Assembly: GCF_048593235.1 (NCBI RefSeq)
Contig: NC_133622.1
Span: 193,533,198 to 193,597,197 of the forward strand
Source: Sminthopsis crassicaudata
Taxonomy: Eukaryota
Direction of reading: 5' to 3'
DNA length: 64,000 bases
Part shown: positions 1 through 64,000 of the stretch, in pieces
Position numbering within the stretch: the stretch's first letter is position 1
How the letters are laid out: the number at the start of each line of letters is the position of its first letter
Notes under the pieces: generated by a model
What the model saw: the letters and a program-made list of their open reading frames with translations, nothing else
Told to the model about the DNA's origin: nothing
The model's database searches: none
Translations under genes and position numbers: made by a program

Positions 1-13
1 GGACAAGGAGCAG
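1..13 (+). CDS. EBF4: 3' end of penultimate coding exon of EBF4 (COE family transcription factor), ...GQGA|
   Basis: GGA CAA GGA GCA G followed by a GT donor at 14-15 (phase 1). It joins in frame to the exon at 90 across a 76-nt intron ending in a pyrimidine tract and TAG. The gene is cut off by the window edge. Confidence 0.6.
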
Positions 14-89
14 GTCTGCGGGAGGGGAGGGGGAGGAGCAGAGCTCCCGGACCCCTTGCTTTCTCGGACTTTTCTCTCCCTCTCCCTAG

Positions 90-121
90 CCATGTCTGGA
101 CTCCTCATCCCCCCCATGTGA
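90..121 (+). CDS. EBF4: Last coding exon of EBF4: (A)MSGLLIPPM*
   Basis: Acceptor tctccctag| at 88-89, then CC ATG TCT GGA CTC CTC ATC CCC CCC ATG TGA. This matches the COE C-terminal signature (EBF1 AISGMIVPPM, EBF3 AMSGLVVPPM, recalled). The EBF4 paralogue is assigned by synteny: it lies tail-to-tail with CPXM1. Confidence 0.75.
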
Positions 122-355
122 GGCCTGCACACGGAGAAGAGCCTGGCCCTTGGATGCAGCCCCGGGGCCAGGCAGGCCAGGGGCCCGAGATGACCTGGAA
201 GAGGAGCTCCTGCCGGCAGTGGGAGAGGCCCCCCGCTGTGCTATCCCTCCACAGCCCACTCTCCCCTCTCCCTTCCACTCTCAGGACTGGCCCCAGGAGG
301 CTTCTCTCTTCACAGCACCATTTTAACTTGGGTGGATGGATGGATGGATATAGGG

Positions 356-356
<1 letters not shown>

Positions 357-402
<46 letters not shown>
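357..402. repeat. (TG)n microsatellite in the EBF4 3'UTR
   Basis: About 23 perfect TG units. Confidence 0.97.
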
Positions 403-405
<3 letters not shown>

Positions 406-1321
406 ATATGTGTGTGGTTCTGAGGGGGACTGATCCCCCATCCTTTTCCCATTATAAGCTTGGGGTGGGAAGGGGGTCCCGGGGCTGGGTTGGGGGGGGC
501 AGGGGTTCAGGTGGAAGGTCCTGCCCTCTAGAATGCTCAGGGAAGACGATCTGGTGTTTGGGGAGCACTGCCTCCCCTCCCTGGGAGGATTCCCCACCCT
601 GCTCACGTCTGGGGAGGGGGACATGTGCTGTCACTGCCTGCCCGCTTCTGGCTGGGAGGCGACCACTAGGGAAGGGACTGGGCAAGAGCCACAGGAGATA
701 GGGGTAGGGACTGGGGTAGAAATGCAGGTTAGGGGGAGGTGGGGTCAGGGAGGGGCTCATCCCCCCAGGGTGGGGCTCTGAGGCAGAATAGGAGTATTGC
801 TGTAGGACCCATCTGTCTGACTCCCTTTCCCAGGCCTGGGGCCCAGCAAGTGTCCTCCTCTGCCTCGCGCCCCAAGGCCGACCCCACTTCACGCACAATG
901 CTGGCTCCCTGGCAAAGCCAAGGGTCCAGATTCTTCCTTCAGAGTTCTGGGGAAAGGCCCCAGCAGCTCTAGCTTTGTCCTTTTAGGCCCATGGAACAAG
1001 GTCCTAGGAGCTGGGGAGTGACCCCCCAATTCTGAAACTCTCCTCCTGTGCCCTTTCCTACCCCTCCTTGTAGCAGGCTCTCACCCTCCAGCGGGGGGGC
1101 CGCCTGCCTCCCCTTCCCCTGCCTCCCCTAGGGTTACTCTCATCGTCTCTGTGCCTCCTCTCGTCTCTTCTCCTGGTGGCCCTTCCTTCTCCCCGGCCCA
1201 CCAGCTCCCCTCCTCTCTGAGGGGCCTGTCCTGGCCTGTCCTGCCCTCCCCTTTCCCTGGCTGGCAACCAGAGTCTGGCTTTGGTCATTTCATCTGGGAG
1301 GGGGTTGGGGAGAAATGAAAC

Positions 1322-1327
1322 AATAAA
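1322..1327 (+). terminator. Candidate polyadenylation signal (AATAAA) of EBF4
   Basis: First AATAAA on + after the stop at 121, which would give a 3'UTR of about 1.2 kb. Confidence 0.45.
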
Positions 1328-4300
1328 TGGAGATACTGATGCCCCTTCTGCCTCCAGTTCATGCCTTCCGCAGATCATTGTTCCAGAGACAGAAACATCT
1401 GGACTGGGTCCGTTTCTTTTGTTGGCCATTTCCTGACCCTTCCTTCCTCACGGGAGGCTTTGGGTCGGGGATGGAAAGTCTCACTTCCCTCAGGATTTTG
1501 GGGCGTTTTGTTTCTTACTCTATGTATCCCTCCTGACATGGGTAGCTTGAGACCCACGGGAATCCCGATTTTTCTTTGCTTTTTTTTCTCCCGGCTCAGA
1601 CTGGATTCTCTCTCCCCCGTGGGGACTCTGCCTCTATAAAATGCTCAGCCGGGCAGGGAGGCCAGGGCAGCAGATGGAGGCCATCTGTAATCCTGGGAGA
1701 AGTCTGGAGGGCCCAGGTCCCTTCAAAGCTGGACTATTTGCCTCTTACCTGCTGTTATCCTTTCTTTTTTCCTTACTCCAAAACTGATAGTCACCTGTGC
1801 AAGTGGGTAACAGGGTGTGGCTTCAGATTCCCAACAGCAAGGTTAAAGGCAAAAAAGCGATGGGTATTTTATAGCACACTTTGTTTTTGGATTGAACTTA
1901 AATTATTAGTATTTTTTCCGAAGTACTTTCAGGTTTACCAAGCACTTTACATAGATTATCTCCTTGGATTCTCATAACAACAACAAAGGTACACTGGTGC
2001 TATTAACATACTCATTTTAGAAAAGAAAACAGAGAAGCAGACTGATTAAATGACTCCCCCAGAATCACACAAGTAGTAAATATCTAAGGCAGGACTGGAA
2101 CTCGGATCTTCCTGACTCTAAATCTAGCACTATATTGACTATGCCACCTTCCAGCATGTCCCTGAGGGGCAAAAATTCAAGTTATCCTCTAAGCCTTTGT
2201 GCAGGTTTAAACTAGTTTAGTTCTTTAAGCTGAGTCGGGAAAGGGGGGGAATTATGGCGGATGATCCTTGGCACTAGCCAGGGTGGCCGGAGAGGAGAGA
2301 AGGGCTGAACACACAAGGCTCCCAGTGGCCTCAGATCCCCACCCCTGGCCCCGAGGTGGCCACCTCCCCCAGCTGTGTTCCTTGGCCTGCTGTTCAGCTC
2401 AGCCAGCCTGTCTCTGTGGCTCCCAGTGGGGCACGCGGCACACTTTGGAGCATAAGGCCCATTATGCAAAGTCAACAGTTTGGGGAAACAAATCCTACAG
2501 TTTGGGAGCTGCTAGGGAAGGTGAGAGCCAGAGTAGGTTTGCCATCTGTGCCAGGAGAGACTCAGAGATACAGAAACAGGGAGAGGAGGAAGGGGCCCCA
2601 ACTGCTCATGTGCAGGAACCCTCCAAACCCCAAGCTGGCCAGACCCCAGCACTGCTAAGTGCCCTCAGCGCAGAGCATACTGGACAGAGGGTGGCTAGAG
2701 AAGGAGAGCTACCAGCTCACAAGATGCTTCCTCCTGGTGGAGGGGAAGGGGCAGAAAGGAGAAAGGATCCCAGGCCCAGGGTCTCAGGCTTCACAGCCAG
2801 CTTCCCAGGCCACCAAGGCTTCTTGGGATTTACCACCTCTGCCCTGAGCTCCAGGGCGTTCCTCTCCACCCCTTTCTGGATTTTCCCATTGGCCACAGCC
2901 TGCTCGAGGCCCTGAACTTGCCTGGCTTGGAGACCTTTCTTACCTGGTCTGTTTCTACAGGTACCACTGTCCTTTTGGAGCCCAAGCAGGATCCCAATCA
3001 ACTTCCATCCCCCCTCCCTCTTGCCACATACTCCAGCCCACACAAAAACATTTTTGAGGGTTTATTTGCAAGGAAGAAGAAAATTACAGATCTAGGAATC
3101 ATGCACCTGGGAAAGGGTTCCACACTCAACAGCCCGTTTTCGAGATCCCAGAAGCATCTCTCTTTAGTGGTCCAAGTAAGAATAGTTTTCCTATCAAAAC
3201 ACCCACATCAAATTTGGGTTTAGTGCCCTACCTCCTCAGATCCCAAGGGCCTGACTAGTGGGCTTAAGGGTCTCCACTTCTTCCCCTACCCACCCCGATC
3301 AGCACCATTGTACAAACAAGGCCATAAACTGGAGGAAACAGAAACAGGTTTACTTCAATGTGCATCCCACCCAGAGCTACTGGAGCCTCGGCCAGCAGCA
3401 GATGTGGATTAGGGACAAGCCCAGGCCTCAGAGGCCCACAGGAACTCTAGCCTCTCCCAGGCCAAGGATAACTTGAATTTTTGCCCCTCAGGGACATGCT
3501 GGTAGGTGATATAGTGAATCCAATGGCTAGCTCAGATGGGAGGGAGCTTCCCATGTGAGATCCCCATGGACAGGAAAGGTAAGACCTCCTGTTTGGCTAA
3601 GAGGATGCCCGACACTTCTAATGGATCAAAGAGCTCAGCCCATCGGACCAGATCTGGCCGACGCTTGTGGCTCTTTGGGAGAGAAGAGGCCCTTTCTGTC
3701 TTGTCTGAGGTAGAGAAGGGAGTGGGTGACTTGGGTGCCCTCCACACCTGGGAAAACCTCTAGGTCAGACTCAGAGGCCGCTCGGCCTGAGGTGAGGTTT
3801 TTGCTTTAGGTTTTTATCTAATACCTAACCTTCCAAGTCTGTTCTCCAAAAAAGAAATGGAAAATACTCAGCGACATAGAAAAGGGCCTGGTGCCAGGAG
3901 AGAGAAGGGAAAGAAGGGCAGAGAAGTTAGGAGCAGGTGCCAGGAGTTGGCAGCAGCACATGGTGATGAGGACCACGGCCACAGCCAGAAGGCCCATCTC
4001 TCCGAGGCGTCCATCCCTCCTTGTCTGCACCCCCAGCACCCAGCCCATTTCCAGCCAGACGATAAATGCTTGCTAATTGGCTTACAGAGCACTTTGCTCC
4101 CAACGTGCTCAGTTAGTTCTGGAGCGGAGAGCTCTTATTGCTCTCCTTCTGGCAGAGGCTTGGAGGGAGGAGGGACTGGTGAAGCACCGAACTGAGAGCA
4201 CCCAAGCGACGCTTCCAGGGGCAGGCCCAGAGCTCCTTTGCCTTGTGCTCCCCTTCCTAAGGGCTGGCACACGCTGCATATACTCTTTCCACCCCAGCAG

Positions 4301-4640
4301 GCCTCTGGGGAAGCCCAGGACCTGAGCAGCCTTCAGGGTTGGGGTGGTTGGGGACCCATAGATCAGAAAACTTGAGAAGGGAAAGACGAATTCCCTGAGC
4401 AATGGCCGACTGCTCGACCCTAAGGGAGGATCCCTGTGAACAGGTTTCCACTCCATGAGACTTAAGGCCGAGGGTGGGTGCTTCACAGGTGCAGGCTTAG
4501 CTGGGGCAGGAGGCCGGTGGGGACACAACCAGATCTGCCATCTCTAAGAGAAGGAAGCACCAGGTGCCCGCTTTCCTCTCTAATGGTCCTCTGAAAAGTG
4601 TCCAACAGAGAGAGACAAAGCTGAGCAGGGTCGGGAAGGT

Positions 4641-4646
4641 TTTATT
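4641..4646 (-). terminator. Candidate polyadenylation signal (AATAAA) of the NAT8-like gene
   Basis: tttatt on + is AATAAA on -, about 560 nt past the stop codon at 5210. Confidence 0.5.
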
Positions 4647-5209
4647 TTCTTAGATCCTATCCAAGCCCCAATCCAACAAGAAATTATAAAACGTCTGTGC
4701 TAGTTGCAAATCAGCTTCCCTCAGGCTCAGAATCTGACCATTCCCCCATCCCTTTTATACTTCTGACAAAGGATCATTTAGCCTCTCATTGAGGCCCCTG
4801 AGAAATAGTGACTTCACTATCTTCCAAAATGGTTCATTGAATTTGGGGGCAGCCGGGACAGGTTCTTTCAGCCAAACCATGAATGCTGTGGTGACCATTC
4901 CAGGTGCCCCCAGACGGCCAGAATCCCTCGACGTCTTTCTTCTGAAGCCAGATTGATTAGAAGGCCCTCTCCGGCCCTGATCTCAGTTCAGGCCATGAAA
5001 GTTGTTCCCAGAAGCCCTGTCTGACCCATCACCACATCTAGCCCCTCAACAATACTCCCGACCTCGGTGCCCGCCCACCATAGGCTCACCGCCAGTCTCA
5101 AGGCTGCAGAGCTGACATAAGGACCTCCATCCCCAGGAGGCACAGAGGCATCTCTGGGCTAGCAGATTGGTGGGTGGGAGGCTCAGGCCCTGGCTGACAA
5201 GTGGAAGGT

Positions 5210-5947
5210 TCAGTCCTCACCCACAGGACTGTTATCTTCAGTTCTGTTGCCAGTCAGGGAATAGTGGTAGCGAGTGACAGGGAGGTCGGCCAGGAATCCA
5301 CTAAGTGTAGGCTGCAGGCATGTAGGGCCTGGATGGAAGCCAAGGCTGGAGAAGAGCCTCTGGGCAGGACTATGGAGCACATGTGTGTCCAGCACCACGA
5401 CCTGGCAGCCAGGGGAGCCGCGGGCAAAGGCCAGCACAGCCTGGCACAGGGCCCTGCCCACCCCATGACCCCGATGCTCGTGGCTTACAGCCAGGGCCCT
5501 CAGTTCCAGCTCCCCATCTCCACTCTTCCCAATCCCTGACACACCCACCATACCCACCACACTGCCATCTGTGTCCTCAGCCACCCAGAACCGAAAGCCT
5601 GGGGCCCCTGGAGCCCTCAGACCAAGACTCATGTCCTGGTGGGCGTAGAGAGCCCAAACATGAGCCAACGCGGGGCGGCCAACAGCCAGGAGCAGCGCCA
5701 GGACCAGCAAGGGCAGCAACAGGGAACGGGATGAGGTTGCCAGGAGAGTGAAGCCACATCCCAGGAGCAGCAGGAACCACGGCCGCCGCAGCATCCGGGC
5801 TCCGAGGGCTGACCCCATCTCGGCCGCCACCACCTCCAGGAGTTCCCAAAGGGCAGCCTCGTCCCCCGCGGCCTTCGGCCGTACCTTAACCCGCAGAGGC
5901 CCATCACCATCAGCACCCTCAGCGAGGTCTGTGGGCCTGGCCTCCAT
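5210..5947 (-). CDS. NAT8/camello-family membrane-anchored GNAT N-acetyltransferase (245 aa, single coding exon)
   Basis: Uninterrupted ORF with Kozak GGCATGG and a splice acceptor (ctctctcacccctgcag|) 14 nt upstream at 5962. It has a hydrophobic segment WFLLLLGCGFTLL...LLLPLLVLALLLAVG, then DM...FWVAE...VVGMVG, acetyl-CoA motif A HRGHGVGRAL and VVLDT...AQRLFSSLGF. These follow human NAT8/NAT8L in the same order (FWVAESEEKVVGMVG, EHRRQGIAKAL, VILDT...LYQSMGF; recalled). Confidence 0.87.
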   Translation of the reverse strand: MEARPTDLAEGADGDGPLRVKVRPKAAGDEAALWELLEVVAAEMGSALGARMLRRPWFLLLLGCGFTLLATSSRSLLLPLLVLALLLAVGRPALAHVWALYAHQDMSLGLRAPGAPGFRFWVAEDTDGSVVGMVGVSGIGKSGDGELELRALAVSHEHRGHGVGRALCQAVLAFARGSPGCQVVVLDTHVLHSPAQRLFSSLGFHPGPTCLQPTLSGFLADLPVTRYHYSLTGNRTEDNSPVGED

Positions 5948-7439
5948 GCCTGCGCCCAGGCCTGCAGGGGTGAGAGAGACCCGAAGAGCTCAAAGTCAGT
6001 ATAACCAGAGGCCCCTGGGGTTCCCCATACCCCAAATCAGCACTGGATTCAAGAACCAGCTTCTTCTCTCAGAGCAGAGGGACTTAGTCAAATTCTCCTC
6101 CCATTTCAATCCAGCAAAAGGAAGCTAAGGGGCTTGTCGCAGGGCAAACATATCTTGGGGCTCAGAAGGTTTTATGTCTCTGATGAGCTTGTGGCAAACT
6201 TTTACCTGTTCCTTTTTTCTTCTTGGTGGGAGTGTGGAGAGGGGGCTGAGTTTGGGCCAAGATGAGGCTGGAGCAATCCTGAAATCAAGCAGTAAAGATG
6301 TGCAGGCCAGCCTCCCTCCATGCAGGGACTAGGAGATAAAATGAGTCAGGAAATCAGGAGGGCTGGATCCGGCCTGGGCAGCATCTGCTACCTCTCTCTT
6401 CAACCCCCTCCAACCCTCAGCTCGGCACCTGCCAAAGATCCTGCCCATTCCATGCCCATCTCCTTACCAGTCATCTCCCACAACCACCATCATCAGCTTC
6501 CCAAGACCTAAGTCTGAGCCTCCCTCCATCTCCCCCCAAAACCTTCAGGGTCTCCCTCCCATCTCTTCAGCTAGCATTTATTCCTCCCTGAGTGGGTGGG
6601 ACTTCTAATTCCAACCTTATTTCAGAATCTCAGAACTCCAACGAGTCCTACCCAGGGCCCCCAAACACGCCACTCCATCTGTTCTTATCAGGGTCCAGAT
6701 AGTCTTTCTAAGCTTAGTTTAGACACCACTCCCTCTGTGGAGCCTTCCTGGATTTTCTCTAAGATCTGCCCCCCACCCCCCCATGGTTAGTGCTTTTTCT
6801 TCTTCCAAATAAGCCTTCCATTTCTTTATTTGTAAACATGAAGACAAGGACAATTTCATTTCTGTTTTAATTCCTAGCACCAGTAATCTCCCAATAAATA
6901 TTCGTTGAATGAACTGGGGATTTACTTCTGAATCAATTCCCTATTTTCTCAAGAATAATAATAGCAAAGCAGAGACTTGGTATTTTACTTAACATTCTGA
7001 TGCAGGGGAAAGATTATGGATTTGAGGTCATAAGATCTCAGTGCAAATCTAACCTCTGTCACTTACTATCTGGGTAATGCTGGATGAATCATAATCTTCC
7101 CAGGTTTCAATTTCCTCAAATGCAAAGGGAGGGGAGGGAGCAGGCCCAGAGGCCCCCAGACACTGCCTCCAACTCCACAGCTATCAGCTTGGACCCCAGC
7201 CTCTATAAGCCCTGGGAAAGGAAGCAGGAGCCCAGACTGTGGGCAGCCTTACCCTGGTGCCTCGAGGCGATCTCTTGGAGGAACTTTCCCTACCAATTTG
7301 TCCCCAACTTATCAGGTTCAATTATCCAAAACCTAAAACAAACAAACCAAACCACATCCTTCATTGGACCCTCAAGGTATCCTCCAGATTTGTTATCAGC
7401 CACAGGCCATTGGAATTTACATAAGGTATATAAGGCAGA

Positions 7440-8058
7440 CCACAGGGGAGAAAAGAGTATGAGGAAAGACTCAGAGATGGGAGGGCCCTCACAGTTGAGG
7501 ACAAAGGCCTCTTCAAGAAGACATTGGAGCTGAGTTGGAAAGGGAAGCACTCCAGGGATGGGGAGTACAAAGTCTCAGGACAAGGGAATAAAGCGTCATG
7601 TGTGAGGAAGAGCAATAAAGTCAATCTAGGACACTCAGAGTGGAAGAAGATTGGACAGGAAGGAAGGGGGCATGTTGGGAAGAACTTGAAACGCCAAACA
7701 AAGGACTTTTTATTGGCTCTTGGAGGTAAAAGGGACCCACTGGAGCAGTGAGTGGGGGAGAGACGAGGGGTGACATGGTCAGATGAGCGATGTAAGAGAA
7801 TCAGTTTGGCGCTGAGTGGAAAATGGATTGGAGTGGGTTGAGTTTTGGGCCACAGATGTCAATGAAAAGGCAACGGGTTAGGTCAGTGGTGTCAAACTAA
7901 AATTGAAACAGGGTTACTAAATCATACATAAGGATCCTTGCAGGCTGCAAATTGTCTTAATTTTTAAAACAAAGTTAATCTGGTTTGGGTGGTACTCTAG
8001 CCCTCCTGTCTGATACTTCTGGTCTAGACTAGTCATGGGGGCCTGAGCAGGGTGGCAG

Positions 8059-8092
<34 letters not shown>

Positions 8093-8480
8093 AGAGAAGG
8101 ATGAGATCTGGCAAGTGACTGGATGTTATGAAACTTACAAACACGGGGACCCAAAAGGATGGCGATCTCCTAGACAATAAGGGGGCAGAAGAGGGCAGTT
8201 TGAGGGAGGAATAGAGAGAAATTCTGCTTTGGGCTTGTTGAGTTAGAAATGTCTACAGGACATCCCGTTTGAAGCGTCCACCATGTCGTTAGTGAAGCTG
8301 GACTGAAGCTCAGAAGAGAGAGCTGGGCCTAACAGGTGGATCTGGAAATCACCCGCACACTGCTGAGGTCACCAGGTTGAACGAGAAAAGAGATGAGGGC
8401 CCATGACGAAGCTCTAAAGGACACATAATTAGAGAGTGATGTAGATGAAGAAAGAGCAAGAGACTGAAAAATAGTCAGAG
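7440..8480 (+). mobile_element. Fragmented L2 LINE remnants
   Basis: Degenerate L2-like purine-rich stretches (aggacttttattggctcttggaggtaaaagggacccactggag; gagttagaaatgtctacaggacatcc), interrupted by a (TG)n repeat at 8060-8091. Confidence 0.5.
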
Positions 8481-8510
8481 GAGAACATGGTCAAAAGTCA
8501 AAGGCTGTAT

Positions 8511-8685
8511 CAGGGCTTCTTAACTTTTTCCACTTGCGACCTCTTTTTGCCACAGAAATGTTTATGCTGCCCTGAGTACACAGACATATAAATCAAACAT
8601 TTCCTGATAATAAATCATGATTGTGCAATCCCCACATTGTTATGAGACTCCATAAAGGGTCAAGAATATCAGCTTAAGAAGCTAG
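8511..8685. mobile_element. hAT-like non-autonomous DNA transposon (MITE)
   Basis: Imperfect terminal inverted repeats CAGGGCTTCTTAA (8511) and TTAAGAAGCTAG (8674). The 5' flank is GGCTGTAT; GGCTGT lies at the 3' end and GGCTATAT after the SINE, consistent with an 8-bp target-site duplication. Confidence 0.5.
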
Positions 8686-8690
8686 GCTGT

Positions 8691-8830
8691 GGGGCAGCCA
8701 GGTGGCGCAGTGGAGAGAGCGCCAGCCCTGAATTCAGGAGGACCCGAGTTCAAATCTGCTCTCAGACACTTAACACTTCCTAGCTGTGTGACCCTGGGCA
8801 AGTCACTTAACTCCAGCCTCAGGGAAAAAA
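8691..8830 (+). mobile_element. tRNA-derived marsupial SINE (WSINE1-type), full length
   Basis: ggggcagccaggtggcgcagtgg (A box), gagttcaaatc (B box), ctcagacacttaacacttcctagctgtgtgaccctgggcaagtcacttaa, then an A tail. Flanked by a ~14-bp direct repeat aag(a)agctaggct. Confidence 0.85.
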
Positions 8831-9379
8831 GAGCTAGGCTATATATATTTCTTCTTTCTATTGACAAAAAACGAGACAACTCAGTATTTTTCACTCATTG
8901 CGTCACCACCCACTCAGTTGCTCCCCCACCTGCGGCTGGCTTCCAACTCAGAGGAGCTTGCCTTAAGATGGCCAGTGACCTCGGCTCTACAAGTTTGACA
9001 TCCGTTTCCTCATCCTCATTCTCTCAAGACATTTCTGCAGCATTTGACTTTGAAAACTGATTACTCACAAGTTTGGGCCCCAAACGGCTGGGAGTAAATG
9101 TAAGGAGCAATCATTTCTGTTTTGGACAGAAGCCTGGAGGGCCTTCTCCATACAGATGTGTGTCTGCGTCTGTATGCACTGTATATATGCAACACACATG
9201 TATCCACCCATACAGCACGCATACATTATATACGTGTACGTATGTGCGTGCCTGTAGGATGTGTGCGTACACATATCACGTAATTTTGAGGTCACTCTCT
9301 GCCTCTCACTTGGCCTTCATTGCTGACCGGGTGTTCCTTCGGTCACGGAGCTCTGTTAAAGGCCCGGATTTCCCACTCG

Positions 9380-10760
9380 TCCTGATCTGTATCTGGCCCC
9401 TGTCCCCAGAGGCTGGAGGGGACACTCAGCAGGCGCCCTCGCACAGCCCCCTCCCTTAAAGCCGGTTCACCGGCCCGGCCCGGCTAGCCTCCGAAGTCCG
9501 GTCACCTTCCAGAACAAAGGACAACGACGTCCACGTCCCCCCCACCTTTCCCCGGTTTCCGGGGAGTGACTCTCCCCGGGCTCCTTGGCAGAATCACCTT
9601 AAACTCGGCGATGCCGGAAAATTCCGGTTTTAGTTTTTTTCTCTCGTGGGATCAAACAGCCACCTCAGGGATCACCTCGTCCAACCCTTTCACGTTACAA
9701 GGGGAGAAACCGAGGCGGCGAGAGGGGGCCGAGCCGAACCCCCCCCTCCCGTCACACAGCGGGGCCTCTCCGGGAAAACCCCCACTCACGGGGGCCGGAA
9801 CCTGGCCCTTCTGACTCTCCCCAGGCCGAGCCTGGCGTGGGGGGTCGCATCGGGGTGCTCCGGGCAAGGTCAGTTTCTCTAAAACCGAACCGTTTTGTTC
9901 TCTCCCGCCCGGTATCCCACGGAGTGACAGGAGGGGTTTGGAGACGGCCAATGTCATTCCTGGGTCACTATCAGCTCGGCAGGAGGCCCCGCGGAGCCCC
10001 GAGCTTCGGGGTTCTCCCTCAGCTGAGCACAGGCCGCCTCTCCTCCCCTAAGCCATTCTTCCCGCCAGTTCCCCGTAGTCCCGGCGCCCTCGGGCCCCCA
10101 TCACCCAACGGCCGCCTCCCCGCATCCCTGCCAGGCCCACTCCCTCCTCCCGGGCCCCAAGGACCGTGTCCCGCTTCCTCCCGGGTTCCCGGATGGGCAG
10201 GAGCACGGAGGGAGGACGGGGAGCCCCCGGGGGAGGCTGCGGCCCAGGCCGGGGCTCGCTCGCCTCAGAGACTCACGTAATGGGGAGAAGAGAAGAGATC
10301 CCTCCACCAGGTCTGCTCCCCCCTCCACTCGTGGTCCCGCTCCTCGGGGGGACTTCAGGCGGGAGCCTGCGCCGACATCCACCCAGCACTCACCTGGCTC
10401 CCGGGCTGCTCCTTCCGGTGGTCGGTCCGGGGCCACGTGACCTGCCGCCGCCGGCGCCGCCGGACAGTGCTGATTGGGTAGCCCCGAGGGAGGCCCGCCC
10501 CCTCCTCCGCCAATAGGGAGAGTAATGGAAAGGGGCGGAGCCATATCTTCCAGCTCTCCTCTGCGTTCCCTCCCTGCATCCCCAGCTTGAGCATCCCCCG
10601 GAGCTCCCAGCTCACACACCCCCGGAGGTGGGCGCTCCCCGCGCGGCCCTGGCTTCGCTCGTCCAGCTGTGTCCGGCCCTCCGTGACTCCCCGGCCCGCA
10701 GCACGCCGGTGCCGGCCAGAGGGCTTTCTTGGTGAAGATGCTGAGCAGATGAATGCAGCC
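9380..10760. promoter_or_regulatory. CpG island / housekeeping-type promoter, probably driving the NAT8-like gene on -
   Basis: Dense in CpG. Contains ETS CTTCCGG (10412), E-box CACGTG (10434-10439), CCAAT boxes (10473-10477 on -, 10510-10514 on +), GC box GGGGCGGAG (10532-10540) and a minus-strand donor CAG|GTGAGT at 10394/10393. Confidence 0.65.
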
Positions 10761-10969
10761 GGGGTTAAGGGGCTCGCCCAGGGTCACATAACTAGTTAGT
10801 ATCTGAGACTGGATTTGGACTCTGGTTTTACTGTACTCTACTGTGACACGAGGAGGAGGAGGAGGAACAGCGGCGGCAGCAGAAGAAGAACAAAAAGAAG
10901 AAGAAAGGGGGAGGAGGAGGAGAATGGGAGGAGGAGGAAGAAGAGAAGGAGGAGAAGGAAGAAGAACAG

Positions 10970-11172
10970 NNNNNNNNNNNNNNNNNNNNNNNNNNNNNNN
11001 NNNNNNNNNNNNNNNNNNNNNNNNNNNNNNNNNNNNNNNNNNNNNNNNNNNNNNNNNNNNNNNNNNNNNNNNNNNNNNNNNNNNNNNNNNNNNNNNNNNN
11101 NNNNNNNNNNNNNNNNNNNNNNNNNNNNNNNNNNNNNNNNNNNNNNNNNNNNNNNNNNNNNNNNNNNNNNNN
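10970..11172. other. Assembly gap (203 N) next to a GAG/GAA purine-rich simple repeat
   Basis: Run of N; 10850-10969 is (GGA/GAA)n. Confidence 0.99.
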
Positions 11173-12234
11173 GTGCCTGAGCTTGCTCCTCTATCCTCCC
11201 ACCTCTTCCTGAATCCTTTTTCATGTTGCTCTCCCTTCAGATTGCAAGCTTCTTCAGGGCAAGAATTGTCTTTTTATTAATTGTATCCCATTCCTTAGCA
11301 CTATACCTTAAAGGAAATAGGCACTTATTGGACTGGATCGGATCCTCACACCAACCCTCAGGAGGCAGGCACTATTATAACCCCATTTTATAGAAGAGGA
11401 ATGGTTGACAGTGGAATCATCAAGCTCCCCACCAGAAAGACACACATCTAGAGACAGGGAGCGCACTACCTGCAGAGGTAATGCCTTACCTTCTTTGTTT
11501 TAGGTTTTATAAAGTGTTCTTGCTGGCGGTGGTCTTAGTTTGAGTGTTACAAACTTCACAAAATTTCAGAATCTGGGAGCTGAACGACTTCAGAAGCCTT
11601 CTAATCCAATCACTATTTCAACAATAATCCCTTCTGTTACCTCCAACTTTCTCTTGAAAAAAGCTGAAAAACTCACCACCTTCTGAAGAAACCCATTTCA
11701 CTTTCCTTCTCTCTAATAAATTTATTCTCACACCAAACCTAAATCTGACTCTCTGACATCCACCCACCAGCCCTAGTTCTGTCCTCTGGGACCTAATAAA
11801 ATAAAACTAATTCTTTTGCAAGAGACAATCCCCGAAGTTCCTGTTACCAGAGAGATCTCTCCTCCCGACTTAAACATCTCGCTCTTTTAGATGCTTGTTC
11901 ATGACCAAGGAGTGTGACTATCTAGACCAACCCCCTTCATTTTATAGAGGAGGAAATAGCTCCAGAGAGTTTAGATAACTGGGCAGATGTCACAGAGATA
12001 GTAACTGACAGGATTTGAATTCAGTTCCCAGATTTCAAATCAAATATAGTACTCTGTATTATAAGAACTTCAACGTGGCTGCCCTCATCTGGATAATCTC
12101 CAGTTAATCCACATCTTTCTCAAAAATGTTCTGGAATTGAACACTAAATTACAGACTAGAGTAGAATTTGGGAGGATGACCTCCTTCTTAGTCTTGAATC
12201 CTATCTCTTTCTTTATGCAACCTACAATTGAATA

Positions 12235-12272
<38 letters not shown>

Positions 12273-12429
12273 ATCGTATCATTCTATCCTGTTGACTCAT
12301 ATGGAGCTTGTAATCCACTAAAGCCCCAAAATATTTTTCAGATGAGTGATTATCTAGCTGTGTTTTCCTCCATCTTGTACTTGCAAAAGTCATTTTTTTT
12401 AATCCTTTATATAAAACTTTGCATTTAGT

Positions 12430-12680
12430 CCTATTAAATTTCATCTTATAGTCAGCCAGGGTTATTGCTTGTCAAGGTTTTGTTCTGTTTTCTTTTAGTT
12501 TGAAATGTGATTGTTATCCAACAAGTTAACTATCTCTCCCAGCTTTGTAATCTCAAATTTTAGTGAGCATCCCATCTATCCCTGTATCAAAGTCCATGAA
12601 AAAAATGTCAGAGGGCACAAGGTCAAGGAGAAATAGATCCCTGGGGCACTCCATTAGTGGCTTTCTTCTAAGAAGTTGAT
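12430..12680 (-). mobile_element. Old CR1/L3-type LINE fragment
   Basis: Degenerate similarity to the CR1 reverse-transcriptase region (ctaatggagtgccccagggatc... on -). Boundaries approximate. Confidence 0.45.
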
Positions 12681-13887
12681 ATACAACTCTAGTTGGTGCT
12701 TGAGTACTGCGTTTCACTTTGGAGGGAGTGGAGTGGGGAGAAAAAGGCAGCTGAATGATTCAGGAAATTGCCACAAAGGGAGAAATATTCCAAGACGGTA
12801 AATCCTATATTAGATTGGAGGATATGGAATTCATGTATGAGCACATTGGTCTAAGATTCTCTTTTTTCTTGCATTGTCCTTGACAGATTTGCTGATTTCC
12901 ATGCTGGGGATGGGAAGCAAAGCGTTGGGCAGGATTCCTGTTCACTGTATAAATGTTGCTGTTGTTGTTCACTTATGTCCAATTCTTTGGGATCCCATTT
13001 GGGGTTTTGGGGGCAGATATACTGGAGTGATTTGCTATTTGCTTTTCCAGATCATTTTACAGAAGGGGAAACTCAGGACTTGCTTACTGACACATCCACT
13101 AAGTGTCTGAGGCCAGATTTGAACTCAGGAAGAGGAATCTTCCTGGATCCAAACTGGGCCTCCTGTTCATTGTCCCACCTATTTGCCTTGTAACAACTAA
13201 CTTAAGGGGTCAGGACTGCTAAACTGGAGCAACCCAAGACCCTCTGTGAGTTACTTGGATTGCAGAAAGGGACATAACCATCACTATAGAGCCAAGATCT
13301 GACTCTGTAGGGTAGAAACACAACATTTTTCCTATTTTTTTTTTTAAACAACAAGGTCACAATGCTCAATACCTATTTTCCTGTGAATGTGGAGGGTTCT
13401 TTCAAATAGAAAGAGATGGTTCTAAGAAGGTTGTATTGATGTCAGATATGGATGACTACTGTTGCTTGGGAAAGCAGTCCTAAGAAAGTGGTGATCAGAG
13501 GAGATGGCATAGGGAAAAGAGTACAAGGGACCCCTGCCCTGGGGAGCAACCAATCAGGGCCCAGTAGGGAATAATGAGTCTGCACTGGGTAGCCAAGATA
13601 GGCATTTTCCCCAAACCTAATTGGCTGGTGCAAAGACTGGAAGATGGATCCACCTTCTGACACTTGACCCAAGGGGACATAGGTTCTCCCCAATGCTTTA
13701 AGATTTTCCCAAAACTTACTGGAAGTAAATGAGTCAATTTATGATTAAAATCATCATACATTCTATACAAATGTCTTATTTTTCAACTGTAGACTAAGAG
13801 GAGAAAAACCAGAACCAAGACACTAGGAGATGGAGATCCTGAAAAAGCTCTTGAGCATTGGTGTTCAGTCAACTGTCTTTCATGAGA

Positions 13888-13890
<3 letters not shown>

Positions 13891-13938
<48 letters not shown>
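13891..13938. repeat. (TG)n microsatellite
   Basis: 24 TG units. Confidence 0.97.
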
Positions 13939-13940
<2 letters not shown>

Positions 13941-14074
13941 TTTCCTTTTAACTTTGAAATTCTGTAATTTTATGAAATATTCTTGATGAAATTTTGTGAT
14001 CACTGTTTTCTTTTAGTCACCAACCATCCTTTTCATAATCTGTGTTAGAATTTTCACAGCAAAACAATGTCTAC

Positions 14075-15100
14075 AGCCAGTGTTTTTGATAAAGGCCTCG
14101 TTTTAAAAATATATGGAGAACTGAATCAAATTAATAGGAATACAAGTCCCTAATTGATAAATGGTGAAAGAATATGAACAGATAATTTTAAGAAGAAATT
14201 AAAACTATCACATGAAAAAAAATTCTCTAAGCAAATTAAAACAACTCTGAGATACCACTTCACACCTCTTAGATTGGCTAAGGTGACAGAAAAAGATAAT
14301 GATAAATGTTGGAGGGATGTGGGAAAACTGGAACAGTAATGCATTGTTGGTGGAATTGTAAACTGATCCAACTATTCTGAAGAACAATTTGGAACTATGT
14401 CCAAAGGGCTATAAAACTGTGTATACCCTTTGATCCAGCAGTGCCACTACAGAGTCTATTCCAAAGGGATTATAAAGGAGGGAAAAGGACCTACATGTGC
14501 TCTTTTTGCTGTGGCAAGGAATTGGAAATTGAGTGTATACCCATCATTTCAGGGATGAGTGAATAAGATGGGAGTATTTGAATGTAATGGAATACTACTG
14601 TTCTATGAGAAATGATGAGCAGGCTGACTGCAGAAAAGCCTAGGAAGACTTAAATTAACTGATCCTAAGTGAAGTGAGCAGAACACATAGTAACAGCAGC
14701 ATTGTGTGATGATCATCTATGACAGATGTAGCTCTTCTCAGCAGTACAATAATCCGAGATGATTCCAATAGACTTGGGATGGAAAATATCATTAGCATCC
14801 AGAGAAATAATTATGGACACTGAATATGAATCAAAGCATAGTCTTTTTCACCTTTTTTTTCCTTTCTTATGTTTTTCCCCTTTTGTTTTAATTTTCTCTT
14901 TCACAATAGGACTAATATGGAAATATATTTAAAATGATTACACATGTATAACCTATGTCAATATAAGTAAGAAATGTATAAATATGTACATATATATTAT
15001 ATATAATACAAAAATTTAGAACTCAAAATCTTACAAAAATTAATGTTAAAATTATCTTTATGTAATTGGAAAAAATAAAATACTTTTAAATGAAAAAAAA
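14075..15100 (+). mobile_element. 5'-truncated L1 LINE (ORF2 C-terminus plus 3'UTR), degenerate
   Basis: gagataccacttcacacctcttagattggc and tataccctttgatccagcagtgccactac match the L1 ORF2 Cys-rich end. Followed by a marsupial-type 3'UTR and an A-rich tail. Confidence 0.85.
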
Positions 15101-16574
15101 GGAAATTTCCCAGCAAAGTAGAGCTCATTGTCCTATAATTTGCAGACTATTTTTTCCTTTTTAAAAGAATTATGTATTTTCCTTTCATCAGTTGTATAGA
15201 ATGTTTTTCTAACATTTCATTTTTTTTGTGATCAAAAATCACTTTTTATGATCGCACCTCCTAATTCCTTCCTTACTCCAGGCTTCACAGGGAAGCAAAG
15301 GCTCTGTAGTCAGAAGACCTCTCTGACACCATATTTGTGACGTTGGACAAGTCACTTGATTTTCTTGATCTGTAAAATGAAACAGTTGGAACCTCTGAGG
15401 TCCTTTCCAGCTCTAAATCTGTGATTGATAAAGATAGGTCATCTGGACCAGGGACTTGAGTTCATAAAGGATTCTTTTATTATATTCCTACTTATCCTGG
15501 ACATTGATGCCATATCGACTATTTTTATAATCCACAGGTCATTCTTGGCAGAGGAAACAAACAAAATAAGAGTAATTCTGTTCTGTATTCTCACCCTAGT
15601 CTCTTCCTTGATTCCCATCTTTTCCCCAGTATATCCAAAAATCAATCCCCTTTCCCCCCTCACTCTTACTTGTCTTCCTCATCCTTCCCTCATGTTGAAC
15701 TTTAGCATTCCTGAAACCTTCTTACCTTAACATACTATAACTTTCTATTTATCTACTATTACATATTTTTGATTTCACCGTCTGTATGTCTTTTTTTTTT
15801 TAACCTAAATTAGTTGATATATTTTGCAATGGTATCTTCTGACAACTCCCACTTTTCTTCCTTATCAGAGGGCATATTAGAAAAGCATTCTGTGTAGTGG
15901 GGAAAGAGTTGGTTTGGGAGTCAAAAGAGACTGAGTTCAAATCTGATCTTTGGTTGTTTGAGTTCCATTGCTATGGGTTTATTCATATGTTAAAAGGGGG
16001 ATAATAGTCTGACAATATTTATTTGTCAGGGTTCTTGCAAAGATCAAATGAAGTAAAGTGTGCAAATCATTTTGCAAATCTTAAAGTATCATATGTCAGT
16101 TAGAATTATTGGGATTGCTTATCTTTGTGAATTCTAAATTTCATTCCTGAGAATGCTGAGAATTCTTGAGTTGATTTTCCTTGTAAAATTTTTAATCCCT
16201 GGGATCCTCCTAATCCTTCTCTGAATGCTTTTGAAATCTCTTTTCCCAGAATCAGATTCATATCAGACTATGCTTGGATTTCCAGCATCACAAATCACAA
16301 ATTCTAAGATGGAGTAGTCACTTCCCATAATCTTCACCTCTGTAACTAATATGAGTGAGAATCGGATTCAAGATAGAAGTTACCCTTTTTTATGCTACCA
16401 TATTTTAAAAGATGAAGTAATCCACAAGTGAAATTAAGAAATTCTTAGCTTTTCACTTTATGGCAAAGTAAGACACAGAACATAGGCATAGAAAATGAGA
16501 ATACCATCTAAGTAAATCAAGAATTTTTCAGCTGCCTTTCTTTTAAAATGTCTATGGTCTTTCTTGGGCAATTA

Positions 16575-16690
16575 GATGATGTATTGTATAGAGCACTGGC
16601 CCTGAAGTCTGGAGGATCTGAGTTCAAGTCCAGCCTCAGGCACTTAACACTTCCTAGCTCTGTGTCCCTGGGCAGGTTACTTAACCCCCA
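16575..16690 (+). mobile_element. tRNA-derived marsupial SINE (WSINE1-like), diverged
   Basis: tagagcactggccctgaagtctggaggatctgagttcaagtcc...acttaacacttcctagc. Confidence 0.75.
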
Positions 16691-19606
16691 AAATGTCAAT
16701 GGAAAGTGAGAGAGGGAAAGAAGAGAGAGTAGAGATGAGGATGAAGGGAAGAAGGAAGTGGGGGAGAAGAGGAGTGGAGAAGAAAGGAGAGGAAAAGAGA
16801 AGAAAATGAAAAAAGAGACAGAAGAAAAAGACATGAGAAAGAGAAGGCAAAAAGAAGAGAGTTGAAATGTTCCATCAATACTAGCTGTAGCTATCAGCCC
16901 TCTCTATATCTGTATCCTGAACTCCCCATCTAGTTCCTCTTTTCTCTTCAATATACACACTAGTACGGAGAGGAGTAAACTATAAAGTTCTATCTTTTCA
17001 ATAGTACAAAACTTGAGGAGCTGAGGCGTGGTGAAGGGGCAATCTATAATTCTGTTTTCCCTGAGATGTTTGTAAAATACTTAGCACAAATCCTGGCATG
17101 TAGTAGGTACCTAGTAAATGCCTTTTGCCTCCCTTATATTATAAGTCATGTTGACTAGAGGGGTCCCTGATGACACAGGAACGAAGAGAAGAAAAGAGAT
17201 TTTCTCAATTATTTATGGGCTCTGGTATGAATCCTTTTTGTTTGCTGTCAGGTCAAATAAAGTTTTAATATCTTGTTATTCCAAGTGATGAGCTGAGGGA
17301 GTTTCCTCCTCCTCCCCTGCCTTATTATTATTATTTTTTTGAGACATCTGTGAACCAAATGGAAAAACCCAACGTAGGGACATGAGTTCTCAAGACTGGT
17401 AACTAAAAAATCCTCATACTTGAATTTGGAATATGTAAGTCCAGAGTTCTAGTAATTGGTCACAGATTACAAGTATGCTCTGTACTTTTTTAAATGTTAT
17501 TTGAAACAAAAAAATAATATATATATATACATTCCTACACATATAATAAGAAACAAATTATGCATTTTCTCAATCAGTGGATACTAATATACAACTATTT
17601 TCATGTGGAGCCAAATATTTCTGACATTAAAAGGGGTATGTTTTCATATGTAATAGTTTCTAGACCATAGATTTGGGGAGTTAGGGACATCTAGTGTGGG
17701 AGTGAGGAATTTTCTTTGATCCATAAGTCTAATGACTTTTCCCTGATGTTTTATTTCTGAGTCTATTTATTCTTTCTTCTCATAAATAAACCCTAGGAAG
17801 CACACTCATATAGCCTAGTGTGCTCACCAAGGGGAAACCATCCATAGAGCATCCAGTGATTAAAGCAGTAACAGAAGGGAATAAAATAATTAAAGATCAA
17901 GTAGGTCTGAACCTATGGAATGGGGATGGGGATGGGTTGAGGGGATTCTGGTCTTCAGATTGGAATCTGGATTAAGATCTAGAACAGTGAAGATGAAAGC
18001 TCTGAGACTGGGAGCGTCCTGGACTGATCTGAGTCTTTGTTCCTAGAATTGGGGGCTTCACAACTTGCTCCTACATAGCTCAGTCAAGTAGGGACCAAGA
18101 TCACAGTAAAGATAAATAACTAGATTGAACCTGATTCGTGCATATAAGAAATCCTGACAAAGTGCAAGGATTTGGGAAAGTTTCAGCAAAGGGCAAAATC
18201 ATTTCACGATTGGAGGAGTTTGGGAAGGCTTGGTAAAGGAGATGGCAACTCAGGTGGACATTAAAGGGCAAGTTAGACTTCCTAGAGAAAGATAGAGAAG
18301 AAGGGTGTTATGGGATAAGGTACAGCTTGTGCAAAGGTAGAAAGGCTGGAAAACATAAGAGCAGAAAGAAGCCCAGTTTTTTGCTTTGTTTTGTTTAAAG
18401 TCTAATTTGCTACAATGGGATATCTCAGAAGATACAATTACTGTGCTTAGTTACAATCCAGCTTAATTATGTTTCTTTCTTAATCACTTAGCTTTATGCC
18501 CGGGTCAGTATGGTTCTTTCTCAGACCCCTGATTATTGACAAAAGCAAAGTATTTTAACAGCTTGAAAAGACTGGATCAATGCAATGGTCAACTGTGATT
18601 CTAGAGGAACGGTCCTCCCCACCTCCTCACAGATCTAGCAGGAAACACACATTTCTGGACATGGCCCAAAACCCAGAAATTTGTTTTGCTTGACTCAGCA
18701 TATTTATTAAAAGGGTTTTGTTTTCCTTCTAAATGGGGTCAAGAGGAAAAGGAAAAGCAGAAAGAAAGCAAATGCTAGCTGATCAAAAAATAGAAGTAAA
18801 AACAAAAACAAAGTTTTAGGGGCCGATTTTCCAGAAACAAGCCCTGGAGATCAGGCTAAACAAGAATGATCTAGTTTGGCAGATCCAAGAACCAACACAT
18901 TAATGATGATGATGTGAATTCAGCCGGGGAAAAAAGTTGATTGGAATCTGACTAAGGAGGTTGCATAGCATTTCCTGCCTTTCCAGCCTGGAGAACTGAG
19001 TTTAAACCTTCCTGTCACTTAGAATTGCGAGGCCTTAGGCAAGTAATTGCTTAACCTCTCATCCTCCAGTTCCTCTTCCATAAAATGGGAATAATAATAA
19101 TAGCATTTACCCACCAGGTTGTGGATAGGATCAAAAGATTTGTTTTTATCATGTACAGCCTTTGTAAACCTTAAGGCTGGTATCAATGTTAAGTTTGACT
19201 ATTATTTAGGGAGCAAATGGAGTCGCTGAAGATTTTAAAGTAGGAGAGTGAAGTAACCAGATCTGTGCAGAAAGATGGATGGAATGAATGCAGGAGAAGG
19301 CGGCAGGGGCTTGGTCTGAGTCAAATCAATAAAATTGGGGGGGGGAAACCCCACCCCTCCGCCGGCAGGAGAATCATAGTTTTCTGTGTCTGTCTCTTAG
19401 CTTCCTCCTGAGCCCTGAGCTCCATAGGGCAGGGATGTGTGAATCATGTACCAACGTTCTCCTGGCTCTTGCTCAGGTACTTAACAACAGGTACTTAAAG
19501 CTTAAATGAACGCAAACTAATAAGTGAGAGAACGAATGAGGGCGATGGCACTAGTTGGGAAGGCCCGAGTCACAATCACTGACACACGTGGTGGTGACAT
19601 GAAGGC

Positions 19607-19612
19607 TTTAAT
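19607..19612 (-). terminator. Candidate polyadenylation signal (ATTAAA) of CPXM1
   Basis: tttaat on + is ATTAAA on -, about 30 nt after the stop codon. Confidence 0.5.
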
Positions 19613-19640
19613 CCAGGTCCCGCCTGTAAGAGCCCCCCCG

Positions 19641-29211
<9,571 letters not shown>

Positions 29212-30958
29212 GGCCGAGGCATGGAGCGGGGAGACGAGGGGATGGACTGGGGGGAAAGCCGTGTGGCGTCCGTCCGTCAGTCGGTCCGTAGATCTGAGTC
29301 TCCCTCCGGGGCCGAGCTCCTTTCACTGCGCTGCCCCTCCCCCTTGCCCCTCGCCTCCGCCCCTTCCTCCTGTTCTCCCCTTCCCTCTGACTTGTCCCAA
29401 CCCAGAAAGTGAGGGGAGGTTGTTGCTGACCCGCTCTGAGCTCAGATCTCTCCCCCGACCAGCGCCCCTTCGAAATGGAATAAAAAGCCGGGAAACTGAG
29501 GTTTCTCGAATATTCCTCTAGTCATCTTCCCCATCCCTAGTTCTGCCAGTAACCTCTAGGTAGGGAAATCCAGGAGGCTAAATTGGGAGAAGATGGGAAG
29601 GAGGGAGGGGAGGGAAGGGGGGAAGGGAGAGGGAGGAGAGATAGGAGGAGGGAAGCTCATCCACGTGCCAGGTTCTATCTACAACTTGCCACGCCCTCTT
29701 CTTCGGGCTGTCCAGGCTCCCAACCCCCCTTTTCTATCTGCTGGAGATGGAAGGGATGCTCCGCCCGGAGGGTCCTTTTCCATTGCGGCCGCAAGGCTCC
29801 AGCAGGGGGCGGGGCTGTGGGAGGAGAATGACCCTGTGGGGCCTGGAAGAGGGGGATTAGAGGGGATGGGGGAGGGGATTTTGCTCGGGGAAAGACCCTG
29901 GCAGTTAAGAAATGTAGGAAAAACCAAGCTCCTGGTGCCCAACGCGACCGTACCGGCCACCATTTCTAGGAGAGTGTGGAAGAGGAAGGAAACTGAGGCT
30001 GCGGGAAGTATGTGGGAGGTGGGAAACGGAGACTTCCATCTTTGTTCAAAGTCTGGCTCGAGGACTGGAGGCGAACACTGGCATCGGAGCTCTCCATCCC
30101 ACTTTCCTTCCCTCCGCCCCCACCATCTGCCACGTTCCCGGTTATGTAACTACAGCTGAGGCTGCAGATGCAGAAGGGAGGGAACCGGGCCCGACAGATG
30201 CGGGAGGGGGCGGGGCCGGCTGGGAGCTGGGGGGCTTTCGGCCGGCTCTAGAAGCTCTAAATCCCTCCGCTCTAAAAATTCTACCTGAGTCCAACGGAAC
30301 GGTTTCAGTCATTCTCTTCCTTCTTTGCCATCTCCTTAAGACCCGGGGAGGATTCCCCTCTAATTTCATAAACATTTATTGGATAAAAACCGCACATTAA
30401 CGACCCTCAAGGAACTTGTGTTCTCTAGGGTTGGATGGGGGTTGGAGGGCTATCCCCTGCATCCGAAAACTCGATCTCTTCCATCAGCCCCACCCGGTTC
30501 CGCTCCTAAGGTTGCCCCCCACCCACCCACCCGCTCAATGGGGTCACAATAGGATCAGAGTCGCCTCCCAGGAGCTGGGACTGGCCTGGAGAAGAGGGGC
30601 CTGGGCAGTTCCAAAAGCAGGGGTGAGACCTCGGCCCCCGGAAGGGGGTTGGTTAAGGCGTTCGCGGGCGAGCTCCTGGAGGGCGGAGGCGCCAAACGTG
30701 GAGGCCCCGGGGATGTGGGGGTCCAGGCTGAAGATGGAGAGGCCGAGCTAAAGCCGGGAGGAGGAGCTGAGATGGGAGAAAAAGGACTAAGACTAGGGGC
30801 GGAGAGAAGATTTAGCTTCGGGGAGAGGCGGGCGGAGCCGGTCTTGGAGGGGCGGTGCTTTATGGATCTCCTCTCCACCCTCCAGCCCCCAACCCAGCTC
30901 CTCCATTCCATCTGGGGCTGGCTGAGTCCCGGGCCCCGCGGGGTCATCCACGGCGGGA
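29212..30958. promoter_or_regulatory. GC/CpG-rich divergent promoter region between CPXM1 (-) and the unrecognised gene (+)
   Basis: GC boxes at 30206-30215, 30796-30804, 30830-30837 and 30849-30857; CpG-rich patches; two divergent ATGs 1748 bp apart. Confidence 0.6.
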
Positions 30959-31041
30959 ATGAACAGGAAAAAGACAAATTGGGACCAGCAGCTGAGGTCT
31001 GGCAACAATGATAACTCCCGTAGTCCTCCGCCCTCGAGTGT
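30959..31041 (+). CDS. Unrecognised gene, coding exon 1 (MNRKKTNWDQQLRSGNNDNSRSPPPSS V|)
   Basis: ATG with G at -3 (gcgggaATGA), about 100 nt after three GC boxes. Open frame up to the donor GT|GTGAGT at 31041/31042 (phase 2), which fits exon 2. Confidence 0.6.
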
Positions 31042-31424
31042 GTGAGTGACGGAAGCTTGTGGCCAGATGCTCCCCCAGAAGTTCCCGGCCCTATCACTCC
31101 ACTCTCCCAGGAGGAGCCCACTTGCCTTTCTAGACCCCCCCAACTCTGCTCTCTACACCTTCCCTGACCCTCAACTGGCCCACTCCTCCGTGCCCCATTC
31201 CCAGTCTCTTAGGATCCTATGATTTCAAAAGACCAGGCTAGGTTTTTGCCCTGAATCCGGGGACAGAGGAGGGGTTGGTGGGAGGGGGAGAACTTTGCGG
31301 GGGGCGGGGATTGGGGAATGGGATTTGAGAAGTGAAGCGCCCACAGCCGGCTGCTGCCCTCTGTCCGACACATAATCCCCTGCTCCACTTTCCGTGCCTA
31401 TCGTGCTGTGTGCCCCCCCCCCAG

Positions 31425-32016
31425 GTCCCAGAATTTGCAGGAGTACCCGGAGAGCGTGAGGAATACCCCACGCCCGCGGTGCAGAGGCAGGAGGAGGAAT
31501 ATTCGGTGCCGAAAATGGATTGAGGAATGTGCGAAGGCGTGCACTACCGGCGAAGACAGGGACCGAAACAAGGACCGGGACCAAGATGGGGACAGGGACC
31601 TGGACGACGACGACGACGGGGACGAGGACGGGGACGGGGACGCGGACGAGATTGGGGATGGGGATGGGGATGGGGACGCGGATGGAGATGGGGACGGGGA
31701 GGGGGACAGCTCCACGTGGCAGATTCAGTGCTCCAGCCAACCCAGCCAGTGCTGCACCGGCAGCAGCTACCTTTCCTCCGAAACCCGTCGGACGAGGCAC
31801 CCCGAGGCCTTCGGCTTGCACTGGCCTCATCCTCTGGAGCTGGCCCTGGACTTGTCCGCCGGCCTGGCCCTGCTGTCCTTGCTGGGAGAAGGGGGCTCAG
31901 AAATGATGCTGCCGCCCTTGTTCCTCTTTATCCTTTACCTGTTGCTCACCATGCCCTTGGCGATGGTGCTCGGCTGCAGGAAACGAAATCGAAGGCTGAC
32001 TTGGAGGGAGGGTTAA
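31425..32016 (+). CDS. Unrecognised gene, coding exon 2: basic/Cys segment, Asp-Gly acidic repeat, C-terminal hydrophobic hairpin (spliced protein 224 aa)
   Basis: Acceptor tgcccccccccccag|G at 31423-31424; 592 nt open to TAA. The hairpin LELALDLSAGLALLSLLGEGGSEMMLPPLFLFILYLLLTMPLAMVLG is followed by the basic stretch RKRNRR. AATAAA at 32269. Confidence 0.7.
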
Positions 32017-32268
32017 TCCAGAGCCTGGGTCTAGTACACGCTCAGCCCCGAACGCAGGGAGCTCTCCTCCGAAAGCAGACCAAATATTGAAGTCCATATC
32101 TGGAATACAGAGCCCCGATCGGAAGACAGATCCGATCTCCTTAATCTCTGCCTGACCTCCAACAAGAATCTTGCATTGGAAAGCAAGCACGGGAGCCCAA
32201 CACATAGCCCGAGTACAATGGATCCCAGACCCAAACAGGACTCAGACTGGAATACACCTGGTAAAAGC

Positions 32269-32274
32269 AATAAA
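32269..32274 (+). terminator. Candidate polyadenylation signal (AATAAA) of the unrecognised gene
   Basis: gcAATAAAgg about 250 nt after the stop at 32016. Confidence 0.55.
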
Positions 32275-32639
32275 GGGGCCCTGACCCAGCTGCCTCTCAG
32301 TATTTCGTCCTGCTGGATTGGGGATGGAAAAGGGGGCGGGGGAGGGGGATGTCATAGTGTTCTGTTGACTTCCAAAAACAGGCAATGGGGACTTGTGATG
32401 CTAGGTCTAACCATATGGATGAGACCAATAATTTCAAGGTTTGCAAATTACTTTTCTCAAATCAACCCTAAAGTAGGAATTATACCCAATTTACAGTTGG
32501 GGAAACTGAGATTCATATAGATTAAGCAACTTGCCCAATCTCCCCTAAATATAGTATGCTTTCCTCTAAGCTTCTCTACTATTTTAGATCTCAATTTATT
32601 TGATGAGGAACAAAATTTGAGAGACATGCTGGTGGGTTT

Positions 32640-33562
32640 TTGTTTTATTTTAATAGCATTTTATTTTTCTAAAACATGCAAAAATAGTTTTCAAAATTCA
32701 CCTTTTGCAAAACTTTGTGTTCCAAATTTTTCTCTTCTCCTTGCCCTCCAGAAGACAGCAATCAATTTGATATAGGTTAAACACGTACAATTCTTCTAGA
32801 TATATTTCTATATTCTATATATTCCATATTCATCATGAACACACAAAATCAGATCAAAATTATGAGAAAGGAAAAAAAAAGCAAACAACAAAATGGTGAA
32901 AATGTTATGCTTTGATCCACATTCAGTCTATAATTCTCTTCTCTGGATGTGGATGGCACTTTCCAACCCAAAGTCTATTTGAATTGCCTTGAAGTACCTC
33001 ATTCTTGAAAAGAACCAAGTACATCATAGTTGATCATCCCATGATCTTGTTACTGTGTACAATGTTCTCTTGGTTCTGCTCACTTCACTCAGCATCAGTT
33101 CATGTAAGTCTTTCCAGGCTTTTCTGAAACCAGCTGCCGGTCATTTATTAGCAATAATATTCTATTACATTCACATACCACAATTTACCCAACCATTCCC
33201 CAACTGATGGGCATCCACTCAGTTTCCAGTTTCTCACCACTACAAAAAGGGCTGCCACAAACATTTTTGCACATGTGGGTCCCTTTCCCTCCTGTATGAT
33301 CTCTTTAGGATATAAGCCTAGTAGTAACACTGCAGGATCAAAGGGTATGTACAGTTTGGGCATAGTTCCTAATTGCTCTCCAGAATGATTGCATCAGACT
33401 ACAACTCAACCAACAAAAGTCCCCAGTTTTCCCACATCCCCTCAAACATTTATTTTTATCTTTTCCTGTCATCTTAGTCAATCTGAGAGGTGTGAAGTGG
33501 TGCCTCAGAATTATCTTAATTTGCATTTCTCTAATCAATAGTGATTTAGAGAATTTTTTTCA
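32640..33562 (-). mobile_element. 5'-truncated L1 LINE (ORF2 C-terminus plus 3'UTR)
   Basis: ORF 33148-33363 reads YIPFDPAVLLLGLYPKEII...CAKMFVAALFVV..WKLSGCPSVGEWL.KLWY, the L1 ORF2 C-terminus. Confidence 0.9.
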
Positions 33563-33988
33563 TAGACATACTGGGTTTAATTTGGCTCTTAGGATCTGGA
33601 TAGCTTAAACATAGCTTAAAAACATACAAGTTAACCACACCCTGGGAAATAATACATACCCACAGAAGACCCAGAGATGGAAATAAACTGAGTATGGGGC
33701 AGGTAGAATTGTATTCTTGGCCACTGGGAAGGAGGGAGTTAGGGAGGAGCATCATGTGGAAAGAAAAGGATTCTTCTGGAAGGAAGAAAAGGATGGCAGA
33801 AATGGGAGCCAGCAGAGGGAGCAATGAGCTAGTAAGTGATTTAGGTAAGTGTATGCAGTATCCCCTGATTCTGTGAAGTGGCAAAGGAGCTAGCACTTGG
33901 ACATGAAGGGACTGAGCGCTCTAAGGCCTGAACCTGGGACCTGAACTAAATTCCCTTGCATTCTTCCCCCTTTTATTTTTAGATCCCC

Positions 33989-34022
<34 letters not shown>

Positions 34023-34474
34023 CTCCTTCATGACATCCCAGATAAGTAGTCAGTCAGCCTTTCATTTAAGACTTCTATTGATGGAAAACTCACTGATTTC
34101 CATTTGGGTGCAGTTTCAATTCTTAGGAAACTTCTTGCATGGAGCTTAGATCTGACTCTGTACCTTTCACCCATTTCTCTCTGTTTTGCCTTCAGGGGCC
34201 AACGCAAACATCAAATCTCTTTTCCACTTGACAAGCCTTCAAATACTGTAAGATAGCATGTCCTAAATATTCTGTTTTTCAGACTAAACATCCCCAGTTC
34301 ATTTAACCCATTCTCCCGGGACATAAAAAAGGCAACCTGACACAATAGCAAAGAATAGGTTGGCAGCTATGTGTACTTGGCTGGAATACTGGCTCTGCTA
34401 GTATATGACTGGACAAATAACTTCGTCTCTCATGAGGCTCAAGTTCCTCATCTGTAAAGTAAGGGAGTTGTACA

Positions 34475-34513
<39 letters not shown>

Positions 34514-34559
34514 AATACATATATGTAAGAGAGAGACAGAGAAAGAAAAAGAGAGAGAA

Positions 34560-34790
34560 GTGACGTAGCTAGGTAATGCTGTAGTAGATGGAGCACCAGG
34601 CTTGAAATAGGAAGATTCATCTTCTTGAGTTCAAACTTGGATTCAAGGTAGTCTGGGCCAGTCACTTAATTCTGTTTGCCTCAGTTTCCTCATACATAAA
34701 ATAAGCTAGAGAAAAAATGGCAAACCACTCAGTATGTTTGCCTTAGAAAACTCCAAATGGGGTCACAAAGAATCAGACACGAATGAACAA
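34560..34790 (+). mobile_element. CORE-SINE (MAR1/MIR-like)
   Basis: tRNA-like head, core gtcacttaattctgtttgcctcagtttcctcat, tail ccaaatggggtcacaaagaatcagacacgaatgaacaa. Confidence 0.7.
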
Positions 34791-37700
34791 TAAAGTTGCT
34801 AGATTATCTGCAAACTCTTCAGGCTTGAACTTCTAAGATCCTAAACATGATTACCATCGTCTCTCCTGGACTACCTGAAAAGTGATTACTATCCCTTTGA
34901 CTAGCTCCAGGGTCTCCATGGTTCTCCTAAAATCTGGAGTCCAAATGTGGTCTTATCTTGCTTGGTTATATTTATAACCTCCATTTGGAACTCTTAAACT
35001 TTCTCTCTCTTAATATAGTTTGCATTAGAATTTTTCTTTTCTTTGCCTCTTTGTTGACTCAATTTAAAAGATAGGTTGAGTCATCTTCTGGAGAGGGATA
35101 TAGTATATGCCACAAAGGTTCATAAGAATGGGATTTTCTGGAGGTTTGCAAATTTAATCAGAGTCCTTAAAATGCAATGGAAGAGAGAAGGAGAAAAGAA
35201 GCTTCCTAGTTCCACTAAGCTAAATACCAGAGTAGAGTTACAATATAGAAAGGGTAATGGTTAAAATGCTCAGAAATCCACATACTAAATCCAGAGGAAG
35301 CTCGCAATAAATCACCTGTTGAATTATTGGAATGAACATTAAATTCACCTGCTATCATAGCTATTCAGATGTAGGACAATTAGTACACTTTCTTGGAAAA
35401 ATGATTCAAATGAAGAACTATTTATTTGGAGGACAAAAAAATTACTGTTTCTTTTTTTTTAAGTTGAGGCAACTGGAGTTTAATGATCTGCTCAGAATTT
35501 AAACCTTTTGATTTTAGGGCCAGTGCTCTCTCTATTATACTAACTGCTCCTACTGTGGTACTTTAGATACAACAGTATCTAACCGGTCTGGTTGGGATAA
35601 ATTTCAGTGAGAGGTAATCTTGACAGTTAGTTGCAACCTATAAAAATATGTGCAAAAGAAAAAGTTTTCATTGGATTTTAATATTACTATGGCAAATACC
35701 ATAAGTTTGAATCAACACTCAAAACAATATTGAGAACAAATATTTTTAATTAAAAAGAATTGAGATGTGCTGGTAAATGCAATAATCCTTGTTATCTTCA
35801 CTATTTGTACTTGGTTGGAATTCCCATTTATACACGACTCCTCAAACTCTTTATTTTCATTACATTATCTCAGACTAGCTAATATTATGTCTATTTCTTA
35901 CATTACAGTAGTACAAAAAAAGGACAATTTGCTCAAAATAGACTTGCAGGGTAAAAATTTGTATAATACATTAAATGGACAATACTCAACAGCTGGTGTC
36001 CAAATTCACAGCATCTCCCAATCCCTGGAAATGAACATTTAACCTGACCCCAGTCCCACAGTCAAGCAAATAATCCCCAATCTTGGAAATTAGGATATGG
36101 GAACTTAATAACTTTGTGTATTTCATGACTAGGAAAGGTTTTTGATCATCTTGTCCTGACCACCATGAATCAGTAAATTTTCAAGATTCTTAATGGCAGT
36201 AATGCATGGATTCCATGGCATTGATGTCTGGCATTAGAAGGAACTGAGAGAAACCTCAGTATCTATAATAGCTGTCATATCAATTCTTCAAAGTATGACA
36301 TCTGGAGAAGAGTAAAAACAAATGTCTGCATGTTTTGACCAGATAAGGAACAGCATCCGAGGAATATGCTAGCTCCATAACCATTTTCTTTGCATTCCTT
36401 CCTTCATCTTCCTTTTCCCTTCTACTCCCTGCTTCAAACTTTGTCCCACTTACCTGTTTGTTTCATTGTGCAAGTCTGAGCTGGGAGCAGGCTGGGTAAC
36501 ATCATATGTATGGGAGGGCCAGTTAATTTGATTGCCACAACTTATTTCATAATGTATGGGAAATCTATTGTTTTGACCATTTTCTACAGCCTTTAGAAGG
36601 ATATTTACTATTCAGGATCTTTGTAATTGCAAATGCAATCTTTTTTTTATGAACTGCTTGTCAGTAAATATATATATGACCACAAAAATTTGTGATTGCC
36701 TTCTGGCCCATTTCACAGATATCCCAATATATGAAATATTAACTTAAAAGCCTTGAGTCAATATTAGACTGGCGACTACAACTAGAGCATGGTTTTGTGT
36801 CTGGACACAGTATCAAGAGAATTGAGTTAAATTAAAAATCCAAACCGGGAACAAACTGAATGGCACATTTGTTATTGTTGAATGGCAACATGATATTGTT
36901 GATAATGATGACGATGTTTTACCATAAGACCTGTTGTGAGTTAATGGTTACCTGAGTGAGGTAAGAGTTCTGAGACACTGAGAAAAATTTTTCAGAACCC
37001 AGCTAGCTAACACTATTAAAAGCAGAATCTCTATTTCCGTGAGAATGAACCCAACAAACAAGCAAATACCAATGATCCATGAGATTGAGTTGGACTCTCT
37101 CCCTTTCCTTTTCTATCTCCTTCACCCTTCAATTACAAAGCTCAAAAATCCAAAGTGTACACTCTACAAGAGGTGAGAGAGAATTCCTTTATACTTTGCA
37201 CTTCCATCAGTCAATTCCCTAGAAACTTTAAGATTCAAGAAAAATTAACATATATTAGATATGGGACCTTTCCTGTATAAAAAGAGAATACTGAAAAGCC
37301 ATTTTTCAAAATTTCTGCTGTATGTGTATTTTCTCCAGTCCTCTCCAACTAAACATATATCCTAGTCATCCAGAGAAGACATCTACCTCAAGAAGCAAGC
37401 TAGAGAACTTTTATTAACTCTTTATTTCCAGTTTTTCTGAAGCCTTACGTTTACAGTGAATAATAATCTTCAATACATCTCTTTCAGATAAATAAATTTA
37501 GTGCTTGAAGGTCATGCTTCTTTTTCCTTTTTAAAATGTGCGTATTGATATACCATAAAAATAACTTATTTGAAAATTTTTAAGGTTGAATTTAAAATGG
37601 GTAGGGTAAATTGATAAATTCTTTTTGTTTTTAAGAAAGGCAAATCTTTGCATTATAAAAAATGGATATGAAAATTTTAGAGAAATATGAGACTTGTATG

Positions 37701-40700
37701 AATTGATGCAGAGTGAAGTAAGCAGAAACAAGAAAACAATGTATATTATGCAAATATACATTGTAAAACACAAAAATGTAAATAGAATAGGAAAAAAGTT
37801 AACCTGAATGCAGTGCTATTATTTAAATGAAGCTTGGTCCAGGAAAAGACATGAGAAAATGTACAGCCCTCTCCTGTTCTTTCTACAGGTAGTGCTATGG
37901 ATATGGATAATTGCATGCACTGTCAGAATCTATTGGTCTGTTGCTTAGTTTTGCTAAACTTGTTTTTCTTTTATTTTTTGTTCTTTGTCAAGAGAATTGG
38001 CTTCAAAGGCTGAGAGAGTGGGGAAGAATATATTGAAAATGAGATCTTTCTATCCATCTATCTGTCTATCTCTGTGTGTATTCATCCCTGCAGCAGGAAT
38101 GAACTGTAGTACTTCCCATAGAGTTGGCCATATGCTCTGGCCACTTCCGATAAATGTGACCCGGCAACTCCTGATTGATTCCTTGATCTTTATGACTGAG
38201 ATTACATCAAAAACTACTGTTCCCCGGAGTTAGTAGAATCCTTGATCTCTCCCCCATTCCTAGCAGGCTATAAGAGTAGTAGAAAGAGTCATCTTCTTTT
38301 TAGTTGGCTCCTGTGATACTTTCTGCATTTCTCCTTAGGATTTCCAGTAAGTAAAGAAGTAGAGAATGTTTTTCTTCTTCTCAGTGGCGATCGCAATTAT
38401 TGGCACACGGTGAGCAACAGATGCTTACCTAGGTGAGCCCAAGATCCTAGTTGGTTTTCTCTGTCTCTGCGTTTCTTCCCCAAGAATAAAACTATATTCA
38501 GAAGCCAGCGAACCTGTTAGAGGGTTGTTAAATTTGAAGGCAAACTCAGGCTGGCCAGGAGATCTGAATCTTATGAGTTGCCTAGACAGTATAGGTCTGA
38601 GGTGAAAGTGAAATCATCTTTTTAAAGAAGTTTCACTATGTTGTCTTTACCTTTCAGGAGACTATAATGATGTTAACAGGGTTTTTCTGGTGTGTGTGTG
38701 TGTATATATATAAAGTATTTCTTTTGTGGTGAAGGAAATAAATAGCTGTCCTATATCTTTTATCTGTTTTGAACATTGGTATCTTTTTGAGAAGAGATAC
38801 AGTTAATCAATTTGGGGAAGGAACATGGAAGTACATTTTCTGAAAGAGGGTTCAATTAATCCCCTAATCTAATCCAAATCTAATTTTGTAGAAGAAACAC
38901 ACCTAGCCTTTGTGTTAGAGATTTTTTTAACCATACTCTACAAGCCAAAGAGATCAAGAGGAGCCTTGATTTCTTGTCTTTGGGGTTAAGCAATCTCCAA
39001 GATGAATCCATAATCTGCTTGAGCTTAGAACCAGAATACTTTCTGAGCAAGAACTTCCTCTTACCATAGGTCACAGAAAAAGAAGAAAATCTTATGAACT
39101 CAGAAAAATAGATCTCATTCAACATGATGTGGAGTTCATGATATACTGATGGAAAAGGCAGTTCAGAGCATCTCTGCTGTGAATAAAACTCCCCACACAT
39201 TTTTGGGAAACATAAACAATAGAGAAATATATGGTCTATGCCTAAATGTGTGTCCCTTACAATGTTCTTTGAGAACATTTGCCTTCCATGTAGAGAATAG
39301 ATTGAAGCATGATGAATCCAAAAGTAAGGTGGTCAATTAGAACAATATTGACTCTTAAAAAAAAAAGGTGATGAGAAGCCCAAATAGGATAGAGTGGGCC
39401 TGACTGCAGCTGGTCCCCATTTCATTAGGTTTGCTATTGGAACAAACTGAGATGCTCAAAGGTCATCCAACAGTTAACAAAAGGAGGTTTATATGCCATG
39501 ATAGAGAGGATATTCAACAAAGATCCTGCCACGTTTGGCTCAGGTAAACAAGGCCCACTTGGAAATGTGTGTGGTTGAGGGGAGAAAGGGAAACCTGATA
39601 GCAGTCTTATCATAAAGTCACATGAAAAGAGAGAAGGGGGCAGGCACTAGACATATCGAGGGATGTGACTGACAAGACTTGAGACCTGACTGAATATGGG
39701 AGTAAGAGTCAAGAATGATTCTGAGGTTGTTAACTTGATGACAGGAGACTGAAATGCCTGCAATAGAAACACAGACATTTGGAGAAGGGCTAAGATTGAG
39801 GGAATTTTTAGTTGAGTTTAATTTGAGGTGCTGGTAAGACATAAATCTAATACCAGTTATAATGATGAAGACCAAGAATTTAGGAGGGAGACAAGACTGT
39901 TATAAGATTTAAAAATCATCTATATAGAGGTGATGCAAACAGGGAGAATCAGGTTTGATATAAAAATTTCTGAAAAACTGGAACTCCACTGAACTAGAAT
40001 GAATGCCCTTGAAAGGTAATGAGTTCTTCCTTACCAAGGGTTTTCATACTAACATAATGGAGACTCATAATGGAGGGAATTTTTGTCCCAGCACTAGTAG
40101 AATTAGATGGACCTGGAGGTCCCTTCCAATTCTAAGATTCAAGACTAATATTAATGCTACTATTTCATAAAGGCTCTAGGATATTTTAAAAAATTGATCA
40201 CTTTTGTTTTACATAAGTTCTGTTTTCCTTTATACCCCATCTCTGTCCCTTCCTAGAGAGCCATCTTCTGTAGTGAAGAATTTTAAGAGAGAGAAAATTC
40301 ACAGTTCAGCAAAACTAACCCACATATTACCTAAATATAATGTTCCAAATTCATTTGTCATCCCCCCTTCCAAACAGAGAAAAGGTATTTTTTCATCTCT
40401 TCTTTGGGACTAAGCTTGGTCATCATAAATTAATAGCATTCAGTTTTTTCTTTGTTGCTCTTTTCATTTATATTGTTGTAGGTATTGCCTATACTGTTTT
40501 CCTTCCCTAGGATTTAAATTTTTTACACCCTGTTCATATGAAAACACCAATCCTGCCCCCCAAATTCTAGACCTCTTATCCCCTAGTCTCAGCATGGTTG
40601 CCTTGCTGGAGCTGTCCAGGCTGAGGGAACCATACTCATTGTCATCACCATGGATTTGTGGGTTAGCCAGGGCTGGGTTTCAGGAAAGCTGTGAAGGCTT

Positions 40701-43700
40701 GGGAGGATGTTAGTGGAGGCTCAGATGATCCTAATGTGAACATAGTGGGGGCAGGAGAGAAGACTCTAGTGATCTTGGTAGGTTCTACTCAGTTACTGTT
40801 TCCAAGGTTCCTCTTGTGCACATGTAGGTTATGTGTGCCCTTATGGGTCTGGCTAGATGTGGCTTGCAGGGAGGTAATAATGGATGTCTCTAGGGTTTAC
40901 TCTAACCTTCTCTAAGGGAGACTGTTCTTGTAGAAGGAGAAACAAGTTTGAGACCAGGGGCTGATCATACAACTCCACTGCACTTAAATTCCAATTCAGA
41001 TGCAAGTTAAGGCAACACTTATGGTATGTTGGTCCTGTTTGAAAACAAAGGATGAACAACAATACTACATCTGCTCTCTTTAGAGGGAGTTGCCAGAATT
41101 ATATTCATCTTCTTATTCCTTAAATATTATTACTCTAGGCAAACAAAACAAAATAAAAAAATTAAGTTCAAACAACTCTCCTGATCACTGAACCGAGTGT
41201 CCTAAGCTACATACCTGAGACTTGACTACCTTGCTGATAAATGCCAGTTCCACAATTAATTCACATAGCAGATTGTTAATCCGTTTATCCAAGTGAACAG
41301 CAAAATAGAAATCGGAGAAAGTATACAAAGGACCATATGTACCACATAATCTAGCCTGAATGAATTTTTTTGGGGAGAAGGGAAATAATTAAATTCTCTC
41401 AACTAAGAGTGAAGAGGGCCAGATCTCACCCAAAGGCAAATTCCCTGAAGTTTCTAGTGTAGTAAGCTGGGGAAAGGGATATGATCTAGTGCCTGCTCCT
41501 CTACATGTTGACATCTTCCTAGAGTTTCTCCCCCTTCAGAAACTTGAAGAGAGTCTGACATGAGAATTTTCTCCTTTGAAGCTAAAATCCAGAAGACCAG
41601 GATCTCTCTTCTCTCCAGTTCTCACCAGGGCAGATGAGTACCAAGACATTAGTCTCCAGTCATGAGGAAAGTTCCGTACAATGGGCCCTTTGAACCTAGG
41701 GTTACAAATGAAACAAATGGATCATGGAAATCTTCTTTCTATAATCTTTCCCACTCCCCCTCTCTCATTGCCCAGGACTGAGCATACTTGTGGATCCAGC
41801 TGGTGCAAAGAGAATTTGATCACAGCTATTATGTGTATGTAGGGTGTGTGTGTGTGGGGGGAGGATGACCTCTGGAGCAGCCCCCTGCTCTATATGTCAC
41901 AATGCCTTTCCTCTCCCCTGGCAGTGTACGTCCCCAGAATGGCAGGCCCGATAGGGAGGAGGTGAGGAGTGGGGAGGTTGGGGAGGGAGAAGAGGAAAAC
42001 AGGACTTCACAGTAATGACTGTGTTCCAACAGAGCTAGCCAGATCTTGCTTGTTCCCTGTGTTTGGCAAGGAGCTAATCTGGGGTCTCTAGGGCTGCCTG
42101 CCATGCAGGTCCCAGCTGTCTTGAGTTTATTGTTCTCTTCCTAATAACTTTAGTCCTACTCTACTTTGGTTCTGACACTGACACCCATCCCTCACTTCCT
42201 CACCAGAGTTCTTGTCTCCCCATCTGTGGTTCCTCCTTCAGAACTCCCCATTTCCTCCTGTGTTCCAAACCTCTTCTGATTTGCCCCAGAGATACTACTC
42301 ACAAGGTCTCCAATTTTCCATCCTTCTTTCTCTTATCTCTGCTTTTTCATCCTTGTATCTCTATCCCTTTCTCCTTACCCATGTCTTAGCCCTCCCTGCC
42401 TCCCTAGCCCCATTTTTCCATCTGTCTCTTTCTCAGCCCTGTCTCCCTCATTCCTATCTTCTCATCTTTGAGGCAGCATGCTATAATGGACAAGATACTG
42501 ACTTAAGATTCAAAAGAACCTGAATTCAAGTCCTGCTTCAGGAACTTACTAGTTATAGGATTCATTTTCTTCACCTATAAAAGAAGGGAGTAGACTTGAT
42601 GACTTCTAAGATTCCTTTGATTTCTAAAACTAAGAACCTACAACTAATGATCTTCCCATCTCTGCCTTACATTCCCCACCCCTATTCATCTCTCCTCCTT
42701 TCTCAAGTTATTGTTTCCATCTCTTTTATATCTGCATCATCCCCTTGGGCTTCTCAGCCACATTTTATGTTATTATTTCTCTCTCTCCTCTTAGATATCC
42801 TTTTTTGACCTGTGTTTTCCATGTTACTGGTTTCTCCTGGCTTTTCTCTTATCTCTTTAATTATTCCTCCATCTCAGACTTCATAAATAGAGATTTGGTA
42901 TCCAGATTATGGGAGGGAAAAGCCCTTCTGGACAATTTCCTGGACAATGGAGTTATTGGATTCAATTCTGGGCAACACATTTCAGGAAATGAGCCATTCA
43001 CTGGTTCCTTATCTTCCTTTTGCCACTTATGCCCAAGTTTCCCCTCATTCTAATCTAAGTCCTCTTCTTTCTCTCTCTCTCTTCCTTGATGATTTTGTCT
43101 ACTTCTGTAGTTCCATTATGACTGTCTCTGTGTATATAATATATATTTGTACAGATGATACCCATATCTATACTGTCATCCCTGATAGCTCCCCTGAGCT
43201 CCAGTCCTGCTGGCAGAGACATTACTAGCAATTTTTGCCTTGGGAAAGTGTTATGAAATAACGTAACATCAAATCAGCTTTCTAAGATAAATTTGGTTGT
43301 CAGGGAACAGACCTAGGATACTAAGAAGTTACTGCTGAATAGACCACTGCCTGCAGGGGATGTTTACCTGAGATGCAATAAAAGCTAGAAAGCTGGAGAA
43401 AGAGGCTGCATGGTAACTTACTATTTTAAATCATGATTCTTACTAACAAAATACTAAGAACCATTATTTCTATGTTCCTGAATGATTACTAACGTTATCA
43501 GTGTCTAATAATTTGCACCGTGGGGCAGAATCTCAGTCACCATGCCCTAGTTATATGTCTCTTCCTTTTGGACATTTTCCACAAGGATGTTCTTGTGGCA
43601 GATCAAACTCAACCTTAAATTCTAACCTTCTCCTCAAACTCTGCCCCAGCTCAAGTGCTCCATTGTTATCCAAAATGCATGGAGATACATCAAGAAGTGA

Positions 43701-44193
43701 TGAAGACAAACTCTTGTCCACAAATTCTCCAAACAGATCTAGAAAATGTATCTGGCTGGATCCTGATGGGAAATTCCAGAAGAAGTCACAGTGAGTTCTT
43801 TCTCCATCCCAGATTGGTAAAAGGAGACAAAACCCAGAGGTCTACGGATGCTAAGGACTGGGTCATGGCAGGAATACACTCCACTCCAGCTTCCAGGGGG
43901 AGGCTGAGCACCAGGGTAAGAAAAGGTTGCAGACTTATCAGGGCACTAAGAGACCCATACTGGGTCACTCTGATAGGGAGTAAATTGTACCTTTGTCACC
44001 CACTACCCAGTTCTGGGTCACAGAACCAGGGCAGACAGAGGAATAACTGGAGCAGGAATCCCAGACCAAGGAGAAGGCTGACAATTCTGCCATTGTAAAA
44101 CCAACAGTGCTTCCCAACTGGCTGGTAATGACTGAACCCAGCGGCAATCTACTCTTGTACAGATCCAAACTCGGGTCAGAACACGCAGAACTC

Positions 44194-44195
<2 letters not shown>

Positions 44196-44239
<44 letters not shown>
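44196..44239. repeat. (GT)n microsatellite
   Basis: 22 GT units starting at a CAG|GT donor-like junction. Confidence 0.97.
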
Positions 44240-44243
<4 letters not shown>

Positions 44244-46399
44244 GGGGGATGACAAACTTTGTCCCAGATCAAACCACTTTGGTAGCATTGAAAGCTTTCA
44301 GGTCCACAGTCTGTCCCTAAGATCCTGGAATAACAAGCCACTATACCCCCAAGAAAGCAGCAACAGGACCAGTCTGGACCTTCCCTGCAGAAGTGTGGCA
44401 ACTCTAATATCAAGTCTTAAGTCAGAAAGTAGGCTGGAAGAATGGGCAAAGAAGCAACGAAAAATAACCCTACCATAATGAGCTGGTATAATAGTGGCAA
44501 GGGTGCTAAGATACAAATGCAGAGGGAATGATTCCAAAGTATCTACAAACAATACCACACAGAAAAACAAAGTTTGAGCAAAAAACTCAAAAGAAAAAAT
44601 TAGGGAGTCTAATTAGACAATTCCTGGAGTGGCTCTGTTACATTTTGGTGATCTTAAGAGAAGAATGGAAAAAAAGAGAGAAAAAGAAAAAGTGTGGGGG
44701 AGGAAAAGGTTAGGAAAAATTATCACACATAATTAGGGTGCACAAGCAAATATACTTCAGCCTCTTTTGTCAGAACTGATTAAAGGAAGAAAACATGTAG
44801 AGTTAAGTAGAGAAATTTCATCGACAAAGAAAAAGGAAGGAAAGGGAAGAACAGAGGGGAGATTAAGGGAGGGATTATTTCTAAGCAAAAGCAGTTCTAA
44901 GGATGTACCAAAAATATTTATACCTCTTTTTTGTCCTATTAGCTAATATAATAGGTGTGAGATAGTACCTCAGAGTTATTTTAATTTGCATTCCTCTAAT
45001 AAGTAGTGATTTAGAGCATTTTTTTTATTTGACTTCTTTGTTTGAAAGCTGCCTGTTCATATCATTGGACTATCAATTGGGAAATGATTTTTTTAATAGA
45101 TTCTGCCATTGTAATATTCTCTTCTCTTCACTCACACTCTGTAGTTCAAATCCTCATTCCTACTATTTGTCTCTACTCTCTCCCTCTCTATCCTTCACAG
45201 AGCTACCACATCATATTTCTAGTGGACTAGTCTCTTCAGGCCATTCCCTTGTCCCCAAATCTTTAGTAGCTTCTCATTTTCTCAAAGTAGGACATGTATT
45301 TCTGACTCCAGCTTTCAAGATTCTATAATCTGGCTCCAAAACAGCTTTCCAGCCTTATTTCATACTATTCCTCATTCCATACACTGTGTTTCAGGGACGG
45401 AGTGCCTAGAGTGGCCATTCTCTCACCACCTCAACCATTTTCCTACTACAAAACTCAACTCTTGGACCTCCTCTTTCAGGAAATCTTCTTTATAATCTCT
45501 TCCCCCTCATCCCCAGGATGGAACAAGTCATAATGTTTTTATACCTCGATTTCCTCATCTATAAGATGAGGATATGCATCAGACTCAAAGAATCACTAAG
45601 GTCTATCTGAAATGCTATTATTCTATATTGAATTCTCATCCCTGGATACAACTTTTGTGGTGTATATATTGATGTCATATTGTTTTCCTAATGAGTGAGG
45701 GACAGTCAGGAGGGAAGAAAAGAATTTGAAAATAAAATTTAAAAAAAATGAATGTTAAATATATATTTTTAACATATTTAACATGTATTGGACTACCTGC
45801 CATCTAAGGGAGGAGGTGGGGGGAAGAAGGGGAAAAGTTGGAACAGAAGCTTTTATAAGGATCAATGTTAAACAAATTATTCATGGATATGTTTTGTAAA
45901 TGAAAAGCTATAATAATGAAAATGAATGTTAAAAACAATTTTTAAAAAGATTATAAGCTTCTTGAGGGCAGGGCATATGTTCTCTCACCAGGGCTTAGTG
46001 CAGCACTTTGTACATGGTAGATGCTCTATCTGTATTTTTCTGTTGGATTAAGTTGTCTCCCATATCTTATTCTCTCATCTCTTACTCCTCCGTTTTTCTC
46101 TTCTTTATATCCCTATCCCTACTCCCTTATTATTCTGACCTGTTCCACATGAAAGATAAATTTTTGGTAGGGAAAAAAGAAGCAAAATAAGAATGGAGCA
46201 GTTTTCCTTCTCTCTCTCATCTGTTATTGTCTCATTCTTCCTCTGAACTCCCTCTTTTCCTCAACATAGATAAGAACGCCTGACTTGTTTTGTCTTAAAA
46301 TTTTCCCTAGTTCTCTTTTGGATTTTCAACTTCTTTACATTTTTTTAATGGAACTATTTTGTGTTTATCCTCCCTTATCTATTCTCTCTCTTTCCCCAG

Positions 46400-46645
46400 G
46401 ATCCCTGTCAACACAGATCGAATGGGTCCAGCTGGGGGCCGGAGCCTGGAAGCTGGCGAGGGTCCTGAGCTTTTGGAGGGCCATGGAGCACCTTTGAGGA
46501 GTTCACTCACATTCTTGGATGGGGCCCTGGGCCTTGGTATACTCGGACTTGGTGCTCGCCTGGTCCTGGCCCTGGCTGGTCCAGCCATGATGCTCTTGCT
46601 GCTATTTCTGATGTTGAGTTTCCTGATGTTTGATCTTTTGCATGG
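46400..46645 (+). CDS. C20orf141: C20orf141 homologue, first recognisable coding exon (ATG at 46422, or continued from an upstream exon via the acceptor at 46399)
   Basis: IPV...EAGEGPE...FLDGALGLGILGL...GPAMMLLLLFLMLSFLMFDLLHG aligns with recalled human IPV...GAGEG...LLDSVLWLGALGL...GPALLLLLVSFLTFDLLHR. Donor GG|GTAAG; syntenic position. Confidence 0.85.
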
Positions 46646-46734
46646 GTAAGGGGCTGGATCTGCCTCAGCTCACCCCAATTTCTGGGACCTTGTGCTCTGA
46701 CCTCAGTCTCATCTTGGGTTTCCTTTCCTTCTAG

Positions 46735-46951
46735 GCCCCAGGATTTGCCTCTGCCTCAAAGACCAACTTTTAGACCCCTTGGCCCAGGAGGGGGTGGTGA
46801 AGGCCCTCGCTTGCAAGAACCACTGCTCCCTCCTGTCTTGAGCCAAATCTTGGATGGATTCCTGCTCTTCACAGGCCTAGGTCTCATCTTTGGGGCTCTG
46901 ATGCCCTTCAGTATCTTTAGCCTTATAGTCAGCCTACAGGCGCTGGCCTGA
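46735..46951 (+). CDS. C20orf141: C20orf141 homologue, last coding exon
   Basis: Acceptor ttcctttccttctag|, phase 2 join. PQDLPLPQR...GGGEGPRLQEPLL...LDGFLLFTGLG..GALMPF aligns with human LPQRK...GAGEGPGQQEALL...QDALLLLLMGLG..RACGMPL. Confidence 0.85.
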
Positions 46952-47844
46952 AACAAAGCCCTCTGTTCTCTGGAAACCAGAAGGCTTTAAGAGCCTCCTC
47001 ACCAAAATACACGAGGATTGCCCAAATTCTGCCTCTGAATTTCCTTTCCAGGTTACCTCTAGGCCATCCTATCTAGGCCCCACTAGGCTTGGAAAGAAAG
47101 CCTCAAATTAGTTCCAGAGTTTGAGAACAAAAGGCTCTGGAGTCACAGTGGACTTTAGTCTACTTAGTAGCCTAAACCTTGGACCTATAGGTCTAACCCC
47201 AATGGTGCTGCAAGGAACCTTCTGCCATACAATTAAAGCCTTAGGATTTATAATTCAAAAAAGCCTTCAGAGATCATTTGGTCCAACCCTCTCGTTTTAC
47301 AGAGGAACAAATTGAGAATGGGAGAGGCAAAGGAATTTGGCAGTACCCTGTAAATAAGAGGAAGAATTTCATGAATTTTAAGGGTCTATGACTTTGGGGC
47401 CATGGATCCATGGTTCACTAATCTTATCCTTGGCTTGGACAGTCCGAGGAATGGATGGTTAAGGAGAACAGTTTGATGCAGAAGCTGGAGACAGTACTAG
47501 CTCTGGTTTATGATCTGAGGAGGATCTGGAGAGATAATTCTATGGCAGTTTCTTTAGCACACTGACTAAATCAAGAAGGATGTAGGTCAGAACTCAGGCA
47601 GGCTTTTTGGCCAGGAAGTGTTTAGAAACTAGGGAATTAGGGGGAAGAGGGAAATTGGGTCGACATGACTTTCCTTGGAGAATACAAAATCACAGAGCAA
47701 GGAAGAAGCTTAGAGTTCTTCTAGTTCAAACTTTTCATCTTAATTTTACTAAGGGGGAAACTGAGGCCCAGAAGTATTGATAGAATACAGTTTCTAAGAG
47801 AAATCTGGCAGTAATCCTGAGGTCCTCTGATCTTAGAGTGCTAT

Positions 47845-48238
47845 TGTTTGAATAATCAAAGATTCTAAAGTCTTCTGGCCTTAGGATAGATAGTCCTGGC
47901 AACATTACTGTCAGATAGGTAATTGTTGGTTAGTAATAACCAAGTTCCTGAGACAATATGAATAGACCACCTCTCAAACCTACCTGTAAGCCATAAAATT
48001 AGCAAATAAGTAATATGGAACTCTGGTCTCTCTAACTTTGTCCTATACATTTATCTTCTTTCTCCAAGTTCTTTACTAAATCCTTTTGGAAATTACTCCT
48101 CTTCGATTGGCATTACAATTACAATAAACTTTGCCCCTTGACTTGGAGATGGGTTCGAGACTGCAAATTCTTTTGAGATACCTCGCGACACCGGTCTGCT
48201 ACTCCAACCTTTTGGGATCTCCTTTTTGAACCTCAACA
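47845..48238 (+). mobile_element. Probable solo LTR (ERV-derived)
   Basis: TGTT...AACA termini about 390 bp apart, internal AATAAA (48123) in an LTR-like context (aataaactttgcccc). No clear target-site duplication. Confidence 0.5.
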
Positions 48239-49229
48239 GAATCATTACAGTACCAAGCTAGATCATGGCCCAGAGAACCCCTTCTATCTGGAAGCTCCTG
48301 ACAATATCTTCAGTGGCAAAAGACTTTAATTTTTTAAAAGATGTTTTATTTTGTTTTTGCCAAAGAGTATTGGTCCCTGGGCCCCAGATAAGAAAAGAAA
48401 AAAAGAGAGGGACTGGAGTCTGAACTCCGAGGTCCAGTGAGCTCTGTTCTCTCTGGCTCTGTCCTACCCCTCCCCCAAAGCACGGGTCACAATGGGGCCC
48501 CTGGGGTAGGGTGGAGGTGGGGATACCAGGAGCCAGGCTGCAAGGGTTCCTTCCCAGCTCTGCATAGGGAGCTGGCGGTGGCGACATGACCAAGGCTGTT
48601 CTGCTGGGAGGTGAGTCTAGCCCCACCTTGGTCCCGTGTACCCATCCTCTCTATGGTCCTATCCCCTCTCCTTTCTCTTCGCCACTGTCTCCATCTATTT
48701 TCTGTTTCCATCCTCGTTTTCTCTCTCTATTGTCTTCCAGTCCGTTGTCCTGCTTTTTTCTTTTGTCCCTTTCCCTTTAAACCAGAGGAATGCTGTAGGT
48801 ATGTAGGTAGATCTAGTTTCCAGGAAAACATTTGACAAAGTCTCTTATGCAACCCCTTGGACCAACATGGAAAGACATGAGAGAGATAAGATGGTCAGAT
48901 TTGGAAAAGGGGAAACTATAGTCCTTCTGAACTCTCATTCTCTTGACATTTCCTGTATACTAATAGTATAATAATAACAGGTGGCCATATGTTTTCCTCA
49001 CCTTGACTATGCGACAGGCTCATCTTTTCCCTAGTTGTACATTTCTCTTTTATGTAAAATTTTATTTAGTTAGTTTTCGATAATATTCTGGACTCTGGAG
49101 GGATAAAGAATTGGATTCTTTGTCTAACAGCATTTGTAAGAAAATGGCTATGGAACTAGGGCTTGACCCGGGCCAGTATTTCCATGAACCTGTCTGTCAT
49201 CTTTGCCCAGATCAGTATGGTTCAGTTGG

Positions 49230-49870
49230 GTTTGTCACCAGCCACTCAGTAAGCATTAATTAAGCATGTACTATGTGCCCAGCTCTGAGCTATCTATGGA
49301 TATTAAGAAAGACAAAAAACAGTCCTTCCCCTGAAATAGTATACAAGTTAATGGGGGAGAGTGCAGGCAAATAAATATGTACAAACAAGCTATGAATGGG
49401 ATAAAAAAGAAATAATTGAAAATTAAGGGGGATGTGGGAAGATTTCTTGTAGAAGCTAAGATTTTAGTTGGGTTTTAAAGGAAGCCAAAGAAGCAGAGAT
49501 GAGAAGAGGAGGGAGATATTCCAGAGACTAGAATACAGTCAGAGAAAAATGCCTGGAGTCAAGAGGAGAGGAGTATCTCTTCTGATATCCAGGAGACCAA
49601 GCCATTGGATCAAAAGGAGGGGGCCAGCCTCAGGGTGTAAATTATAAGACTGGAAAGGTGGTAGGGGATAGGTTTTTAAGGGCTTTGAATGCCAAAGGAG
49701 TATTTTTGTAGTTGATTGGAAGTCACTGGAAGTTTATTGAGTAGGTAGGGGTGACATGGTTAAACCTGTATTCTAGGAAAATCATTTTAGCAGCTGAATT
49801 GACGATGGACCAGAATAGAAAGAAATTTGTGGAAGCAGACCAACCAACAGATTATTGGAATAATCCAGGC
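49230..49870 (+). mobile_element. L2 LINE 3' fragment
   Basis: tcagtaagcattaattaagcatgtactatgtgcc...gagatgagaagagga...tattggaataatccaggcatgagg, typical of L2 3' ends. Confidence 0.6.
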
Positions 49871-50844
49871 ATGAGGTAATATGAGTCAATACCAGGGCGG
49901 TGCCAAAGGAGAGAAGGCACACTGGAAGAATGACTGGGTGACTTTCTTGTCTTGAGGGTGGTCACATCTCTCACCAAAATGGGCTCTAGACTCTTCCTAA
50001 ACCTAATCTGCACTCTTCGGAAGAGCCATGGGCTCACTCTAGTTTTTATTCTGAAAAACTGAATTTAGGCTACAGTCTTCCCAGCTTTCTAGAAGTCCTA
50101 GCTCTTGCAGACCTCCCTGGCCTCCAAGATCTAATTGCATGTTTCTCTTGTGACACCTTTTATGCAGTTTCTCATGCAGTTTTTCTTTTATAATGACATT
50201 TTGTCTTGTTCTTGCCTACCATGTACTCCAGAGGCTACATAACACAAGGATGTGTTTGTGTGTATAAAAGGCCTGAGGATGTTAGTGGTTTCATAATCAA
50301 AAATGTGTCAAAAGTATTTTATGGCATCAAAACAAAATATTGTTGAATTCAACAAACACTTAAGTAGCATTTACTGTGTACGGCAAGGTATTGGGGAAAC
50401 CTAAGCAGAATTTAAAAAGTTGCTACTACTTTAGGGTGAGGGATGGATATAATATGTAAATACAATGAAATCTGAGGAGAAAGAGAGCAATCATAACCTG
50501 AAGAAATAGCAAATGGTCCATGTAGTTTGTGGCTCCTAAAATGACCTTTGAAGAGGAAGCTAAAAATTTTGAGAGATGGAGACAAGGAAGGGAGTGTATT
50601 CTAGACATGAATGACAATTCTGTATAAAGAGCCTAAAGGAAGAAGATGGAGCTCAGAGAATAGTTAAGCTGTCTTAAACTTCATTTATAACAGGAAGGGA
50701 TAAGTTATTTCTGTCTTCATCATAGACTACATCTGTGATGACTGCGTTCAGTTCTGGGTACCACATTTTATGAAAGATATTGACAAGCAATGTGGTTTTG
50801 AGGAATAATTTATATTATGTTATGAATGGGAAATTGCTTAGAAG

Positions 50845-51480
50845 TAGCAGAAAATAAAAACAACTCTTGAGTTTTCATCTCACATCCATCAGATTGGCAA
50901 AGATGACAAAAGATAAAAATGCTAAGTGTTGGAGGGACTCTGGGAAGACAAACAGGTGAATGCAATTGGAATTTTGGATCAGTCCAACCATTCTGAAAAA
51001 CAATTTGGAATTAAACTAAAAGAGTGACTAAATTGTGTATATCCTTAGAACCAGTAACATTATACTGGTCAGATGCCCAAAAGATGCCAAAGGCAGAGGT
51101 GGTTATATGTACACAAAAATAGTTATACTAAAAACTTTAATAAGACCTGGAAAGGCCAGGTCCACTGATTGGAGAATAGATTAATAGATTGTGGTATATT
51201 AAGGTAGGTGAGAGTATGATCTATCAAATGTGATGTGAAGATTTATAAGATTCAGAGCAAAGTAAATAGAATCAGGAAAACAACATACATCATCATCAGA
51301 ATGGTAATGGAAAATAATATTGAGAGATTTCAGAACGTTGATCAATTAAGTGATCTATTATGCTTACACACAGTACAGGTAAATCAAGTATGCAATCTGT
51401 CTCCCAGTGGAAAGAAGGAAGACAATAGATAAGTCCAGGACGTATAAAATTTTAGACGTTATCAACGTGTAGATTTGTTT
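50845..51480 (+). mobile_element. Old L1 3' fragment
   Basis: catctcacatccatcagattggcaaagatgac...aacaatttggaatt, degenerate ORF2 end and UTR. Confidence 0.55.
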
Positions 51481-51611
51481 TGCATGCTTGTAATTTTTTT
51501 TTACAACAGAGGTTTCTGAAGGGAAGGTGGAATCATTGAGAAGTGATAGGGATGCAAAAAAAAAAAAAAAAAGGAAAAGTACATCAATAAAAGTTTAAAA
51601 TTAAAATTAAA

Positions 51612-51755
51612 GGGGCAGGTAGATGGTGCAGTGGATAGAGCCCCAGCCCTGAATTCTGGAGGACCTGAGTTCAAATCTGGTCTCAGACATTTAACACTTC
51701 CTAGCTGTGTGACTCTGGGCAAGTCACTTAACCCCAATTGCCTCAACCAAAAAAA
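51612..51755 (+). mobile_element. tRNA-derived marsupial SINE (WSINE1-type), full length
   Basis: A and B boxes, canonical body, flanking aaaattaaaattaaa direct repeat. Confidence 0.85.
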
Positions 51756-53525
51756 AATTAAAATTAAAATGAGAAGTGGTATAAAGGATATTATAAGAGA
51801 GATCCATAAATGGAAAGGTAGATGGGCTGGTCCATTCATGAAAATGAATAATCTGTCTACTCCATTGCTAGGCACACAATGTCACAATAGCTAAAGGAAG
51901 AGCACCCTCCTCCAATGTATTGAGTAGACCACCTGGGAAGAACTAATGGGAAAGTACATGCAAGTCATATAGGACAAATAGATAATAGACTGTGATATGG
52001 ACAATTGGAGAAAGGACCACATCAGAGTGTGATCAGAGATTCATCCAGAATGGCTAAGTTTAGAGAACCTGAAGTGGAGGGTGACCAATGTGATTAAGGG
52101 TCTTGAAACCAAACCATATGAGATTTAGTCGAAGGAAATGGGGAAGACAGAAGAAGATAGGACTTAGGAAGAATGGGAATAGCTGACTTTATTTGAAAAG
52201 CAATCATGCTTTGCTTAACCCCCAAATAAGAAACAATGGGTAAAAATCACAGGTTTATTGAGGCTCAATTAAAAAAAAAAGACTTACTAAAATTAGAATT
52301 ATCCAAATGTGGAATTGACTGTCTCAGGAAGTCCTAATTAGAAGTCTTCAAGCAAAGACTGAATGTATGGCCATTTATCAGGGGCCATAATTCTCTTTAC
52401 AACATCATTTATCAGGGATGTTGTAAAGAGAATTATTTATTATTCAGAGACAGTTTGGCCCCCTGAATCCCTTTCTAGCTCTTATATTCTATGATTCTAT
52501 TGCCTTCCCAAACCCATCTTCTGTCTCCTTCTCAGGTTCATGCTTCTATTCTCTTGATTTGCCTCCTTTCTTTTCCCTTTCCTTCTCTTGTTCAATCCCC
52601 TGTACATCTCTACTTTTTCCTCCTGGTACTACTTCCCCAGCTCTTATCTCTCTTGACCACTTTTTTTCTGTTTTATTCTTTGGTTCCTTCTTTGATCTAC
52701 CCCTTTCCTGTGCTCCCCCTTCCCCCAAAAAAATTACCTTCCCTAGTTTTCTTATTCTCTTCTAACTCAACTTTGGTAATGACATGCTGGTATCTCAGAA
52801 TCCACTTGCTTTCCTAGAGCAGTTTAATCAGTTTCTAGGAGCCCAACACACCATGGATGGAATTCATGGAAGAACAGCTAGTGGGGAGTTTCTCCTTGGG
52901 TTTTCCCCACATTCTGACCTTTCAGGGAACAAAGCCCAGTAGGAATCGGACAAATATTCCAGGAATGAAGTACCAGAGCAAACTTATATTGAGAAGCATA
53001 GACAATGGCTGGATATTACACTCAAGTCTACACTTCCTTCCTCCCCTTCTCTAATGACTATTTTCTATCCTCACCTACTTTCCCAGTCTTCTGGGAGCTG
53101 TTTCCAAACTTCTGCAAATCTGCAGATCTGTAGCTGCTACTGTCTCTGCTGATATAGGTGACTCAGGATGCGACCTCTCCCTGCCTCAGTAGATAGTTCC
53201 TGTAGTCTACTCTGTTCCTAAACATTCAAATTCAAACATTAGTCAGAGTGCTCAGAGGAGAGCTTTCTCCAGATCTCTGGTTTACCTGGGATGATGGGAC
53301 ACTGGAGGAAGAATTATGAACTCTCAACTTTACCTCAGTAGCAGTAGGGATCTGGGGTAGTAATTCTAGGTTAGAAGCCTACAAGAGATAAAGCTCAGTC
53401 TTCAGTCTTATTTTCTTAGGCTTCATAAGGCCACAGAGAGAGAAAACCAGGAAATCTTTGCCCTGGGCTTCAAAGTTTTTACTTTCCCTCCAAATTCTCC
53501 TTTCCTAATCAAATTCTCTCTCCTT

Positions 53526-54002
53526 NNNNNNNNNNNNNNNNNNNNNNNNNNNNNNNNNNNNNNNNNNNNNNNNNNNNNNNNNNNNNNNNNNNNNNNNNNN
53601 NNNNNNNNNNNNNNNNNNNNNNNNNNNNNNNNNNNNNNNNNNNNNNNNNNNNNNNNNNNNNNNNNNNNNNNNNNNNNNNNNNNNNNNNNNNNNNNNNNNN
53701 NNNNNNNNNNNNNNNNNNNNNNNNNNNNNNNNNNNNNNNNNNNNNNNNNNNNNNNNNNNNNNNNNNNNNNNNNNNNNNNNNNNNNNNNNNNNNNNNNNNN
53801 NNNNNNNNNNNNNNNNNNNNNNNNNNNNNNNNNNNNNNNNNNNNNNNNNNNNNNNNNNNNNNNNNNNNNNNNNNNNNNNNNNNNNNNNNNNNNNNNNNNN
53901 NNNNNNNNNNNNNNNNNNNNNNNNNNNNNNNNNNNNNNNNNNNNNNNNNNNNNNNNNNNNNNNNNNNNNNNNNNNNNNNNNNNNNNNNNNNNNNNNNNNN
54001 NN
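53526..54002. other. Assembly gap (477 N)
   Basis: Run of N ending in a tandem repeat. Confidence 0.99.
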
Positions 54003-54073
54003 CCCACGTGAGGATTATGCAAGCCCCCTCTAATGACAATTGTTCCCACGTGAGGATTATGCAAGCCCCCTCT
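54003..54073. repeat. 42-bp minisatellite (1.7 visible copies, runs into the gap)
   Basis: cccacgtgaggattatgcaagccccctct occurs at 54003 and again at 54045. Confidence 0.8.
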
Positions 54074-54480
54074 CAAAGGTCCCAGCCAGGGGTCAAATGG
54101 TGACTTCTTCTCGGTTGGCCTTGGCAATCCGCCCCTCTGCCCCGAGGGTCCGGCTCCCTGAGCCCCCTCCGCTCTTTGTGTGTCAAGAAACTAATGAAAC
54201 TGCTCCCCCTCCTACCCCTTCAAGTGGGCAAGCTCATCATTACCCGAGGATGGCATTTCATTACCGGAAAGTTCTCTCCCCTTCTCCTTTCCTAGCTTTT
54301 CCTTCCTTCCTTCTCCATCCTCTCCCAGGACTCACCATTTTGGGATAACTTCTTGTGGAACCCTGGACACTTTGGATGCTCAGGGGGTATTTTAGGATCA
54401 TTCTTTATGCCTTGGGAACAACCCCTTCCCAGCCTCTATTCCCCCTAGGCTGTAGATTTGTCCTCCTTCGAACGTAGTGA

Positions 54481-55218
<738 letters not shown>

Positions 55219-57992
55219 AGTCAAGGGACCACCATCTGCCTCCTAACACTACCCCCAATTCAGCCTTGGCCTTGAACCGTCCTCAACCCCATCCAATACA
55301 AGGGACGGGCCTTTGCCCCCTGCCACCGCCCCTTGCCTGACCTGTCTGCTCTGTCTGGGTTGGATTCAGGAGTTCCCGTCGTTCCTTTTCCTCCAGCCTC
55401 CTGTCTGCTCTGGCCCAATCAGTCCCAGGAGTCCCCACCCTGCCCAGCCTCTAATGGCAGGACCTAAGCTGTATTCCTGGTCTTTTCAGTCCCACAAGGC
55501 CTGACTGCCTGGATTCCCACCCATACCTTGACTAGACCCAGGAGCCCAGAGCCCTGAATTTGGAGTCAGGACACCTTAGTTTAAACCCTATTTTTGGTCT
55601 TTACCTGTGTGAATTGGGGCAGGTCCCTCTACCTCCCTGGGCTGTGGTTCTTTATCAGTAAAATAAGGTTGGCCTAGGTGATCTCTAATGTCCCTTCCAA
55701 CTCTCAACTGTATGACACGGAGACCTTTTCCCTTTCTCATGACCTCAGCCTATCTCAATTCTACTCAGAAATTCCTGAGCTTTCCATCGGAGCTAATATA
55801 GCTCTGTTATCCGCTACCAGAAGCCAGCTGGCTCTGAGTGGGAGGGGAGTAAAGTTTTTACTACCAAGGCACCCTCTTCTTCCCAAAGGCCAAAGGCGCA
55901 GACAAGATTCTGAGACCCTAAGAAATCTGGAGAGAACTGTGGTCCGCCATATCCTTGTGGACTGGACTCCCCAGTTAGAGTCAAAGTATGCAGAGCAGTG
56001 GAAGCAACACTTTGAGGGCCCATTCCAGAGTCCAGTCTAGAGCCCAACACTCCAGATTAGTGTGAGAGTCTGGGTGGTCTGCAATCTGCCCTGGTTCCCA
56101 GAACTCTCAAACACTGGAGCATATTGTAGGGTAGAACCTCTGCTTTGGACAGGAGCTAACCGCCTTCTCGGTGATGTTGTAACTCTTAGCTCTGCCCAGG
56201 ACCTGCCTCCATCACTGAGCCATAGATGGACCAGAAAGAGGTCAGTATGAGAAATGGGGCATGATTTCAGGTATGATAGACATTTGGGGATATATTGAAA
56301 GGAGAGGGTGGTTGCTGAGAGTGAGAGTTTGAGAACAATGGAAATGGTTATAAGGAGCCAAGGAACTGGAAAAACCAAATGGAAATTTGTTCTCTAGTTT
56401 CCTTTTACCATTCTCCAAGTTGAGGAATTTTTCGCCCCTGTACGTCTGTATTTCCTCCCCATGGCTCTTCTCCCCTGACTTGTTTTAGGATTCTTGCCAA
56501 TGGTCTTCAATCCCACAGGAACTCCAGCTTTTGTTCCCAGACCTAACTGCACCAACTCCAATGTAAAGTTATTCCTGAGCTCAACTCTCCTGTTGGTTGC
56601 TGGGAAGGTGGAGGGACCAGAGACAAAGATAGAGACAAAATGAAAAGGGATGAATATGAGCTGGATTGATGGCAGTGAGGAGGGTAGAGAGATACCACAT
56701 TTCATCAAGTTCCCCTATAGAATCGATAAGGCAACTCAAGTTTAAGTACCTACCCACTCCCAGTGAAGGAGAAAGAAGGGGGACCCCTAACTATTCCCCC
56801 ATAACTTACATTCTCGTGGGAGAATTTCAAGGTCATGATTACTCCAAGGACCAGCCCTTGCCAGAATATGTGGTTTTGACCTTGGCCATGTAAGAATAAG
56901 AAGTCCCACTTCTATATGTGATAAACTCTTAGAAACCATAATAAAATGTGGGATCAGTGAATATAAAAATAAATAGTTCTGTTGATCAGGAAATAGTTCT
57001 ATAGAGCAGATACTTACTCGTCCTTTCAGACTTGTTTTAATTTGAATTTGAGCCAAGGAAAGTATCCAAGCTCAGTTATTGATCAAGGTTGCTTATTGGA
57101 AAGGGTACTACAAACACCTCCATCTATAATCACCCCCAGTTCCCAGAACTCAAACACTAGAGCATATTGTAGGATATAATCTCTGTTTTGGACAGGAGTT
57201 AACAGCATTCTCAGTGATGTTGTAACTTTTAATTCTGCCCAAGACCTGCCTCCACTATTGAGCCATATATGGATCAGAAATAGGATGTAAGTGCAAAGTA
57301 ATTCCAGAAATGTAAAGTGCAATGTTTAACATATATTACTTGCTGTCTAGGGGAGGGGATGAGGAAAAGGGAGAAAAATGTGGAACACAAGGTTTTGCAA
57401 GGGTGAATGTTGAAACTATCTTTGCATATATTTTGAAAATTTAAAAAAACCTATTTTTAAAAAGATTAAACAATCTACAAAATAATAAATCAAGTCCTCA
57501 TTTAAAAAAAATTTAAAGTGCAGGTAATGTATCTTAAGGCAAAAGAATATTTCTAAGAATTGGCCAAGTCTCTGTCCTTGAGCAGAAATATATCAAGTAA
57601 AGAAACAATTTGTCCAAAGTGACTTCCAAAAGGTATCTGTGGTTTATGTCAGTCACGTCCTCTAGACCAGTGATTTGAAAACTCATTTGATCATAGATCA
57701 GAATGTTCCCAAAAAATGAAGAGGCAAAGGTGTGTATGTAAACTATGCCAGGCTCTTGCTAATTACTATTCTGAATCTCAAAACTCCAGCCTACCACAGT
57801 GAACAAATGATCTAGGAATCACAGGGTAGGGAAACTAGGTTTGTAGAGGGAGGGCATGGGGAATTTTGCTTATATAGGCACATTTCCTATTAAGCTATCA
57901 CTGTCCTGAGAGGAGTCCAACCATGCAACCTAGGAAGCCCTGGAGGAAAGATGTTGAGGTGAGTAAAGGAGGGGTTAAAATTATGTTGGAGA

Positions 57993-58187
57993 GGGGGCAG
58001 CTAGGTGGTGAAGTGGATAGAGCACCAGCCCTGAATTCAGCAGGACCCGAGTTCAAATCTGGTCTCAGACACTTAACACTTCCTAGCTGTGTGACCCTGG
58101 GCTAGTCACTTAGCCCCAGTCTCGGGGATAAAAAAAAAATAATAAAAAAAAATAAAAAAGTCACTTAACCCCAGCCTTAGGGGGGGA
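57993..58187 (+). mobile_element. tRNA-derived marsupial SINE (WSINE1-type) with a duplicated 3' tail
   Basis: Canonical body; 16-bp target-site duplication aaaatta(t/c)gttggaga at 57977-57992 and 58188-58203. Confidence 0.88.
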
Positions 58188-61100
58188 AAAATTACGTTGG
58201 AGACAAACCCATGACATCGATGACTCACACATCCCTTGGGGTAGTGCCATGATCTCCCACTTTGTATACAATTGCTTTAGACCATTACAGAAGATGTGTG
58301 TTCCAATCAAGACTTTGAAAGAGCTTTGGGATGGGTCAGTGATCACGGGACAGGATAGGACCTATGAACATCATGGACTTGGAATTTTCAAATTTCTTCA
58401 GGAAGCTGCAGAAGAGTTTGATCTTGTACAGAAAGGGTTATCTTCTGGATTTTATTGATATGCAGTAGAATGGGGCAGATATGATTGGTCCAAGGACCAG
58501 AACAAGCACAGCAGGAAATCACTTTTAGATCTTGGACAAAAATTAAAAGTCCATGCCAGAGAATTCACTTTACACTTAATTTAAAATGTATTTTATGAAG
58601 AGAATTATGTGAGACCCTGAGGATGATACAAAGTTTACATAAAACATTCCTACCCTCATGGAGCTTATAATAATGAGAGACTGACACCAAATTTATAATA
58701 TTCAATGAGGAGAACATGAAAATGCTAGGGAAAGATTACCAATGGGGAGTTATGGTGGAGGATCAGATCTAGTAACAGGAAAACAGGAAGGTATCCGAGC
58801 ATGTGGGAGAAACAGGATAGTGGGGTTGATGAGGTAGATGGGATAGTGAGCATCCAGCACATGGCAGGGCATAGTGCCAAGGTTGGGCAGGAGGCAAGAG
58901 GGGAAGTCATGGACATCAAGTCATGGAATCTAAGAACTGGAAGGGACTCAGAGACATTAATCCTTCAACCTTTACTTAGTCAAGCATCTGCAACAGGCCA
59001 AACGTCCTTCAGTTTCTGGTTGTGTCTCTAAAGATGGAGAGCTGGCTATCTTCTGAAACAGATTGTTGGGAAGCTCTTAGTGTTGAGTTTCTACTAGTCC
59101 AAGAGTAGACAAGACACTCTTCTCTCTGCCCCTTCCACCCTTTGCCTCAGGAAATTAGATTTGGAAGAGAGGTCATCTCCAACTATCTCCTGAAACATCA
59201 ATTCCCTCTTAACATATGCCCATAGTCATGATTCAGACTCCAAGTTTAAAGACTTCCAGTGATAGGGAACTCATTCCCTTTTACCTCATTCCATTAGTGG
59301 ACAGACCTAAGGAGTTTTTTCCTATATTAAGCCAAATCCTCTTCCCTTTAACTTCCTCCCATTGATCCTAACTGGGCCTTTGAGAGCCAAGCATAATGTG
59401 TCTATTTCTCTAAGACAACTCTTCAGATATTTGCTCACAATAATTCTATCTCCCCCTCCCCGCCCCGAGAAGCTAACCATCCTCAGTTCCTTCAAATTTG
59501 TGTACATGATATCATTCTCCTCTGGATATCTTACAGCTTGAAAATGTTATAAAATTATATGTTCTGTGATGAACTCCCTGTTCCAAAAGTGTCCTGATTG
59601 GAACAGAAAAAGGTCAGAGTTCAGTATTCCACCTCTCAACCCAAATTTTGTTCAGTACGTTTAAAAAAACAAAATCAAAAACCATCAGCCTTTGCTGTCA
59701 TCACTATTGATTTATGTTGAGCTATTTATACATGACAATGATGTCTGTGTATGTAATGCCCCAGGTGACATTTGAGATGCTGCAGTACCAATAGCCTACA
59801 TCTGAGTCATATTTTGGTTTGTGCAAGCCTATTTAAAAAAAAAAAAAAAAACATTTAAATTCATTAACTTTTGAGGGGCTGTAGTATATAATTTGGCCAC
59901 TGGATCGTGCTACAATCAAACACAGGCAAGCAGATGCATCCGAGGGCATCCAATGACCGTGTGTTGACTTCCCCAGAGACTGTAATATCTCCATTGCTCA
60001 CCAGAGGGCATTTGCCTACAAATTCATAGACTCCTTCCATTGTCCACAGCTTTATGATTCCTGGCTTCCAATTTATATTTATCTAGACATGAAAACAAAA
60101 TATCTCAGTGAATTATGGAAATCTCTATATAGCTGTACTGTAATCCCGAAGGAAAAGTTCCCTTTCTGTCCACCAGTCTCATGAGCGTTAGAAATTGCTT
60201 TTTAAATGGTCATATGGATTATTAAAATCCAATAAAATGAGGGGGAAATTAGACAAGAAAGAGACAAGCCTGATCTTCTTCCAATCCTCTTTCAGGGTGG
60301 GAGATAATGGGAAGGGATGGCCTATTTGGAACCCACAAGGAATACATCTGCAAACCATCAGAGAGAAGGTGGATCTCCTGGCCCCCGTGATTAAGGTTTC
60401 TAGCAGCTGCTGGTCCAGACCTGTTTTTTCTCTGACGCTGTTTTGTCTTACACTTTGGCTCCAGCTCTGCCTCAGACATTCCAGCTCTCCAGGATCTGTT
60501 CCAGCTCTGCCTTCCTCATGCAGCATCTCAGTGACGTGACAGCTGTGAACAGAATTCGGGCACTGGTGGTAGCTTCTTGGTCCAAGTATAGTTCTCTGTT
60601 TCATCTTATTGGCTCAAAAGTCCAAAGGACCCTTCACAAGGCTGCCATTTTAATACAGGCTCGTAAGATCTCTCAGGTAGACTCTCATTAGCCTCCTATT
60701 TGGTTTCCTGCTTCCAGTCTTTTCCTTTCCAATCCATTCTTCATGCAATTGTCGAAAGAAAGAAAACAAAAATAAAAAAAGAATTTAATGTTGATGGAGG
60801 ACCTTAGGTCAAATCCTGTCTGTATGATCTTGGACAAGTTATTTAACCTTCTTAGGCAGAGAAGTGTCAAAAGTATATAGATCCAGGAAAATTTGAATTC
60901 AAATCCTGATTCAAAAATTTATTTGCTGTGCAAATGTGAGTCACTTTAATTCCCTCAGCCTCAGTTTCCTCAGATGTAAAGTGAGTGTTTCTCTGAGCCT
61001 TTTAAATGTCAGCTCTGTGACTGTAGAACTTGGCTTGACTGAAGCCTCCTTCAAGAAAAAATTACACACTCCTGTGATAGTGGGAAAAACCTCTGGATTT

Positions 61101-62404
61101 GGGGGCTTAGATGTTCTTACAACCAGATGTCTCTGCTCTGGCCATGCCCTTTCATTACCATTCTCCTTCTTTGGAATTCTCTTTTATTTGGAATTTTCCT
61201 TGCTTCCTAGCTCCTTATTACCTATGACATCTAAAGTAAACCCTGTCCCTGCCTATTGCTCATCAAAGAGCAATATATTGTAAAGGGCAATCCAAGTGGA
61301 TGTATATCCAACTGGGATAAGCGACTTCACAGTACATCACATCATTCTCCTCTGGATACCTGGTGTGACCTGAATTGGGAGGGAAGCTCTGATTGCCTTC
61401 ATATCCTGCCCTAAACTCTTTCATTGACTTAATTCACACATCTCATGTGAGTAACATCCTTCTGGATGTTGCTGGGCTGCTGCCTTTTAGCTCATCTTGG
61501 CTTATTCTGTTGCTTCTACCCTAATATCTTGGGGATTCTTCCCACACCCATTTGATCTTAAGTCCAGGCCAGCAAATTTCCTGCCAAGCCTTATTCCTGG
61601 ATCTCTTCAAAATGCAATGGGCCCCTTGCCAGGAGTCCTCCTCACTAGCATCGTCAGTCCTAATCCAGCTGATTAAGCACTATTCCTATGCTGTGATCGC
61701 TTTGTGAACTTTGTGGGTGGAAGTGAGGGAGGGGAATTCAGCATCAAGTTGAATTTGCTTTTTTCCCCTTCTGGATCATGGAAAAACTATGAGCTGCTTT
61801 CTTCTGGGAATCTTTTCCTTTCCTCCCCCTTGTGAGGGGAAAGATGTACAGCAATTACTTGGTGATTAATGAGAATGTAGGAGGATCATTGCCAAAAACC
61901 AGAACAAAATTCAATTCAGCACTTATTATACTGCTGCTAATAATAAGAGGATCTCATGCTTTCCTAGCATTTTCCCCACAACACTTCAAGGAAAGTAGCG
62001 CAAGTATTATTACTTCCAGATGAGAAAACTGTGACTCAATTGGGTGACATGTGGAGGGTCACATCAGCACAAGTGGCAGAGCTACTCCTAAGTCCAGAGC
62101 TCCCTTCACCAAATATACCAGTCATGATGTCTTAGTAATATAAGAAGAAACCAACAGTCCCTATCATCCTGTCAAGAGATAGCCTGCTTGGCAAAGAAGG
62201 ATTCTGGGAATATAACATGGATCTATAAACTTGAGTGAGAAAGATAGGAAGGCAAATCTCTAAAAGTGTGGGCAGAGAACAGATGAGACTAGTCTCTTCT
62301 GCTCTAAGTACTTAACTCACAACAGCCCTTTTAAAGTACATTTTTACCAATGAGAGAACACTGAAGCTAATAGAGGAATATGAGTTAGGGTATTTTACTA
62401 TTAT

Positions 62405-62680
62405 GAGAGGCATCTAGGTGGCTCATCAGATAGAGCACCAGTTCTAGAATCAGAAAGTCCTGAGTTCAAATGTGATCTCAGACACTTAATAACTCTGTTA
62501 CCCTGGGAAAACCACATAACTGTTTGCCTCAGTTTCCTCATCTGTAAAATAAACTGAAGAAAGAAATGGAAAACCATTAATAGGAACCCAAATAATGGGA
62601 AAATCATTTCTGTATCTTTGCCAAGAAAACCTCAAATGGGGTCATGAAGAACTGGACACAAATGAATGACAATAAAAACA
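62405..62680 (+). mobile_element. CORE-SINE (MAR1-like)
   Basis: gaggcatctaggtggc...gagttcaaatgtg...tgtttgcctcagtttcctcatctgtaaaat...gccaagaaaacctcaaatggggtcatgaag. Confidence 0.75.
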
Positions 62681-64000
62681 ATGAGAGAGAATTCTGGAGC
62701 TAATAGAGAACCTTTTAAGTTAGGGCATTTTTACAAAGGAAAAAACAACACAATGAGATGAAATAATTACCCCAATGGGGGCAGCTATTTAGTGACAGAA
62801 AGAGAACTTATATCCAGTTATCTTGACTCAGACTAGGTATTTAGGAAGAAGTAAGCTTTTTGGCTCTGAATTCCTTAGGGAAATGGATCTAACCGTTAGA
62901 TGGCCAGAACTAAAGCAAGTCAGAGACAGGAGAGTCAGGACACAGATGGAAGTTTAATTTTAAAGTGAGGAAAATGGCTTGCAAGCAAGAATACATATGT
63001 TGCCAAGCCTTTATGTATTTTAGCAGTTTAATTAAAAAGGTAATAAAAGGAAAAGTACTTGTGAAACAAGGATAGAGCTCCTCAAGTGTAGGTAATAGGA
63101 GAATAGAGAATACCTTACCTGGCAAGTAGAGGGATGACCCAAGGGTTAGCTGAGTCTTAACAAGTAGAATAAGGGAATGAATTAGATGTTCTTCCTCAGT
63201 AAAGGACTACTGCTGTAACTGCAGATAGTTTAGGAAGTTGTATGAACCAGAAAAAACAAACAAAAAAAACACCTTTTCTGCCCCTACTTTGGTCCTTAGG
63301 GCTCAGTTTAACAGTTAAAATGTCAAAGTCTCATTTGCATACAATATTTCATAAATTTTCCACAAAATTGGCTTATTACTTTGCCCCCACCCAGGACTCT
63401 GGGAAAATCTCCAAAAACATAGTCATATTTTATTTCCCATTAAGACTCTTATCTCCTTCTCCATTTTTCATAAATCAAAAGGAAATATACTCCCATTATA
63501 ATTTACTGCAAGAAATTACACCACCAGAAAATACAATACCAGCTCACTCTGCTGGTAATTCTGGCCAGCCAGAATCTTCATGGCCACCAGCAGCTGGTGC
63601 CACTTTAATGTCTAGTTAATATATAATGTTTAGTTCATGACTCCAAAAAGCAGTTGAGAAAGGAGGTGTATAGAATAGGAGGAGGAAGACAAGGAGAAAG
63701 GAGGAGGGTCTTTCTGCCCATTCCCCATCCCCGGTATCATAGACATAGAATAGTTGACTATATTCTTGATGCATCCTGAGTGATTTGTTAAGCAATTCAT
63801 CAGAGAATCAGTTCATCAAAATTCAAGCTCTCCTCTCTCAGGGACACAGTGTGTGTTGTGCGTAGCACCTATTAGTCTCCTAATCTCTAGTTAGCATCTT
63901 GCTAACAAGTGTTTCCAGTGTCCCAGCAGCCTTAGCATCTAACTCCCAATGCCTGAAAGTAAGAGAAGGAGTACTCCATTCAGGTGACTCCCTCTTAGCA

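What the first reader, a model, noticed from the sequence alone, without database searches (positions are those of the whole stretch)
5210..5947. Intact NAT8/camello-like acetyltransferase between EBF4 and CPXM1, a position where human has no such gene
Seen: a full 245-aa ORF with a membrane anchor and an intact GNAT motif A (HRGHGVG), plus acceptor, Kozak and AATAAA. Recalled: human NAT8/NAT8B, NAT8L, NAT14 and NAT16 lie on other chromosomes, and EBF4 and CPXM1 are direct neighbours. The sequence is clearly diverged from both NAT8 and NAT8L. Inference: either an ancestral family member lost in eutherians or an old retrocopy (the CDS has no intron) that gained a promoter. The substrate is unknown.
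Basis: partly seen in the sequence, partly recalled or inferred. Interest (0 to 1): 0.7.

Follow-up and report, generated by a model that had tools for sequence, protein, structure and literature searches.

The report
Marsupial camello acetyltransferase beside CPXM1
This is a real, conserved marsupial gene for a membrane-anchored acetyltransferase that still sits at the family's old tetrapod home next to CPXM1; RefSeq already predicts it, and its sequence has drifted far from its relatives.

Summary
Window 5210-5947 (minus strand) is an intact 245-aa ORF with a GNAT domain (Pfam E 8e-17), an intact acetyl-CoA motif (HRGHGVG) and a two-helix hydrophobic hairpin.

The genome is Sminthopsis crassicaudata. 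RefSeq already predicts the gene as 'putative N-acetyltransferase camello'. Intact orthologues (77-87% identity) exist in koala, tammar, bilby, Dromiciops and Monodelphis, with dN/dS of 0.26-0.31.

The gene lies tail-to-tail with an EBF gene, whose stop is at window 119-121, and downstream of CPXM1 on the same strand. In a frog, a lizard and a swan, a conserved 'type A' camello gene occupies this same slot after CPXM1. The site is therefore ancestral, not a retrocopy landing site.

The tree puts the gene inside the type A clade. It is sister to a second, more conservative marsupial copy found elsewhere, and it is apart from eutherian and monotreme NAT8 (type B).

Its stem branch is about three times longer than its sister's. 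It has lost family-invariant residues: the D-L-x-D-I-x-x-x-Y motif and the motif-B Tyr, which is now Phe.

No eutherian type A protein appeared, but no eutherian genome was searched.

Verdict: a new member of a known kind, of modest interest.

The parts
5210..5947 (-). Single coding exon (245 aa plus stop) of the marsupial 'M1' camello/NAT8-family acetyltransferase
   Evidence: ORF; Pfam GNAT hit; 100% match to RefSeq P0001 over 99% of its length; dN/dS 0.26-0.31
5663..5782 (-). Codons 56-95: hydrophobic helical hairpin (membrane anchor) inserted in the N-terminal part of the GNAT fold
   Evidence: Hydropathy peaks; AF2 helices 56-73 and 77-110 with pLDDT mostly above 88; nearly invariant among marsupial orthologues; two TM helices are predicted for camello CMLO3 in PMC4133703
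5315..5602 (-). Codons 116-211: GNAT catalytic core (strands and helices beta2 to beta6)
   Evidence: Pfam residues 116-204; AF2 secondary structure; Foldseek matches to GNAT structures, probability 1.00
5447..5476 (-). Codons 158-167: acetyl-CoA pyrophosphate-binding loop (motif A), HRGHGVGRAL
   Evidence: R159 and G162 are invariant in all 44 family members aligned; invariant in marsupial orthologues
5962..5985 (-). Polypyrimidine tract plus CAG splice acceptor 14 nt upstream of the ATG (end of a 5'UTR intron)
   Evidence: Sequence; conserved in Dromiciops and the L001 species; similar acceptors precede the ATG in frog, medaka, lizard B, swan B, platypus B and Dromiciops B genes. Splicing itself was not observed
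5216..5221 (-). GGTGAG donor-like site three codons before the stop, implied by RefSeq isoform X2 (C-terminus ...SPVEDH)
   Evidence: P0001 compared with the window ORF C-terminus; present in Dromiciops, absent in the L001 species. Inferred, not observed
4641..4646 (-). AATAAA poly(A) signal 564 nt after the stop
   Evidence: Pattern scan; comparable signals at about +612 and +654 in Dromiciops
9000..10900 (.). CpG island (GC 0.52-0.72, CpG observed/expected 0.59-0.77), candidate promoter and first exon of the gene
   Evidence: Composition; short blocks are conserved with Dromiciops at 10405-10560 and 9581-9716. The assignment to this gene is inference only
2..121 (+). Neighbour: the reading frame at window 2-121 ends in the last codons and stop of the EBF (COE) gene, convergent with the acetyltransferase gene. 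Only the last codons need be exon; the exon's 5' boundary was not determined
   Evidence: The translation ...LSLAMSGLLIPPM* is identical to the end of the COE1_DBD/TIG/COE1_HLH gene in Dromiciops; Monodelphis has the same arrangement
19701..27252 (-). Neighbour: CPXM1 coding exons (metallocarboxypeptidase M14 part and C-terminus), upstream of and on the same strand as the acetyltransferase gene
   Evidence: M14 motifs; colinear tblastx matches of 60-83% to the CPXM genes of swan, lizard and frog

Best explanation
This is a functional, protein-coding marsupial gene, called M1 here. It descends in place from the vertebrate 'type A' camello/NAT8-family gene that has sat just downstream of CPXM1 since at least the tetrapod ancestor.

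The protein is a GNAT-fold, acetyl-CoA-dependent N-acetyltransferase. A helical hairpin inserted between the first GNAT helix and strand beta2 holds it on an internal membrane (ER, Golgi or nuclear envelope), so both halves of the catalytic domain lie on the same side of the membrane.

In the mammalian stem or early marsupial lineage, the type A gene duplicated. One copy (M2) stayed conservative and now lies elsewhere. The copy that stayed at the CPXM1/EBF4 site evolved fast and then settled under purifying selection. It kept the acetyl-CoA loop. It lost the family's D-L-x-D-I-x-x-x-Y motif before beta2, and the motif-B tyrosine became phenylalanine. I therefore infer a changed acceptor specificity and/or a slower chemical step compared with other camello proteins.

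Shown here: the ORF, the fold, conservation, synteny and tree position. Inferred: membrane location, enzymatic activity, substrate change and expression.
For: The gene is real and constrained. It has a Pfam GNAT hit and intact orthologues in six other marsupial sequences spanning Ameridelphia and Australidelphia. dN/dS is 0.26-0.31 in three pairs. The CDS is 90% identical to the L001 species against 76-82% in the flanks.

Fold: the AF2 model has pLDDT 86 and pTM 0.81, showing a GNAT core plus helices 56-73 and 77-110. Foldseek returns GNAT structures at probability 1.00.

Synteny: in Anolis, CPXM (F5_F8_type_C + Peptidase_M14 + CarboxypepD_reg) is followed 7.4 kb downstream, on the same strand, by a type A GNAT and then a second GNAT. 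Spea has the same layout with a 4.3 kb gap. In the swan a 738-aa gene is followed by a GNAT, a second GNAT and VPS16. These CPXM genes are colinear with the window's exons at 19.7-27.3 kb. The whole 16 kb locus is colinear between dunnart and Dromiciops, and it ends in the EBF gene. Monodelphis has the gene about 4.9 kb from a COE gene.

Tree: M1 and M2 are sisters (99/97). Both sit inside the amniote type A clade (99/99) and the type A clade as a whole (99/97). Eutherian, monotreme and Dromiciops NAT8-like proteins and the second sauropsid gene fall outside it (quick trees). The M1 stem is 1.02 changes per site against 0.37 for M2.

Residue losses: of 60 columns conserved at 80% or more in the rest of the family, 20 are changed in M1. 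These include two 100%-conserved residues (D to G109; a Y removed by a 5-residue deletion) and Y to F199.

Family functions come from the literature. Camello proteins have two predicted TM helices, acetylate histone H4 and fall into two gnathostome groups (PMC4133703). NAT8 and NAT8B are ER-membrane lysine acetyltransferases, and NAT8 is proposed as the mercapturic-acid enzyme (PMC8041774).
Against: No RNA evidence was obtained. The runs that hold the exon are not on record as RNA. The one short Logan contig carries the unspliced upstream sequence.

The M1-M2 sister relation is favoured but not secure. An AU test does not reject M1 branching outside M2 plus sauropsids (p 0.059). Both marsupial clades are rich in Gly/Ala/Arg/Pro, as are archosaur proteins, with which they wrongly nest. 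Composition therefore biases the tree.

The genomic site of M2 is unknown: no neighbours lie within 10 kb.

Loss of invariant residues, including the probable general-acid Tyr, could mean little or no catalytic activity.

Absence from eutherians rests on protein lists that are not exhaustive.
Confidence: 0.72

Rival explanations
1. M1 is an older paralogue. The duplication that produced it predates amniotes, or at least the mammal-sauropsid split, and its line was lost everywhere except marsupials. M2 would then be the true orthologue of the sauropsid type A gene.
For: An AU test does not reject a tree with M2 plus sauropsid type A as a clade excluding M1 (p 0.059). M2 is much closer in sequence to sauropsid type A (50-52% to Pelusios) than M1 is (35%). 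Shared Gly/Ala/Arg/Pro richness could be pulling M1 and M2 together falsely.
Against: The best tree joins M1 and M2 at 99/97. The exhaustive profile search found nothing closer to M1 than marsupial M2 (E 8e-46) and then a turtle type A protein (E 1e-35), so there is no M1-like protein in any non-marsupial. M1, not M2, holds the slot after CPXM1 that type A holds in frog and lizard.
Confidence: 0.12
2. M1 is a retrocopy, or another dispersed duplicate, that landed between EBF4 and CPXM1 and acquired a promoter.
For: The CDS has no intron. The stem branch is long, as is often seen in relocated copies.
Against: All family members examined have an intron-free CDS, so this feature does not discriminate. 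M1 keeps an acceptor-like site just before the ATG, as do frog, medaka, swan, platypus and Dromiciops relatives. Its place and strand after CPXM1 match the type A gene of frog, lizard and swan. A chance landing in that exact slot is very unlikely.
Confidence: 0.04
3. M1 is a conserved pseudoenzyme. It still binds acetyl-CoA or partner proteins on the membrane, but it no longer acetylates and acts as a regulator or scaffold.
For: M1 has lost the 100%-conserved Asp and Tyr of the pre-beta2 motif. The motif-B Tyr is Phe in all six orthologues. In several GNATs that tyrosine protonates the leaving CoA thiolate; this comes from my own knowledge of AANAT and SSAT and was not tested here. Purifying selection continues.
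Against: Motif A and most core residues are intact: 40 of 60 family-conserved columns are kept. Many active GNATs lack that tyrosine; for example, the aligned residue in 4h89 is Trp. Phe for Tyr usually slows the reaction rather than abolishing it.
Confidence: 0.12

Closest known systems
Type A camello proteins of non-mammalian vertebrates (e.g. Anolis P0175 'N-acetyltransferase 8 isoform X2', Pelusios P0011, Spea P0193, Xenopus nat8.1 P0252)
   Same: Same gene slot directly downstream of CPXM1 on the same strand. Same length class and architecture: N-terminal GNAT strand and helix, a helical hairpin, then the GNAT core. Single coding exon. Same clade in the tree.
   Different: Only 32-45% identical. 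M1 lacks the D-L-x-D-I-x-x-x-Y motif through a 5-residue deletion. It has F for the invariant motif-B Y, H for Q192 and G for P138. It also has longer N- and C-terminal tails.
Marsupial M2 copy (P0008 Petaurus, P0010 tammar, P0204 bilby, P0212 wombat; named 'NAT8-like', 'CML1' or '8F1-like')
   Same: Nearest relative: 42-45% identity and sister in the tree at 99/97. Both are rich in Gly/Ala/Arg/Pro.
   Different: M2 keeps the family-invariant motifs and has a three-fold shorter stem.
Eutherian NAT8/NAT8B (ATase2/ATase1; mouse Cml/Nat8 family) and monotreme NAT8-like: 'type B'
   Same: Same family, fold and membrane anchor. Literature functions are ER-lumen lysine acetylation and proposed cysteine-S-conjugate acetylation (PMC8041774).
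   Different: A different ancient paralogue group: type B clusters with the second gene of the sauropsid and frog arrays. Identity to M1 is 27-34%. In Myotis the gene is linked with TPRKB, not CPXM1.
Mouse CMLO3 and a related camello protein (E0CYR6), tested as histone H4 acetyltransferases; zebrafish CMLO3 knockdown (PMC4133703)
   Same: Small GNAT with two predicted TM helices. The paper reports two gnathostome groups, as found here.
   Different: No histone, localisation or developmental data exist for M1. Which group CMLO3 belongs to relative to M1 was not tested here.
NAT8L and NAT14
   Different: No named NAT8L or NAT14 sequence was identified among the hits that were looked up. M1's best matches are type A camello proteins by a wide margin (E 1e-46 and 1e-35 against 1e-22 or weaker for the rest of the family). 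Orthology to NAT8L or NAT14 was not tested directly.

Membership tests
GNAT superfamily (Pfam clan Acetyltrans) | Significant match to a GNAT domain profile | tested here: met
   Acetyltransf_1 E 7.9e-17 (62 bits against a cut-off of 20.7); Acetyltransf_7 E 3.1e-15
GNAT superfamily (Pfam clan Acetyltrans) | Motif A acetyl-CoA loop R/Q-x-x-G-x-G/A | tested here: met
   R159-G-H-G162-V-G164. R159 and G162 are invariant in 44 family members
GNAT superfamily (Pfam clan Acetyltrans) | GNAT alpha/beta fold | tested here: met
   AF2 pLDDT 86.3, pTM 0.81; at least 500 PDB GNAT matches with E 0.001 or below, the best being 5c82 at E 1.7e-9
GNAT superfamily (Pfam clan Acetyltrans) | Motif-B tyrosine, the general acid in many but not all GNATs | tested here: not met
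   F199 in all six M1 orthologues, where the other 38 family members aligned all have Y. It aligns with Y of 5c82. The catalytic role of this residue is from general knowledge, not tested here
GNAT superfamily (Pfam clan Acetyltrans) | Acetyl transfer from acetyl-CoA to an acceptor | not testable with these tools
   Needs a biochemical assay
NAT8/camello family | Full-length alignment including the hydrophobic hairpin between the first helix and beta2 | tested here: met
   Alignments A3 and A4 cover about residues 17-230. The S75-L-L-L-P hairpin turn and flanks are conserved
NAT8/camello family | Family-invariant D-L-x-D-I-x-x-x-Y motif before beta2 | tested here: not met
   D to G109, D to A112, I to P113, and the Y removed by a 5-residue deletion, in all six M1 orthologues
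NAT8/camello family | Gene structure: whole CDS in one exon, preceded by a 5'UTR intron | tested here: inconclusive
   The single-exon CDS is shown. An acceptor motif before the ATG is conserved and shared with relatives.
Type A camello lineage (orthologues of the CPXM1-adjacent gene of frog and lizard) | Placement inside the type A clade | tested here: met
   Type A clade 99/97 and amniote type A clade 99/99 include M1. Caveats: composition bias and borderline AU tests
Type A camello lineage (orthologues of the CPXM1-adjacent gene of frog and lizard) | Position directly downstream of CPXM1, same strand | tested here: met
   In the window, CPXM1 exons lie at 27.3-19.7 kb (minus) and the gene at 5947-5210 (minus). 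Anolis, Spea and swan show the same order
Eutherian NAT8/NAT8B orthologue (type B) | Clusters with eutherian NAT8 in a tree | tested here: not met
   Myotis, hippo and shrew NAT8/NAT8B, the monotreme proteins and Dromiciops P0032 all fall outside the type A clade that holds M1
Processed retrocopy | Lies at a site unrelated to the parental locus and lacks parental introns | tested here: not met
   It lies at the ancestral family locus. An acceptor-like site before the ATG is retained. Poly(A) tract and target-site duplications were not searched for

The most novel reading that the evidence does not exclude
Marsupials kept, and eutherians lost, the in-place descendant of the ancestral CPXM1-linked camello gene. 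After duplication it was remodelled into an acetyltransferase with a new acceptor pocket, or into an acetyl-CoA-binding pseudoenzyme. That would make it a therian-lineage-specific membrane acetylation function with no eutherian counterpart.
Probability: 0.25. Interest if true: 0.5.

Novelty: new member of a known kind. Interest (0 to 1): 0.3.

Why it matters
The NAT8/camello family is small and poorly understood. Its proposed roles include ER-lumen lysine acetylation, mercapturic-acid formation, histone H4 acetylation and control of gastrulation.

This work shows that the family's home in tetrapods is the CPXM1 neighbourhood. It also shows that there are two old lineages, A and B, and that marsupials still carry two type A genes, while the eutherian proteins seen here are all type B. 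This gives an evolutionary frame for comparing functions.

The copy at the ancestral site is a natural experiment. It retains the acetyl-CoA loop and the membrane hairpin but has lost residues that are invariant in every other family member. Assaying it could therefore show what those residues do.

It is not a new kind of system. The gene model is already in RefSeq.

Tried and rejected
1. Read evidence. The look-up of sequencing runs listed 18 holders, none on record as RNA. After that, no letters of 8771-8815 were sent to any search tool, and local BLAST databases used the window with those 45 bases masked.

2. The Logan contig L001 (P0004) was checked as a possible transcript. It is colinear with the genomic sequence upstream of the acceptor and begins with adapter-like sequence, so it says nothing about splicing.

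3. Word-index searches with the whole protein and with the GNAT core alone found only marsupial orthologues. The exhaustive profile search was therefore used.

4. The window protein itself was not on record in the look-up of encoding contigs.

5. A second GNAT gene or remnant was sought in the window by tblastn with type A, type B and M2 queries. None was found at E 1e-3.

6. Neighbours of M2 (Petaurus, wombat) and of type B genes (platypus, Dromiciops) gave no informative synteny within 10 kb.

7. The nesting of the marsupial clade within archosaurs (100/100) was rejected as biology. It tracks Gly/Ala/Arg/Pro content, and sauropsid monophyly is not rejected (AU p 0.061).

8. A words search of earlier scan findings for NAT8, camello or GNAT found nothing.

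No contig taken for human was handled.
Full report
OBSERVATION. It scores Pfam Acetyltransf_1 at E 7.9e-17 over residues 116-204, with weaker hits to five other GNAT models. NCBIfam and PDB sequence searches return only generic GNATs. The motif A loop HRGHGVG (158-164) is present. A polypyrimidine tract and CAG acceptor lie 14 nt upstream of the ATG. The start context is gcaggcATGG. An AATAAA on the minus strand lies at 4646-4641, 564 nt after the stop. Long chance ORFs occur in other frames of this GC-rich stretch, but the evidence below shows that this one is a gene.

WHOSE GENE IT IS. The protein is 100% identical over 99% of its length to a RefSeq prediction from Sminthopsis crassicaudata, 'putative N-acetyltransferase camello isoform X2'. 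RefSeq's product ends ...SPVEDH where the read-through ORF ends ...SPVGED*. The model therefore uses the GGTGAG at about 5220 as a donor. That donor is GATGAG in another marsupial, so the read-through C-terminus is probably the conserved form.

ORTHOLOGUES AND CONSTRAINT.
- Orthologues 77-87% identical are predicted in koala, Dromiciops, tammar, bilby and Monodelphis, and one more comes from a Logan assembly.
- The hairpin, the core and motif A are nearly invariant among them.
- Nei-Gojobori dN/dS is 0.26-0.31 for the three pairs for which I had DNA: dunnart, Dromiciops L008 and the L001 species.
- The CDS is 90% identical to L001, against 76-82% in the flanks.
- The acceptor is conserved in all three, and Dromiciops has poly(A) signals at a similar distance.

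NEIGHBOURHOOD.
- The frame at window 2-121 (plus strand) ends ...LSLAMSGLLIPPM*. This is identical to the C-terminus of the Dromiciops gene that carries COE1_DBD, TIG and COE1_HLH and lies convergent, 5.6 kb past the Dromiciops orthologue. Monodelphis shows the same arrangement at 4.9 kb.
- Metallocarboxypeptidase M14 motifs lie on the minus strand at about 21.7-22.9 kb. tblastx shows a colinear series of exons from 27252 down to about 19700, matching the CPXM genes of swan, Anolis and Spea at 60-83%.
- The order in the window is therefore: EBF gene (plus strand), then the acetyltransferase (minus), then CPXM1 (minus).
- The 16 kb around the gene is colinear between dunnart and Dromiciops.
- tblastn finds no second GNAT in the 64 kb.
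- I call the neighbours EBF4 and CPXM1 because the swan locus continues into VPS16. From my own knowledge of human 20p13, VPS16 belongs to the EBF4-CPXM1 paralogon rather than the EBF3-CPXM2 one. This naming is inference.

WIDER FAMILY. Word-index searches found only the marsupial orthologues and one 46%-identical Petaurus protein. I therefore ran the exhaustive profile search. It gave three representatives at E 1e-30 or below: the query's own cluster, a tammar 'NAT8-like' protein (P0010, E 8e-46) and a turtle protein (P0011, E 1e-35). A word search seeded with a diverse family alignment (A3) recovered a large, highly conserved group of about 221-aa 'camello' proteins. These come from teleosts, coelacanth, amphibians, squamates, tuatara, turtles, crocodilians and birds, plus four marsupial proteins (Petaurus, tammar, bilby, wombat). 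No eutherian or monotreme was among the best 120. I call this group type A, its marsupial members M2, and the window's clade M1.

SYNTENY OUTSIDE MAMMALS.
- Anolis: a 774-aa F5_F8_type_C / Peptidase_M14 / CarboxypepD_reg gene is followed 7.4 kb downstream, on the same strand, by the type A gene. A second GNAT follows 8 kb further on.
- Spea bombifrons: the same order with a 4.3 kb gap, followed by two or more further GNATs.
- Black swan: a 738-aa gene (CPXM1), then type A, a second GNAT and VPS16.
- Medaka: two tandem GNATs but no other gene within 10 kb.
The slot that M1 occupies, immediately after CPXM1 on its strand, is therefore the slot of the type A gene in frog, lizard and bird. This makes the site ancestral for tetrapods.

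TREE. A careful IQ-TREE run was made on 48 proteins and 238 columns with LG+C20+F+G4 PMSF (quick versions).
- The type A clade has 99/97 support and the amniote type A clade 99/99.
- M1 and M2 are sisters at 99/97.
- Eutherian NAT8/NAT8B (Myotis, hippo, shrew), echidna and platypus proteins, Dromiciops P0032 and the second genes of Anolis, swan and Spea all lie outside type A (names). I call these type B.
- This agrees with the two gnathostome camello groups reported in PMC4133703.
- The M1 stem is 1.02 changes per site against 0.37 for M2. Branches within M1 are short (0.04-0.17).

CAVEATS ON THE TREE.
- The marsupial pair nests within archosaurs at 100/100, which contradicts the species tree.
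- M1, M2 and the archosaur proteins all have 33-40% Gly+Ala+Arg+Pro, against 17-26% in the rest. I read this nesting as a composition artefact.
- AU tests do not reject sauropsid monophyly (p 0.061). They also do not reject a tree in which M1 branches outside M2 plus sauropsids (p 0.059).
- The duplication is therefore most simply placed on the mammalian or marsupial stem, but an older origin is not excluded.

STRUCTURE AND RESIDUES. AlphaFold2 with the 44-sequence alignment gives pLDDT 86.3 and pTM 0.81. The elements are strand 21-24, helix 30-54, helices 56-73 and 77-110, and then the usual GNAT strands and helices. Foldseek returns only GNAT enzymes. The two hydrophobic helices sit inside the GNAT fold, between its first helix and beta2. 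They must therefore form a hairpin that leaves both flanks on one side of the membrane. This is inference, but it is consistent with the two TM helices predicted for CMLO3.

Sixty alignment columns are conserved at 80% or more in the 38 non-M1 sequences. M1 keeps 40 of them and has changed 20 in at least two, and mostly all six, of its orthologues. Kept residues include R159, G162, W121, the F-W-V-A-E strand and the G-F of motif B. Changed residues include:
- the D-L-x-D-I-x-x-x-Y motif that precedes beta2 (D to G109, D to A112, I to P113, and the 100%-conserved Y removed by a 5-residue deletion);
- Q to H192;
- the 100%-conserved motif-B Y to F199.
In several well-studied GNATs the tyrosine at that position protonates the leaving CoA thiolate. 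That point is my own knowledge and was not tested here.

HOW IT MOST LIKELY WORKS. I infer a membrane-hairpin-anchored GNAT that binds acetyl-CoA through an intact motif A and acetylates an amine. Its acceptor pocket has been remodelled relative to every other camello protein. The substrate is unknown. Family precedents are lysines of secretory-pathway proteins and cysteine S-conjugates for NAT8/NAT8B (PMC8041774) and histone H4 for CMLO3 (PMC4133703). A pseudoenzyme reading remains possible.

RETROCOPY OPTION. The intron-free CDS is shared by every family member inspected. Acceptor-like sites just upstream of the ATG are seen in frog A, medaka A, lizard B, swan B, platypus B and Dromiciops B genes as well as in M1. 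With the conserved position after CPXM1, this argues for retention in place.

WHAT IS NOT SHOWN.
- Expression and splicing. I worked beside those places afterwards and masked them in local searches.
- Absence from eutherians and monotremes. No such genome could be searched and human sequence was not consulted. The protein lists are suggestive only.
- The location of M2.
- Any biochemical activity.

VERDICT. The 'ancestral member retained in marsupials' reading is supported and the retrocopy reading is not. The gene is already predicted by RefSeq. It is a new, fast-diverged member of a known family at that family's ancestral locus, and it is of modest interest.

Noticed in passing
window 8691-8770, 16566-16690, 51596-51769, 57991-58153, 62405-62529; several copies in L008: An interspersed repeat of about 80-175 bp (SINE-like) occurs at least five times in the window. 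It matches several copies in the Dromiciops locus at 75-90%.
   Followed up: no
window 9000-10900 and N run 10970-11172: A CpG island (GC up to 0.72, CpG observed/expected up to 0.77) lies 3-5 kb upstream of the acetyltransferase exon, next to a masked or gap stretch. It may be the gene's promoter and first exon, but nothing here ties it to the gene.
   Followed up: partly
window about 360-420: A (TG)n microsatellite lies about 240 nt after the EBF gene's stop codon, presumably in its 3'UTR. It was seen as CVCVCV runs in the translations.
   Followed up: no
window 5237-5245 (codons 235-237, R-T-E); sequon N234-R-T at 5240-5248: An N-x-T sequon (N234-R/N/S-T) in the C-terminal tail is kept in six of seven M1 sequences; bilby has N-N-I. 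If it is glycosylated, the catalytic domain would face the lumen.
   Followed up: no
P0002 (koala), P0005 (tammar): RefSeq models in koala and tammar add 19-21 N-terminal residues (MRE..GLDGG) ahead of the conserved MEA(R/K) start. This implies an upstream exon with an in-frame ATG spliced to the same acceptor. The dunnart model starts at MEAR.
   Followed up: no
L002 (swan), L003 (Anolis), L005 (Spea): In non-mammalian tetrapods the camello/NAT8 genes form a tandem array right after CPXM1, with type A first and one or more type B genes after it. In the swan the array runs into VPS16. Eutherian NAT8 (type B) is linked with TPRKB in Myotis instead, so type B has moved in mammals.
   Followed up: partly
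tree: Marsupial type A proteins nest inside archosaurs with full support. All three groups share 33-40% Gly+Ala+Arg+Pro, a clear case of composition-driven attraction under LG+C20.
   Followed up: yes
I did not re-examine it.
   Followed up: no

Follow-up and report, generated by a model that had tools for sequence, protein, structure and literature searches.

The window analysed here is a 64,000-nt stretch of the genome of the fat-tailed dunnart Sminthopsis crassicaudata (assembly GCA_048593235.1), and all positions refer to it. Between a CPXM1-type gene on the reverse strand and genes of the C20orf141 and TMEM239 families on the forward strand, it holds a genuine, spliced and expressed gene for a small predicted membrane protein, LOC141546453 (Table 1). 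The spliced 224-aa model was 100% identical to the RefSeq entries XP_074130388/9, named "uncharacterized protein LOC141546453 isoform X1" of S. crassicaudata, and a protein search with the C-terminal half of the product also gave a 100% match, whose cluster also contained isoform X1 (224 aa). A preliminary description of this DNA had called the gene unrecognised. This does not hold, because the exact protein is already in RefSeq and five other marsupials carry orthologues annotated as "uncharacterized LOC"; LOC141546453 and the candidate are the same gene with no difference between them, and the orthologues share its architecture and its position beside CPXM1. The gene and its annotated orthologues are thus already listed, but as automatic predictions named "uncharacterized", and a full-text literature search on the LOC numbers, five in all, turned up no publication.

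Table 1. Features of LOC141546453 and of its neighbours in the window (residue numbers refer to the 224-aa isoform X1).
Feature	Position	Strand	Details
CPXM1-type gene, annotated CDS	20959-29783	-	runs beyond 20959; 820-aa product
Upstream non-coding 5'UTR exon	30528-30622	+	X5 contig of 30528-30622 stops precisely at the donor
Optional 5'UTR intron	30623-30885	+	GT..AG joint 30622^30886 in X5 and X10
Start-codon exon	30886-31041	+	5'UTR 30886-30958, CDS 30959-31041
Main intron, phase 2	31042-31424	+	joints 31041^31425 (X10) and 30996^31425 (X8, X10); intron of isoform X2 from 30997
Last coding exon, 592 nt	31425-32016	+	TAA 32014-32016; 100% identical to the RefSeq protein
Basic Arg/Cys motif, residues 45-67	31474-31542	+	PRCRGRRRNIRCRKWIEECAKAC; invariant R51, R52, R55, C56, E62 and C63
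Acidic Asp/Gly tract, residues 73-123	31558-31710	+	degenerate hexamer repeat (GGGGAC)20 at its core, 31588-31707 (TRF)
Predicted C-terminal membrane anchor	31831-31974	+	helix 164-182, acidic loop, hydrophobic helix 190-211; then a 12-residue basic tail
3'UTR	32017-32306	+	AATAAA 32269-32274; transcript end ~32270-32306
C20orf141-family main coding exon	46359-46649	+	Pfam DUF5562 (PF17717), E 1e-11
TMEM239 orthologue, single-exon	54550-55218	+	Pfam PF15841, E 3e-77

The transcripts were followed in undirected RNA contigs from four sequencing runs, one per study. One of these, X1, was set aside for splicing, since its depth was even (54) over the intron and the downstream DNA and no joints were present, a pattern resembling that of DNA or unspliced material. 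The gene comprises at least three exons, one non-coding 5' exon and two coding exons. The two-exon structure proposed before is therefore right for the coding part and incomplete as a whole, a further 5'UTR exon ending at 30622. This exon and the optional 5'UTR intron were recognised because of the joint between them and the start-codon exon and because of the X5 contig that ends at the donor. The donor (GG/GTGAGA) is identical in koala, and the acceptor of the same intron (CTCCAG/) is kept there. Contigs start at 30528 in X5 and at 30593 in X8, placing the transcript start upstream of 30593. The 5'UTR intron is retained in the X8 transcript, in which one contig runs uninterrupted over 30593-30994, and it contains all four upstream ATGs (30713, 30734, 30772 and 30862). 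Three GC boxes had been described in front of the gene. They are present at 30796-30857, but inside the transcript, within the 5'UTR intron, and not ahead of its start. Koala carries mutations in each of them; because of this and of their position inside the transcript, they are not regarded as the core promoter.

The coding part of the model stood as it had been drawn. The ATG at 30959-30961 has G at -3 and A at +4, with an in-frame TGA upstream at 30923; the donor GT/GTGAGT at 31041 closes a first coding exon of 83 nt (30959-31041) in phase 2; the acceptor consists of a C-rich tract followed by CAG/, ending at 31424, in matching phase; and the TAA at 32014-32016 and the AATAAA at 32269-32274 are both in place. 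The composition and the order of segments in the spliced 224-aa product are also as described. Two donors are available in the start-codon exon, 31041/GTGAGT for isoform X1 (224 aa) and 30996/GTCTGG for isoform X2 (209 aa); they lie 45 nt apart, are both in frame and use the same acceptor. In X8, the deepest run, a 560-nt contig with a word depth of 183 covered 30593-30994 and then continued from 31423 onwards. After a 2-nt shift, this jump equals the joining of donor 30996/GT to AG/31425, that is isoform X2, and it was the only junction assembled there. In X10, the predicted junction 31041^31425 was seen at depth 5 and the isoform X2 junction at depth 2.8. A poly(A) end had been expected near 32290, and coverage indeed stopped just after the AATAAA, with contig ends at 32270, 32286 and 32306 and a depth of 0 beyond ~32320 (X5, X8 and X10).

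This structure is shared with koala DNA, which has the same ATG, phase-2 intron, donor, acceptor and, at the homologous place, TAA, so that the start codon and splice sites are retained in a relative. The koala donor reads GTGAGTGACGGAAGC, and the donor together with the 17 nt after it is identical to the dunnart sequence from 31042. The AATAAA and the following 20 nt are also identical.

The head-to-head arrangement with CPXM1 was found in all six species, in each of which a CPXM1-type gene adjoins on the opposite strand, with a gap of ~0.7-1.8 kb between the coding starts of the two divergent genes. The CPXM1-type product carries the domains F5_F8_type_C, Peptidase_M14 and CarboxypepD_reg. 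Its model (820 aa; 746-831 aa in other marsupial models) begins with a short upstream first exon at 29680-29783 on the reverse strand, encoding MEKDPPGGASLPS..., an N-terminus that is unlike a signal peptide, and the exon may be an alternative one or a prediction error. The DNA between the divergent genes showed low-depth contigs at 30200-30520 in all four runs, which, being undirected, could belong to the CPXM1 5'UTR or to an additional exon farther upstream in LOC141546453; at ~30207-30218 there is a GC box (GGGGGCGGGGCC). On the other side of the gene, the region 32624-33200 is a high-copy interspersed repeat: in every run, its word depths lay between thousands and 500,000, and loose ends and false joints were numerous. 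An Rfam search of 29500-33300 gave no match.

Farther downstream, a DUF5562 gene follows at ~10 kb in dunnart and bilby. The annotated 161-aa C20orf141-family gene of the window begins near 41939, and the open frame of TMEM239 extends ~60 codons upstream of the Pfam match. To our knowledge, no function has been described for C20orf141 or TMEM239. Human had been described as lacking a protein-coding gene between CPXM1 and C20orf141, and an hg19-based gene list agrees with this, naming EBF4, CPXM1, C20orf141, FAM113A and TMEM239 and none between CPXM1 and C20orf141 (PMC3704668, Table 2).

Orthologues of 203-227 aa, colinear with the dunnart protein and all named "uncharacterized", were found in wombat (LOC114023412), koala (LOC110221113), bilby (LOC141518228), opossum (LOC103095854) and sugar glider (an unnamed Petaurus protein). 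Position and structure are kept across four marsupial orders, and the identity to dunnart is 40-54%; the opossum frame is still open at 41% identity. These orthologues come from gene predictions, which are made only where the ORF is intact, so that broken copies would be invisible among them. For devil and antechinus, the C-terminal-half search found no protein, though close dasyurids should share words with the query. When 1.84 billion representatives were scanned exhaustively by HMM with the C-terminal profile, three proteins came back, those of koala, bilby and opossum, and wombat and sugar glider were added by word-based searches. The protein word, profile and HMM searches, all run at the protein level, gave no relative outside marsupials, which is compatible with both origins suggested earlier, a marsupial-specific gene and one lost in eutherians. 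One profile search was dominated by Asp/Gly words, and its best 8000 candidates missed two members of its own query, so that its negative outcome weighs little. A PDB profile search gave no match, and the best score in an ESM Atlas feature search was a meaningless 0.52.

The genes downstream offered themselves as relatives. We rejected LOC141546453 as the marsupial orthologue or paralogue of C20orf141 or TMEM239, as both were found separately downstream and the profiles do not match. The three resemble one another in that they are small, lie in one cluster and encode proteins whose C-terminal half contains hydrophobic helices; in contrast to LOC141546453, the products of C20orf141 and TMEM239 have neither the basic Cys motif nor the acidic tract. 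A broader version of such kinship is that LOC141546453 is of therian or amniote age and has changed too much to be recognised, or that it descends from an old tandem duplication of C20orf141 or TMEM239; eutherians would then have lost it or keep it as an unrecognisable or unannotated copy. With change this rapid, an orthologue in eutherians or monotremes would escape detection by sequence: dunnart and opossum share only 41% identity, dN between dunnart and koala is 0.36, and the searches would fail at twice that distance. The C-terminal hydrophobic helices of the small neighbouring proteins point in the same direction, as does the one stretch that hhalign could align with C20orf141, which lies in the second helix. 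However, the hhalign probabilities were 5.6% for C20orf141 and 0.3% for TMEM239, a Pfam scan of five family members (E up to 10) gave no match to DUF5562 or PF15841 and no Pfam family fits, and the HMM scan gave marsupials only, a non-detection that is weak either way. Taken together, we consider such an old origin possible but unlikely.

The architecture of the product was deduced from the six sequences. The N-terminus is polar and shows no signal peptide. The first ~160 residues are probably disordered, with an Arg/Cys-rich basic helix followed by a poly-acidic tract of 40-55 residues, and a Ser-rich linker leads from this tract to the anchor. The length of the acidic tract varies between species via in-frame indels, and the tract probably grows and shrinks by repeat slippage. 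A reading of this tract as DxDxDG calcium sites was dismissed, as dunnart has eight overlapping matches, opossum two and bilby none, and only the acidity is conserved. A Pfam match to TrAA12, obtained in a scan of the dunnart product and the five orthologues, was below the cut-off and compositional, and was also discarded. AlphaFold2 with the six-sequence alignment gave a poor model, with a mean pLDDT of 49.5, and drew helices at 49-76, 164-182 and 190-211, the first with low confidence and the other two with a pLDDT of 62-77.

The last ~60 residues are predicted to form a helix-loop-helix hairpin, and 17 of the 31 invariant columns fall within residues 161-211. By Kyte-Doolittle hydropathy, a strong hydrophobic segment at ~188-212 reached a 19-residue maximum of 2.2-2.6 in all six species, in line with the membrane segment proposed earlier. 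The "hydrophobic hairpin" of the preliminary description does have its two segments, but the first is weaker than the second: the segment at ~163-181 exceeds 1.6 in five of the six species, and in dunnart one segment passes. Because of the basic flanks and the acidic loop, both ends of the hairpin would face the cytosol. Helix 164-182, which carries E166 and D170, might rest on the surface of the membrane instead of crossing it. This touches on a different topology, a single-pass tail anchor with helix 190-211 as its sole transmembrane span, which would put the basic tail in the lumen or the intermembrane space and make helix 164-182 a juxtamembrane amphipathic helix. The single dunnart segment above the 19-residue threshold would fit such an anchor, as would the distance of 12 residues from the end of the strong segment to the C-terminus, the lack of a signal peptide and the conservation of E166 and D170. 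The first segment passes the threshold in the other five species, however, the order of basic, helix, acidic loop, helix and basic fits a hairpin with cytosolic ends in five of six species, and AlphaFold2 draws two adjacent helices; we therefore regard the single-pass anchor as rather doubtful and the hairpin as the preferred topology. Tail-anchored and hairpin-anchored membrane proteins with disordered cytosolic domains are a general class and not a family. LOC141546453 resembles this class in having no signal peptide, a long polar N-terminal region, an anchor in the last ~60 residues and a short C-terminal tail; the class is one of topology, not descent, and the placement of the protein in it is based on sequence.

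Codon and substitution statistics were calculated for two species, dunnart and koala. The dN/dS was 0.67 overall; with the acidic tract left out it was 0.85, with a bootstrap 95% interval of 0.56-1.30. It was 0.48 in the hairpin and, on small counts, >1 in the linker and tail. Non-CpG divergence, measured in one global alignment, was 26-31% in the coding exons, 18% in the intron, 19% downstream, 21% upstream and 12-14% in the UTRs, and exon 2 differed from the intron with p ~0.01 and from the 3'UTR with p ~1e-4. The identity to koala was 85% in the 5'UTR (30593-30958), 84% in the 3'UTR (32017-32295), 79% in the intron and 66-71% in the CDS. The CDS, diverging more than the intron and the UTRs, thus changes faster than any other part of the locus, a pattern that points to diversifying selection or to mutation that is biased locally. 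The conservation of the UTRs may reflect regulatory or shared-promoter constraint, and, with a CDS that changes faster than intron and UTRs, the conservation of the locus could be partly regulatory.

Such values raise the question of whether the transcript is essentially non-coding, a divergent RNA from a bidirectional promoter of CPXM1, with an ORF that is a by-product of stop-poor, GC-rich and repeat-rich sequence. The UTRs are indeed more conserved than the CDS, the dN/dS is high, the 190 substitutions are spread equally over codon positions 1, 2 and 3 (62/63/65), and other frames of the same dunnart exon contain stop-free stretches of 188 and 199 codons. Yet both stretches are closed in koala, and the annotated frame is the only one open in both species. 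When the 190 substitutions were placed at random, 0.36% of permutations were free of stops (mean 5.2 stops; p ~0.004), and the 100 observed amino-acid changes were fewer than in 99.4% of permutations (p ~0.006). The ORF is full-length and colinear out to opossum in spite of 41% identity; ATG, TAA and phase are conserved, and the invariant residues cluster in the hairpin. We therefore judge a non-coding transcript very unlikely. Each of the four gaps in the protein alignment comprises whole codons, and in non-coding DNA the majority of gap lengths are not divisible by 3. Within the species, the CDS varies at two sites, 31509 C>T (TGC to TGT) and 31533 G>A (GCG to GCA), both of them synonymous third-position changes. 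We conclude that selection appears to keep the ORF open, with the anchor bearing most of the constraint, and that constraint at the protein level seems weak. These data are probably best explained by a genuine protein-coding gene, LOC141546453, which is transcribed divergently from the CPXM1-type gene.

The gene may have originated in the marsupial stem, within the CPXM1-C20orf141 interval and partly from the GGGGAC repeat, and have been under recurrent diversifying selection since then, except in the hairpin; its coding exons would change faster than its intron and UTRs because of that selection, and it may act in reproduction or host-pathogen conflict. We hold this full scenario to be even less probable than the old origin considered above. 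LOC141546453 resembles taxonomically restricted "orphan" genes. Like these, it is found in one clade only and encodes a short and partly repeat-derived product that is predicted to be largely disordered, and it shares with them a high dN/dS and a CDS that changes faster than the flanking non-coding DNA.

As to how the product might work, we infer a membrane-tethered and mostly disordered protein that would act via its charged arm. The protein would be inserted post-translationally into an internal membrane, where the conserved hairpin would be the working anchor. The arm, basic and then acidic, might provide tethered bulk electrostatics or low-affinity binding of cations; its exact sequence would matter little, or might be under diversifying pressure.

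The finding overturns nothing, as automatic annotation lists the gene already. It delimits well a clade-restricted gene that is small, expressed and syntenic across marsupials, over a span of ~80 million years of marsupial evolution, and for which no relative was found elsewhere. LOC141546453, with a CDS that is the fastest-changing part of its locus, is thus a usable case for how lineage-specific genes arise and persist, and a candidate for a marsupial-specific cell-biological function.
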